Shown: positions 1 through 64,000 of the stretch, piece by piece | Numbering within the stretch: the first letter of the stretch is position 1 | Layout of the letters: each line of letters starts with the position of its first letter | Assembly (NCBI RefSeq): GCF_041956535.1 | Contig: NW_027192196.1 | Span: 923,823 to 987,822, forward strand | DNA from: Calcarisporiella thermophila CBS 279.70 | Lineage: Eukaryota > Fungi > Calcarisporiellomycota | Direction of reading: 5' to 3' | Length of the DNA: 64,000 nt | Notes under the pieces: generated by a model | What the model was told of the DNA's origin: nothing | What the model saw: the letters and a program-made list of their open reading frames with translations, nothing else | The model's database searches: none | Position numbers and translations under genes: made by a program

Positions 1-2747
1 ATAATTCCCGATTCACCCGCGTGCTGGGCCGTGATAAAGCTATGAATGTCGGCGTAGATCGTTTTGGCGTTCTTGGGCAACACCTCGTACCGTAGATTGG
101 TTCGGTTGAAGCTCGATACAAATACGGCACATCCGCGAATACGCAGGTTATGTAACACGTCCTCCTTTACTTTTTCGTTTGCAGTTGCGGTCAGCGCCAT
201 CATGGGCACCGTTGGAAACTGCTCTTTCAAGCTGCCAAGCTGCTTGTAATCGGGCCGGAAGTCGTGCCCCCATTGACTAACACAGTGCGCTTCATCGATG
301 ACGAAGCGCGCCAGAAGATTCTTTTGGTGTAAGCGGCGAAGGGCGTTTTGGAACTGCGAGCTCTTGGACAACATCTCTGGCGTCACATATAGTAGCCGCA
401 GCCGCAATGAATTTTCGCTCTTGTCCAGCTCCTGGAAGACATCGCTACGCCGCTTTGCGTCAAGGGTACCGTTCAAACACATAGCCCCAATTCCGAGTGC
501 AATAAGATGCTGGATTTGGTCCTGCATCAAAGAGAGTAATGGAGACACAACGATGGTTACTCCTCGTGTCACGCCCTTATTTACAATGGCTGGTAGTTGG
601 TAGCACAAACTCTTTCCACCTCCCGTTGGCATCAACACAAACACATCCTTGCCGCTCAGGGTCGTATTGATCACCTCAAGTTGATTTTGTCTGAAATCTT
701 TGAGCTTGAATATTTGCTTAAGAGCTGCACGAACTTGCCCAGACCATGGGTATGATTCGGATGGTTTGGCAGGCGGGGCAGATGCACCTGTTCCTAATAG
801 GGTGGGTGTTGTTGAGAAGGCGGCTGGAGGAGTCTTGGGCACGATCGTGGAAATGGAGATGGAGTTTTGATCCACGTTTTCAATGTTTTCCACCTCAATG
901 TCATCCATCTGTGACCAAATGATGTCATCCAAATCCAAACCGCAATTGAAGTCGTCAGAACCTGTTGAGCGATGAGTGTTTTCGCGAGGAGACTCCTGCT
1001 GCTGGAAGGAATTATGAGGTTTAAATACATCGTCCTGCTTTACCCCGGAACGAGGCTGCGAATCCATCTGTGGGCTGTTTCTGGAAACGTTTTCATTTAT
1101 CTGCCCTTTGGCAATGGATCCCAAGGTTCCGGAACTAGTTCGATTAACATGCAGAGATTGCAGGTTGGCTGGGCTTGGCTCCTAATATCATGTAGTATAG
1201 CTAAACTAGGAGTAGCTATAAAAGAGGAGCTATTAAAATACCTTTTTCGACTCTCTCATTCTCATCTCACTTTTTATATCCTCGATATATGCTATTAGCG
1301 CAACTCTAAAAAGAATGCCACAGATAAACATTAAGATAACTCTAGATTAACACCCCTAAAATCATGAAATACCAACCGTTCGCTCTTTAAATCATTCATC
1401 ACTATATTATTCGAGCTCACACATTCATCAAAAAGTAGTGTACATATTTTATCGGAAATATCCTTTCGCTTTTCTACGTTTTCTTTGAGGAGTTCTGCCA
1501 GCTTTTCGTCTTGGACCTACATACAAGCGTAAAGAAATAGCAAAAAATGCTATTAATAATCTAGATACAATAAACCAGGTAAATGTAACAAGGTACCGTC
1601 TTTAAATTAGGATAGCCACCATAATCCAGGTCGCAGCAACCCGATTCTGTGGTGGTTTTCGACTCGATACGCTTTGGAGAATTTTCAAAGAGAAAGTCAT
1701 CCTCCTGTAGTATTGATAACTAAATATATCAGAAAAGAAACGCAGGCTAAGAAAAATAAGGGACATACCAAATCAACCGGAATACAGTCGTCTTCATCTA
1801 TTAAACTTGGTGAGTTGGAAGCATATTTTTCTGTGGCTATATTTGTCGCACTCCTACTAAAATTGCCGTGCGAATCTAATATCCAGGTATACATTAGGAT
1901 CATTATACTACATAACAGATAGTAAGTAAAAAACGAAAATAACCTTTAGAAGGAGGAATAGAATTCCTGTTTGCGCTTGTTCGCTCGGAAAAATTCGAGC
2001 CTGATCCCTCTCCAAGAGTAAGATTAACAATCTCATTTTCTTCCACATCAGATGTGATTATTTCGACAGAATCCTGAAATGGTGGGTTAGGTATTCTCGG
2101 AGGTGAATTTGGGACGAGAGTACCTAGAAAACAAGTAGAAATTTGATTTAATCTTGAGGAAATGAGGCATATACATGTTCATGCACACCTCTGGACGATG
2201 TTAAGTTATTTGTTCTTGTGTCAAAATTAGTTGTAATTTGAACTGATTCAATAGCCGAATTAAATTGAGAATTCTAAAGATTAATATCAAAAAGATTAGT
2301 TAATAAAATGGCCAAACCAAACTGAAGAAAAAGGAATTGAGAGATTGTTTCATTCGTACCTGGTCATAAAAGTCAGACGACTTGATTATTGCGGAATCTA
2401 AAGAGTATCTGGAATTGCTCCTTCTGTAGATCGGAAAGGAAAAAAAACTTAGTAGGGCAAGCGAATTTTTTTCATGGAAAAAAGGTAGATCATTACTTCA
2501 GCGTCTGTACTTCGTTAGTACTTGAGGCTTCGTAATGCCCGGAGGTTGTTCTACGTCGCTTCTGTGGTACATCTGCGTAGGGATTGAAGTCAAGCGATCC
2601 GTCTTGATAGTTAGTACCATTACCGTTCGATGAATACGAGAGAGGGGAAAGGTTGGAAATCGATGTGGAAGTACGGGTGGTTACCGTCGATTGAAGCCAT
2701 GCTAGTTGCTCGGTAAGATTGTTTTTGGGTTTGGCAAGTGGCCTCAT
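1..2747 (-). CDS. SGS1: RecQ-family DNA helicase (Sgs1/BLM), 5' portion; multi-exon, runs off the window start
   Basis: Minus-strand translation gives motif I (LMPTGGGKSLCYQLPA, ~590-640) and motif II (FVIDEAHCVSQWGHDFRPDYKQL, ~240-305). The N-terminus MRPLAKPKNNLTEQLAWL resembles the Sgs1 Top3-binding N-terminal helix. Several GT-AG introns. Start codon inferred. Confidence 0.9.
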
Positions 2748-2891
2748 ATATGGAAGAAGAGAAAGGATACTGGATGGTTTCTGTTGGACTCGATGTTGTC
2801 TCCTCAAAAATTTCCTAGGAGATTTGAGTTGGAAAGAATATGACAAAAAACAACAAGATGTGTGACTGTCCTTCGTAAATCTAGGAAAAAA

Positions 2892-2908
2892 TTTCGCGTT
2901 TTCGCGTT
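2892..2908 (-). promoter_or_regulatory. Tandem AACGCGAAA (MCB/E2F-like) elements upstream of SGS1
   Basis: TTTCGCGTT occurs twice, overlapping by one base, ~150 bp upstream of the inferred ATG in AT-rich DNA. Confidence 0.5.
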
Positions 2909-4320
2909 TCATTTAACTTAATAGTCAACTTTTGGACTCTTAATCGCATCCATTTGGACTTGGATTGATTCCTACTAAATTATTGGTCTTACGCAATAAT
3001 CAAGAACTCTACTACAAATTGCAGGTTATATAAATTTATAAAGGCTTTTCTCCCCAATCTGTTATTTATTCTGTGCTAAATGTTTATTGCTCCATGGGAT
3101 CGCTGATAGATGTTCAGACTTAAAATGCTAAATGGCGTTTTCAATGTTCAATTGTACCCCTTGATCAGAGGCCAATCTTGAAGATCAAATAAGTCAATCT
3201 AAAAAATGTGGTTTTATGGCAGAGAGATAGAAAACAGTAGGGATATATATTTGATAGTGTCATTTCCAATCCAAACAATATCCTAATGGGTGCTTCAGGT
3301 AAAGGTCACAAAAATACAAGACCTTGGTATTTTATTCAGTAAGAATCCTGATCATAGGTAGGGGATACTTATACTGCTAAATACAATATAATTTGGTGAA
3401 GTTTGAACCATTGCCAGTATCTCTCCAAATTGGTGCATGATGCGATATTTGTAGACCTAGAAATTTGTCGAGAACTTTGCTCAAAGATCGTTTTCCACAA
3501 ATAACTTTGTGCGTTCTCTCGGGTTTCCTCTTAGCACTTTCGAGTATTTTAGTCGCTAACAGTGAGAGCTGGCCCGGTTGCCGACCGCTGAGGGTGAAAC
3601 TAAATTAAACCGAAGCTGGCAATCTACAAAAAAAGAAAAGTTTCAGAGCCGAGCTCGAATTCGAGACCATTGGTTAATAGACGGATTTCTGCTCTATCAT
3701 TTTATGATAGGATACCATTTACAGTCACCCACCGCAATTCCAATCAGATAGAAGCAGCCTGATATTTTGTCTTTTGTGTACCATGTACAAAATCATTGTA
3801 GTCAACAGCAAGCCATGGTGGCATGGATAAGCTCGGGGGCAGGGCCTGGTATATTTAGCTTGCTAGAGTGATATCTCTTTGGTTTGTCTCAGAATAGGAA
3901 CCACTGTCCTAGTAGAAGCAACCCTGTGGGGGCTCTGCGCTAAGGGTGCGTTGTGCTATGATGGAATTTCTAAAGAGCACAGCCCAGTATAAATAGAAAA
4001 TCAGTTTTCGGAAAACCTAAAATTTCCTCAACCCTTCGTGATTTGTTGCGTTTTGCAGGCTGAGAAAAATATTTCAAGCGCGATTTCGAGGGAACAAGTG
4101 CGGGCTGAGTGCCGTAACTCGTTCTTGTTTTCAATCATCAATCTTATCCACTCCTTATAGATCGAATTCCCCCCATGCTCTACTAATTCCGCATACCATA
4201 GACCTCCTAATACCTTTCATCCTAAAAGCTCGCTTTAATCTCGCTCTCTCATTAATCCTACTTGCTTAATTTATACCCTTCCTCACCTCATCAAGTTTAA
4301 TTTCCAAAATATTAATAACC

Positions 4321-5436
4321 ATGCGCTGGAAACGTTTTTATGAACTCCTCCTTCTTTTTCAACTCTCCACATTGGCTCGCCCCCAGACTTTCCGCAGGCG
4401 TCACCGCCATTCACGTAGGCGCTCTTCGCCCCTTCAGCTTGAGTCCAGAGATATCTTCGACGACATTATTTTTGGTCCCGGTAAAGATAAAAAGGAAGGA
4501 AAAGGAGAAAAAGGAAATGATAAAGAAAAGATTCCAAAGAAAGACATAAATGACGATGATCATTTTCCTGACATTGATAAGGAACCGGGCAAGAATAAGA
4601 AGCCACCAGGGGGTGATGTCCCTGAGAAAAATAAGGAGGTAGGAAAAGATAAGGATGACGGGGCGAAAGATAAAAACCAGCAAGGAAACCCGAACCCGAA
4701 CCCGAACCCGAACCCGAAGCCAGTAACGAAGCCAGCGCCGATCTCCTCTGCAATCCCACCTTCCTCATCCGCTTCTTCCTCCAGTTCATTACTTCCCCCG
4801 TCCACTCCACTGGCTTCATCCAGTGCTGCTAAAGCCACAAGCAGCTCCACACCCCCAGTCTCTACTGCTGTGTCTTCTCTTTCCTCCTCTTCGCTTAAAC
4901 CAAGTGCCACTGCAGAGCCTTTCAACACAGTTGCTGGCACAAACGTGAATACAGAGGTCTCGCAAAACATGGTTATCGGCCTTTCCGTTATTGGTGGCTT
5001 GCTGCTTCTCATAGTGGCGTTCATTTTCTACGTGCGCTACCGACGTCGCCAGGCTATTACCGCTGCTCTGATTGCAAAATCTGCTGCCGAGTTTGGTAAC
5101 GCTAATGCAATCTCCCCTAAGGATGAGAAGGCGGCCCTTGCATCCGGCCTAGTGAATAGCTCTTCCCCTGGCGGAGGTCAGCCTATTGGCACATTCACGG
5201 TTATTGCAACCTACTCCCCCTCTTTGCCTGACGAGCTTGACCTGCAAACCGGAGACCAGGTGCGCGTACTCCATGAGTACGACGACGGATGGGTTCAGGC
5301 TATGAACCTGACCCAGGGTGGTCTAAAAGGCGTTTGCCCCAAGTTTTGCCTGGATATGCATGGATCAAAGCCTGGCGCTCAACGGCAGTCAAAGCGAAAG
5401 TCCTCAAGATACAGTATGTATTATGGAGGCAACTAA
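4321..5436 (+). CDS. Single-pass membrane protein with signal peptide, Ser/Pro/Thr-rich stalk and C-terminal SH3 domain (Fus1-like topology)
   Basis: 371-aa intronless ORF: hydrophobic N-terminus, TM segment VIGLSVIGGLLLLIVAFIFYV followed by RYRRR, SH3 signature (VIATYSPSLPDELDLQTGDQV...YDDGWV...GVCPKFCL). Confidence 0.85.
   Translation: MRWKRFYELLLLFQLSTLARPQTFRRRHRHSRRRSSPLQLESRDIFDDIIFGPGKDKKEGKGEKGNDKEKIPKKDINDDDHFPDIDKEPGKNKKPPGGDVPEKNKEVGKDKDDGAKDKNQQGNPNPNPNPNPKPVTKPAPISSAIPPSSSASSSSSLLPPSTPLASSSAAKATSSSTPPVSTAVSSLSSSSLKPSATAEPFNTVAGTNVNTEVSQNMVIGLSVIGGLLLLIVAFIFYVRYRRRQAITAALIAKSAAEFGNANAISPKDEKAALASGLVNSSSPGGGQPIGTFTVIATYSPSLPDELDLQTGDQVRVLHEYDDGWVQAMNLTQGGLKGVCPKFCLDMHGSKPGAQRQSKRKSSRYSMYYGGN
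4688..4716 (+). repeat. (AACCCG)n coding microsatellite encoding an Asn-Pro repeat
   Basis: aacccg tandem copies read directly; translate to NPNPNPNPNP. Confidence 0.9.
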
Positions 5437-5881
5437 TCTACTCCATCCCCCGTTTTTTTTTCTCTTTCCTTTCCTTTCCTTTCACTCCTGATGCATTTTT
5501 CTATTTCCTTTTTTCGTCCTATTTATATATTTATAAGTATATAAATATCTTATTTAATTGTTTCTTGTTGTTGACCTCAATACTTTTGGGAGGTATTCTT
5601 TTTCTTTTTTGCTCCCTTTAAATGTTCAATGAATAAACAGAAGGATTCTATCCCGATTTCATACTTCAGATTGATTTAAGATTGCTGATGACGTTTCCAA
5701 GTAACAACACCCCTCTATTTTTCGAGCTTCTCATCCGACCAGAGAGACATTTATTTTTTTTTAAAGAAAAAAATCCACCAGCATGCTGCGAATTATTCCA
5801 CTTGCACACTCGGCGAGGCGTAAATAATACGATGGTGTTATTTCTCATTCAACTCACTAAAATATATACATTCTCATAGCG

Positions 5882-7389
5882 ATGTGCTCTCACTCCAAAT
5901 TAACCGTTATCACGATGTCCAAGGTATAGACATAGTTTATATTCCAAGTGTGTTCTAACCAATTATTTACTGTCTGAGCGGATTGTCGAGTAGAGAAATG
6001 CCCATGACCTTATGATTCGAAAGAAGACCGGTAAGCCGATTGTGAGCTCAGGTGCTGGAGGACGGTAAGATCTATTAATTTTATTTAGATTATATCCATT
6101 TGGCACACTTCTGATAATTTTCCCGGGAATAGTTCTTCTGTAAGTGGCCACGTTGCGACAGTATTCGGATGCACTGGTTTCCTTGGTCGATATGTTACTC
6201 ATAAACTTGGTATATAGTTAAAGCATATTCATTCCCTGAATTTTTTTGGCTGATTGTAAATTGTTCTATTCGACAGCCAAAATCGGCACCCAAGTCATCA
6301 CTCCTTATCGCGATGAGGAAGCGCAGCGCCCCCTTAAAGTTATGGGCGACCTTGGTCAAGTAGTCAAGATGGTAATTTACGATTTCTGTATATTCTGAGA
6401 ATCGAATTCGTGATATATTTTTTTGTATTGCATGGCAGGAATTTGATCTGCGAAATCGTGAGCAGCTCGTTGAATGTATTCGCCACTCCGACATCGTTTA
6501 CAATATCATCGGACGTGATTACGAGACAAAAAATTTCTCATTTGATGATGTGCATGTTGAAGGTGCTCGTGCCATTGCAGAAATTTGCCGTGAAGTCGGC
6601 ACCCCGCGTCTCGTGCATGTTTCAGCCCTGAACGCAGACGAGAATTCTCCATCAAAATTCCTGCGCAGCAAGGTGAGTATTCTCCGCTTGGTGTATATAG
6701 AATGTATATTTATGAGCCCCGCCTCTACTCTAGGCTCTTGGCGAGAAAGTCGTGAAAGAGATCGTCCCAGACGCAACCATTGTACGCCCCGCCACCATGT
6801 ACGGTTATGACGACCGATTTTTAAATCGCATGGGCTCTCGCCGAGGAACTCAATTCCTTTTGAACGAGGGTAAAACCCGCCTGCGGCCTGTTCATGTCCT
6901 CGACGTGGCTGAAGCGATGTTTATTATGCTGAATGCTGAGTCCACCATTGGAAAGACATTCGAGCTCTATGGGTGAGTTGTCTATTCTTATCAGCCCGAA
7001 ACCCAGCGAGGCCTAATTTTTTTTTTCTCTCCTACGATCTTAGCTCACAAGAGTACACCTATAAGCAAATTTGGGACTTGATCGCTGATCTCTCCAAGCG
7101 TCAGCCTAAAGAGGTGCACATACCCGTACCCCTTGCCAAAGCAGTTGCCACCGTTCTAGATAAGCTTCCTTGGCCCGTTCTCTCACCCGATCAAATTACG
7201 CGTGCCCTCATCTCTGACGAGCCAAGCGCCAACGCGCACACCTTCGCGGATCTTCTCATCGAACCCCATCGTCTTGAGGATGTAGCCATTCAGTTTGTGC
7301 GAAGATTCCGTTCCAGTAACTACTTTGACCAGCCGCTTGAAAAGGGGGACGGCGAGGTCAAGAAGGGAGTGTACCATGTCGTTAACTAG
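5882..7389 (+). CDS. NDUFA9: NADH:ubiquinone oxidoreductase 39/40-kDa subunit (SDR fold)
   Basis: Exons encode [74 protein letters not shown]. Start approximate. Confidence 0.9.
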
Positions 7390-8289
7390 AGCTTGAAGCG
7401 TCGCGTTCCATGTGTTTTCTTTTTATAGGATGCCTGCTCTAGAGAGGGGCGGGAGTGTTCTAATTCATATACATATAATAAAATAGAGATTGGTTGTTAT
7501 CTATTATCCCAGTTTTATGCTCACCTCTTAGTCTTTTATCCGCTTCGAGACAGGATGGCTTGTCCAAGTGCCTACTTCCATTGACCACCCCTTGGTGAAC
7601 TTTTTCATTAGAAAACGAACCACGTATTATACCAGGGCTTCCATATCATCCTTTTTGATTTGCAATTGTTTGCTCTTCAAGCCAAGTCATCAGAAGCCAT
7701 CCATTATAGTGGAGGATTGGTCGTCTCTTACATCATGCGAAGCACAAGATGAAACGTAGAAAATTGCATTCGTTGATCCCCCTAGGAGCACCGATGTCAA
7801 AAGGAATGACAGACGTAAACGGGTGCAAAATTTCTGCAGCCGATATTAGACGTGTTGCAAAACTTTTTAATTTTTACACAGTCAGGGCCGTAGGTGGGGC
7901 ATGCGATATCGAATCGAAACATGGGGCCGAAGCTGATAACAACGTAGGCCCACATGAAAGACACGTGTTCGAGCCTCCCCCCTCCTTTGCAGGAAAGGGT
8001 CGGGTGAAACGAGGAGTGTGCAAATTTGAGTGTTCACTTATCAGTTCGGGAATCTCGGATAGCACTTCTAGTATAGGGGTCGTTTATTATCTCTTGAGCT
8101 TATTTATAACACAGAGTAGTAATACTGCCATTGCAAGGAAGAGAAAGGAAACAAAGGTAAAATAGACAAAGTAGTGCGTAAAAAAACAAAAACGAAAGAA
8201 AATAAAACAAAAAGAAAGCTTAATAGAACATTGAAACCAAAGACTAGAGAGGGAACAAATGTTAGAACACTACAGGGGAGACCGGGATT

Positions 8290-9151
8290 TTACTGGAGAT
8301 GCTTTTTCTTTTTCCGCTTCGACACCTCATCGCCACCGTTGAGGGAGTCGGCCTTTTCTTTCTTCTTCTTCTCTTTCTTCTTCTCCTCCGCCTCTTTCTT
8401 CTTGTCCTTTGTCTTGTCCTTTGCCTCACTGCTCACGGGCTTCCCCTTGGTCCGCTTGGCGGGAGGTGCCTTTGTTTCCTCCTCGCTCGACTCCTCGCCG
8501 CTAGCGCTGCTCTCGGCTATCTCCTCAACGGCCGAGTGCACCTCCTCCTCGGAGCCGTGTTCGTGGTGAGGCGAAGCCTTTCCAGCCAGATACTCCCGCT
8601 TCTTCTCGTCATACTCCTCCTTCTCCTTCATATACCTCTCCTCATACTGCTTCCTCAAATCGGGCGACAGATTCTTCCAGCGCTCACCAATAATGGTCAC
8701 GATTTTCTTCTGATCCGCGTCGGGGAATTCTTCCTTGACTTTGGTGCGCACCGCGTTACTAAAATGGATGTAGGCTGTATGTGGTTTCTTGGGCGCGTTG
8801 GGATCGATTTCACGCTTGCGCTTTTGCGGGTGGCCGGAGGCGGAGGCGTGCGCGTCTTCGTGGAGAGAGGTGACGAGCTGGGGAAGGATATTGTTGGCTT
8901 CTTCGAGGAAGTCGGCGACGGTCCGCAGGGCGGTCACGGCCTATTTTAAGAAAACCAGGAGAAGAGCAGGGATAAGTATCATTAGGCAAGGGCGAGAGGG
9001 GAGGGAGAGGGGGAAAAGGTCGAAGAAGTACTATCGCTTATTAGACCACGTTTACTTCCTAGCGTCAAAGATGAAGTCAACTTACCCCCATAGTCTTCTT
9101 CTTCAATAGTTTGACCAAACCATTGAGTTCGGCTTGAGAATGCTGAGCCAT
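8290..9151 (-). CDS. HMG-box chromatin protein (Hmo1/Nhp6-like) with Lys-rich tail
   Basis: DPNAPKKPHTAYIHFSNAVR...IGERWKNLSPDLRKQYE HMG box. Short first exon from ATG 9151 ending at a GTAAG donor. Confidence 0.88.
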
Positions 9152-10203
9152 GGAGTCTAATACACGTAAAAAAGAGGGTTTAGTACGTAGGTTAGACGGG
9201 CAAAGGATATTTAAGAATAAGGGTAGGGTTGGAGGGGTGGGGGGATATGAAATATTTAAGTATATATAAATGGTAATGACGCGTCAATGGGGAGGGGAGG
9301 GAATGAGAAGAGGGGGGAAAGGAGGGGTAATCACCTTGAGACGTGTGAGAGAGCCTGTGGGGTCTTGGAGGGTGATTGGGCTGAGGCGGTATGGGGGGGG
9401 GTTGGATGGACTAGGGAGTCAGGGCTTTGGGGGGATGGAATGGGCGGGAACTTTGTTCAGAGAAAAGCCGGCCGTAAAGGTGGGCAAAACTATTTGACTC
9501 TACAGAACAAAGAACAGAAGAGCAAAGAGAGAAAAATTTTTCGCTTGTTTACGGATTTAACCCGGGGGGGGGGGGGGAGGGCGCGTGAGTTCAGTGGTGA
9601 ACGGGGGGAAAATATGCGAGACGGATTGAAATTGGGTTACTCAGCTTGAAAGAAGCAAAGCAGGAAAGACACGGGCCGAATGAATGGCCGAGATGCTTCA
9701 TTAAACCGCCCGACTGTAATTCCATGGGAAAAATTAAATGGGCTGTCGGAAGCGACCGCATAAACTGTAACCTCCGGCCCGCCCTCGGCCAGTCACCAGA
9801 ACACCGCTGAGGCAAAATTCAGGGCTTCCGGAAACTCTGACCACCGGCACGCCAGCACAGCCAAAGAGCTAAAGGGAAAAAGCGGCCCGGCCCCACGAAC
9901 TCCTGACTGCAACCTGCAGAGGCCGCTCAGCCCGCAAGGGCAAATACTGACTAGGTCAAGCGGACTCGTTTGTAGGGAGATTAACCCAAGCTCGATCAAC
10001 TGAGCAGAATCCTCATTCTAAAAGCTAAAATAGACCGCTTTATAATTGAAACATAAAATAGTACAAAACAAATTCAAAATGAAGAAAAAGGGAAAAGATA
10101 CAAAACAATCAATCGAAAGCAAAAGTTCGTCTGCGATTTAAAGTCAATGAATGAGTCCACATTAAAAAGAAAAAAAAAAGAGAAAATAGGTATTATAGAG
10201 ATT

Positions 10204-10880
10204 CTAGGATTGCTGAGGCTTCATGAATCCTAAGAGCTGCTTGTCCCTCAGCATTTGCAACACATGCAGCATGCCCATCCGGCTCTTCGCCGTATTATCC
10301 GAATACCTTTTCACTCCAAAACCCTCGATTCTCCCGGTCAGGCCGAAACCTAATCGCGATACCACACGCGCTTCAGTGGTGACCTCCGTCCATTCTCTAT
10401 TGTCCGGATGAGGGCGGAAAGTCTGCGTCTCTTCAACGGACATGACGCGGGCATGGGAAAGATTGCGAGTGCGAGTCACCATAGTGCGCGTGTGGGGATC
10501 TACCTCGGATTCTTCGATGATAAAGGCCTCAGTGTTTTTCACGATCTACAAAACACTCATTGGTAAGCAAACACCGGAGGGAAAATATCTTGGCAATGGA
10601 CAATTACCCCGCGAGGAGCCCATTTAGGCAACTTCCCACTCTTAAGTATAATACGGGTTGTTCGTAAGACACCTGTCACTGGATCTACTGTCCGATCTAA
10701 CACGTCAACGCTGTGCACATGTGAAGCAAACGGGTTTGGATATCGCACCCAAAATGCATATGTCACATTGGACCATGGGTAACTAGCTCAATGAAATCGT
10801 AAGAATCGCCCAAGATCATGTGAAAAGGCAAAATTCAAGGCTTACTCGTATTTAAAGCTGTGCTGGTAGAACTTGACCAT
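10204..10880 (-). CDS. UPS1: PRELI/MSF1-family mitochondrial lipid transfer protein (Ups1-like)
   Basis: MVKFYQHSFKYE|YPWSNVTYAFWVRYPNPFASHVHSVDVL...EESEVDP...TRNLSH; two introns. Confidence 0.88.
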
Positions 10881-11336
10881 GATTTAATCGGCGGTTTCGA
10901 TTCTCTTCACTTGTTAGACTTGATTTGATTAGCTGTCCGCAGGCTCATAAAGAACAGATAAAGAAAGAATATACGGAAAATTGGATGAAAAATAACTCCC
11001 AATGGCGCCTTTCTCCCATTCAACTCCTGGATATATGTCAGTCAAATTATATTGTCATAGAGAATAGAGAAGAGAAATTTTTTTTTGCTGGACAGAGAGA
11101 AGGGCGAGGAAATAAGATTTGAAAACACCGAAACGTCATCAACAAGTGAGGTCTAATGAGCCTGGAGGGATTGGTGGAGATTCTTCGCCAAAAAAAAAGT
11201 CGCGGCGTCGGACAAACATTCATGTGTTGTATTAAATTGCATATGTAATGCTCAAGTTCATTAAGAAGAAACAATACAGATAAATTGTGGTTTATTTTCT
11301 TTAGTCAACGATATCGCCCCGATCGCCAAGATCCTA

Positions 11337-12201
11337 CTATGCACGGCTTTGCTGTTGCAGACGCTCTAAGTATGCGTTCCATCCGGCTTCTCTATAGCGT
11401 TTGGATTCCTCCACAACGTCTCTCCCCTTTCCATAGATGCCCCTTCCGACAATAATAATATCGCTCTTGGAATCACAAATAACCTCTCTCGGGCTCCGAT
11501 ACTGCTGCCCCAAACCATCTCCCTTCGTATCTAGACCCACTCCAGGTGACATTACAATGAAGTCATGATCGGTCTCAAGCTTGCGTCCAGCGATAAAGCC
11601 GATCACAAAGTCTCGATGCCTCTGAGCCATTGCAACCGCTGCATCAGTATAGCTCCCAGTGGCTAGGGATCCCGCCGAAGACATCTCGGCCATCAGTAGC
11701 AGACCTCTCCCAAGGGGGAGTCCTACTTCTTTGAGGCCTTGGACAATGCCTTCTCCAGGGACCGGGTGAGCGTTCGTGATATCGGCCCACTCAGCAATAC
11801 GATACACACCAGAAGAGTATTGGTGCTTTACCGTGTTGCCAATATCAGCGAATTTACGATCTTCAAAAATGAAGAAGCGATGCTTCGCCGCGAGTTGACG
11901 AAGTTGCTCGGGAACAGTGGAGTCAAAATCGTCAAGAATATCAATGTGTGTCTATGTGAGTATTTATCGCAAATTAGCCAGAGCTACGGAAAAGCACGTA
12001 AGCAGCAAGATGAGAATGGTGGGGAATTACCTTTAAAACGCAAATGTAAGGGCCAGTCTTGTCGGCAATCTCTAATAGATCCTGTTTCTTCGTCACGTCC
12101 AAAGATAATGCCAGATTAGTGCGCTTTTCTTCAATGAGCTCGAGGAGAGCCTTTGCGCATGCATTGTTGAGTTGTTTCGCTCGCTCACCATACGTAGCCA
12201 T
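11337..12201 (-). CDS. URA3: Orotidine-5'-phosphate decarboxylase
   Basis: MATYGERA...ICVLK|THIDILDDF...[14 protein letters not shown]...AEMSSAG...GDGLGQQYR...IIIVGRGIY. Confidence 0.97.
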
Positions 12202-12359
12202 TTTAGTTTTATCTTTGGGAAAACAAGACAATGACAGCTCGAATTGATTTCGAAGTATGTTGTGGCTTAACGTATATTGTTTTCGCAGTCACAGTGCATT
12301 CTATATAGAGATGGCAGATATATTACGGTGTTAGTAATCTTGAGGGAATACTGTTCATA

Positions 12360-13259
12360 ATGGCTTCCGTGACAGATACTGTTCATCCTCAAACAATGGA
12401 AAATGATCATGTCCACCAGGTATATGCCAAAATAGCCGGACATTTTAGTCAGACACGGTACAAACCTTGGCCAGTGGTGGAGCAGTTCCTGCAATCGCAA
12501 AAGGCGGGAAGCATTGGGGCGGATGTAGGGTGCGGTAATGGGAAATATATGGAAGTCAACAAAAATGTATATATCTTGGGCTCAGATAGGTTGGTATTGC
12601 TCTTAGTTGTGTTCCCCAAGGAAAGTGGACATTAAAATATCCATTTGGAATAGATGCTATGATTTAATCGGGATTGTGAATTCTCGAGGTTTAGAAGGGC
12701 TTGTCTGCGATGGGCTCTCTTTACCATATCGCACAGATTCGTTTGTATGTCCTAGATCACGCTTAGATGTTTCTGTGGTTATCGAACTGTATTGACAATA
12801 ATCTTCACTTGCTCCTAGGATTTTGTCATTTCCATCGCCGTCATTCACCACTTCGCAACTCCTCAGCGCAGGCGCGAGGCAGTCGAAGAGCTTTTAAGGA
12901 TTGTAAAACCCGGTGGGAAGATTCTGATATTTGTGTGGGCTTTAGAGCAGACGAAGGAGAGTCGACGCAAGTTTGAAGAGCAAGATGTTTTCGTACCTTG
13001 GGTTCTGAAAGAGCCACAACCAGCTCACAAGAAGGAAAAGAAGAAGGGTAGAAAGAGAGACGCAAAGGGCGAACATCAGAAAGAGCAAGAGAAAAAACTC
13101 GAGAATATAGAAAACAAAGAGCAAAATAATGAGGTATACCAGCGTTACTACCATCTGTTCAAAGAAAAAGAACTCGAGGACTTAGTACAGAGCTCAGGTG
13201 CGATTGTAGAAGAATCTGGTTATGATAGAGACAATTGGTTTGTGATCGCAAAGAAATAA
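12360..13259 (+). CDS. TRM9: tRNA wobble-uridine (mcm5U) methyltransferase Trm9/ALKBH8-like
   Basis: HVHQVYAKIAGHFSQTRYKPWP, SAM motif DVGCGNGKY, SIAVIHH, VWALEQ, RYYHLF, YDRDNW. Confidence 0.93.
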
Positions 13260-13567
13260 AAATGTACCCAGCTTAATACTCATAGTGTGAAATGGCATAG
13301 CTTTACTGATAGGAATTGAAAAGGGTAGAAACAATAGACAAAGAAGAGTAAGGACATGAAAAGTGAAAAACAGCGAAAGAAAAAGTAAAACAAGGGGATT
13401 AATGAGAAAAATGGAAAGAAAAAAGAAAAAAATAACACAAACTAAAGGAGAAAAAAAAAAGGAGGAGAGATGATATGATTAGCTAAAAAAAGGGGGAAAA
13501 AAAGGAAAAAGCCAATAAATGGCTAGTTCAGCTATTGTATTTTGCTAAATTTTCAGAGATGTATCTT

Positions 13568-14367
13568 TTATTGGCACCACGCACTACCATTTAATTGCAT
13601 TAATGTCAGCACCGCATCTAAGTCCGTGGGTCGTTCTTCCTTTTTATCATTTATGCCTTCCTTCTGATCTATCTCCGTCTTTATTCCATCCAGAGACTCT
13701 ATTTTTACGGCGGCGGAGATATCGCTTAGGTGTAAAGCATGGGCTGCAGTCATAGTCGGCTGCGAAGGTGATATCGACCCAGTTCCGGTGGGAGTCATCA
13801 CCACAGCTGCATCGGAAGAGGCAGAGGAAATGGAGGAGCGTTTGTCGGGTGTGTATGCGTCGCGTATGGCTTGCCGCCGGCGTTCCTTTTCGACTCTTTT
13901 TGCGCGACGCTTATTGAATTCCTCTTCAACCCAACGCTGTTTGTGCTCACTCTCCTCCTTTCCGAAGAGTTTAACGGCACGTTTATTAACGCGGCAGCGA
14001 AGGTCGTTGTCTTTATCTAATGTAACATGAATATAAGAAATGACACCCTCGTATGAGTAAGAAGCATTGGATGGCGCCAAGGTTCCAATTGAGGGGCCCC
14101 ACGTATATAGACTCAATGTGTGTCTAAAGAGCAGGTCTTATACATACTTCTCTCCTCATTCAACTTCCTCCATCTCGCCTTCCTCTCTCTGTTTTCTGCA
14201 CGCACTTTATCGTTTATCATGCGTTTTTTCAGCATCTCCGTGGCAGCTGCGTACTCTCCGGCCGAAATGGACGACTGAGGTGGGGATGTGTCGGGGGAGA
14301 GATGGACGGTTGAGAAGCTAGGGTAACCGACCGAGTTCTCCTCTTTGAGCATCATCCCTATACTCAT
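13568..14367 (-). CDS. Conserved fungal protein, DUF3020-like
   Basis: After removal of one intron: NDKVRAENRERKARWRKLNEER|NKDNDLRCRVNKRAVKLFG...WVEEEFNKRRAKR, matching my recollection of the DUF3020 motif. Start uncertain. Confidence 0.7.
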
Positions 14368-15336
14368 TTCCAAGAAGTGATAAGTGGGGCGAAAAAATGA
14401 GGATGGGGGAACATGACTGCTTCTAATTTACTTTTGGGTATTCTATTCTTCTTTTCTTCCCTATTGATGAAATTATTCTCAAGCTATGCGACACGAGAGC
14501 AGGAATACACAGCTCGTGGACATCCACGCAGCCACCGCTGAGAAACAACAATGGGGAGATATAGGAGAAAAATAATGGAAAGAGGATGAACAAGAATAGG
14601 GGCAAAAGGAGATAGAATTTTTTGTTGTGTTGTGACTGTTGTTGGACGTCGAAATTTCGCTGTCATGTTAAGAGAGGATCATAAGATTGTGTGGTATAAA
14701 GTGGTAAATGAACGGGGGACGCGAATTAAATAAAACTTATGAAATAAGATCGGCTATTCATTCTCAATCACTTGAAAACATTTTATATTAATTACTATTG
14801 CTTTTCGGCATATGCTGTTTAATCTAGTCACATATTGTAGTTCACATAAAACATAGGATCATAGATAAGGTTATGAAGAATATATCCGAGGTAATAAGTA
14901 TCTTTTCTATCTTCAAATGTCTCCTGCAGAGTTATTCGCCCACTCCTTGCATCTCATACGGAAGACTACCATAATTCAAGATTCCACGGTTTCCACTTTG
15001 GTACTATTGTGGATATTCATTATGAAATCCTTGGATCTAAATTCTCATCAAAACAACAAACCACAATAGCGTTATTCGTATAATTCTAAGCAAGGTATTT
15101 TGCGTCGGTTTTAGCGAGGAAAAAGTAGAGGATAAATACAGATCCAGTACCGAACTCTAGGAAAATTTTCTCTAGCCTATCTCGTACTATATACGATAAT
15201 ATTCGCGAGGTTGAAAAATATGCAAATAAGGGCAAAAACAACTTGTGGCCAAATTAAGTCACTCTCAGTCACATTCAACTCTAGCTAAATTGTTTACTCA
15301 AGCTCTTCGTCAGAATTTGACGCAAGGCACTTCACC

Positions 15337-18300
15337 ATGCCTGCCATTACCCCCGAACAACTAATTAAGCTCCAGTCTCAGGCGGAGAATATCCGTAATA
15401 TCTGTATCCTCGCCCATGTCGATCATGGCAAAACCACTCTTTCGGATTTGCTATTAGCATCCAATGGAATAATTTCACCAAAATTGGCGGGGAAGGTGCG
15501 CTATCTTGATAGCCGCGAAGATGAACAGGAAAGAGGAATCACGATGGAAGCGAGTGGAATTAGCTTATTTTTTCGAGTCATGAGAAATGTTAATAATGAA
15601 GAAGGTATGGAGCACTTTTTTGAATAGTTTCCGGTTTCAAATCGGATTAACAGCTTTTTTTAATAAGAGACAAAAACACAGTCAAGCGATTATCTTATTA
15701 ATCTGATTGACGCACCAGGACATGTGGACTTCTCTAGCGAAGTATCGACGGCTTCACGACTTTGTGATGGAGCCTTGGTACTTGTGGATGTAGTCGAGGG
15801 TGTATGCACGCAGGTATGTAGGCAAATTTTATACTCTTTCCTTTCCTACATACTTAGTATAGGGTTGTTCTCACACAGACACACACAGTGCTCCACCAAG
15901 CATGGACGGAAAATGTTCGCCCCGTTCTTGTGCTCAACAAAATCGATCGGCTGATTACTGAGCTCCAGTTTTCGCCACTAGAAGCCTATGCGCATCTGAA
16001 CAAAATCCTCGAACAAGTCAATGCTATCGTGGCTACTTTCTATTCCGGAGCTCAGCTAGAAGAGGAGAATCGGAGGTTGGAAAGCTTAAAATCATCGAAA
16101 ATCGAATCCGACCGCGAAAACTCGAATGTGGAAAAAGATGAAGTGGCTAGTGGGGAGCAGAAAAGAAGTGAATGGGCTACGGTGCGGGAGAATGAAGACA
16201 TTAGTAGTTATTTCTCTCCTGAATTGGGCAATGTAATTTTTGCTAGTGCAATTGACGGATGGGCCTTCCGGTTAGTGTCTGCAATATCTCGTAAAAATAA
16301 TTGGCCTGACTCTATTTTGATTTATTATGCAGGATTGAGCAATTCGCTCAACTATACTCGATGAAGCTGGGTATTAAAGAACCTGTTCTACGAAAGTGTC
16401 TATGGGGAGACTACTATCTCGATCCTAAAACAAAGCGTGTGCTGCAGCATAAACACTTGAAGGGGCGTGCGCTGAAACCCATGTTCGTACAGTTTGCCTT
16501 AGAGAATATCTGGGCGGTTTACGACTCAGTTGTTATGAACCCGTAGGTTTACACGTTAAAATGCTAATGCATTCGTTGAAATGATTCATTTTACGATCCT
16601 TTTTCATTTCTTTTGTAGGAATCGTGAAAAAGTAGAGAAAATCGTCAAAGCTTTAAATATCAAAGTTTTGCCTCGTGACCTTAGGTCAAAAGACACCCGA
16701 GTTCTATTGACTGGCATATTCTCCCAATGGCTACCTCTCTCTACTGCAACGCTTCTTACTATTGTGGAGCAACTCCCCTCTCCTCTTTCGGCCCAACCCA
16801 CTCGTCTTCCTCGAATCCTCCACCCAGACGATAAAGATAGACCACCGAGTAATGCGTTGGAGCATAGTTTATATGGCTGTCAAGCTACGGGTGAGATGGT
16901 GGCCTATGTTAGTAAGATGTTTGCTGTGCCGGAGGAGATATTGCCCGAAAATAAGCGCAGACAATTAACGGCGGAAGAGATGAGAGAACGGGGGAGAGCT
17001 CAGAGGGAGGCTCTAAAAGCAAAGGCAACAGAGAGATTGGAGAGCGAGGCGAGTAACGGCAGTACCGAGCTGTTCTCACAGATGTCTACTCTTAGTCTAG
17101 ACACGCAACAGGACGCAAATAGCAGAGAAATGGAGGAGAAAGCAGGCCAGAAAAATCGGGAACATCTGATCGGATTTGCGCGAATCTATTCCGGTACAAT
17201 TAGCGTGGGGCAGAAGATCTATGTCTTAGGGCCTAAATACAATCCCGAAAAACCCGACCAACACTGTTCCGAGGTAGTTGTCGAGAGCTTGTACCTGCTG
17301 ATGGGCCGCGAACTCGAGAGCTTGCAAGCAGTACCAGCGGGTAACGTTTTTGGCATCGGGGGTTTAGCAGCACATCTTCTCAAGAACGGAACCCTCAGCA
17401 CTTCAAAGGCTTGCCCTAACCTTGCTGGAGTACATACAGAATCTGCACCCATTGTAAGAGTGGCTCTGGAGCCAAGCGATCCCACCGAGATGGGACAGCT
17501 GGTAGAAGGATTGCGACTCCTAAACCAGGCCGATCCTTGCGTGGAAGTTCTTGTACAGGAGACGGGTGAGCATGTAATAATGACTGCGGGGGAGCTTCAT
17601 CTGGAACGGTGCTTAAGAGATTTGCGAGAAAGATTCGCAAAAATAGATATACAAGTATCACCTGCAATTGTGCCTTTCCGAGAGGGTATTATTCGGGGTG
17701 ATCTACCCCCCACAATTGACCGGGATGGAACCAATTATCCGCGAGGAATATTAAGTGTGACAACTCCCAACAAGCATTGCAGTATACGTGTGCGATGTCT
17801 CCCGCTCCCCCCTAAAGTTACATCGCTTCTCATGAAGCATACCCATACAATTCAATCCATAGTGAATCAAGGCGCCAAAACAATTGGTTCAGCTTCGGCA
17901 AGTGAGAGCGAACAAGAAGCAGTGGAAGAGGTAGAAAGCACACAGAGAGGAGATACCCTTATTACATCAGACGCAACAAAAGCAATAGCACCCGAGGAAT
18001 TCAGAGAATTACTGGAGCGCGAGCTGGAGAAAGCTGGTGAATTCTGGAAGAGAGTCGGCCAAAAAATATGGGCGTTTGGTCCTAAGAGAATAGGGCCTAA
18101 TGTGTTGGCGAACTTTGTGGCCGAAAACGATCGATTAAAGTATGTAACGTCAGTTTTAAGTGGAACTACATACCTTTATCTAATAATTAATTCTTGTAGA
18201 TTCTTCCGTTCACCGGAACAAATACCCTCCCAGGTCGAATCAGACGCTAATCCTCAAACTAGCCGATTTACCATTAATGATTTTGCGCAAAGCATTCAAA

Positions 18301-19200
18301 CCGGTTTTCAACTTGCGACATTCTCTGGGCCATTATGTGCAGAGCCGATGGTTGGCGTTTGTTTCATAGTGGAGGAATTTACCGTGAACGAGGAGGAAGC
18401 AAATGAGGACGACTTAATGAAAATAGGATATACAGCTGGACAAGTCATATCGACCATGCGCGAAGCGTGTCGCCAGGCTTTCCTCGAATGGTCTCCACGG
18501 CTCCATTTAGCAATGTACTCGTGCGATATTCAAGCGACAGGTAGACCTCAACCCCTTATTTTCGATTTAGCAACATGTTAAGAAATATGCATTTTGAATA
18601 GCGGAGGTATTGGGCAAGGTATACGGTGTAATTGCTCGGAGGCGCGGTCGTATCACTTCTGAAGAAATGAAGGAAGGCACACCATTTTTCCAAATCCATG
18701 CTCTGTTGCCTGTTGTAGAGAGTTTCGGGTTCGCAGATGGTAGGAATACCTGCATTGCGCACTGTGTGTCAGTGTTTGCTAATATTTAATGCTCTCTTAC
18801 TATTTCAGAAATTAGGAAGCGTACTTCGGGAGCGGCTAGTCCGCAGTTGATTTTCAGCGGGTAAGAAAATAGTCGCCCCCGACCGATACATAAACAATGG
18901 CATTAAAAATAATTTTTTTATAATAGATTCGAGATGTTAGATCAGGATCCGTTTTGGGTACCCACCACCGAAGAGGAGCTCGAAGATCTGGGAGAGAAGG
19001 CAGATCGAGAAAATATTGCACGGAGGTATATGGACGGCGTTCGGAAGAGAAAGGTAAGCAAAGGATATTACAGAGAGCGACATTGGAAACGTTTTGTTTA
19101 TTCGATGGTATACTATGTACATTATTTTTTGTAGGGAATGTTTGTAGACAAGAAAATCGTAGAGCATGCAGAGAAACAACGCACTCTCAAGAAGAACTAA
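15337..19200 (+). CDS. EFL1: Ribosome biogenesis GTPase, elongation factor-like 1 (Ria1/Efl1)
   Basis: [49 protein letters not shown]-terminal [16 protein letters not shown]...[10 protein letters not shown]. Confidence 0.96.
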
Positions 19201-19237
19201 AGATCAACATGTTAAATAAATGCTTGTATTTCCAAAC

Positions 19238-20425
19238 CTATAATGCGAGGTAACGCCCCTTTATCTCAAATATTGCACCAACAAGCAAGAGCTGTGTCCA
19301 CCAAAAAAAAGGCAATAGAGAGATCAGCGTCAGAGCAATTTACTTGTTAAGAAATTTCAATAAACACCTCTTGTACTGCTCTATGAACTTCTTCCCCCGA
19401 TGTTGTTGCGAAAGCACATTCTAATTCACCCATAGATATACCCTCTCCATTGCTATTCCAGTTGTTTTCTCTACTACTGGAGTTGTGCTGGCGAATAAAA
19501 TTCTCAATCTCAGTTGTTAGGCCATCTAATGAAGAGAGTCAGAATGGAATAAAATCTTTGGAGCACCGCATCAAGTGGCAAGCATACTTGTTAGTGAAAA
19601 ATCGTCTATATCAGTCTCTAACATGTCAATATCAATCTCCTCCTCCTTCTGAATAACAATTGGCGACGTCGGAAGATTCACTTCTGTTATTTTGACTTCA
19701 TCTTCTTCAATAATGGCCCGTCCTCTTCGTGGTTTGTCCATTTGTCTTGGCGAAACCTGCGGGGTCCATTCTTCGGCAGTTGCACGTTGGACAGGAGTCA
19801 TACGGTGCCTCGGAGGGTAGAGTTTCTGAGGCGTAGACGGAATATTCAAGCTAGAGTAGCGTTGCCTGCTGTTACGAACAAGAAATAGTGCGTGAACAAG
19901 CTCTTCCAATGGATCTTCTTTAATATCAAACCTGGATAATTACTAGATAGGATATAGTTAAATATTAGCAGCGATATCAATAACGCGATTCTAACCCTCT
20001 GCAAAGAATAAACCGGGTAATATCCTTAGACTCATCTGGTGCTGGGTTCTTTAGAGTTCCTATCACTTCAATAAGCTCTCCCATCCTTATCTCTTTCGCA
20101 TCCCATCTCTGTCTTACTCGTTGTGGGAACTCCACTCGGATAGTTCCAGATGCGTCATCTATTGTTATACAGTTAATAGCTCATTAGGAAAAAAAAATAG
20201 CAAGCCAATCCTTGCCTATTACTATTGAACGCGGCCCTTCTTGGTCAGAAGCTTCCAAATGGACGATAACGCCCATTACTCTACAATATTCCAACAAATT
20301 TATTATACGTGAAAAAAAATAGGGTAAGACCAATCATTACCTCACTGAACAATTTTGGCCTCTCTCTGTATCCAAAAACTTGTCATCAGTTTGGCAATTA
20401 TTTTTTCCAAACAAATCGCGTATTT
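19238..20425 (-). CDS. OB-fold plus C-terminal winged-helix protein (RPA2/STN1-like ssDNA-binding)
   Basis: Exons give CRVMGVIVHLE...ITIDDASGTIRVEF...MGELIEVIGTL (OB fold), DPLEELVHALF, and a C-terminal GISMGELECAF...EEVHRAVQE|LLLVGAIFEIKGRYLAL* (winged-helix-like). Mostly missed by the ORF track. Confidence 0.65.
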
Positions 20426-20624
20426 TTCTTTTGCAAAATGAGCGCGTTTCCATTAAGTTTGACATATTGGTTTTCAGCGTTGAGATAATTTCATAATTTC
20501 GTGACAATATTTGATAACAATTTAACATTTTCACAAGCCTGTAAAAATCTGTAACCTTAATACACAGCTTTTCATTCTTACTCTTTATCTATAATACTAA
20601 GATCGGGAACTAAAACTGAGAAAT

Positions 20625-21826
20625 ATGTCCGCAAGGACTAAAGAAGATCCACAGAGAGTCGAGTTACCACCATTCGGTCATGCCCTTAGCGGAGCAATTG
20701 GCTCCGCACTTGCCAACTTCATAGTTTATCCTCTCGATCTCGCTACTACTCATCTTCAGATTGCAAGACGCAAAGGAAAACACACAAACGGTATTCTCGA
20801 AACCATTCGCCAACTTTATCAGACTGAGGGAGAGTTTTCCAGTCTTTACAGTGGGATTTTGCCCGATACCGTTCAAACCGTCCTTTCGAACTTCATTTTC
20901 TTCTACGCTTATTCATCCTTGCGGGGATTATTTTCTAAGCGAAATCTGAAATATGGAAACAAACAATCTCTATCCTCTGCGCAGGAGTTATTGGTAGGAG
21001 CTCTAGCTGGGATTATTAGTCGGTTTTTCACCACGCCGATCAGTGTAGTCACGTTGAGGAAGCAAACTCTTGAGAATACCAAAGCTGAGAATCCACGTGA
21101 GAATGGAAATGGAATAACAAATGAGAAGGACGTAGGCGACTCTACGCGTTCAAAGGACAGAAATACTTCTGCTTTTCCTTCCACGCTGTCTATTATTGAA
21201 GATATCTTCGAAGAAAAGGGAATCACCGGATTTTGGACGGGGTATGACTACACGATAGCCATTGCTGTCTAGCAACATGCTTCAATTTACTTCTTTTATA
21301 CATAGATATCGAGCTTCGGTTATTTTGACAAGCAATCCCTCAATCACCTATTTTCTTTTCCAAAAGTTCCAAGCCCTATACCTCTCATTTCTCCAAGCTT
21401 CGAGTTCCCCGCGGAATTATCTGACCGCACTTGAGGTGTTCTTATTTAGCGCTTTTAGTAAAAGCATAGCCACCATGGTTACATACCCGCTTATTTTTGC
21501 CAAGACGCATCTTGTATACAAAGAAACGCCTGGCCATGGGAGTAAAGACAAGCCTACCGTGCAATACAAACGAATAGGCAACGTGATTCAGCATGTCTTG
21601 CGTGAAGAAGGAATTAAGGGGATCTACCGGGTAAGTTTATAATTATTTTTACATTCAAAAATATTCTACTGAGATAATTTTATGCATGTATTTTCAATAG
21701 GGCATGAAAGCTCAAGTGATAAAAGGGTTCTTTAATCATGGTCTTCTTTATTTATTAAAAGATCGAGTTACATTAATACTTATATTTATTCTTGTGAAGA
21801 TTCGCTCTAAACGTTTACATCAATGA
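20625..21826 (+). CDS. ANT1: Mitochondrial-carrier-family protein, peroxisomal adenine nucleotide transporter-like
   Basis: LPPFGHALSGAIGSALANFIVYPLD, FTTPISVVTLRKQT, ILTSNPSITY, TYPLIFAKT carrier repeats; two introns. Confidence 0.85.
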
Positions 21827-22044
21827 TATAATTTTGTAGATTGAATTAAAACATTATATTATTAGAATGAGGTAGAGTCCTGCGTTAAGTGTGATAGTGC
21901 AAATTTTGCCTTGATGAGATGCAATATGACTGTCGATCTGGTGGCAAACTGCTCTTGGACATGTGGCACAGCAAAATCCAACGGCTATGAAATTAAACAA
22001 AAGCATATATCTATTACGGAACTGTTCTGAAAAAAAGGTTTAAA

Positions 22045-23446
22045 ATGCCAGAAGAGAAACCCGAAACCACTCCAACATCCAATGACGCCGTTGAGAGTGA
22101 ATCGGAGGATGAATACGATATGCATGAACTTATTATGCAACTAATGCGATCCCGCCCTCTGGGGCCCATGTCGCCAGATCGTATTATTTTGAAAGAGCCA
22201 ACAATTGAAGCAATTGCTGAGTATATCCGAGAGGGAAAAGCGAAAAAGATAGTTGTCATGACAGGAGCTGGAGTCTCAACTGCTGCAGGTATTCCTGATT
22301 TTCGATCAGCTAAGACAGGAATTTATCACAACCTGGAGCGATATTCGCTGCCATACCCTGAAGCCATCTTTGATATAGACTATTTCAGAGTAATTCATAC
22401 TTTCAGCCAGTCAATGGTCCAATTCCTCTAAGTCGCTTATTCTCTTCTCTTATTCTCCATGTATATAGGAAAACCCTCACCCATTTTATGCTCTCGCTAA
22501 GGAGCTTTATCCAGGCAAATTTCTTCCTACTAAAGCCCATACCTTCATTCGCCTGCTCGAAGAGAAAGGACTACTTCTGCGCGTCTTCAGTCAGAATATA
22601 GACACGCTTGAAAGAGTTGCTGGAATAAAAGATGAAAATATAGTAGAAGCCCACGGAAGTTTTGCAACTGGCGCCTGTGTGAGCTGTAGATGGTCCACAA
22701 CTATGGAATGGATTCGTGGTAAAATCACCCATCTTTTTGAAATATACTGTAGCCACTTTTACATTTTGGATGTTAGAAAAAATTTTTTCAGATGAAATCC
22801 CAAGATGCGAAAAATGCAATGAACTCGTCAAACCCGACATTGTTTTCTTCGGTGAACAGTTACCTAGGCGATTTTTCGACCGACTGGAAGATCTGAGCAG
22901 TGCAGATTTGCTCATAGTCATGGGAACAAGTCTGAAGGTACAGCCTTTTGCGGGGCTTATAGATCGAGTAAACGACAAAGTTCCACGTTTGCTTATCAAC
23001 CTAGTAAAAGCCGGGACGGTTTGTACTCGCAAGAAAAATGCTTGGAATGCTTAGATTAATCTCACACTAATTTGCGATTTTGCATAGTCCAAAATTCCGT
23101 ATGTTGGATTCGATTTTGAGGGTACATATAGTAAACGAGATGCGCTCTTCCTGGGAACCTGTGACAATGGAGCAGAGAAACTTGCAGAATTATGTGGTTG
23201 GGGGGTAAACTTCATCCCATGGTAAATCGTAGAGTTTTATTTTAATTGAATTCGTCCATTATGTAGGAAGAGCTGAATAAACTCCATGCTGAAATTTGCC
23301 GCGAACTATCTTCGAAAGAGCTACGAACAGTAGAAGATGTAAATAAAGAGGTTAAAAAGGTAACCGAAGCCGTTGGAAAGTCAATTGATGAAAGTGTAGA
23401 GGAGAGAAGGCAAAACAAGGAACGGATATCTGAGAGCTCCACATAA
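22045..23446 (+). CDS. HST2: NAD-dependent deacetylase, class I sirtuin (SIRT2/Hst2)
   Basis: MTGAGVSTAAGIPDFRS, SQNIDTLE, EAHGSF, Zn Cys pairs, KPDIVFFGE, MGTSLKVQPF. Confidence 0.93.
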
Positions 23447-23670
23447 AATTTGGTGATCTTGTTTGTCGGAATGATTATTCTTGATTATACAATCTAATAG
23501 TCTACTCACATAAATATTTATACAATTTTCTATGACCTTTATGTTTTTGATTTTTTTTTTCTTTTTTATATATGTAAGTATGCAATATTTAACTGATAAC
23601 ACTTCAATAAATCATGGTAACTATACAATACACGCCAATCAAAGGGTTAAAATGTTAGGTCATATAAGTA

Positions 23671-24351
23671 TCACAACTCATCTACGTAATTGCTTACTGC
23701 AGTGGCAAGCAATATCCGCGAGTACAGCTTGTGCATTATTTTTGTAGGTCCCATTATCCATTTCCACTCCTCGGGCATGTGCGAAATAATGGAGCCGAAC
23801 CTTACATGTATTAGGTCCACCTCTTCTTTGTCTTTCTTTTCGGGACGCATAATGGAAAGATAATTATATCCAGTAGTATCGCTGAGCTTCCAGCGAAATA
23901 AAATTTCATCTTCAGAACGCCTATCTACTATAAGGGGACCAATACGATACATTGATTCCACTTCGTCGAAGGATGTATTAGGGGCTGGTTGAAATTTATG
24001 TCGTTTAACTGATTCTAAAGTTGCACTCTCCCTTTCAGCATGGTTTGGCGACATCCATCGAATAAGGGCTAGTTCGGGCTTAAACGCTCGAATTGAGAAA
24101 AATTTCCTCGCTAAACCCTCCAAGTTAAACTTCTTGCTTTCATCGGATGTTAAGTAGATTTTGCGCTCTACACAGTCGATATTGACAGCATCCTTGTCGC
24201 AGACTTCGAGCATTAATCTTGGTAACTCTTCTCGAGGTAAGCAACGAGTATGATGCAATTGATAATGATGATATAATATTAGAGTATCAGCGGCCAATTC
24301 GCTGACACCGGCAAAGCCTGCAAGGAGCAAAATTTTACGGCGGAGTGACAT
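23671..24351 (-). CDS. Hypothetical protein, 226 aa, intronless
   Basis: Long ORF with ATG in an AT-rich setting and a hydrophobic N-terminus. C-terminal MHKLYSRILLATAV resembles motifs in uncharacterised fungal/bacterial proteins; family not assigned. Confidence 0.7.
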   Translation of the reverse strand: MSLRRKILLLAGFAGVSELAADTLILYHHYQLHHTRCLPREELPRLMLEVCDKDAVNIDCVERKIYLTSDESKKFNLEGLARKFFSIRAFKPELALIRWMSPNHAERESATLESVKRHKFQPAPNTSFDEVESMYRIGPLIVDRRSEDEILFRWKLSDTTGYNYLSIMRPEKKDKEEVDLIHVRFGSIISHMPEEWKWIMGPTKIMHKLYSRILLATAVSNYVDEL

Positions 24352-24800
24352 TTAATTACGTTTATAGGCGTAAATACAGGGAAAATGTGTGAGCATTCAA
24401 GCTATCTGTCCATTATTTATTATTTCCTGGATTTACTTCTATTTTTATAACGAACAGTAATATTAACTCATCAAGATCCGATGAGCCGATATTCCCCGCT
24501 CTGATATTTGAACTTACGCAGGCAAAATCGCCTTAGTTGAATAATAGCACGCAAAGTTTGCTGCTTTTTAATTTTATTCACCTAGATAGTATTCTAGACT
24601 GGTTTTTATATCGATTTTGAGAAGGTTTATTAATATAATACTGGCTTTGTTATTTTTATATTGAGACATGATGAATATAATTTATGGCACAGTTAATGCT
24701 GAAAAACGCGTAAATTGTCTTAACCTCTAAGCCATCAATTGAAATATAAGCGCGACTTCGCGTGTTTATCTGACATGCAATCGTTCAACATCAAGTGGAG

Positions 24801-25091
24801 ATGGATAACAGAACACTATTTGAAAAAGAGCGTGATAATCTCGTGAATGAGATTGCACAAGTAACTAAGATATTTTTTTCTTTTCCTTATGTAAAACCTA
24901 ATAGTATAGTACATCGTTAGGCACTAGAACAAGTGATAACTAGCATGTCACTTCTGAATCGCAATCTAGAAACTGTAATCACTATCGGTAAAGATTTTGA
25001 AAATGTAGCAGCTTTATGGAAGGGGCTACATTCAAATCTAACGGAGAATGCTGATTTATCACTTGCCGAACCTGGATCACAAAAAGATTAG
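24801..25091 (+). CDS. DAD1: DASH/Dam1 kinetochore complex subunit Dad1 (absent from the ORF track)
   Basis: Two exons (intron 24861-24920, GTAACT...TAG): MDNRTLFEKERDNLVNEIAQ|ALEQVITSMSLLNRNLETVITIGKDFENVAALWKG..., matching the Dad1 pattern FE..R..L..EI...LNR.LE.....G.EF..V..LW. Confidence 0.88.
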
Positions 25092-25279
25092 ATGTTTTCG
25101 TTTTTTTAATTCATTATTAACATATTCTTAATATACATGTATTTGTATATCCGTTCAATTTATTTTTTTTTTATTTTTGTCGTGTATCAAATATATAGCG
25201 CAAATATACAAAAAGTAGTTAATATACAGAGGCTATTAGCATTGATACGGAAATAGAGTATTCATCTGATCAAAATATT

Positions 25280-26714
25280 TCACGGACCAAAAATTCGTCC
25301 ATCGCCTCCTGCTCCTCCAAGCGCAGATATCATTGTCGTCGGCTGTCGTAGTTCCTTTAATCCCACGAAACCTCTTCTATCACGTCGGTTCATGAATTTC
25401 CTCCAATTTGCCTTCAATCTTAGCAATAGCCGGTCCACCTCTCGTTGCTGTTGATCATCGCTTAGAATAGATGCAAGCACGCTTGTCATCTGGAGCATTC
25501 GTGCAGCAGTATCAGTGACGGGTATACCAGATTCAAAATCAATGAACAATTTTGCAAATACATCTTCAAGTCGTTCCATCATCGGGTAGATTACATGATC
25601 ACGAAAACTTTTAAGAGCCATTGTGCGGACATTTGGCAGTTGTTGGTGTAGAGTATTTAAGAACTTGGTGGAAGATATTTCTTGTTGTAGCGGGAGGAAA
25701 ACACCCTCGAAATAGGGAAGTACAGTCCCAAAAAAGAATGACCATAGCTCAACTAGGCGTGACACGAGTTTCTCATCGTTAACCCCAAAAAGCTTCGCAG
25801 AAAGTGTAAACATCCCATTTCTTAGTAAGTCGTCCACATCATCAAAGAGAGAAGGAGAGATCGGATCTGTCATAGAGCGTCTAAAGCAAGCACAATTGAT
25901 AGAAATAAAAAAAAGAAAAAAAAGTAAATCATCTTGTTGAATTAAAATTAAGAAATACCTCTTACCTAACTAAGTTATTCAAATCTTCGATGCTTCCTTT
26001 GATACCTTCCCCATTAAAGAGAGGTAATACTTTTACGCAAAGACTCTGCCACGCATCGTCTTGGAGCTCAGCAAATCTCTCCATCTCACGCGCCATCACT
26101 TTCGCGTCAAGTGTCCATAGTGATTTCTGAAGTGTCGCAGAAGCAATTGCTAATGGTGAAGCAGGACGAGATGAATCCTTTAGTGAGGAAGATATGTGAT
26201 GTGGGTGATGCGATGGGTGAAGATTTCGTTCCGAGAATGCAGGACTTGCAGGAACAGAGGGGGAGAGAGCAATAGAAGGAGAAGGGAAGCCAGTCAGGGA
26301 GTAAGATGTGTTGCTTCTTGCAGTGAGGGGGACACTGGTCAGAGTTGGAGACGGGAGACGTAGAGAGTGCGAGCGATGTCTTTCTTGCTTAATTGGTGGC
26401 TTTAAAGGAGGTGGGCGGGGTTTACGCTCAGTAGAAGGCGTAGGTTGCTGTTGCTGGGATGGACGTTGTCGATAGGGGTGATGGCTACTATTGGTAGTGT
26501 GTGGTTGATGTTGTAATCGTGCATCCTGTTGCTGGTGATATGGTGGAAATGTAGATGTAGGAGCCGAAGTCCCGAGGCGATCGAAATCTAAAGCTTGCGA
26601 GGGAGGAGAAAATGATTGAGGAAGAGAATTCGCAGGCGATGAGGAAGAGGAAGGAGAGGCATCTGCAAGAGATGTGGTTGTTGTGGTAGGCGATTCAGGT
26701 AGATAGGTCTCCAT
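25280..26714 (-). CDS. BIT61: TORC2 subunit Bit61/PRR5 (HbrB domain)
   Basis: DDAWQSLCVKVLPLFNGEGIKGSIEDLNNLVR|...LVELWSFFFGTVLPYFEGVFLPL...ARMLQMTSVLAS; Ser/Pro-rich N-terminus; one intron. Confidence 0.88.
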
Positions 26715-26825
26715 GCTTGGATTAGCGATGATATTCAGAGAGAACCATTACATTTTGGCCATATATGATTTCTTACTCCGAAATTTCTACGTCATCACTG
26801 GGGTTGGACAATATTAAGGTATCAA

Positions 26826-26831
26826 ACGCGT
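26826..26831. promoter_or_regulatory. ACGCGT (MCB-like) element in the divergent BIT61 / putative telomerase RNA promoter
   Basis: AAACGCGTG followed by a T-tract, ~75 bp upstream of the RNA's terminal helix. Confidence 0.45.
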
Positions 26832-26904
26832 GTTTTTTTTTGGTTCTTTATCTGCTACTATCTCTTCTACTGGCCATGGAAGGGAGCAGATCAGATTATC
26901 CTTA

Positions 26905-27549
26905 AACCAGAAAACTCTTTTCATTCCTGACTGCTTGATCCGGAGCCGTTTTCTTGACCAAGAGTGTAGTCCTCTTTTATGCATAGTCTAAGGCCAATCC
27001 CTCTGGGATTCCTAACCCTAAGTGTTTAACGAGATAATTCTGCCTCATTATCATTCTCCGTTGGTGAGATTGGAGTGAGGGATAAGAATTTTTCTCGCTT
27101 TTCGGTCTGCTTTAACGGTTTGCGCGCTCCTTGTGAACTTAGCCCTCTTTTCGCAATGAATATGGCGATAGTTCTATAACAGGGTGCGTTGTCGGCCTAG
27201 GACCCCAATCAAAATTTCCAGTGTTCTTGCGATCCTTTTTGACTGGAATCAAACTAACTCTAAAAACGGATCGTTTCCTTACTATGCGATTGGGCTATTC
27301 TGTTGGGCTTTTTATTGCTCGAGGGTCAAGTGTGATTCCGCTAGTATCGAAAACGACAACCTGGGCGAGTCACGGTCGATGTTTGGGGAAATGGCGAACT
27401 TCGTGGGTCACCATTAAAGGCTTGATTACCTTGCTCTCCCGGAAAACAACGACGTATTCCGCCGCTTGTCTGTTTTCCAAGTACTAGGTCCGAGTTGGGA
27501 AATGACTGTAGTGTTTCTGGCATAATTTGCCTGCAGGCAACTTTTTTTT
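26905..27549 (+). ncRNA. Putative telomerase RNA (TER/TR), ~640 nt
   Basis: Template CCUAACCCUAA 27011-27021; boundary hairpin AAUCCC-UCU-GGGAUU 26996-27010; core-enclosing helix GCAUAGUCUAAGG 26981-26993 / CCUUACUAUGC 27277-27287; pseudoknot 27216-27273; CR4/5-like junction 27385-27439; terminal helix 26907-26933 / 27493-27520; U8 tract 27542-27549. No credible protein ORF here. Ends inferred from the structure. Confidence 0.85.
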
Positions 27550-28073
27550 ACACATCAAAGAAAATGAAAGAGAACCACCGCATTATTGAGAAGAATGTTT
27601 AAGGAATCATTGACCAATGCTTAATTATTTTAATTATAGAAATACCTGTGAAGCTTAGAATTGAAACTACTATCTGAAACTGCAGGCATAGAATGCTTCA
27701 GCCCGAGTCTTAACAACAGCTAGCTTTGGTGTGGCTTAATAATATTTGTATTAAACTATATTACTAAGGATATATCTATTTTTGATGCCTTATTTTCGAT
27801 AGTTAATAGGATTTTCTGGCATCCAGTTGATAAGCAATCCATGCAGGGATGTAATTTTTATTATCTCAATATTTTCTAGAGCTTTTTTTTATCACATTTT
27901 ATTCTAAATGAGTTGTATGGTACTATCCAAATGATACGTCCCTATTTTTCAGTTGATATATTTTAATTACTCTTGAATTCGTTTATGATAATATATTCCA
28001 ATAATCAGATTTATTGATGCATTAATTATTCAAGTAATCCTTTTTTATATATATAGTAAAACCCCAACTGTTG

Positions 28074-29481
28074 TTATTTTACAATAATAGATATTTGTAC
28101 CATAAGATCAAGTAGCTGCAGATGTTCATCTGCCCCGTCGACAAGATATTTATCTATCTGACTAATCGCTTGCGAAATTTTGGCTTTCTGAATGGTTGTG
28201 AGAAGTTCGTCTTTGGCAATACGGTCATGTAGCTTCAAAAAGCATTATTGAGTAAAATCCAATCTTTGAAGAGCTCTAAAGCAATCTTACTTGATTTACT
28301 ACTTGCGCGACGGAATATCCGGAATAAATTATATCACGCACCACATTATATATTTCATCGTATGTTGCATGGAACACAGAAGTTAGTCGTTTTATCACTT
28401 GCTCGGGCACAACACCAGCAATTTCTCGAATTGAATCAGAGGTAATTTTTTTCTCACGGTGCAATCTATATGCGCTCTGCAGAAACATGATTGCCCTGCG
28501 TAAATCTCCCTCTGAGGCGCTAATGAGTTCGTCCAGTGCCTCAGGTTCACAAACAACACCTTCGGCTTGACTGATCATCTCGAGCCGAGTACGCGTGTTC
28601 ATAATATCGAGCGGTTTGAACCGAAACTTAGCACAACGTGAAGCTAGTGGCTCAATTATTCTAAGATGCTATAAATATCAGTCGCTAGTAACAATGAGAG
28701 CAAAACTTAGCTTTACATGCCTTGTCACATAATTGCAAATAAGACAAAATCGAGTCACTTTTGAGTAGGTTTCCATTGTTCGTCGAAGTGCAGATTGTGC
28801 GTCGTTTGTCATTGTGTCAGCTTCGTCTAGAATAATAATTTTAAAAGGTGGACAAGGATATCCGCTAAAAAAATATTCAATACAGTTAGTAAAAGAGCTA
28901 TCTAGTTTTTTTTTTTTAAGTGCGAACCTGACTCCTTGGCCAATTGCTGTTCTTGCAAAATTCTTCACCTTCTCACGTATAACCTGTATGCCACGCTCGT
29001 CCGATGCGTTTAATTCCAATACTCTAGTGTGCATTAACTCAGGTCTAAGAATATGATAATCTAAATTTAAATTCAATACAAAGTCTTTCAAAAATGGATT
29101 AATTTACCCAAATAACTCGCGTGCCAAAGCTAGGATTGTCGAAGTTTTACCAGTCCCAGGTGGACCATAAAAGAGCAAGTGAGGAAGCTAGTGGGAAGGT
29201 ATGTGAGAACAGAATATGGAAATAAAAATGTATATTAAATAAATACATTATTGGACTCTATTGTTTTCTTTAGGACTTGCACTGCCTGATCTTGAGCGCT
29301 AATGTCGCTCATATTTTTCGGTCGACTGATAAGTATTATCAAAAATTTTCATTTGAGTGATGTTCAAAATGCTGATTTAGGAGAGTAGGATAACATACTA
29401 TTTCTCTATCCATGGTTGATCTACTTTTGTACCGCTCGACACTTGTGTCGCTGCTGATCGCACCTGGAAAAAATTAGACAT
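28074..29481 (-). CDS. RFC2: Replication factor C small subunit (yeast Rfc2 / human RFC4 type)
   Basis: QPWIEKY|[79 protein letters not shown]. Confidence 0.95.
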
Positions 29482-29509
29482 TATTCCTGGCGTGTCTTTA
29501 CTAACAAAG

Positions 29510-29588
29510 TCGCGTTTATTCTCGTCTCGCAAAAAAAGAAAAAATAATGTGGCTTATACAACGCGAATATCTCCCGCGAAATACGCGT
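29510..29588. promoter_or_regulatory. Cluster of CGCG-core (MCB/E2F-like) elements in the RFC2/DAM1 bidirectional promoter
   Basis: TCGCGT 29510, ACGCGA 29561, CGCGAAA 29575 and ACGCGT 29583 lie within a 143-bp AT-rich gap. Confidence 0.6.
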
Positions 29589-29624
29589 TATCTTTATTCA
29601 AAATTAATCAACAGAACGAACACG

Positions 29625-30059
29625 ATGAATCCGAGCAAACTCTTCCCTCTTACCCCCCGCCGCCGACTGTCACGTCGTGTTTCCATGGCAACATCTCAAG
29701 CTCTTCAGCTCTCACCCCTTTCTCCCTCAGATCAGTCAGAGCAACCATCACCTCCTTCACTTGTTAAACTTGAGCAGCCAATTGAAGAAATTGTTGAATC
29801 ATTTCAAGCTCTATGTGAAAATTTTGAGAGCTTGAAACAAGTTCATGATTCCCTCATTGGATTTAATGAGGCTTTCGGATCGTTTTTGTTTGGAATTAGA
29901 ATGAATGAACACTGCATTGAGTGGCCCCAGGTTGGTCTGATACTGAATTGTATTAATCAAATATTTTGACATTCACACATATATTGCTAGGCACCTGTAA
30001 AAGAATCTTTTCAGAGGGCAGAAATGCTTAAAAGCAGAGGAATGACAAATAGCAACTGA
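29625..30059 (+). CDS. DAM1: DASH/Dam1 kinetochore complex subunit Dam1 (short form)
   Basis: ENFESLKQVHDSLIGFNEAFGSFLFGIRMNEHCIEWPQ|AP matches the Dam1 core (FNESF.SFL.G..MN..C...P.AP); basic N-terminus TPRRRLSRR. Confidence 0.88.
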
Positions 30060-30209
30060 ATTACAGTTTTTTTGTATATAACTTTAATGTTTATTATTTG
30101 TATTGTGGTTAATATAGGCAATCTGATATTAAATATCTAGATATATATTCAAAGTGTAACAAAAAAAGACTATATGCAAATCTATCATATTGTTGAATTA
30201 TACACGCTA

Positions 30210-31385
30210 TCAACTATCGTGAATTGGTTTCTTGAATTTGCCCTGAAGCCAAACTCGATACATCTTAAGTTTCCTTGATCGATTGACTATTAGTCGGCGA
30301 TCGACAGCGTTCTGTTCGATGGTAAAGCGAGATGAGAATAATTTCTGAATTTCGTCTACAAATAGGAATGGAGAACATTAGCACTAAGACAAGATATTCT
30401 TATTGAAGTAATGTAATAGTTTATACCAGGCGTGAAGAAATAAACTCGAGTTCCGTCTCCTCTTACGTAGAAATTTTCTTGCATCATTCTCCCCTGCTTG
30501 AATCTTAATTGGGCAAGATCATGACGGCCATAGTCCCTGAACAGTATCAATCCTCCAGGTTTAAGCAATTTTTCGAGATTGATTAAGGCCTGCTCCCATT
30601 CCTCGGGACGTAGTGCTGAAAAGACAAAAATAAGGACAATAACATCAATGGACGCAGGATTGACTCCCTCAGGAAGAGAAGTTGACGTGAGATCCCAGAC
30701 AATGGCTCTGCTGCGGCGTGTGTCATACTCGGGATGCGATTTGACTACATCCACAGCAACTGAGGAATAATCACAAGCATGAACGAATAGGTCTGGTTTC
30801 TGGCATTCAGCAAGAAGAGGGAATAAGGTATTTCCTGCTCCACATCCAACCTCCAGAACTACTCGCGGACCCTCCTAAAAGAAGATTAGCATATGCTCTA
30901 TATTACCAAATGAAACTATAAAAATATTACCTCCTCAGCTATTTTGAACAGTTCTGGAAACTCAATACGTAGCCAATGTCTATCTTTAAAAAATCTATTT
31001 TCATTTCTTTCGTAAAAACGATTCCAGTGTTCTGCTGCATAGCTATTTATTTTTTCTGATATAACCAGTCTTCAGTAGGTTTGTAAAGTTGTCGAGCTCA
31101 GGATATATGTACCTTGTTCTTCGGGAGGCATGGGTGAGTCCAGATGTTTTGACAATTGCTCGCTTATGTACTTTTCATGTTCCTCATCCCACTCAACATT
31201 ATCCCTGTGCACAAGAAAATTAAAGTTAGACGATAGATTATATAATGTCCTATTAATATATATAAATACCATGCATTATGATTATATACAGCATCCCTGT
31301 CAACTAATAGCCTTGTGCCGAAAACGCTTGGATCATTAGGATCGCTAGCATTACGGACGGACGAAGTCTTCTTTTTGTCATCCAT
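30210..31385 (-). CDS. TRM140: tRNA m3C methyltransferase (Trm140/METTL2/6)
   Basis: FGTRLL...NHNAW|[70 protein letters not shown]. Confidence 0.93.
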
Positions 31386-31527
31386 TTCAAGCGATCTTCT
31401 AATTAACTACATTTCAACAATAATAAAGATAAATTCTAAGCCACCATTTTATTTTGGATTCGAGGTATTCGCGTATTTTTTTTATTTTACTAAATACTTT
31501 AGTTTTTACCAGAAAACTTCAACCATC

Positions 31528-32918
31528 ATGAGCTTTGGGGCCAAACCCCCGGAACTAAAGGATTTTGAGGTAGTTAATCTGGATCATTATTATTATTTTA
31601 TTTGAATATTTCTTGAAATTTAGCGAATATGTTGTAAAGGTATCGCAACCTCCTTCTGATGGGATCTCTGACCTCGCATTTTCACCACAAGCAGAATTCT
31701 TAGCAGCTACTTCATGGGACAATAGTGTATGTAAACCTTTAATAATCTTTTATTATTTTTGATGATCCCACTTTTATGCTAATGAGCTTTCAATACACAG
31801 GTAAGAATTTGGGAAGTCCAACAAAATGGTACAACAATTGGAAAAGCAATGTACAATCACGAGGCACCGGCACTCTGTTGTACCTGGAGTCGGGTAAATT
31901 TTAAGCATACACCCGCCAATCCACCAGCTCTATTCATATTTTCTTTAGGATGGAACCAAAGTGTTCTCTGGGGGTGCTGATAAAGCGGGAAGGCTTTTTG
32001 ACACGGCAACTGGTCAATCGACTCAGGTAGCTCAGCACGATGCACCTATCCGATGTTGTCGGTGGATTGACATGGGACAACAACAAGTGGTGGCAACTGG
32101 GAGTTGGGACAAAACATTAAAGGTATTTGGTCTCTTTTATTTTTCTTTCTGGATCGTGTTGATTTATTTAATAATACTTGTATTAGTACTGGGATCTAAG
32201 AACATCAAATCCCGTGGCAACTATTCAACTTCCCGAAAGATGTTATGCTCTAGACGTAGTGTTCCCATTAATGGTCGTTGGAACCGCCGAACGCCATATT
32301 CAGATTTTTAATTTGAATAATCCTACCACTGTTTTTAAGGTAAACATTGTAAAGATATATTTTCTATATTGAGTATTAATATTGGTATACATTTAGCAAC
32401 TTACGTCACCTCTCAAATGGCAAACTCGTTGCGTCTCTTGTTTCCCGAATGGCACCGGATTTGCTGTTGGCTCAATTGAGGGTCGTGTTGGAATCCAATA
32501 TGTGGAGGACAAAGATACGGCGAATAATTTCTCATTCAAATGTCATCGTGACAATAACAACGTCTATTCAGTTAACGCAATATCATTCCACCCCATCCAT
32601 GGCACGTTTTCAACTGCAGGTTCGGATGGTACTTTTAACTTTTGGGATAAAGATTCCAAACAACGTCTGAAGGCATTTTCGAATGTGGGCGGAACGATTC
32701 CATGCACGACATTCAATCGCAATGGTACAATTTTTGCATATGCTGTTTCGTACGATTGGAGCAAGGTAATTCTATCCCTTTAAAGCTCCAAGTATAACCT
32801 GGTCTTATATATATAATATTAGGGTCATCAACACGCTCTTCCATCCAATAAAAATGCAATTATGTTGCATGCTGCCAAAGACGAGGACGTGAAACCCCGT
32901 GCACCAAAGAAGAGGTGA
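31528..32918 (+). CDS. RAE1: WD40 mRNA export factor Rae1/Gle2
   Basis: PPSDGISDLAFSPQ, ATGSWDKTLK, SPLKWQTR, GSIEGRV, FSFKCHR, FSTAGSDGTFNFWDKDSKQRLK, YAVSYDWSKG. Confidence 0.95.
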
Positions 32919-33158
32919 ACAACCTGGATGATAGCATTAATATAAGAGAAAATTGGAACTAGATATTTTACGACGACAAGAATTTGGTCTCTCATTATTT
33001 CAATGGTTTCACTATGCTCTTCCGATTTTTCTTCTTTTTTGCACACGTTTGCAAATGGTTCGTGATATCGCATGTAAAATAATGGTTAATTATTATAAGA
33101 AAAAATATATAAAAAATGTTTTGGATTTTATTGAGAAAGTCGTATTATGATACTATAT

Positions 33159-33690
33159 TCAATCGCTTTTCAATTTTTTCCAAAGTACGACAACTGTCAC
33201 GCCTACAACTGCAACAAGGCTTGATACAATTGCAATTCCAATCAGACCGTCTAAATTAAAAAAAAATTATTAAGATATTCGAATGAATGATTAGCTAGCA
33301 TTTATTACCTAGCGATACACGTTCTTCAATCGCGGTTCTTAATTCCAGCGCTCTTAGCCTACTCTCTTCCTCCAAGTTTTCCCACCCTAGCATAGCATCC
33401 ACGAATCTTCGTGATTCTCGGTACTCTCCGGTCCGAAAATGACCCAATGCAAGCAAATAAACAAGTTCTCTCCGCCTTTCGGGCGATTCATGATAGATTT
33501 GTGTTAATATTTGCACGCCAAGACGGCGATCACGTGTCGAGCGGGATTTAATGAGTCCCCATGCAAAGTTGAATTGAGTCTGCGTGGTGGGATCAGCTTC
33601 TGCCTGATAAGCAATGCGAAGCTGTTCCAAATCTTGTGCGGGAAGGGGTGTGGAAGCATCAGCTATAGTGGGAAAAGCGTCCCGCTGCAT
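33159..33690 (-). CDS. FIS1: Mitochondrial fission protein Fis1
   Basis: QTQFNFAWGLIKS, SPERRRELVYLLALGHFR TPR; last exon DGLIGIAIVSSLVAVVGVTVVVLWKK forms a tail anchor. Confidence 0.92.
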
Positions 33691-34528
33691 TTTCTGGCTT
33701 TAGCTCTTTTGACTTACATTCTCAGAGTAACGTAATGAAATAATTTCGAAACTAAGCCACAAGTGTTATACGCTCCAAAAACTGAGAGCACTAGACATAA
33801 CTCGATTTTTAATTATTTAAAACTATATAAATAAGTGTATATAAGCGTGTATGTAAGTGTGCGGATAAGTGAAATGTTTACAAAAGCATATAATAGTATA
33901 TAGTACGAAGTTGGAGTAAAAAGTGCTATACTAGGCAAAAGCATTATTCTTCAATGTGCTTTTCTTCTGCTGCTGCTTGAAAGCGACTTGTTAATGAAAC
34001 CGGGGTAATTCTAATGCATTCAACTATATGGTCAATAAAAAGTGACCGAAAATTCGAAATTATCCCTTACTTCTTCTGGAGTTCTTTCCTTTTCTGTACA
34101 AGTTTTTGTGAACAAGGAGAAAGGAATTTATCTGTCGGGCTTGCGACGCTAAAAAATAAAACAGGAGTAAGTTATACACAATCCATTATATACTCTTTTG
34201 CACAATTTCTTCAATCCCGTACTTGGGAACCATAAGATTGCGTTTGTGAGGAGGTATAGGAAAAGGTTTCTTTTCAGTGTCTGAAGGTTGAGAAATCTTC
34301 TCATCAGGGCGGAATATATGCGACATTTCGTGATATTTTTTTCAATTAACACTAAGCGACGCGTTGAAAAAAAGTTTTTTTTGGAGAGTATGTGAAAGAA
34401 GTCTTTTTTAGACAGGGAACGCGTCGAAGGAATATTTAAATTAACAAATTTCTTTCGTCATCGACGGGTGACGCCATTGAGTAATAATACGGCGGCAAAG
34501 CACAGACTACTTCTCTAACATACTTCGA

Positions 34529-35911
34529 ATGAAGCCAGAAAAGCAATGGAATATATTTTCTACTCGTAAAGATTATTTCCCTCTTCCTTGTGGGGTCGCT
34601 TCATTATTTCTGCACGAAAAAGATGTGCCTCGTCAATGCTTTCAATTTTCGCAAATCCTTGCTCCGGAACCTGAACACAAAAGACAAAGGATCAGACCAA
34701 TTTTAATATCCTTTTACTTATCAGCTTAATTATGGATCTTTTTTTATCCCCATTGTTACCTTAACTTTACTATTATAAAACGTAGATTATGGCTACTTAA
34801 GCGAGCGACGCAAGACTTTTAAAAGAGCAAGGATAACGAATTCTGATGAATACAGTTTAAAATTTTCACAGCAACCTAGCGGAGAGGATACTGCGAACAC
34901 GAATAAAGAATTCGTTGAAAGAATAAATGGAACATTGGCAGAGATGTGCAACGGAACCTTAGAATCAACGAAAATGGATATAATTTGCCAATCGTTACGC
35001 ACATCACATAATAATGTAAATTCGTTTGCGCAATTGGATATAATTGAAATATAACCGTCTAATATTATTAGGCCATGTCCATATGGAAATGCGTTGATGT
35101 TTCCGGGATCCAAGAGGATTCAATTTTCACTCTTCTTACCGAAGTATCCAAGCATGAAGATATCGCCTTTCAGAACCATATATTATTTCTAGAAAAGTTG
35201 CTGGTTAAAAGAGTATTATCTAAATTAATCGATTATATCTATTGGCATTTTTCTTATTCGAAAGCTTAAAGCTGCTAGACTTAAAGGAACCCGCGTCTCG
35301 AACATTAACGGCTGCGATTCTTCATGCCGCACAGGTTCAAGGCAATGCATTAGTAATTGGAGTTCTCATTCCATTGCTGAAAAAGGAAAAACTTGGTGAT
35401 AGAAATATAACTCATAGCCTTTTTTTCAGTTTCTGATGACCCAATTTCTTTAGATAAACCTCAGTTAGATATTATGACGAGAATTGTAAAAAGTGGACTA
35501 CCTATCTGGAGTGTTTCTTATATGCTCAGGTAATTCCATGTTTACTTTCCTCCCTTAACACCAGTTCAATCTTTAGAGCTATCTTATAGAACTATGACAC
35601 AGTCTAATCACAACCAACCTGCTTTTACTGATCACTCCATCGAGATTCTCATTACTCTTCTCAACACCCTCCCTAATTCTGATTCTTCTCTTAACGCATC
35701 AACTGTTCAGAGTCTTTTGGACCGACTAAAATCCAGTTTAACAGTGCATATGAAATCAAAGAAATTTGCCCAAATAATTCTAACACTAGTGGTGCGCCAT
35801 GGATCTGTGCTGGAGGAGGAACATATAATACAAGTGAGAGATATGGCGGAGAAAAACCAGACTTTTCTGCGAAAGAGCATTATTAATGCACTAAAACCAT
35901 TGTTAAAATAA
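34529..35911 (+). CDS. FANCE: Fanconi anemia group E protein homolog
   Basis: LLDLKEPASRTLTAAI...VLIPLL and C-terminal KSKKFAQIILTLVVRHG...AEKNQTFLRKSIINALK match the FANCE C-terminal repeats (human ...SASRLLTTAL... and ...NTTFLRKSLKAALK). Many short exons; start approximate. Confidence 0.78.
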
Positions 35912-36098
35912 CAGCCTAATCCGTATGTCTCGTTAGAATTGGCAAAATAAAAAGAATTTGTTTTAATCATTATTCTAAATCAGCTTTTATTTTATATATT
36001 CTATTTTATACAACATGTTCGAGAAAAAAAAAATTGTATATATAAATGCAAGTATTGATTAATATTCTGTAATGAACTCTGTATTCTGGCTCGACTTA

Positions 36099-37146
36099 CA
36101 GGGCGCCGAAAAACTGTTGCAATAGTATGGCATATTATCTAAGTTAATTAGTTAATTAATAACTACCCTAGAAGGATGGATAGGAATACTATTGTAATAA
36201 TATTTGCGATCCTCGCTATTTTTAGGAATACCTGCAAGGCATGTTTAAAGAAGAGAAGCTAAACCTCCGGGGGATGAATTTGTAAAAAGGGTTGATGCCC
36301 TTTACTAGTATGCCACTTATATATACAGTTTTCACAAATTGTGAATTGTTCTCTTTTTTACTAATAATTCGTGTGTCCTCCTTTAGCATTATACACAGCA
36401 CGCACTCGCTCCGGCATGCTTGCCTAAATCTTGTTAACAAATTCCACGTCTAAACTTTCCCATTCTTTCTCAATACGTTTCCATAGTTCGTCCTTATTCT
36501 TCGGTAGGCGTTGATAATAACGTAGCCTCCGCTTCAGTTCGCTCCACATATGCTCCATTATATTGAGATCAGGAGACTGGGAAGGCCATTTTAGCACATC
36601 TATCCTCTTGTATCGTAACCATTCTCGGGTTATGTTGGACGTATGTTTTGGATCGTTGTCTTGCGGGAATATGACTTGTGATTTTTTTATCCCGTAATAA
36701 TCCAACGATCCAAGATAATCTTCGTTATGGATTTTCGTGTACAATACGGAGTCGAGTCCTCCGTCGATACGGCACAAATTTCCGATGCCATGCGAAGTGA
36801 CGCAGTCCCACGCCATCAAAGACCCACCACCGTGTTTGAGTGTTGACCTGATATGGCGGCTGCGAAATGGCTCACCTTTGTGCTTATAATAATTTTCTCT
36901 GCCGCTTGCATTTGCGAAGATAACCTATGTTTCATCCGAGAACACAACTCGTTTCCATTCCTCTTCGGTCCAGTCTTTATACTTACTGGCAAACTCCATC
37001 TTCCGTCTTGCAGGTATTCCTTAAAATAGCGAGGATCGCAAATATTATTACAATAGTATTCCTATCCATTCTCCTAGGGTAGTTATTAATTAACTAATTA
37101 ACTTTGATAATATGCCATACTATTGCAACAGTTTTTCGGCGCCCTG
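36099..37146 (-). mobile_element. Tc1/mariner (DD34E) DNA transposon, internally deleted, non-autonomous
   Basis: 140-bp TIRs (36099-36238 and 37007-37146, starting CAGGGCGCCGAAAAACTGTTGCAA; 4 mismatches by hand alignment), flanked by TA at 36097-98 and 37147-48. Confidence 0.95.
36361..37010 (-). pseudogene. Tc1 transposase catalytic-domain remnant
   Basis: WTEEEWKRVVFSDET*...VKHGGGSLMAW...QDNDPKH-(34)-E (SPDLNIMEH)...NKI*ASMPERVRAV...KGGHTNY*. Two internal TAG stops; N-terminal HTH region missing. Confidence 0.9.
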
Positions 37147-37373
37147 TATTAATGGTATAGCTTTTTCAATTAAAAAATATAAATTATGAGCATTGCTGGC
37201 CTCCCAGTCCATTACGATACTTTTATTATATGTTTTTTGTATTTACAGGCAGAAAGGGCCGACGTCTAACAAGTGTTTAAGTCTAAGTCCTTAATGTGTG
37301 GTAAAGATATTGATAATGGCAAATAAGAAAAAGGTATTTTATCTTTAATCACCAATCCAGTTAAATCGAGCGG

Positions 37374-38724
37374 TCACTCTACCGATGTATCTTCAGCTTT
37401 CTCCAATTGATTCAACTTTGACTCGCCCTTATTTACATTCATTAAAAGTAGCTTACAGAATTTTTCTGTATACATGTCGTGAAGGTGATGCCCGCCACCT
37501 TTAAAGACATACAATCTTCCTCGCAATAATTTCGCCAACCGAACACCCTGCCATAATTCAATGACTTTGTCTTCTTTTCCGTGAATTATTGAGATTGGAA
37601 TATCAGCTTCAACTAGAATTGCCGCCTTTTTGCGAGGGAAGTTATTAACTATAAACCCAATAAGTTGCCTTATACCTGCAGCCAAAGTTTGCCGACCATA
37701 AAATTCATAAAAATTGGCATAATGTGCTGAAAGTTCATCGAACTATTCGAACTAGGATCATTAAGAATATATCCAGCCGAATCGCAAACTAATATATTTT
37801 ACCTTAGTTGCAAAGTTGGCATCACTCGAAGGCTTATTCAAAAATTGCTGAAATAAAACATTCATTATTATACTGTATATTTTACATAGAAATCAGACAA
37901 GCTTAACCGATAGTACCTTTGGAATAGTGACCTTTGCAAGGCGTTTTGAACGTATAGAGGACGTCGACGAAAACCCAACCCGCGGCATTTTTACGATATC
38001 CGTAAACTGTAAGATCGTTAATTATAAAGATGTGCGTACATTTAGAATTCATTATAGGGCATACAGTAGATGGATAAAAGTGTGCTGTTGAGCAAGAGAG
38101 AGTAATCGAACCAAAATATTCTGGGTGAAATGCTGCCATCCATTGACAAATTGATCCACCTATTGAAGTTGCAATTCTATATGACATTAAATTATTCAAA
38201 ACATCACGCAAACGCTATATTACCCATGGAGAATCCAACTAGGTGAATATTTTTGGTCCAACCTAAATAGTTCAATAACCCAAGCGCATCTTTTGCCATA
38301 GATTTCATTGAGTAGTACATTCGAAATGGAGTGGAAGAAGAGCCAACTCCGCGGTTATCCATAACTAAAATACTTAAGTTATGGTTCAATAGCTCCTTGA
38401 TCTTAAAAATTGCAAGGCAAAATTGAGAAATCCCTCGCCTCTTCAATATCTATCAAATATGGCTTACCACAAAATGCCAAAACTTGGCTGTAACGGACAT
38501 GCCTGATGGTCGTGCACAGTGAGATGAAATAGCATCATATATAAGTAATGTCATTTTGGGAGTTGTACCTCAATATCCTCCTCACCCATAATAAGCAAAA
38601 CTCTTCTCTCTCCAGCTCCATGAATTTCATAATATATAGTAACGCTATTTGATGTTTTCCTGCCGGTTTTACGAGTATAATAACCACAAGTGAAGCTACT
38701 TTCTGGTTCCTGGGATAAACTCAT
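37374..38724 (-). CDS. Alpha/beta-hydrolase (paralog 1)
   Basis: IYYEIHG, VMDNRGVGSS, nucleophile LVGFSMG|GSI, acid IHGKEDKVI, His GGGHHL; multi-exon. Confidence 0.85.
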
Positions 38725-39273
38725 TTAGAAGAGTTGAATGTTATATTAGAGAAGAAGAAAAAAAAAGTAGCATAAAAAATGTTACAAGAATAAAAAAATT
38801 ACTTGACGGACATAGTTGTCCTCCATTGAAGCTTATATTTATTTGCGTCGTTAGAATTTTCCCAATGTTGTTTAATATATCCGCCGCCAGGTTTGTTTTG
38901 AAACCGTTGTTCTCAAATGATCGCCACTGTTTGACTATAGCATTAATGCCTTAAAAATGCTTTATAAATTCAATTATACTAAGCCAAAAGTTAAAACCCA
39001 TGGTTTGATAGGCGCAAGAAATATGTCCGTGTAAATATGTATTGTCGTTATACGCTTATGTTTGAGTAAACCAACTTGGAGTATACGTTTTTATTTATCA
39101 AATTATGATTCGATGCAAAGTAATACAAAAACGATCAAATCGTGTTAATTTTACTATATTAAATACGCTATAAAACCCAACCAGACGTTGATTGTTCATT
39201 TATCGGACGCCAGACAAGCTATTCAATATATCCTCTTAGATCAATACCTTAATAATTTCGCCTAGGTATGCTC

Positions 39274-40592
39274 TCAATTAGTGATATTCAGCTCTCCCTT
39301 CGTTATGTTTTTCATTAGTAGCGAGCAAAAACGATCTGTATGGCTGTCATGTAGGTGGTGGCCACCATCGGCGAATACGTATAATTGGCAATGTAACATT
39401 ATAGCTAATCTTTTTCCTTGCCACAGCTCTATAATCTTATCTTTTTTCCCATGCAGGATAAGAATGGGTATCCCTGAGTTAATGAGAACTTTCGCCTCTT
39501 TCTCTGGAAAACGGTTGAGCAGATAGCCGAGGTACTGGCGTATGTTAGCAATCAAATTTTGCTTGTGGCTAATGTCGTAAATATTTTTGTAGAATTTTTG
39601 CATTTCCTCACGCTAGTTGGGAGAGGTTGCTATCAACATCAAATTTAAATTATAATTGATGTGATTTTGTACCAACCTTAGAAGCACATCCAGGGGCATT
39701 AGATGATTCCCGGAGAAAAGCCTGCCCAGATGTCGTTTTAGGAATTAACATACTTAACAAAGACTTGGTGTTAAAATTATCTACCTTCGGGAAACAAATT
39801 CTAGTAAGACGCCTGGCGCGCATCGAATGAGTTAGTGAGAAACCGACATGAGGGATTCCAAAAAAATCCACTAACTAATTGTATAGTGATAGCATTAGAA
39901 AAAGCAATGATAGCATTTCGAAATCGATACTACAGTTGATGGGATGGGTCGCGAAGTAGAGCCGGATATTGTAAGTGAAATGAAATAATGGGGGCGATAT
40001 GCCGTCATCCACTGACATATCATCCCTCCTTTCATCAAGAAAATATGATATGTTATCGAAAAGATCACACTGTTGATGTGGTCTAAGGAAATAAGCATAC
40101 CCATAGAACTCCCAACAAGATTCACGCCACTAGTCCAGCCTAGGTACTCAAGTAAATAAAGGGCGTCCTTGGCCATGGTTTTTACAGAATAATAAAAACG
40201 TAATGGGGCACTGGACCTTCCGACACCACGGTTGTCCATTACTAAAATGCTGAAATTTTTTTGGAGGAAATACTTGATCTATAGAGATAGAGAATTTCAA
40301 AAAAAAGAATTAGATTTTCCATGATTACGTTTGCTTTATGTTGGCTCTAAACTAACCACATTATGCCAGAAGCGTGCCGGAAGTGACAATCCTTTAAGAA
40401 GGGAGGTTAACGTCTATATAATTCATCGGCGTAAACTCGAAGAATATAGTTACCCATTATTAACATTAATCTCTTCTCTCCTCTCCCATGAATCTCATAA
40501 TATAGCTTGATGCCTTTCTTTTTCGCTCTTTTGGTTTTCCTAGTGACATAAGAAGTAATATAATTAAACCCAAGCTCAGTTAAATATTCCAT
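39274..40592 (-). CDS. Alpha/beta-hydrolase (paralog 2)
   Basis: LYYEIHG, VMDNRGVGRS, LVGSSMG|GMI, LHGKKDKII, DGGHHL; exon layout similar to paralog 1. Confidence 0.85.
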
Positions 40593-41292
40593 AGCGCGTG
40601 AGGTAATTGAGAGAGGCAGAAACGATGGGAGAACACATTTTAGAGAGGCAATGGATCCGCTTTTATAGGAAACAATACACATATGCAATGCAATTAAAAT
40701 ATTTGTCAAGCTCTATAAGGTGGGTTTCTCTCCTCTCCAATACTAGAAATTGTTTGCACATGTATTCCTTTTTACTGGATCATCACCCGTTAGATATTAT
40801 GCCTTTATTTCCTTCTGCCACAAACGCAATTTATACCTGGAAAAATACCCCTTTAGGCTAGTTTCAATTCCTGGTATCTTTCCAGAGAACTGAGACATTG
40901 AAGCAATGCAAGGATAAATACTGGCAGCATTTTTTCTGGTACAATCTGTCCAAATTAGTTTTGCTCTCCTAGATTCAAGATAGGTGACTGTTTCAATCGA
41001 TTTGCAGTCACTAATGCTCAAAAGTGTATCAGGGGATATTTATTTGAACAAAGATTTCAAATGGGATAGGTAGAGCACCAGCAGAATTATAGAAATAAGT
41101 CCTGAACGCGATTATCCAATCACCAACTCTTAGAGTATCAATAACGTGTTTTTCTTTTGTTATTTGAACTGATTTTACACATCATTTCTATATCACATTA
41201 TAATATTACCTAATTTTATTAGATTTTTCATTTACAATACAGAATTCAAAGCATCTCATACCCTGAAGCAAGATCTATAAACAAAGTTGCAA

Positions 41293-44200
41293 ATGGATGA
41301 TGACATTAGCGGCCCTGTTGCGACAGTGTCCGCATCTCCTGCCGATGTCGAGCCTTCATTAACTGCAATAGATCCTTCTATCGTAAAGGATTATCTACAG
41401 CATTTGCTACCGGTTGTGTTCGGTGCTGATGGTGGTGATCTTGAGAATTCGCTTATTGCGTATCCTGACACTTTAGATAAGTGTCGTAAATTCGCAAATG
41501 ACCCTCAGACACTTGTGATTTATGTAGTGAAGGAGAAAGAAGAACGAAAAGATGAGGGTAAATTAATATTGTTTTTTTTTTACATATCTTTAGATTCAAT
41601 TGAAATCAGATCGCCGTATATAGCAAATGAGTATTAATGTAATAATTTTTTTCATAGATGATACTACTCCGCAGGCTTTTCTATACTCGCTATCGTTTGA
41701 AATTTCTTGTCAGCCCAATCAGGTTGGATGGCTTGCACTTATCAAACGTACTCCCACGCTAGATGGAACACGACCTTTGATGTCGCAACTTCAATTTTTG
41801 ACCCTTCCTGGACCTGGTGCAGCCGGAGAGCCCAGTACTGTCAGCCCGTATGAAGCTCTCCATTCTTACATACATTTTGCATTCAGCCCGTTCTTCAATG
41901 CATATGTGAGCTCAAAAGGAGAGAGCGCGGAAGTCGGTGCAGGGAAACGTGACGATAAAGATAACAAAATGGGTAAGTAGCTATATGGATATTATAATTT
42001 TTTTCATTGAGTAACCCGAAATTTTATTGAATATAGGCATTCCGATGGCAAAAAAGAAGATAGCTGAACTTGAGCTTTCGCTTCTTCATCTTCAACAAAA
42101 TGTTGACATTCCTGAGATTCAACTTAATATCCATCCAATTGTTCAGAGAGCAGTAGATAAATGTCGTGAACAGGGCAAGCGCGTTACAGTGGATGCTATA
42201 GACCCCTCCTTAGTCTCGGATTCAACTTTCCTGAATAAACTACAGGGGGACGTTAATGGGTGGATCAAGGAAATTCAAAAAGTAACAAAACTCTCGCGTG
42301 ATCCCGCAAGTGGAACTGCAATACAAGAAGTGAACTTCTGGTTGAGTATGGAGCGTGCATTGGAAAAAATCGAAGAGCAACTCAAGAGCGATGAAATTGG
42401 TAAATTATCTTAATGACCCTTTATATACTTTTCTGCTTTGGCTAAAAAAAAGTATTGATAAATTTTTGGTTTATAGTTTTGACTCTGGATATATTAAAAC
42501 ACGCTAAACGTTTTCACGCTACTGTTAGCTTCATTGCTGATACAGGACTGAAGGAGGGAACTGAAAAAGGTATATATTTAGCTTTACAAACCATCTTATT
42601 TTTTTTTCAAATTCCTCATCCTCTAAAATTAAAATCACAATATAGTCCACAAGTACAACCAACTGATGAAAGATTTTCCACTGAACGAATTGTTGTCCTC
42701 TACTGATGTTGATAAGATTCGCGAGTCGCTTGGGTTAATCTTTGGGCACTTAAATAAGAAGCTTCGCCTCTCGTGAGTATTCATCTGTTCTAATTTAAGC
42801 TGACTTCATATTGTTTTGACGGCATTTTCTTATCATTCTCAATAGACCTTATCCAATTCGACGTGCTCTCCCACTTGTTGAAGCAATTTCCCGCGATTTG
42901 AACGACCAGCTTTTGAAAGTGTTAGGCAGTAGGAAGCTAATGTACATGGAATATGAGGATTTCGAGCGCATCACCGCTGGAGCCGAAGAAGTTTTCCATA
43001 CGTGGGACGATCTCATCAAGGAATTTACTAATGTAGCACGTGAAGTTACTCGCAAGCGCTCTGAAAAATTCCTTCCTATCAAGATTAATCCTGCACATGC
43101 AAAACTGCAAGAACGTGTCACTTACGTGCGAACATTCCGTGAACAGCATGAGCAGTTGCACCAAACCATTCTTCGTGTTATGGTACAATCAGGTGGTGGT
43201 GCTGAGGAAGAGAGCGTCAGTGTAAGCGATATTAATGCCGTTGAAGAAGTGAAGCTTGCTTATGATTGCGTGCGCAATATTGACGTGCTTGACGTTAGTC
43301 ACGAAGGCACTGAGATTTGGGTTCACTCGGAGAACGCATACAACGAAAGAGTCTCCCGCGTTGAAAATCAGATCATCGCCCGCCTTCGTGACCGTCTAGG
43401 TACAGCCAAAAATGCTAATGAGATGTTTCGGGTTTTCTCAAAATTCAATGCCCTCTTCGTGCGGCCCAAGATCCGCGGTGCCATCCAAGAGTACCAAACT
43501 CAGTTGATTGATAGCGTCAAGGAGGATATAAAGAAACTGCATGATAAATTCAAGATGCAATATCGAAACTCTGAGGCATATCACATGGCGCAGCTACGAG
43601 ATCTGCCACCAATTTCGGGTGCGATTATCTGGGCACGACAAATTGAGCGACAACTATTGGCATACATGAAGCGAGTGGAGGATGTACTCGGGAAGGGATG
43701 GGAGCTCTATGCTGATGGCCAAAAGCTTCAGTCAGAGAGTAATAGTTTCAGGAAAAAACTTGATACACGTCAGATATATGAAGCGTGGCAAGCAGAAATA
43801 ACACGTCGAGATCTCTCTGTTTCAGGGCGCATTTTTGAAATTACTCGTAATCGCGCTCAGGGGAATGCACTGCAACTTGGCATCAATTTTGATGGGCAGA
43901 TTATTACACTCTTCAAGGAGGTACGCAACCTGTTGTGGCTCGGATTCCAAGTGCCACATACCATAACTAATATTGCCAAGGATGCCAAACGTGTGTATCC
44001 TTACGCGGTGAGTTTGATGGAGACTGTGCGCACTTATTCTCAAACGGTCCATAAGGTTCAGAAAAACCAAGATATTGCAATACTTGTTGCCGGTTACCGA
44101 AATGATGTCCAAGCAATGATTGGACGAGGCATAAACCTGCGATGGGACTATTTTGTTAATACTTACGAGCCACATCGACCGCTTGCTTATGTCTCCAGTG

Positions 44201-47200
44201 CTCTTGATACCCGTGAAAATCGTCATGTCGCGTTTGTTCGTGAATTTGCCAGCGTAGTGTCCATATTCCAGGATAAAGTGGACGGAGCCATCTCAGTGAA
44301 TGAGGAGATCCACCGTGCACTCGAAGATCTTAAGATGTGTCCCTATCAAGCGGATAAATTTGATAGCAACCTGAGTAAAATTCAGAAGCTAATCGACCGC
44401 CTGAATCTGGAATCATATTCCAATCTTGATAGCTGGGTTGCACAATTGGATGCTCGAGTTGAATCAGTGCTTACCCAGCGCCTGCAACAAGCTATTAAAT
44501 CATGGACCTCCGCCTTCCTTCAGGTGGAAGAGCATAGTCAGGAAGCAGATTACGCAGGCGACGCGGTAGTCAAAAGCGGAAGTAAACGCAAAAGAAAAGC
44601 AATTGGTAAAGGCGATAATATAGAGGCAGCCGCGCCTGGTAGCAAGTCTGAGATGCGGCCTACGCTCAAGACACTTGTGCATGAAATCCGCATTCGTAAT
44701 CAGGTTATGTACCTTGACCCGCCGATCGAACAGGCGCGCGCCAACTGGTTCAGTCAGCTCCATGATTGGCTTGCAGTGGTTTGCAATCTTCCGCGTATTC
44801 AGAGTTCCCGCTATGAAATTGGGCTTAATGTCGCAACCCCAGGAGTGAATGGCGAGCTAACGAATTACGTGAATTTGCTTACGTCTTTACCCGATGGTAG
44901 CCTTGAGGGTGCCTATTCCATAGTCGAAAACAAGGTTCGAGAGGTTTCGGAGTATGTTGGCATCTGGCTTCAGTACCAGTCACTTTGGGATCTTGAATCT
45001 AGCTATGTGATCAAGATTTTGGGTGAAGATCTCGCTAAGTGGCAACAGATTCTCTTGGAGATCAAGAAAGCACGGGCAACCTTTGATAACTCTGAGACCG
45101 AGCAGTCATTTGGACCAATTGTGGTCGATTACGAACAAGTGCAGAGTAAAGTAAACGCTAAATATGACCAGTGGCAGCGCGAGATTCTAAATAAATTCGG
45201 AAGTCTGCTTGGTGGGACCATGCGCGAATTTCATTCAGCTGTATTACGCTCTCGCCTCGAGCTTGAGCAGCATTCGGTTGAAGGAAGTTCAACCAGCGAA
45301 GTTGTTACCTTCATCACTTTTGTCCAAGATCTTAAGACAAAAATTGATAAATGGCGACGAGACGTGGAGATTTTCCGCCAAGGTCAAAAAACACTCGAGC
45401 GTCAGCGCTATCAATTCCCTAATGACTGGCTCTACGTGGATCAAGTGGATGGCGAGTGGGCTGCATTCAATGAAATTCTCACGCGGAAGAATAATGCCAT
45501 CCAGGAACAAATCGCGGGTCTTCAGATGCAAATCATTGCTGAAGACAAGATTGTCTCACAGAAAATTCGAGATATAGTCGACGAGTGGGAGAAGAACAAA
45601 CCTGTCCAAGGGGACATTAAGCCAGATATCGCTACCAATACCCTTAATATCTTTGAGGGTCGTGTAATTCGCCTCAAAGAGGAATATGAGATGGTATGTC
45701 GTGCCAAAATTGCACTTGGTCTCGATCAGACTACCGATGCTCGCCTCGACCCTGTGCTCGAGGAGTTACGCGATTTGAAGACAGTCTGGACTGAAATCTC
45801 TAAGATATGGCAATCTGTAAACGAAATTCGAGAGACCCCGTGGTCTTCAATTGTACCTCGCAAGCTCCGCCAGCAACTCGATAATTTGCTTGGCGCTCTC
45901 AAAGAGCTCCCAAGTAGTATGCGTACCTATGCAGCATATGAGTATGTGCAAGACGTTCTTCGCAATTACATCAAAGTCAACCCACTGCTTTCAGACCTAA
46001 AGTCGGAAGCACTTCGAGAGCGGCACTGGCGTAACCTCTTCAAAACTCTGCGCGTGGAAGGTCGCATCACCATGTCGGAGATGACGCTTGCTAACCTCTG
46101 GGATCTTGATTTGCGGAAAAATGAGCAGATTGTGCGTGACGTTATTATCACTGCACAAGGTGAAATGGCGCTTGAGGAGTTCCTCAAAGACGTGAAGGAG
46201 ACATGGACAAACTATGTTCTTGATCTTGTCAACTATCAGAATAAGGTAAGCGGCCTTTTTGTGAATCCTTTTGCTAACCTAGGATCTTGACTGTCAATAT
46301 ATAATAGTGCCGTTTGATCAAAGGAGCAGCTTGGGATGATCTCTTCAATAAATGCGGCGAAAATATCAACTCTCTTACTGCAATGAAGCTGTCGCCATAC
46401 TACAAGGTGTTTGAGGAGGAGGCTTCTGCATGGGAGGACAAACTCAATCGCGTACACGTGTTGTTCGACGTTTGGATCGATGTTCAACGTCAATGGGTGT
46501 ATCTCGAAGGGATCTTTAGCGGAAGCGCTGATATCAAACATTTGTTACCCGTTGAAACATCCCGCTTCCAGAACATTAATTCGGAATTCCTCACTGTGAT
46601 GAAGAAAGTGTACAAGTCACCATTTGTGTTGGATGTACTCAATATACCCAATATCCAAAAGTCACTTGAGCGTTTGGCAGATCTGCTCTCAAAGATCCAG
46701 AAGGCACTCGGCGAGTACTTGGAACGCGAGCGCTCCTCTTTCCCCCGCTTTTATTTTGTTGGCGATGAGGATCTACTTGAAATTATCGGCAACAGCAAAG
46801 ACATAGTTAGGATCCAGAAGCACTTTAAGAAGATGTTTGCTGGAGTTGCCAATCTCCTGCTCAATGAGGACGCAACTGTAATTCGCGGTATGACTTCACG
46901 TGAAGGAGAGGAGGTGGTGTTCAAAACGCCCATTTCGCTTGTGAATGGCCCTAAAATTAATGAATGGCTCACGAGTTTTGAAAAAGAGATGCGCACAACC
47001 CTTGGACTACTCCTCGCTGAATCTTTTACGGATATGAATAGCTTCTTCCTTGCTGAAGAACTTTCAACCGAAAATATGATGACATGGATTGATCAATATC
47101 CGGCTCAGCTTGTGGTACTTACAGCCCAAATTGTGTGGACTGAATTAGTGGAGAGATCACTTACCTCGATGCACGATGGCAATCGGTCCGACGTTGGGCC

Positions 47201-50200
47201 GCTTGAAAATGCCCTACATTTAGTAGAGCGCACTCTCAACATCCTTGCTGACACCGTGCTCCTCGATTTGCTACCAATCAAGCGACGGAAATGCGAGCAT
47301 CTCATCACAGAATTAGTACATCAAAGAGACGTAATTCGACAGCTAATTCAGCACAAGGTCTGCTCTCCCAAAGATTTCGACTGGCTTTACCAGATGAGGT
47401 TCTACTATAATGAGAGCGTTGAAGACCCGCTACAGCGGCTCAACATTAAACTCGCCAACGCCTGCTTCCTCTATGGATTCGAATATCTGGGTGTGCCTGA
47501 TCGCTTAGTCCAGACTCCCCTTACCGACCGCTGCTATCTTACTCTTACCCAAGCACTTGAAAGTCGCCTTGGTGGGTCACCGTTTGGTCCTGCGGGTACA
47601 GGAAAGGTATAATAGTTTGTTTTTGTGAAGCGAGTCCCGTGAATACTCCTATTTAATTTTTTTACTCTTAGACTGAATCTGTTAAGTCACTCGGTGTCCA
47701 GCTGGGTCGTTTCGTACTAGTTTTCTGCTGTGACGAAACCTTCGATTTCCAAGCCATGGGGCGTATTTTTATCGGACTTTGTCAAGTTGGTGCGTGGGGC
47801 TGCTTTGATGAGTTCAATCGTCTCGAGGAACGAATCTTGTCGGCTGTCTCGCAACAAGTCCAAACTATTCAATTGGGGTTGCGCCGATTAAAGGAAAATC
47901 CGAACACAGAAATTGAATTAGTGGAGAAGCAAGTTAAACTCAACGAAAACACAGGCATATTTATCACAATGAACCCTGGATACGCCGGACGTTCAAACCT
48001 CCCGGATAACCTGAAGAAACTATTCCGTAGCATTGCAATGACAAATCCGGATCGTGAGCTAATTGCCCAAGTTATGCTCTATTCCCAAGGTTTCCGGACC
48101 GCGGAGTCGCTTGCGTCTAAAGTCGTCCCGCTCTTCAATCAATGCAAGGCGCGTCTCACACCGCAATCACACTACGATTTCGGATTACGTGCACTTAAGA
48201 GTGTTCTTGTCAGTGCGGGTAACTTGAAACGAGACAGGCTACAATACGTGCGGCAAGAAATTGAGGAGGGTACCAAGGACAATTCCGAGTACGAGCGAAT
48301 ATCGGAGTCGGTGCCTGAGCAAGAGATTCTCATGCAGAGTATTCGCGAAACCATCCTTCCAAAATGTGTTGCCGAGGATATTCCCATTCTCAAAGGGCTG
48401 CTCAACGAGATATTCCCTGGAGTTGACTATGCTCCGGCCAGTCTAGAGAAGCTCAAAGAAGAGATCAAAAAGGTGTGCATCGAGAGACGCCTCGTCGATG
48501 GTGAATTTTGGATGGAAAAGGTGATCCAATTGTACCAGATTCAGAACATTCACCACGGTTTGATGATGGTCGGGCCATCTGGTAGCGGTAAGTCGACTGC
48601 GTGGAAGGTACTGCTCACCGCGCTTGAGCGAGTGCAAGGAATCGAGGGCGTGTCCTATACTATCGATCCCAAAGCTATTCCAAAAGAGGCCTTATACGGG
48701 AGTCTTGATCCCACCACCCGTGAATGGACGGATGGTTTGTTTACACACATTCTCCGAAAGATTGTCGATAACGTCCGAGGTGAAAGCTCAAAGCGACATT
48801 GGATCATATTTGATGGTGATGTTGATCCGGAATGGGTGGAGAATTTGAACAGGTACGCTATATCTTCATTCTATCTCTCAGCATTGCAATTGGGTTGGAA
48901 CTTACCTATCCTTTTAGTGTCCTCGATGACAACAAGCTTCTCACTCTACCGAATGGTGAGCGTTTGGGTCTCCCTCCAAATGTGCGTATTATGTTTGAGG
49001 TTGAGACGCTCAAATACGCCACTCCAGCTACGGTGTCACGCTGCGGGATGGTTTGGTTCAGTGATGATGTGGTGACGATGCCAATGATTTTCAGCAACTA
49101 TTTGGAATCTTTGCGCAATGTTCCGCTAGATGAAGAAGAGGTTTCAGGCCGCCGAATGGAGCAAGAAGAGACGGGATCTTCCTCCGCTAACCTGAACACA
49201 CAAAGGGCTTGTGCAAACATTCTAGAGCCTTACTTTAGAGATGAATCTGGGCTTGTTGGTAAGGCACTTGAATATGCCTTCAGCTTAAATCACATCATGG
49301 ACTTTACCAGAATGCGCGTCCTCGATACTCTTTTCTCGTTGCTAAATAAAACGGTTCGCAACGTTATCGAGTACAATTCGTCGCACCCAGATTTCCCGAT
49401 GACAAACGATCAGCTCGAAGCATATCTCACCAAGCGTCTTGTCTATTGTATCATCTGGAGTTTCGCTGGCGATACAAAACTCGACCTGCGAGCTGAGCTA
49501 GGCAATTACGTGCGAGGCATCACGACCATCGAATTGCCTCCCAATTTGGTTGGAACCTCGATTATTGACTATGATGTTCAGATCGAGAAGGGAGAGTGGG
49601 AGTCATGGCAGACGAAAGTTCCAGTTATTGAGATTGAAACCCACACGGTGGCATCAGCGGATGTTGTCATTCCTACCATTGATACCGTGCGTCATGAAGA
49701 GGTGCTGTATTCATGGCTTTCCGAGCACAAGCCTCTGATTCTGTGTGGTCCTCCTGGTTCAGGTAAATGATTCATGCAGATTTCTGGTGTACTTTGCATA
49801 AAATGGAAACCAGTTTAACATTTCTTTCTAACTCATCAGGTAAAACAATGACCCTGTTCAGTGCGCTTCGAAAGTTGCCTGAGCTTGAGGTGGTCGGCCT
49901 AAACTTTTCAAGTGCTACCACCCCTGAGATGATACTAAAGACCTTTGAGCAATATTGCGAATACCGCAAAACACCCAATGGCCTGGTGCTTTCACCTTTG
50001 ATGATTGGTCGATGGCTTGTAATCTTCTGCGATGAAATCAACTTGCCGGCAACAGATAAGTACGGCACCCAGCGAGTTATATCTTTCTTGCGACAGCTTG
50101 TTGAATACAACGGGTTCTGGCGCGCGTCAGACAAGCAGTGGGTTCGTCTTGAGCGCATTCAGTTCGTTGGAGCATGTAATCCTCCGACTGACCCGGGACG

Positions 50201-53200
50201 TGTACCAATGACCCATCGTTTCTTGCGACATGCACCGCTTGTGATGGTCGACTATCCTGGGCAAATATCGCTGATGCAAATCTATGGGACATTTGTACGC
50301 GCCATGCTCAAAGTGGTGCCAATGCTTCGTGGCTATGCTGATGCTCTCACGGCTGCGATGGTTGAATTCTACTTGATGTCACAGCAACGTTTCACCTCCG
50401 ATATACAAGTTCACTATGTGTACAGTCCACGTGAGCTTACACGCTGGATGCGTGGTATCTTTGAGGCGATCAAGCCGTTAGAGGAGCTTTCTGTTGAAGG
50501 CCTGGTGCGCGTGTGGGCACACGAGGGTCTGCGGCTCTTCCAGGATCGGTTGGTTACGGAGGAAGAGCGGCGCTGGACAGACGAAAATATCGATGCAGTT
50601 GCCCTCAAACATTTCCCGAATATCGACAAAGAAGAAGCCCTTGGACGCCCGATCCTCTTCTCCAACTGGCTCTCCAAGTACTACATCCCGGTCGACCGTG
50701 AAAAGTTGCGCGAATATGTTAAAGCTCGGCTCAAAGTGTTTTACGAGGAAGAGTTGGATGTGCCTCTGGTCCTGTTCAACGATGTATTGGACCACGTTTT
50801 GCGCATTGATCGGGTCTTCCGGCAGATGCAAGGGCATTTGCTGTTGATTGGTGTCAGTGGAAGTGGAAAGGTTTGCCATCAATATCTTTATTTTTTACAA
50901 AAGTATATGCGTTGTATAACCACTATTTTCTTATTTAGACTACTCTCTCAAGATTTGTCGCTTGGATGAATGGATTGAGCGTATTTCAAGTAAAGGTGCA
51001 CAACAAATACACCGTCGAAGACTTTGATGAGGACCTGCGCACGGTTTTACGTCGCGCAGGCTGCAAGGGGGAGAAGATTTGCTTTATCATGGATGAGTCG
51101 AATGTAATGGATTCTGGATTCCTTGAACGCATGAACACTCTGCTTGCCAATGCTGAGGTAAATGCTGATTTTAATAGCGAATCTCTGTCTAAATCAGGTA
51201 TGCTTAACTAACTGATTTGGTGTCTAGGTCCCTGGTCTTTTCGAAGGCGATGAATACGCTTCTCTTATGACACAGTGCAAGGAAGGCGCGCAACGAGATG
51301 GACTAATGCTCGATTCTCACGAAGAATTATATAAATGGTTCACCCACCAGGTGATGAAAAATCTGCACGTTGTGTTCACCATGAATCCACCTGAAGGTGG
51401 CTTGGCATCCCGCGCTGCCACCTCCCCTGCTCTGTTCAATCGTTGTGTGCTTGATTGGTTCGGAGACTGGTCGGATCAAGCATTCTATCAAGTCGGAAAA
51501 GAATTCACAAACAATCTCGATCTCGACGTCCCCACATATGGTGCGCCGATCAACTTCCCAGTGGCGTACCGCGACTTGTCTTTGCCACCTACTCACCGTG
51601 ATGCCATCATCAACGCGTTCGTCTTTGTGCACCAGTCGCTATACGAGATCAACAAGAAGCTGGCTAGCCGGACGGGCAAAATTAATTTCGTTACTCCTCG
51701 CCACTTCCTTGACTTTATCAACCATTACGTGCGCCTGTACAACGAGAAACGGGATGATCTCGAGGAACAGCAGCGTCACTTGAATATCGGTCTCGACAAA
51801 CTACGCGAGACGGTGGTGAAGGTCGAGGAGCTCCGCAAGAGCTTGGCGATAAAGAAGAACGAGCTCGAGGAGAAGAATGCACAGGCGAACGAGAAATTGA
51901 AGAAGATGGTTGCTGACCAACAAGAGGCCGAGCAAAAGAAGGCGGCATCTATCGAGATCCAGAGATCGCTTGAGGTTCAAAACCGCCAGATCGAGGAGCG
52001 TCGGGCGATCGTCATGGGCGATTTGGCCAAGGCGGAGCCTGCTGTTATCGAGGCGCAGAAGAGCGTCAGCAACATCAAGAAGCAGCACTTGACTGAAGTG
52101 CGTGCGATGAGCAACCCTCCTGAGGCTGTCAAAATGGCCATGGAGTCTGTGTGCACGCTGCTTGGCCACCGCATCGATAGCTGGAAGACGGTCCAGAGTA
52201 TCATCCGCCGGGATGACTTCATCGCAAGCATCGTCAACTTCGACACGGATCGGCAGATGACCCGGTTTTTGAGGGATAAGATGCGTAACGAGTACCTCAA
52301 TAACCCTAGCTTCAACTTTGAGACAGTGAACCGTGCAAGCAAAGCTTGCGGACCCCTCGTGAAATGGGTGTGTGCCCAGGTGAACTACTCGGAGATCTTG
52401 GATCGAGTCGGCCCGCTTCGAAATGAAGTCGAGGAGCTCGAGCGCAGCGCCGAGGAGACGAAGATGCGCGCTGCCGCGATCGAAAAGATGATCGAGGAGC
52501 TCGAGAACAGCATTGCCACCTACAAGGAGGAGTATGCCTTGCTCATCAGCGAGACGCAGGCGATCAAGACCGAGATGGAGCGCGTCAAGTCCAAGGTCGA
52601 CCGCAGTCTTACCCTGCTGAGCAGTCTCTCCTCGGAGAAGGAGCGGTGGGAGGCTGCCAGCCAGGCCTTCGACACCGAGATGGCCACCATCGTTGGCGAC
52701 GTGCTGCTCTCTGCGGCCTTTCTCGCCTATGGGGGCTATTTCGACCAGCAGTACCGTGAGCTGCTCTTCGGCAAGTGGACGGACCACTTGCTTCAGGCCG
52801 ACATCCGCTTCAAGCAGGAGATTTCCCTCACCGAGTACCTGTCGACGGCCGACGATCGCCTCTCTTGGCAAGCCAATTCGCTGCCCGCCGACGACCTGTG
52901 CACGGAGAACGCCATCATGCTCAAGCGGTTCAACCGGTATCCGCTCATCATCGATCCCTCCGACCAGGCCCTTAACTTCTTGATGAATGAGTACAAGGAG
53001 CGCAAGATCTCCGTGACAAGCTTCCTTGACGACTCCTTCATCAAGAACCTGGAGAGTGCGCTGCGCTTCGGCAATCCACTCCTCATCCAAGACGTAGAGC
53101 ACCTCGACCCGATCCTTAACCCGGTCCTGAATCGCGAGCTGCGTCGCACTGGCGGCCGTGTGCTCATCCGCCTCGGCAATCAAGACATCGACTTCTCGCC

Positions 53201-55253
53201 TGCGTTCACGCTCTTCCTCTCCACGCGCGACCCCTCGGTCAGCTTCCCGCCCGACGTGTGCAGCCGAGTCACGTTCGTCAACTTCACGGTGACCCGCAGC
53301 AGCTTGCAGAGCCAGTGTCTCAACAAGGTACTCAAAGCGGAGCGCCCCGACGTCGATCAGCGCCGAACCGATCTCATCAAGCTGCAAGGGGAATTCAAGC
53401 TTCGCCTGCGCCACCTCGAGAAGTCGCTCTTGCAGGCGCTCAACGAGTCCAAGGGCAACATCCTGGATGATGATAAGGTGATCGAGACGCTTGAGACACT
53501 CAAGCGCGAGGCTGCCGAGGTGTCTCGAAAGGTTGAGGAGACGGAGAATGTCATGCAAGAGGTGGAGGAGATGACTGCGGTCTACACACCCCTTGCCCAA
53601 GCCTGCAATGGGATCTTCTTCATTATGGAGCAGCTCAATTTGCTCAACCATTTCTATCAGTTTTCGCTCGACTTTTTCTACGACATATTCCACACGGTGC
53701 TGCACAACAACCCCCACCTCAAGAACGTCAAGGACCCCGATGCGCGTCTGGAAATCCTCTTCCGGGACCTGTTCAATGTGTCGTTCCAGCGCGTGTCGCG
53801 CGCGCTGCTGCATGAGGATCATATCATGTTTGCCATGCTGCTAGCCCAGATCAAATTGGGTGGATCAGCGGAGGCCCTCAATGAGGCCGAGTTCGACTTC
53901 CTACTCAAAGGCACCAAGGGAGGCGAGGAGGGGGAGAGGAAGGAGGAGGTCGACGACGACGACGACATCCGCGCCTTGCCTGTCGATATCGTGGAGGAAG
54001 GCTGTCGCGGCATAGTTAAGAAGCTCGTGGCGCTCCCCGCCTTCGCCGGGCTTGTAGAGCACATTTCACAGAACCAAGACCTCTGGCGGTCCTTTATCGG
54101 CAGTAGCAACGCGGAGAATCATGTGCCAACGTGTTGGGAGAGCGAGGGCTCGACCCCCGCATCTGCCGTTAGCCTGCGCAAGATGCTTGTCGTGAAGTGC
54201 TTCCGCCCTGACCGTCTGCTTTCTGCGGCTACCCAGTTTGTGGGTGCGGTGTTCGGAGCCGACTTCCTCGCACAATACGAGCTCAACTTCAAGGGGCTCG
54301 TGTTCGACGAGATCAACGCCGCGACTCCGGTCGCGTTGTGCTCGGTACCGGGATACGATGCCAGCTACCGGGTCGACAACCTGGTCGAGGAGACCAAGAT
54401 TCGGTGCACCTCGGTCGCCATGGGTTCCGCCGAAGGGTTCACGCTGGCGGAACAAGCCATCTCCACGGCGATCAAGAACGGAAGCTGGGTCCTGCTCAAG
54501 AACGTGCACCTTGCCCCCCAGTGGCTTGGGCAGCTTGAGAAGCGCCTGCACAGCCTGAAACCCAACCGCAGCTTCCGGCTGTTCCTTACGATGGAGACGA
54601 ATCCCAAGGTGCCGGTGAACTTGTTGCGCCTATCGCGCATCGTCATGTTCGAGCCTCCGCCGGGCATCAAGGCCAACCTTCAGGACTCCCTGCGAAGCAT
54701 CCCCGAGGCGAAGTGGACCAAGGGGCCGATCGAACGGGTGCGTCTCTATTTCTTACTCGCCTGGCTGCATGCCGTTGTCCAGGAGCGGCTGCGCTATGTG
54801 CCCCTGGGATGGTCCAAGGGCTACGAGTTCAACGACTCCGACCTGGACGCCGCTCTCAACACCATTGACGTGTGGGTGAACATGGTCGCGCAGGGACGCG
54901 CAAACGTGTCGCCGGACAAGATCCCCTGGAAAGCAATCCGCTCGCTGATCGCACAGTATGCCTATGGCGGCCGGGTGGACGAGGCGCCGGACATGCAGCT
55001 GCTCGAGTCGTTTGTCAACGAGCTCTTCACCCCCAAGAGCTACGATCTCGACTTCACACTGGTGGATCGCCCCGACGATGAGCAGCGGCTGGTCATCCCG
55101 GACGGGCATAAGCGCGATCAGTTCGCGGCGTGGGTGAACAAGCTTCCCGAGGCAGAGCCTCCGTCATGGCTCGGTCTCCCCAAGAACGCCGACCGCGTGC
55201 TGAGTGAATCCAAGGGCTTTGCCATGCTGGCCAAACTCTGCAAAGTGCTGTGA
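41293..55253 (+). CDS. DYN1: Cytoplasmic dynein heavy chain
   Basis: Tail ([22 protein letters not shown]), linker ([17 protein letters not shown]), four Walker A motifs ([32 protein letters not shown]), coiled-coil stalk/MTBD, AAA5-6; ends [10 protein letters not shown]...KLCKVL*. Confidence 0.98.
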
Positions 55254-55547
55254 GCGGGTTGAACGGGACAAGATCGGTGGAAACGCACGAGGCCCCCTTC
55301 TATTCTTATTGGCCGTATAATTCATTCTTCTTTTTATTTTTACCTATACTATACAATTTTTTTTTCATGATACTACTAGCTTATATCTATATACATCAAT
55401 ATACAGTACAGTATATATACATGGATACTAATTTGAGATTGACTTGAAAATAAAATTAAGTATTCCATTTTATAAGTTTGGCGCAGCAAATCGAGGGAGT
55501 CTCCCCATTCAGAGCACGGCTATATAGAAGGTTAGCGGTGGGCGAGA

Positions 55548-57813
55548 ATGGCAGACGACATCACGCTAAGACAGCGCAAAGTACTCACGGCCGAGCAGGA
55601 AACAAGAGCTGATGCACCTCCGCGAGAAGAGGGGGCCGATGAAAAAGATCCTGGAGCTTCGTCCAATGTGGCCGAGATTGTGTCCTCGTCGGTGCAAGGT
55701 GCATCGGCCATTGTGGTGCTGCAGCTCCTCACGCGAATGATGACTTTTGGGCTGCACCAAGTGGTTCTTCGCTACACCAGTCGCAATATCTACGGCATCG
55801 CATCGGTCCAGCTGGAGCTTCTCTACAACACCATTCTGTTCATTTCTCGGGAAAGTTTCCGGGGTGCGCTTTTGCGGGGCGACAGCGGAGCGGTGACGGC
55901 GTCCGAGCCCGACGCGAGCCAAACCGAGAATGCGGAAGGACGAGCAAAGAATGCGCCCAGTAGGGGGGAGATTCGAGATGCCATTCCGTTGTATTCACGT
56001 GAAGGTGATTTCCAAAAGGTGACCAATCTAGCTTACCTCCCCTTGGCATTCGGGCTGCTGTTCGCCGCCGGCGTGTGTGGATACTACCTACACCAGGTAG
56101 ACGATCAGAGTGCACAGAAGTACCCATACTACCGAACCTCCATCATCGTGTACGGCCTCTCGGCCGTGATGGAGCTCGTGATCGAGCCGCTCTTTATGGT
56201 CTCGTTCAATCACTTCCACTTCAAACTACGCGTGGTGGCCGAGGGGGTCGCCGTGGCTCTCCGATGCCTCGTCACGGTATCGCTCGCGGTGTGGGGGGCG
56301 TATCTCGGAAAGAGCACCAATGCTTCAGAAAATGCATTTGGGCTGCTCCCGTTTGCGATCGCACAGATGATCTATGCGCTAACCTTGGTGGTCTCCTACG
56401 TGGGCTACTATCTATGGATGAGCGGACTTCCCCACCAGGGAGTACTCGGCACTGACTACCTTGATTGGAAATATCTTTTTCCCCGCAGGCTTTTCGAAAA
56501 GGTGGAGAATAGGTAGGACCGAAAAGATTGACGGGCCCCCTCCTGCTCAGTAGAGGAGCGCTCATTGTATATATTGATCATACCCTATAGACTCGTTTAT
56601 TCCTGGTTTGACAAGAAGCTCCTGGGCATTGCGATCACGTTGGGGAAGCAATCCTTTGTGAAGCATCTTCTGAACGAAGGAGATAAGTTTCTCGTAGCCA
56701 GGTGGACAAGCCACAACGACCAGGGCGTGTATGCGCTTGTTTTCAACTATGGTACAGGATGATGTTTGAACGAGTGGTTTTTCTGGGATACGTGGTGAGG
56801 ACTGAAATGCTGCCATTCCTCTAATTTAGGATCACTGGTCGTTCGAATCCTCTTCATGCCACTCGAGGAAACGGCGCGTATTCTGTTCTCCAAGCTGCTG
56901 AGCGATTTGGATAGCCCCGCCCCCGTCCATGACCCGGACACCGTGCCCGATGGAGAAAGCCGCTCAATGGAAGAAAAGTTCTCGGCGAAAAATCCAAAAG
57001 AGCCGCACAAGATCTCTTCCAGACAGCAGCAAGCCCTGGTCTCTTCGGCGGATCTGATGGCGACCTTTATTCGGTTCTACCTCTTGCTCGGACTCGTGTT
57101 CATTGCCTTTGCAACGAATTATACGGGGGCGCTGATCAGTCTGCTGAACGGGCGAGACTGGTCAAGGAGCGCGTTTAGGGAGCTGGCCGCCTACTGCGTA
57201 TTTGTGCCGATTATTGGGGTGAACGGCATCACGGAGACCTTTGTGCAAGCGGTGTCCACCGACAGCGAGCTGACGCAGCAGAGCTACCTCATGACGGGGT
57301 TCTCGATTGCGTTTGTGTGCGCCGGCTTTCTCTTCATGCAAATCCTCTCGCTAGGCACCCTGGGGCTGATCCTGGCCAATATGGTGAACTTGCTGCTGCG
57401 GATCGCGTACAGCTGGTACTTTATTCGTCGCTACTTCCTGCGCCCGCGTGGATACACGGTCGACGGCATAAGATATACCCTCTCGCTACCGAACTTGCTG
57501 CCGCGCCCGTTCGTAATTCTGGCATTCGCGATAGGATGGGCGCTCACCTTTTGGTCGGGTCAAGCCATCGGGTGGGCTACCCTACCCGAGATAGCGAAAC
57601 ATATTGGGGTCGGAGGAGCTTGCTTCGCATGTGTGGCCATTATCACGTAACTATTCTATCGAGGAGTGGCGCTGCCACTGTGTTCCTCTCTCTGTGGTTT
57701 GTCTTAACCCTTTCTTTGCTTTTTTTTTCACTTCCCTAGGTGGACGCAGGAGCGTGTCTTTGTACGCAAGGTCTATGGCATTCTTCGAAGCAAAGGGAAA
57801 AAGCACGAGTAGA
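55548..57813 (+). CDS. RFT1: Rft1 (Man5GlcNAc2-PP-dolichol translocation protein)
   Basis: LQLLTRMMTF, LELLYNTILFISRESFR, KHLLNEGDK, QGVYALVFNYG|SLVVRILFMPLEE, IGVNGITE; multiple TM helices. Confidence 0.93.
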
Positions 57814-59397
57814 ATGTTTATTTTCGAGCCTTAACTTGATTCTGTATGAGATGTTTGGGACTGTTTTTTTGCGTTTCTTTGGTCTTTTCTGCCTATTATT
57901 TAGTTTGTTTTTTGTTTTCACTGTTGACTCGCCATCTTCATATATGAGCGTGAATAGATGTGTTGTTAATTTAACTTTTTTTTTCCATTTCTTCCCGCAG
58001 AGTTCGTGTGGCTTATACTTTTGTCATCGATTTCTTCAGATAGGAGATTAAGCCATTTTCAGCTAGGGCAGGCTTTGGATCACTAGAGTTCGTTGAGGGC
58101 CGCACAAGGCGGCCGTAGGGGATTTTAGCACCCAATTACCTTATCAAGAATGAGGCCAGATCCACGCCCGTTGGCATCGATGGGGCATCTACCTCGATCC
58201 TATGCCCCCGTCTCGAAGATATACGAAATTGCTCGGGGTATGAGGGGTCGGATTCGGGCGGTTAGCCAAACGACGAGCCATGGTTGGCTCCACCATTTGG
58301 GCGTACTGGCCTTGCCCCAGGGCCCCAGGAGAAATATGGAATCGGCCATGACGGCGACTTTCCAACGCCCTGCTCACCTCTCCCCAACTATGACGCCACA
58401 GGCGATCCCTTCCAGCAGCATGAGAAGAAGGGAGGGGGCCGGCTGTGCTTTGTTCGCCAGTGCAGAGACGGTCGCCAATGGCCGTATATTGCCTATCCTC
58501 CTTGGCTCGGCAGTCGGAAGCAGCTGGTACGAGGAGGGGAGGCATTGTGCCTTGGCCAATGAGGCGAGGTGGCCTCCGGGGCTTTTTTATCCTTGCAGGC
58601 TCTGCGTCTTGTGGGATCCGCCTGGATCGCAGTTCGACGGAGGGTGACGGCTAATTAACACGGCCGCCTCCTATACGAGGGGATCCGAGAGGACGGGCAC
58701 GGAGTCTTGGAAAAGGAAATCAATTTTCGGCCGGAGATCAAACAGTGAGAAAATGCGAGCGGCCAAGGAGGAAAACGCCTCTGGCCTACGAGCCATCTGC
58801 CCTCAGCTCAGTGGTTGCGCGAAACGCCTCACTCTGTGTGGCCGCAAAAAGGATAAGGCTAGGACATTTAATACCAATGCGCGACGCGGCTCTTTCCTTA
58901 TTCTGCCCGGTGTTGGAGAGGAATGAACCGTTCTGCCCGGCAAGGGGCCGCGACAAGGAGGGGGATGGGGAGCCGGGAGGGCGGCTAGGCCGAGGATTTC
59001 AAACCGGCCCCGCGCAAAGAAACGGGCCAAGCGAGCGCGGCCGTCGGGGCCGCGACGGCCCACGCGGCCTCCGGGGGAGATCCGCGGCTTTCTTTTGCTA
59101 GCTTCCATTTCGACGCGAGGGCTTCTGGAACAATCCACCGGAAGCGAACTCTATAGCACGCTCCACTGGTTTGCCACAATTTTCAGTTTTACCGTGGGGA
59201 CAAAAAGTGTGCGTGTGACTAATGGTTGATAAATCAATCGGGGGTGGCTTACCGTCCTTGCAAAAAAAAAAAAAACGGGCGCTGGTCTTTTTTTTTTTTC
59301 CTCTACCTTGGTTGCGATTTTTCCACCCAACAAATATGACCCGCCGCTCATGCACAGACACCCAGCGCTCTCAATAAAAGCAACGCAGTAGGCCACC

Positions 59398-60710
59398 ATG
59401 ACAACCCTCGCTTCCAAAGCCAAATCCTCCCTCTCCTGGCTCAATCAGCCCTCCCCCGCCGGCTCGACCTCCCCCGCCAAGGACAAAGCCCCGCGGTCAC
59501 TTTTTCTGCAGACGGCGAGCCGGCCGCAGAGCAATCTTGGCCTGCACCACGGGGCCGCCACTGGCAACCTTGGCCTGGTCAAGTTTGCCCTCGACCATGG
59601 CGTCTCGGTGGACTCCAGCGTCGGAGGGGTGCTGCCCATTCATGCCGCCTCATGCTATCCGGGCGAAGGCAACCTGATTGTCCTACAATACCTCATTGAC
59701 CGCGGGGCCGATGTCAATGCCCCGCGCACCTCACGCAAACACGGGAATAACGATTGGAGCACCATGTACGTATTCTTTGGCTCAAGATCTGGTTTCTTCT
59801 GATTGGCTAACCGTGAGGCGGCATCTGCCGATGCCCTCCCCCTTTTCCTAGAGGATCGGTCGGCGTCACTGGATCAACCGCGCTACACTTTGCGGCAGCA
59901 AACGGATGCACCAAGACGGTGGAGCTTTTGCTCCGGAATGGGGCGCGTCCCGATGTCAAGGACAAACTCGGCAACACCCCCCTCGTCATTGCCCTTGCCA
60001 AACACCACTTCGAAATCGCCCGCTTGCTGCGCGAACACGCCCCTCTCGAAGAGAAGCCGTCCAACCCGTTAGACTCGCTGATAGAGCAGCGCCGACCCAT
60101 CTACACGCGCCGGCCAAGCATGCCCTCGATCACCGAGGAGAGCTTTGCCCGCCGGCGGCCCCAGAGCGCCAAGTCGCCCAAGCGCCAGAGCCTCAATCTG
60201 CCGCGCGTGACATTCTGGAGTGACCCCAGTCACCAGATGACTCCCCACGGCGCTGACGACGCATCCCTCTCCAAGCTCGCCACCGCCCGCTCTCGCTCGC
60301 ACAGCCACAGCCCCCCCATAGACCATCCAACCGACTCGCGCACGCGCACTGCTAGTTACCCTAGCCTCCTGAGAACCAGCGCCAGCTCTCTGCGAGCCCA
60401 TTCCTCCTCTCCCCCGGCATTGCCGGCCACCCAGTCTCCATCCTCCCCGCCCCCTGTGGAGCAGCCCAACACGGCCGCGGAGCGGGATTGGAAACGACTG
60501 ACGTATCCATGGACACCCCCGCTCGATGCCTCCCACACTGAGTCCTCTTCCGGCACCAACTCCTCAGACGAGCGAGACCCCATTTTGTCCCATGAACTTG
60601 GAATAGAGGGGCCATCAGAGTCCTTGGATGCCGTCTATGTAGGAAAGAAGCGTGGCCGGAGCGGCAGCCTGCTGGAACGTGTGGTAGATTTCCTTAAAGT
60701 TCGCAAATAG
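59398..60710 (+). CDS. Ankyrin-repeat protein with disordered Ser/Pro-rich C-terminus
   Basis: LGLHHGAATGNLGLV, LPIHAAS, GSTALHFAAANG, GNTPLVIA ankyrin motifs; one intron ~59766-59852. Confidence 0.85.
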
Positions 60711-60810
60711 TTTTTTTTTTTGCACCCTTTATATCAACTATGATATGGTATATCTATTTTTGTATACATAGCTCTTTTTTCTCTTTCTCCACTCCCTGTC
60801 TTCCTCCCTT

Positions 60811-60848
<38 letters not shown>
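60811..60848. repeat. Compound (TC)n(TA)n microsatellite
   Basis: tctctc... directly followed by tatata... downstream of the ankyrin gene stop codon. Confidence 0.9.
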
Positions 60849-60849
<1 letters not shown>

Positions 60850-62675
60850 TTGTTTGTGTGAATGATGTTATTTTTATTCGTGTACAAATGTTTTGAAGAT
60901 TTGGACATTTTTTTTCTTCTTGATCTACCACGTCTTTCTTTTCTCTTTACCTTTCTCCCGACTTTTGTAAATAAATTCTCTGCCCTCCTTTTGAGAGACT
61001 ATGGAGATCGGAGAGGCCAAGCTCTTAGCGCTTTTCCACAGCTCTTACTGTTGATAAGCAAAACCTTGATAATTTCACCCAACAAACCACCGGTAAAATC
61101 CCGATGCCGATTGGCTTTTCCCCACCCTGGCACTGATCATGTCACCGTGGTTTCCTTTTTCTGACATATTGCACGTGCCCTTGAACCATATCGATGGTCC
61201 TCCCGTGCCCCACCGTGGCTGGCCTTTTCAACCCCAAGTTCATTGGAGAGACGGGAGAGCTCCGAGGAGGGCGGCCGCATTCCCAAGATCTGTCTTGGAT
61301 AAGGGCAACCGCTCTTCTTTTTGGAAGAGTTCGCCGGACTAAAAGAGACGGCATTAGCACATTTGGAGTCTTGAGGTTAGATCGGGAGCTAACCTACCAC
61401 ACGGACCGTGGCTGGTCAGCCTCCCACGCTTTCCTCCTATAATTTTGCCACCAAGTAAGCCTGCTGGAAAAAGCACAGACTAGGAGACCCCTCCCATAGT
61501 AGAACTCAACCCCAGTGGAGGTGGAGAGGCAATCCGGCAGCGGGGGCTTAAGAGGAGGGTATAATTAAAGACCGGTTTAGCTTTGCAACTGCCTTGGTCG
61601 AAACAGCCTCGCATCCATATGCGGGGCTGGCGGGGCGGCTTGGGGGGAGAGGGCGGGCGGGAGCCTGAAACTCAGAAGGATAAACAGCTCTCTGGATAAG
61701 TCTCCATCCTCTCCCAGGTTGGCTCGGCTTTATCATATTGAACTGTTCCAGCTGCGCGCATATCTTCTTACTAAAAGGCCGTGTGTTTCCTTTGCATATC
61801 CTTGAGTTGAAAGCCAGTGATTATGGCCGCTCCTCACCCGCATGAGAATAAACTGTGCCGCAATTTCCACCCAAGATAGAAATAATTCCCATTCATGCAT
61901 TTTACAAAAAAAGCCTTCCCCCCCCCAACTTCTTCCTACAACGCGGAGCCACTACCGAGCTTAACTTCGAGATCAACTAGAATCTCATCGCCTGCGTCAC
62001 ACATCTTGTTTCTTTACTTTATGAATCCTAAGCCTATATATGTTTATTTTGGACGCACTCTAATATAGCATCCGACGTTCCCGTGCATGAAGCTGTAGCA
62101 AGCTGCTGCCCCCCCACTTTGTCTAGTGAAACTTAGGCCGCTATAGTCATCAGAGAGGAAAAAAGCATGGTGTCGGCATTGGAAAGTCCATTAAGGCCTC
62201 TTTAGGAATAACGCCTGGCTCTTTCTTCGCCTAAAGATGCAACCCCCTCTTGGCTGCACCGCCGCGTCTCTCATCTATCCTATTTAGATATGCATATTGT
62301 TCAGGGCCCCTTTTATCTCTCCCCCCGCTGACGCTAGGCACCCTCACTCTGGAGACACGAGACACCACGGTAAATGGTGACTACGGAGTCAGCCGTGAGA
62401 TGTAAGCCCCCACTTATGAAACGGAAGAGAAGGGATGGAGCCTAGGCCGCTGACGAACATTTCTCGTTTTTTATTTCCTTTTGTACTTTTTGGGTTCCAC
62501 TACAGGCTATGGACCAGAGTGAGTGTGGCGCAGAAAGGAACATTGAGCTTTATTTTCATCCTTTATTCTATCAAAGAGGTTCTAGGGCAAGAGACTATCG
62601 TTTGAAACCAACACCATCAAACCAAATCAATACACTCTGCTCGAGTGGAAGCTCTCCTGCGTGCCGAGGCCCTCT

Positions 62676-64000
62676 CTAGTTTTCTCCGGCCTCCTCCTCC
62701 CCATCCTTGCTGGGGCCCGCCGTCGACGCGGCCTTCATCTTCTTCTGGTGCAGCCGCTCCGCCACCATGGCCACGCCCGGGATGGCCGTGAAGGCGCGAG
62801 GGCTCGACCCCAGGATCTCGTCCACCGTGCTGGGGGCGGACGAGGAGGTCCCAGTCGAGCCAGTCGAGTAGAGGGGGAGGGCCGCGGGAGGCAGCTGGAT
62901 CATGGCGGCCGTGGCGGGCGAGTTGGAGCCGGTGGGGGCCCGGCTCAAGTTCGCGAGGGTGCCGCTCGGCACCGCGGCCGCGGCCGCGTCGGCGGGCTTC
63001 ACCTCCGCTGCCCTCGACGGGGTATTTGACGGCTCGGTGGAGGCGCCGGACGCCGTCGAGTGGGCGGTGTGGAGGGCGGGGGGGTCGTAGATTTGCTGGC
63101 GGTGCACCTGGTTCTGCTGCACCAGGGCGGGCTCCATCAGGCCCGTGGCGCCCACGAGGGTGGAGTTCTGCAGCGCGCTGGTCGAGGGCGCCGGGTGCAC
63201 GACCTCCTCGGCCTGGCGCGAGAACCGCAGCAGCATGTGCAGCTCCTCCTGCAGTGTCTCGTGCCGGAACTGAGCGCGAATCATGGGCACGTTGGTCTTC
63301 TGCATGTCGTTGCCCGCTACCCCCGGAAGCCACCAGTTCTTCCCGAGCCAGTGCTTCTTGATCGCGTTCTCGAACCCACTCTGTATCACCGAGTTGCGCG
63401 CCAGCTCGCACATGTCGGGCGACGACAGCTTCCAGATCTGCGCCGCCACGCTGTACTCCTCGATCAGCGGCTCGCGCGTGAAGTGGAACTGCAGCGGGTC
63501 ATCGGTCGACAGCGAGACGTTCAGGCCGCGCTGGAAGAAGGAGAGGAAGGGGTTGCGCTCGTAGTCGAGGAAGAGAGCGTTGTTGGAGAGGGGCGACATC
63601 GCAATGCCGATCTGCTTGAGGTAGTAGAGGTACTGCAGCGCCGGGACCTTGCGCAGCAAGATTCCGTGGTTGATGCCGTACGACGTGAGGAACGCGGAGG
63701 TCAAGTGGTCGGTGTCGCCCGCCTCACCCGAGTGGGGCCGCAGCACAAACGTGTTGAATCCGCGCTCTCGGCGCCACTGGTTCAGGCTCGTCATGTTCGC
63801 GTACATGTAGTAGAGGTAGTAGGAGTAGGGCGGGTTCAGCTCACCGTTCCAGGCGCGAGGGAATGGGAACTTCTTGTGGATGCGCCGCTCGGGCTTGGAT
63901 TCGTCGTCGACGGAGTCGAAGCCCACGACCCGCTGGAGGAAAACGTGCAGTTCGGGGTGGGATCGCGGGTCTTTCGTCACCTCGAAGAGAGGCTCGAAGA
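62676..64000 (-). CDS. AMD1: AMP deaminase, 3' portion (gene begins beyond the window end)
   Basis: [62 protein letters not shown]. Confidence 0.96.

What the first reader, a model, noticed from the sequence alone, without database searches (positions are those of the whole stretch)
26905..27549. Unannotated candidate telomerase RNA gene with a complete, compact vertebrate-like architecture
Seen: the ~1.35-kb gap between BIT61 and RFC2 has no credible protein ORF, yet folds by hand into one closed domain. A terminal helix (CCAGAAAACU 26907-16 / AGUGUUUCUGG 27510-20; UCAUUCCUGACU 26922-33 / AGUUGGGAAAUGA 27493-505) branches into two arms. Arm 1 (CUUGACC 26953-59 / GGUCAAG 27324-30; UAGUCC / GGGCUA; GCAUAGUCUAAGG 26981-93 / CCUUACUAUGC 27277-87) encloses a boundary hairpin, the template CCUAACCCUAA, two long hairpins (~27030-27097, ~27105-27204) and a pseudoknot. 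Arm 2 (27341-27487) ends in a three-way junction. Established: this order (core-enclosing helix, template boundary, template, pseudoknot, then a CR4/5/STE domain) is the conserved telomerase RNA core. Inference: this is the organism's TER. TERs diverge too fast for simple homology search, and to my knowledge are poorly described in early-diverging fungi. At ~640 nt it would be much smaller than the >1-kb ascomycete TERs.
Basis: partly seen in the sequence, partly recalled or inferred. Interest (0 to 1): 0.95.

Follow-up and report, generated by a model that had tools for sequence, protein, structure and literature searches.

The report
Fungal telomerase RNA, mismatched template
This is very probably the telomerase RNA gene of the early-branching fungus Calcarisporiella thermophila, a group in which I found none described, and its template reads as if it should make TTAGGG although the chromosome ends carry TTAGG.

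Summary
The structure is real. The 26907-27520 domain folds as described (z about -4). It has a boundary hairpin abutting CCUAACCCUAA, a human-like U-A pseudoknot that outscores everything in 54 Mb of shuffles, and a CR4/5-like junction with a 4-bp P6.1. It is single-copy, intergenic, matches no Rfam family, and is the only one of 18 such 11-mer sites in the genome with these parts. The organism is Calcarisporiella thermophila (Mucoromycota), which has a TERT gene. Read conventionally, this template makes TTAGGG. Best reading: this is the TER and it copies only CCUAA(CC) in a 5-nt register (about 0.5). Rivals: a retained TTAGGG paralogue beside an unfound TTAGG copy (0.2), a one-base assembly error (0.08), not a TER (0.12). 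No paralogue or homologue was found, so covariation is untested; expression rests on one soil RNA contig. The core is fungal-type, not vertebrate-type, and compact fungal TERs are already proposed (Malassezia). The scan noted other TER candidates and the TTAGG telomeres elsewhere in this genome.

The parts
26826..26831 (.). ACGCGT (MCB-like box) in the ~190-bp divergent interval shared with BIT61; function untested
   Evidence: sequence
26907..27520 (+). Closed RNA domain, candidate telomerase RNA body (about 615-645 nt; ends not mapped)
26907..26941 (+). 5' strand of terminal and arm-1 helices (pairs with 27510-20, 27493-505, 27323-31)
   Evidence: pair probabilities 0.7-0.99
26980..26993 (+). 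Core-enclosing helix, 5' strand (pairs with 27277-88, directly after the pseudoknot)
26996..27010 (+). Template-boundary hairpin AAUCCC/GGGAUU, abutting the template
   Evidence: p 0.65-0.89
27011..27021 (+). Template-like CCUAACCCUAA, single-stranded in the model; 27011-17 (CCUAACC) fits TTAGG, the whole fits TTAGGG
27030..27204 (+). Two long hairpins between template and pseudoknot; covered by a soil RNA contig (27030-27231)
27216..27274 (+). H-type pseudoknot: stem 1 27216-22/27242-48 (7 bp), U-rich loop 27223-28, stem 2 27229-40/27262-74 (12 bp, U5:A5 next to the junction, bulged C27267)
27341..27487 (+). Arm 2 carrying the three-way junction
27386..27440 (+). CR4/5-like junction: P5 27386-89/27437-40, P6 27390-415, A27416, P6.1 AAGG/CCUU 27417-32 with 8-nt loop starting CUUGA (NUNGN), G27433
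   Evidence: criteria from PMC3592445
27522..27639 (+). Possible 3'-end signals: AUAAUU (one mismatch to the Aspergillus AUAAGU 5' splice site), hairpin 27527-40, U8 27542-49, weak branch-point-like sites near 27610-25 and AG at 27638-39
   Evidence: untested
25280..26714 (-). Flanking gene BIT61 (HbrB domain), divergent
28074..28602 (-). Flanking RFC small-subunit gene, last exons, convergent

Best explanation
This is the single telomerase RNA gene of Calcarisporiella thermophila, probably a Pol II transcript of about 615-645 nt. TERT would bind the template-pseudoknot core and the P6/P6.1 junction (inferred from N. crassa, S. pombe and vertebrates). It has kept the ancestral fungal template UAACCCUAA but has two Cs 5' of it. 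The enzyme copies A27015 to C27011 (adding TTAGG), stops at the abutting hairpin, and realigns the primer's GG on C27016-17, either on 2 bp alone or with the third C bulged so that UAA still pairs. Occasional use of the perfect 6-nt register gives the rare TTAGGG units. Shown: the parts, their order, single copy, the telomere sequence. Inferred: TERT binding, Pol II, the register shift.
For: Pseudoknot scores 19 on a relaxed descriptor; the best in 54.4 Mb of shuffles is 16. Only this one of 18 non-telomeric CCTAACCCTAA sites has z below -2, a strong pseudoknot and an abutting hairpin. Template context GGGAUU-CC-UAACCCUAA-GUGU parallels Aspergillus ggaatc[TAACCCTAA]tgt (PMC10767889 Table 1). 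Part order equals the N. crassa core (PMC3592445). P6.1 has a 4-bp stem with U and G at loop positions 2 and 4. TERT TRBD and C-terminal domains are present. No paralogue by BLAST, two covariance models or 3-mismatch patterns. No rival at about 107 CTAACCTAA sites. CCUAACC is exactly 1.4 TTAGG repeats, and 3 TTAGGG units do occur in the arrays. A soil RNA contig lies on the RNA and on neither flanking gene; 6 of its 7 substitutions spare the pairing (P 0.022). Consistent misalignment is reported for A. aculeatus (PMC3603654).
Against: The 6-nt register offers 5 perfect base pairs against 2 (or 5 with a bulge), and folding shows nothing that hides 27018-21, so a more than 95% preference for the weaker register has no support from the RNA alone. 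I found no precedent for consistently dropping a G. The P6.1 loop is 8 nt, not 5. No Rfam telomerase model matches. No homologue was found, so covariation is untested. The descriptor was written after seeing the candidate. Only about a third of CTAACCTAA sites, and no shorter templates, were screened. The RNA evidence is one unstranded contig at depth 2.8.
Confidence: 0.5

Rival explanations
1. It is a retained ancestral TTAGGG-type TER paralogue, little used; a second, diverged or unassembled copy with a CCUAACCUAA-type template makes the TTAGG telomeres.
For: Template is the standard TTAGGG template. Close precedent: Mimulus cardinalis expresses an AACCCGA paralogue while its telomere has only the AAACCG repeat (PMC12169523). 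The 3 TTAGGG units all lie within the four most proximal repeats, as relics would. The assembly has N gaps.
Against: No second copy found by five kinds of search; the Mimulus paralogues are about 87% identical and would have been found. ACCTAACCTAA is enriched inside the genome (109 vs 48 control) and sits in promoters, so the TTAGG switch looks old, yet this RNA's structure is intact.
Confidence: 0.2
2. It is the TER with an ordinary TTAGG template (CCUAACCUAA); the third C is an assembly error or a strain-level allele.
For: Removing one C gives exactly two TTAGG repeats. The assembly is listed as 454 / SOAPdenovo (PMC11393059 supplement), and 454 miscalls homopolymers.
Against: In 12.1 kb of dynein coding sequence with about 2300 homopolymer runs, every frame break falls at a GT-AG intron and none looks like a frameshift; BUSCO is 97.4% complete. 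UAACCCUAA is also the conserved ancestral fungal template. The soil contig starts 9 nt after the template, so it cannot decide.
Confidence: 0.08
3. It is another structured non-coding RNA (or structured DNA) and the telomerase-like parts are coincidence.
For: Template does not match the telomere conventionally; no Rfam TER match; first readers proposed at least nine other TER candidates in this genome, so the label is easily given.
Against: Expected chance pseudoknots of this score are about 0.1 per genome by extrapolation, before requiring the 11-mer 195 nt upstream, the abutting hairpin and the P6.1. RNase MRP, RNase P and U6 are encoded elsewhere; no tRNA.
Confidence: 0.12

Closest known systems
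Pezizomycotina TER (Neurospora crassa, Aspergillus; Rfam RF02462)
   Same: Core-enclosing helix, local boundary hairpin, UAACCCUAA template after a GGRAU strand, two hairpins before the pseudoknot, compact P5/P6/P6.1 junction, no canonical Sm site, possible AU-type 5' splice site at the 3' end
   Different: About 0.63 kb against 1-2.4 kb; no PK2.1 helix; 8-nt P6.1 loop; two extra nucleotides between boundary strand and template; telomere is TTAGG; no covariance-model match
Vertebrate TR (Rfam RF00024)
   Same: Compact pseudoknot with U-rich loop, U-run:A-run next to the junction and a single bulge in stem 2 (human layout recalled from my own knowledge, not aligned here); A - 4-bp P6.1 - G arrangement
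   Different: Boundary is a local hairpin, not P1; no H/ACA domain seen; no model match
Malassezia putative TER (PMC12506658) and Ustilago maydis TER (PMC9564094)
   Same: Compact fungal TER with template, boundary stem, two stems, pseudoknot, CR4/5
   Different: No clear Sm site here; not inside an mRNA 3' UTR (both neighbours are on the other strand); different phylum; telomere differs from template
Insect TTAGG telomerase RNAs (PMC11892584)
   Same: TTAGG product, template-adjacent boundary stem
   Different: Those have a matching 5-nt template and lack CR4/5 and the enclosing helix; no homology implied
Mimulus cardinalis TR2 (PMC12169523)
   Same: A CCC-type template in a genome whose telomere has the CC-type repeat
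   Different: There the active paralogue is readily found; here none was

Membership tests
Telomerase RNA (general) | Single-stranded template covering more than one repeat of the organism's own telomere | tested here: inconclusive
   Single-stranded. CCUAACC covers 1.4 TTAGG repeats, but the longer in-frame match is to TTAGGG, which is 3 of 110 units
Telomerase RNA (general) | Template-boundary helix just 5' of the template | tested here: met
   26996-27010, 6 bp, 0-nt spacer; predicted, not probed
Telomerase RNA (general) | Pseudoknot with U-rich loop and U-A run able to form U-A.U triples | tested here: met
   27216-74; score 19 vs at most 16 in 54 Mb of shuffles; triples inferred
Telomerase RNA (general) | Core-enclosing helix joining pseudoknot to boundary element | tested here: met
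   26980-93/27277-88
Telomerase RNA (general) | Covariation of helices across relatives | tested here: inconclusive
   Only one 96% identical 201-nt contig; 1 of 7 changes breaks a pair, P 0.022; no homologues in metagenomes or BIT61 loci
Telomerase RNA (general) | Binds TERT and templates the repeat | not testable with these tools
   TERT gene present; binding needs experiment
Telomerase RNA (general) | Transcribed on the template strand | tested here: inconclusive
   One contig from an rRNA-depleted soil RNA run, no strand or ends
CR4/5 domain (vertebrate, Pezizomycotina, S. pombe) | Three-way junction with 4-bp P6.1 stem | tested here: met
   27386-440
CR4/5 domain (vertebrate, Pezizomycotina, S. 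pombe) | 4-5-nt loop NUNGN | tested here: inconclusive
   Loop is 8 nt; its first five read CUUGA, which fits NUNGN
Vertebrate TR (RF00024) | P1-defined boundary, box H/ACA domain, model score | tested here: not met
   Local hairpin boundary; no ANANNA between two 3' hairpins by inspection; no match at this locus
Ascomycete TER (RF02462) | Model score above cut-off | tested here: not met
   No match; genome search was run with a strict filter and is not proof of absence
RNase MRP / RNase P / U6 | Rfam model match | tested here: not met
   Each family has its full-length gene on another contig
Pol III (plant/ciliate-type) TR | No internal terminator; T-run at the end | tested here: not met
   Nine internal T4-T5 runs, while U6 and several tRNAs here end at T4-T5; T8 at the end

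The most novel reading that the evidence does not exclude
The first telomerase RNA from Mucoromycota, in which the telomere changed from TTAGGG to TTAGG without loss of a template C: the copied window slid towards the boundary hairpin, so the enzyme ignores a perfect 5-bp alignment and uses a shorter one. That would show template register being set by RNP geometry rather than by base pairing, and give a second route for telomere-sequence evolution.
Probability: 0.45. Interest if true: 0.85.

Novelty: new variant of a known kind. Interest (0 to 1): 0.72.

Why it matters
Fungal TERs are reported only from Ascomycota and some Basidiomycota (PMC9564094, PMC12506658; my searches found none for Mucoromycota). 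A compact Mucoromycota TER with a fungal core and a human-like pseudoknot would give a seed for searching early-diverging fungi and bear on the ancestral opisthokont TER. The organism is a thermophile, which suits structural work. The template-telomere mismatch makes a standing question directly testable: whether telomere repeats change only through template mutation and paralogue turnover, or also through a shift of register.

Tried and rejected
Rfam scans at E up to 10: nothing relevant. Vertebrate and ascomycete TER models on the genome: no match here. (TTAGGG)4 in the genome: none. Synteny: BIT61 has other neighbours in Ambispora, Basidiobolus, Entomortierella, Phycomyces and Geosiphon, and those loci hold no template or model match. 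Metagenome scans by template pattern and by BIT61 exon 1: nothing. Paralogue searches: negative. A helix hiding the 3' half of the template: not predicted at 37 or 45 C (95). K. lactis-type pairing downstream of the template: the UAAC at 27027-30 is out of phase for both repeats (inspection). Pol III origin: judged unlikely. Protein-coding: no Pfam hit for internal ORFs. Spliced gene models were searched exon by exon by reference; the joined step was left out, so full-length RFC homologues and their loci were not examined.

Full report
Organism and setting. The window is contig C6 of a 28.2-Mb, 116-contig genome. The candidate lies in a 1359-bp gap between the BIT61 start codon (26714, minus strand, HbrB domain) and the stop of an RFC small subunit (28074-76, minus strand). 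Short ORFs in the gap have no Pfam match. Since both neighbours are on the minus strand, a plus-strand RNA here is not part of their mRNAs.

The observation. The minimum-energy fold of 26900-27560 is -197.8 kcal/mol, z -3.97 against dinucleotide shuffles; the other strand gives -179.8, z -2.3. The hairpin 26996-27010 abuts CCUAACCCUAA at 27011-21, which stays mostly single-stranded when the pseudoknot region is held out of the nested fold. The pseudoknot has a 7-bp stem 1, a 6-nt U-rich loop and a 12-bp stem 2 with five U-A pairs next to the junction and one bulged C. A strict descriptor finds it once in the window and never in 7.7 Mb of shuffles; a relaxed one scores it 19 where 54.4 Mb of shuffles reach at most 16. 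The descriptor was written with the candidate and the human pseudoknot in mind, so this is an optimistic figure. As a real-sequence control I took the 17 other non-telomeric CCTAACCCTAA sites of the genome: none has z below -2 or a comparable pseudoknot. Arm 2 ends in a junction with P5, P6, a single A, a 4-bp stem AAGG/CCUU and a G. The loop is 8 nt; its first five bases fit the NUNGN consensus given for N. crassa and vertebrates (PMC3592445).

What it resembles. The order core-enclosing helix, boundary hairpin, template, two hairpins, pseudoknot, then a distal junction is the N. crassa core as described in PMC3592445. The template context closely parallels Aspergillus TERs, written ggaatc[TAACCCTAA]tgt in PMC10767889, with two more nucleotides before UAACCCUAA. 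A template-adjacent hairpin is the ancestral P1.1 type, which most vertebrates replaced (PMC8480181), and I see no H/ACA domain, so 'vertebrate-like architecture' holds only for the pseudoknot and P6.1. No Rfam family matches, which is expected for a TER of an unsampled phylum but gives no support. RNase MRP, RNase P and U6 are elsewhere. TERT is present on C15 with TRBD and C-terminal domains.

The problem. There is no (TTAGGG)4 in the assembly. Six contig ends carry (TTAGG)n, correctly oriented: 107 TTAGG units against 3 TTAGGG, the latter all among the four most proximal repeats. The arrays stop at 15-21 units, so distal telomere is not visible. ACCTAACCTAA is enriched internally (109 against 48 for the control) and occurs upstream of a ribosomal-protein gene and a helicase gene, which suggests that TTAGG is long established. 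TTAGG telomeres are known in a few basidiomycetes (PMC7857110). Copying the template to its 5' end gives a primer ending TTAGG. It can realign with five perfect pairs on 27017-21, which yields TTAGGG, or with its GG on 27016-17, which yields TTAGG. Nothing in the predicted fold blocks the first register.

Weighing the explanations. (a) Sole TER with a shifted register: fits the single copy, the extra 5' CC that makes CCUAACC, and the rare TTAGGG units. [quoted passage not shown] (b) An unused TTAGGG paralogue: Mimulus cardinalis is a close precedent (PMC12169523). Against it, BLAST, two covariance models and mismatch patterns find no second copy, and about 107 of roughly 335 CTAACCTAA sites hold no TER-like structure. 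A strongly diverged or unassembled copy is not excluded. (c) One-base error: the assembly is listed as 454 / SOAPdenovo, but 12.1 kb of dynein with about 2300 homopolymer runs shows frame breaks only at introns. (d) Not a TER: needs several rare features to coincide in the right order. My odds are 0.5, 0.2, 0.08 and 0.12, with the rest for mechanisms not listed; about 0.85 that the RNA is a TER homologue.

Expression and conservation. One public run holds part of the stretch: an rRNA-depleted soil metatranscriptome. Laid on 25200-29200, it gives a single 201-nt contig on 27030-27231, 96% identical, and nothing on the flanking genes. Four of its seven substitutions are unpaired, two keep a pair (G-U to A-U, C-G to U-G) and one breaks a pair; placing the same changes at random gives this or better in 2.2% of trials. 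This is weak, unstranded evidence from one contig, and it begins after the template. No homologue was found in metagenomes, and BIT61 synteny is not kept in five other early-diverging fungi.

Biogenesis, inferred. Nine internal T4-T5 runs, in a genome where U6 and several tRNAs end at T4-T5, argue against Pol III. No canonical Sm site is evident. AUAAUU one base after the terminal helix resembles the AUAAGU 5' splice site of the A. niger TER intron (PMC4299874), with weak branch-point and AG signals downstream; a hairpin and U8 lie inside that stretch. Either could set the 3' end.

Novelty. As of 2022 and 2025, fungal TERs were reported from Ascomycota and some Basidiomycota only, and my searches found none for Mucoromycota; the library lacks most subscription papers. 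Compact size alone is not new. Earlier scan notes list other TER candidates and the TTAGG telomeres in this genome; I confirmed the telomeres myself and could not locate the other candidates, as the notes give no coordinates. Verdict: a strong TER candidate for an unsampled phylum, with an unexplained template-telomere mismatch that one primer-extension assay would resolve.

Noticed in passing
G000 contig ends C4, C10, C13, C38, C67, C87 (L077, L075, L076, L073, L005, L074): Telomeres of C. thermophila are pentameric (TTAGG)n, the arthropod-type repeat, with 3 proximal TTAGGG units
   Followed up: yes
L128:1500-1512 (RPL37-like promoter), L110:1500-1520 (PRP22-like helicase promoter), L078-L082: CCTAA teloboxes upstream of housekeeping genes; ACCTAACCTAA about twofold enriched genome-wide; gene names by eye from the translations
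   Followed up: partly
L128, intron at about 1390-1210 (minus strand): The ribosomal-protein gene intron holds a GATGAG...CTGA-like, paired stretch that may be a C/D snoRNA
   Followed up: no
G000:C9:552480-552910 (-), L087: RNase MRP RNA gene (111.8 bits); a CCTAACCCTAA lies 150 nt downstream in unstructured AT-rich DNA, probably chance; no T-run at its 3' end
   Followed up: partly
G000:C7:1040035-1040348 (+); G000:C30:253305-253417 (+): Nuclear RNase P RNA and a single U6 gene; U6 shares TGATGACGTAG upstream with the candidate's upstream region (opposite orientation), probably a common CRE-like site
   Followed up: partly
window 23671-24351 (-): 226-aa single-exon ORF with no Pfam match and no homologue among 5.8 billion proteins of similar length
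   Followed up: partly
L147:640-745 (G000:C6 near 750470): Long inverted repeats carrying CTAACCTAA on both strands in an intergenic region
   Followed up: no
G000:C15:206720-209509 (-), L002-L004: TERT gene, intron-rich, with TRBD, T motif and C-terminal domain; thumb and template-binding residues not examined
   Followed up: partly
window 42898-55253 (+): Cytoplasmic dynein heavy chain, used as an assembly-quality control
   Followed up: yes
L094:410-481: A tRNA-Thr gene with no T4 run within 60 nt downstream
   Followed up: no

Follow-up and report, generated by a model that had tools for sequence, protein, structure and literature searches.

A candidate telomerase RNA core in the zygomycete fungus Calcarisporiella thermophila

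Overview of the candidate RNA

The 64,000-nucleotide stretch of Calcarisporiella thermophila DNA that we analyzed (hereafter, the window) carries an H-type pseudoknot that, judging from its sequence and surroundings, is probably the equivalent of the P2b/P3 element in the core of an active telomerase RNA. That the locus is either a telomerase RNA or a derivative of one appears likely. Among fungi, telomerase RNAs have been described for Ascomycota and, in Ustilago, for Basidiomycota; the candidate would thus probably be the first telomerase RNA from a zygomycete fungus, outside these two groups. Our literature search found no zygomycete telomerase RNA, and a figure published in 2022 gives zygomycetes without one (PMC9564094). 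We can propose only tentatively the most specific reading, in which the locus encodes a working zygomycete telomerase RNA, the smallest in fungi, with an animal-like core that produces TTAGG from CCUAACC by means of a 2-nucleotide realignment.

In published descriptions, a telomerase RNA core is closed by an enclosing helix; inside it are a P1.1 helix marking the template boundary, the template itself, and a pseudoknot of contiguous helices whose upstream loop is rich in U (PMC3592445, PMC8480181). The template-adjacent P1.1 helix is regarded as the ancestral boundary element (PMC8480181). Possible counterparts of all these parts are found on the forward strand of the window within 307 nucleotides (26981 to 27287; Table 1).

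Table 1. Features of the candidate locus and of the telomerase protein gene (window positions unless a contig is given)
Feature	Sequence	Position	Strand	Remarks
Core-enclosing helix (P1-like), 5' strand	GCAUAG-uc-UAAGG	26981-26993	+	
Core-enclosing helix, 3' strand	CCUUA-CUAUGC	27277-27287	+	Begins 3 nt past pseudoknot end
Template-adjacent hairpin (P1.1-type boundary element)	AAUCCC-ucu-GGGAUU	26996-27010	+	Six perfect pairs
Template-like 11-mer	CCUAACCCUAA	27011-27021	+	Sole match in window
Two predicted hairpin domains		27030-27097, 27104-27203	+	From MFE fold of 26981-27287
Pseudoknot stem 1	UUCCAGU / ACUGGAA	27216-27222 / 27242-27248	+	7 Watson-Crick pairs
Pseudoknot loop 1	GUUCUUG	27223-27229	+	Enclosed by stem 1; four U, C interrupting
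Pseudoknot stem 2, 5' strand	CGAUCCUUUUU	27230-27240	+	Within stem 1
Pseudoknot stem 2, 3' strand	AAAAA, bulged C, GGAUCG	27262-27266, 27267, 27268-27273	+	
Pseudoknot connecting loop (loop 3)	UCAAACUAACUCU	27249-27261	+	13 nt, A/C-rich
3' part of GC-richer island		27288-27550	+	Ends in hairpin UUGCCUGCAGGCAA + U8, 27527-27550
HbrB-like gene (left neighbor)		25280-26714	-	Two exons, PF08539 on both exon ORFs; intron GTAAGA/TAG
Replication factor C small-subunit gene (right neighbor)		28074-29091	-	Pfam RFC lid and C-terminal domains, ORF 28279-28602
TERT gene		C15:208880-209509	-	Telomerase_RBD (PF12009) in three exon-like pieces

Structure of the template-pseudoknot core

The pseudoknot had been described in an earlier note, and its stem, loop, and bulge coordinates and letters all proved correct when they were checked again. 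Because the four strands of stems 1 and 2 do not overlap, the two stems are compatible with each other. Stem 1 has a duplex energy of -8.0 kcal/mol. A wobble pair between G27241 and U27261 is possible; it would extend stem 2 to 12 bp, leave zero unpaired bases between the helices, and shorten loop 3 to 27249-27260, and the contiguity of the helices is conditional on this pair. Nested folding chooses stem 2 in an 81-nucleotide fragment (z = -2.27) and stem 1 in a 568-nucleotide context, whose fold does not stand out (z = -1.40).

Stem 2 presents its U-A tract at the helical junction, below the U-rich loop 1. At the level of sequence, the locus has an H-type pseudoknot on the 3' side of the template, and the upstream loop, which is U-rich, faces this tract. 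The four U residues of loop 1 could face A27262 to A27266 and form a triple helix.

The helix that encloses the core comprises 11 bp, arranged as six plus five pairs with a 2-nucleotide bulge, and has a duplex energy of -10.6 kcal/mol. Its existence had been claimed previously, with closure only 3 nucleotides downstream of the pseudoknot, and the pairing of 27277-27287 with 26981-26993 bears this out. Just inside the 5' strand of this helix is the boundary-type hairpin, which directly abuts C27011, the first base of the template, and whose pair probabilities in ensemble folding are 0.66 to 1.0. The template-like 11-mer follows on the same strand as the pseudoknot and ~190 nucleotides upstream of it. 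Its bases are predicted to be mostly unpaired (pair probabilities of 0.07 to 0.41), as is the whole of 27011-27029 in the same ensemble. Masking of CUAAGU (27018-27023) by ACUUAG (27137-27142) was considered and discarded, as ensemble folding keeps the entire 11-mer accessible.

When the core (26981-27287) is folded without constraints, the minimum free energy (MFE) is -85.6 kcal/mol (z = -2.47), and two of 100 shuffled sequences fold as well. This same predicted structure forms the enclosing helix, the abutting hairpin, the two hairpin domains, and stem 2, and it leaves 27011-27029 single stranded.

Likelihood of chance occurrence

A generic scan for pseudoknots, requiring seven perfect pairs in stem 1 and, in stem 2, no fewer than 11 bp interrupted by one bulge at most, detected two examples in the real window, versus 0.51 to 0.65 per dinucleotide-shuffled 64-kb window. 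Because shuffled windows contain generic pseudoknots at a rate of ~0.5 to 0.65, the pairing alone is not beyond chance. The other site that passes the generic threshold (35933-36010, + strand) is A/T-rich, has a gap of 14 nucleotides at its junction, and is compatible with chance.

A telomerase-like layout was defined by three features: the U-run of stem 2 lies at the junction, no more than two junction bases are unpaired, and loop 1 has 3 to 10 nucleotides, of which at least four are U. Under these criteria of layout and rarity, which were fixed partly post hoc, after the element had been seen, and which somewhat overstate significance, none of 200 shuffled windows contained such a layout, even when stem 2 was relaxed to 9 bp. 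Elsewhere in the genome, 212 kb of real sequence contained no pseudoknot of similar strength, and far laxer thresholds yielded only one weak case composed entirely of A and T.

The elements around the pseudoknot were assessed in the same manner. Enclosing helices with the same geometry and 11 or more bp are present in 0.4% of real-genome samples (p = 0.004) and 0.1% of shuffles. A perfect hairpin of at least 6 bp located 0 to 2 nucleotides upstream is found at 3.8% of random genome positions (p = 0.038). The 11-mer is not informative by itself: it occurs 21 times in the genome, versus 28 times for a reversed control, and the motif alone is therefore at chance level. Three of the 21 copies reside in telomere arrays and 17 at other sites, and the remaining copy is the candidate locus. 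A telomerase-like pseudoknot is absent from all 17 other nontelomeric CCTAACCCTAA sites, and just one of them carries a hairpin of as little as 5 bp. Thus, among vertebrate-type template sites, only the candidate locus passed the matched control.

A rough and partly post hoc joint estimate, in which 4 × 10^-6 per nucleotide is the rate of generic pseudoknots, gives 18 sites × 600 nucleotides × 4 × 10^-6 × 0.004 × 0.038, or ~10^-5 chance loci per genome. If the 7-mer CCUAACC alone is counted as the template, the joint expectation from chance becomes ~5 × 10^-4 per genome. Chance is a weak explanation of the full architecture.

Relationship of the template to the telomere repeat

The telomeres of C. 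thermophila consist of (TTAGG)n and are found in the correct orientation at the 3' ends of contigs 4 and 67 and at the 5' ends of contigs 10, 13, and 38. No (TTAGGG)4 was found in the 28-Mb assembly, and TTAGGG units are confined to the bases of arrays, with two on contig 67 and one on contig 38. One TTAG unit is present at the base of another telomere array. The telomeres of Rhizophagus irregularis and Mucor are of the TTAGGG type (PMC10234402, PMC11258239), and TTAGG is therefore a derived state in C. thermophila. A search of the literature on Calcarisporiella telomeres found no paper.

The 11-mer CCUAACCCUAA corresponds to 1.8 copies of TTAGGG, and ordinary alignment rules predict synthesis of TTAGGG. 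Only CCUAACC (27011-27017; 5 + 2 nucleotides, or 1.4 copies) fits the TTAGG repeat of the genome. Because CCUAA recurs at an offset of 6, realignment involves 5 bp in the 6-nucleotide register versus 2 bp in the 5-nucleotide register. A period of 5 nucleotides is possible only if the terminal GG pairs again with C27016-C27017 and CCUAACC alone is used. The telomerase-type interpretation put forward in the earlier note is supported in part: the resemblance in pseudoknot layout holds, and the surrounding architecture goes far beyond chance, but the template predicts TTAGGG in an organism whose telomeres are TTAGG.

This discrepancy of one base is the chief argument against the candidate and at the same time its most interesting feature. 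Possible readings of the conflict are that the template is used in a noncanonical manner, that there is a local single-base error, or that a second telomerase RNA performs the bulk of synthesis. If the CCC run had one C fewer, the sequence would be CCUAACCUAA, which is exactly two TTAGG repeats, and a single-base assembly error in this run would remove the conflict equally well. The two genes inspected in this regard (dynein and EFL1) gave no sign of an indel-ridden assembly: the dynein intron junction shows no defect, and the annotated EFL1 protein aligns to the window in separate blocks. An early reading, in which TTAGG telomeres refute the candidate, was dropped after the tests of the architecture.

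Other potential templates exist in the genome. Two internal 17-mers of sequence ATCTAACCTAACCTAAC, each with 3.4 TTAGG repeats, are located on the reverse strand of contigs 9 (301332-301348) and 6 (1070415-1070431), while ~0.05 such 15-mers are expected by chance. No telomerase-like pseudoknot was found around either 17-mer. The copy on contig 9 resides in ~1.8 kb without long ORFs, a region that folds worse than its shuffles (z = +1.48) and that has no Rfam match. Both sites were rejected as alternative templates, given the missing pseudoknot and the unstructured region on contig 9, and they are probably interstitial telomere repeats.

Several minor observations concern similar words. The sequence CGATTCCTAACCTAAT on contig 15 (334968-334983, + strand) has 14 nucleotides in common with the 3' strand of the candidate's hairpin plus the template minus one C. 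It would thus resemble the candidate in context while offering a template of two TTAGG-type repeats; a 14-mer match has a probability of ~0.1 to 0.2 of arising somewhere in the genome, and this one may be a coincidence. One phase of a TTAGG-type 10-mer has 208 matches in the genome, telomere arrays included. An intron of ~60 nucleotides in the dynein heavy chain gene (window 46245-46310, + strand) has GTAAGC, a CTAAC branch site, and a TAG acceptor; such branch sites may inflate genome-wide tallies of telomere-like CTAAC words.

Genomic context

The HbrB-like gene on the left is transcribed away from the candidate RNA, and the 3' end of the RFC gene on the right faces it. Other fungal genes flanking the locus encode a dynein heavy chain and EFL1. 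The interval is a GC-richer island in which GC content is 42 to 49% until 27550 and then falls sharply to 23 to 34%. No Pfam match was obtained for the short ORFs of the island, and the minus strand of this stretch has about ten AUGs.

The 3' part of the island folds no better than its shuffles (z = -0.43); its MFE structure includes a junction that bears a 4-bp stem and an 8-nucleotide loop. Exactly at the drop in GC content there is a perfect small hairpin, UUGCCUGCAGGCAA, followed by T8, which could mark the 3' end of the candidate RNA. On its 5' side, this hairpin (27527-27550) is overlapped by a weak Sm-like AAUUUG. Transcription by RNA polymerase III is unlikely because of internal T5 runs. 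The genome also has a gene for TERT, on contig 15 (Table 1).

Proposed mechanism

If the candidate is a telomerase RNA, its gene would be a single-copy locus that yields a plus-strand transcript of roughly 570 to 650 nucleotides, between the HbrB and RFC genes. TERT, encoded on contig 15, would bind the template-pseudoknot core. The pseudoknot would position the template, possibly via U·A-U triples contributed by U27224, U27225, U27227, and U27228, and the abutting hairpin would halt reverse transcription at C27011. Synthesis of TTAGG would use CCUAACC only, with 27015 through 27011 being copied after the terminal GG has paired again with C27016-C27017. The additional CUAA might, speculatively, be what remains of a TTAGGG-type template, as implied by related fungi.

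Alternative explanations

The template conflict disappears if the locus is a paralogue or relic, derived from a telomerase RNA, that has kept a TTAGGG-type template while another, TTAGG-type RNA makes most of the telomere. We consider this scenario unlikely, and likewise its corollary that the copy is idle or rarely active (for example, adding TTAGGG at the bases of arrays). It does agree with the TTAGGG telomeres of related fungi, with the restriction of TTAGGG units to the bases of two arrays, and with the existence of internal TTAGG-type sites, namely the 17-mers on contigs 9 and 6 and CGATTCCTAACCTAAT at C15:334968. However, all four helices of the candidate are perfect, which argues for current selection and not decay. 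Moreover, no paralogue is detected at E-values up to 10, and the contig 9 site is unstructured and without a telomerase-like pseudoknot. No organism is firmly known to use two telomerase RNAs whose templates differ, which also counts against a relic.

Two further explanations dispense with telomerase altogether. Chance complementarity in intergenic DNA, upstream of HbrB and downstream of RFC, would account for an 11-mer at chance frequency (21 versus 28), generic pseudoknots at ~0.5 per window, an unremarkable 568-nucleotide fold (z = -1.40), and a template mismatched to the telomeres. It is nonetheless a rather improbable account, because the joint expectation is ~10^-5 per genome, or ~5 × 10^-4 with the 7-mer only, and because the whole layout is recovered by the unconstrained MFE structure within a compositional island that is sharp-edged. 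We give very little credence to another structured noncoding RNA that is unrelated to telomerase, or to a long 5' leader of HbrB on the minus strand, even though the GC-richer island is without a Pfam-matching ORF and no telomerase-specific second domain was found. An exact 11-nucleotide telomere-type template in a single-stranded stretch right after a hairpin would be very unlikely in an unrelated RNA, and no other Rfam family matched. As for a leader, about ten upstream AUGs on the minus strand would be odd.

Comparison with known telomerase RNAs

The candidate has the same order of elements as vertebrate telomerase RNA (human; RF00024), namely enclosing helix, template, and pseudoknot. The human P2b/P3 pseudoknot has the candidate's layout: stem 1 and a U-rich loop precede stem 2, in which the 5' strand closes with a U-run at the junction and the 3' strand consists of an A-run, a single bulged pyrimidine, and a G+C-rich segment (PMC3592445). 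In addition, the candidate's template is a permutation of the vertebrate 11-mer. However, the candidate has no sequence or covariance-model match to the vertebrate RNA, and its boundary is an abutting hairpin, whereas the vertebrate boundary is P1 acting through a linker. Loop 1 of the candidate has four U residues with a C interruption, its host has TTAGG telomeres, a CR4/5 P6.1 hairpin was not found, and an H/ACA 3' domain was not seen by eye.

The telomerase RNAs of echinoderms, mollusks, and sponges, like the candidate, have a P1.1 stem-loop directly 5' of the template in a P2/P3 core closed by P1, and they are likewise a few hundred nucleotides in length (PMC8480181). The candidate differs from these nonvertebrate animal RNAs in that its host is a fungus and no H/ACA domain was seen.

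Among fungi, the Neurospora crassa RNA (RF02462) resembles the candidate in that its core combines enclosing and boundary helices with a TTAGGG-type template and a pseudoknot of contiguous helices, and its minimal core of 295 nucleotides compares with 307 nucleotides here (PMC3592445). Known fungal telomerase RNAs are 900 to 2,425 nucleotides long (PMC8480181), whereas the candidate would be roughly 600 nucleotides. Also in contrast to the RNAs of filamentous ascomycetes, no conserved P6/P6.1 junction was found in the candidate, and it has no Rfam match. A search of 26950-27560 for a P6.1-type hairpin (4-bp stem, NUNGN loop) found none; some accepted telomerase RNAs also lack P6.1 (PMC11892584, PMC8480181). 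The lepidopteran sfTR, which builds TTAGG telomeres, also has a P1.1-bounded template ahead of a pseudoknot and no CR4/5 (PMC11892584). This RNA is 135 nucleotides long and synthesizes TTAGG repeats in activity assays (PMC11892584), whereas the candidate's template has one C too many.

If the assignment is correct, a compact core in Mucoromycota that is closed by P1 and bounded by P1.1 would support the view that this layout is older than the split between fungi and animals. Searches for the telomerase RNAs of other early-diverging fungi could also start from it. That template and telomere differ by one base raises the testable question of how the repeat register is set, and the locus may capture a switch from TTAGGG to TTAGG without a change in template sequence.

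Searches for related sequences

The Rfam models RF00024, RF00025, RF01050, and RF02462 gave no match in the window at the gathering threshold, and none in 26500-28000 at E ≤ 10. Neither a DNA search of the genome with E-values up to 10 nor a pattern with one C removed detected a paralogue, and the locus is therefore single copy.

In EFL1, the one conserved gene compared to gauge the distance of relatives, the ORF is 97% identical to a C. thermophila protein; the next-best proteins are ~54% identical (Rhizophagus, Radiomyces, and Gigaspora), and those of Umbelopsis are 51 to 53% identical. Because the next-best identity is only ~54%, there are no close sequenced relatives. Similarly, a search with the exon 1 ORF of the neighboring HbrB gene retrieved distant proteins only. 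A Logan contig and the HbrB locus of Umbelopsis nana exhibited neither synteny nor the template motif.

A metagenome scan for the 17-mer GGATTCCTAACCCTAAG returned 21 contigs, none of which is similar to the locus beyond 17 to 19 nucleotides. Seven of these 21 contigs were rejected as telomerase RNAs, as they belong to a conserved A-rich family extending over more than 1 kb. This A-rich family resembles a dispersed repeat of some other genome.
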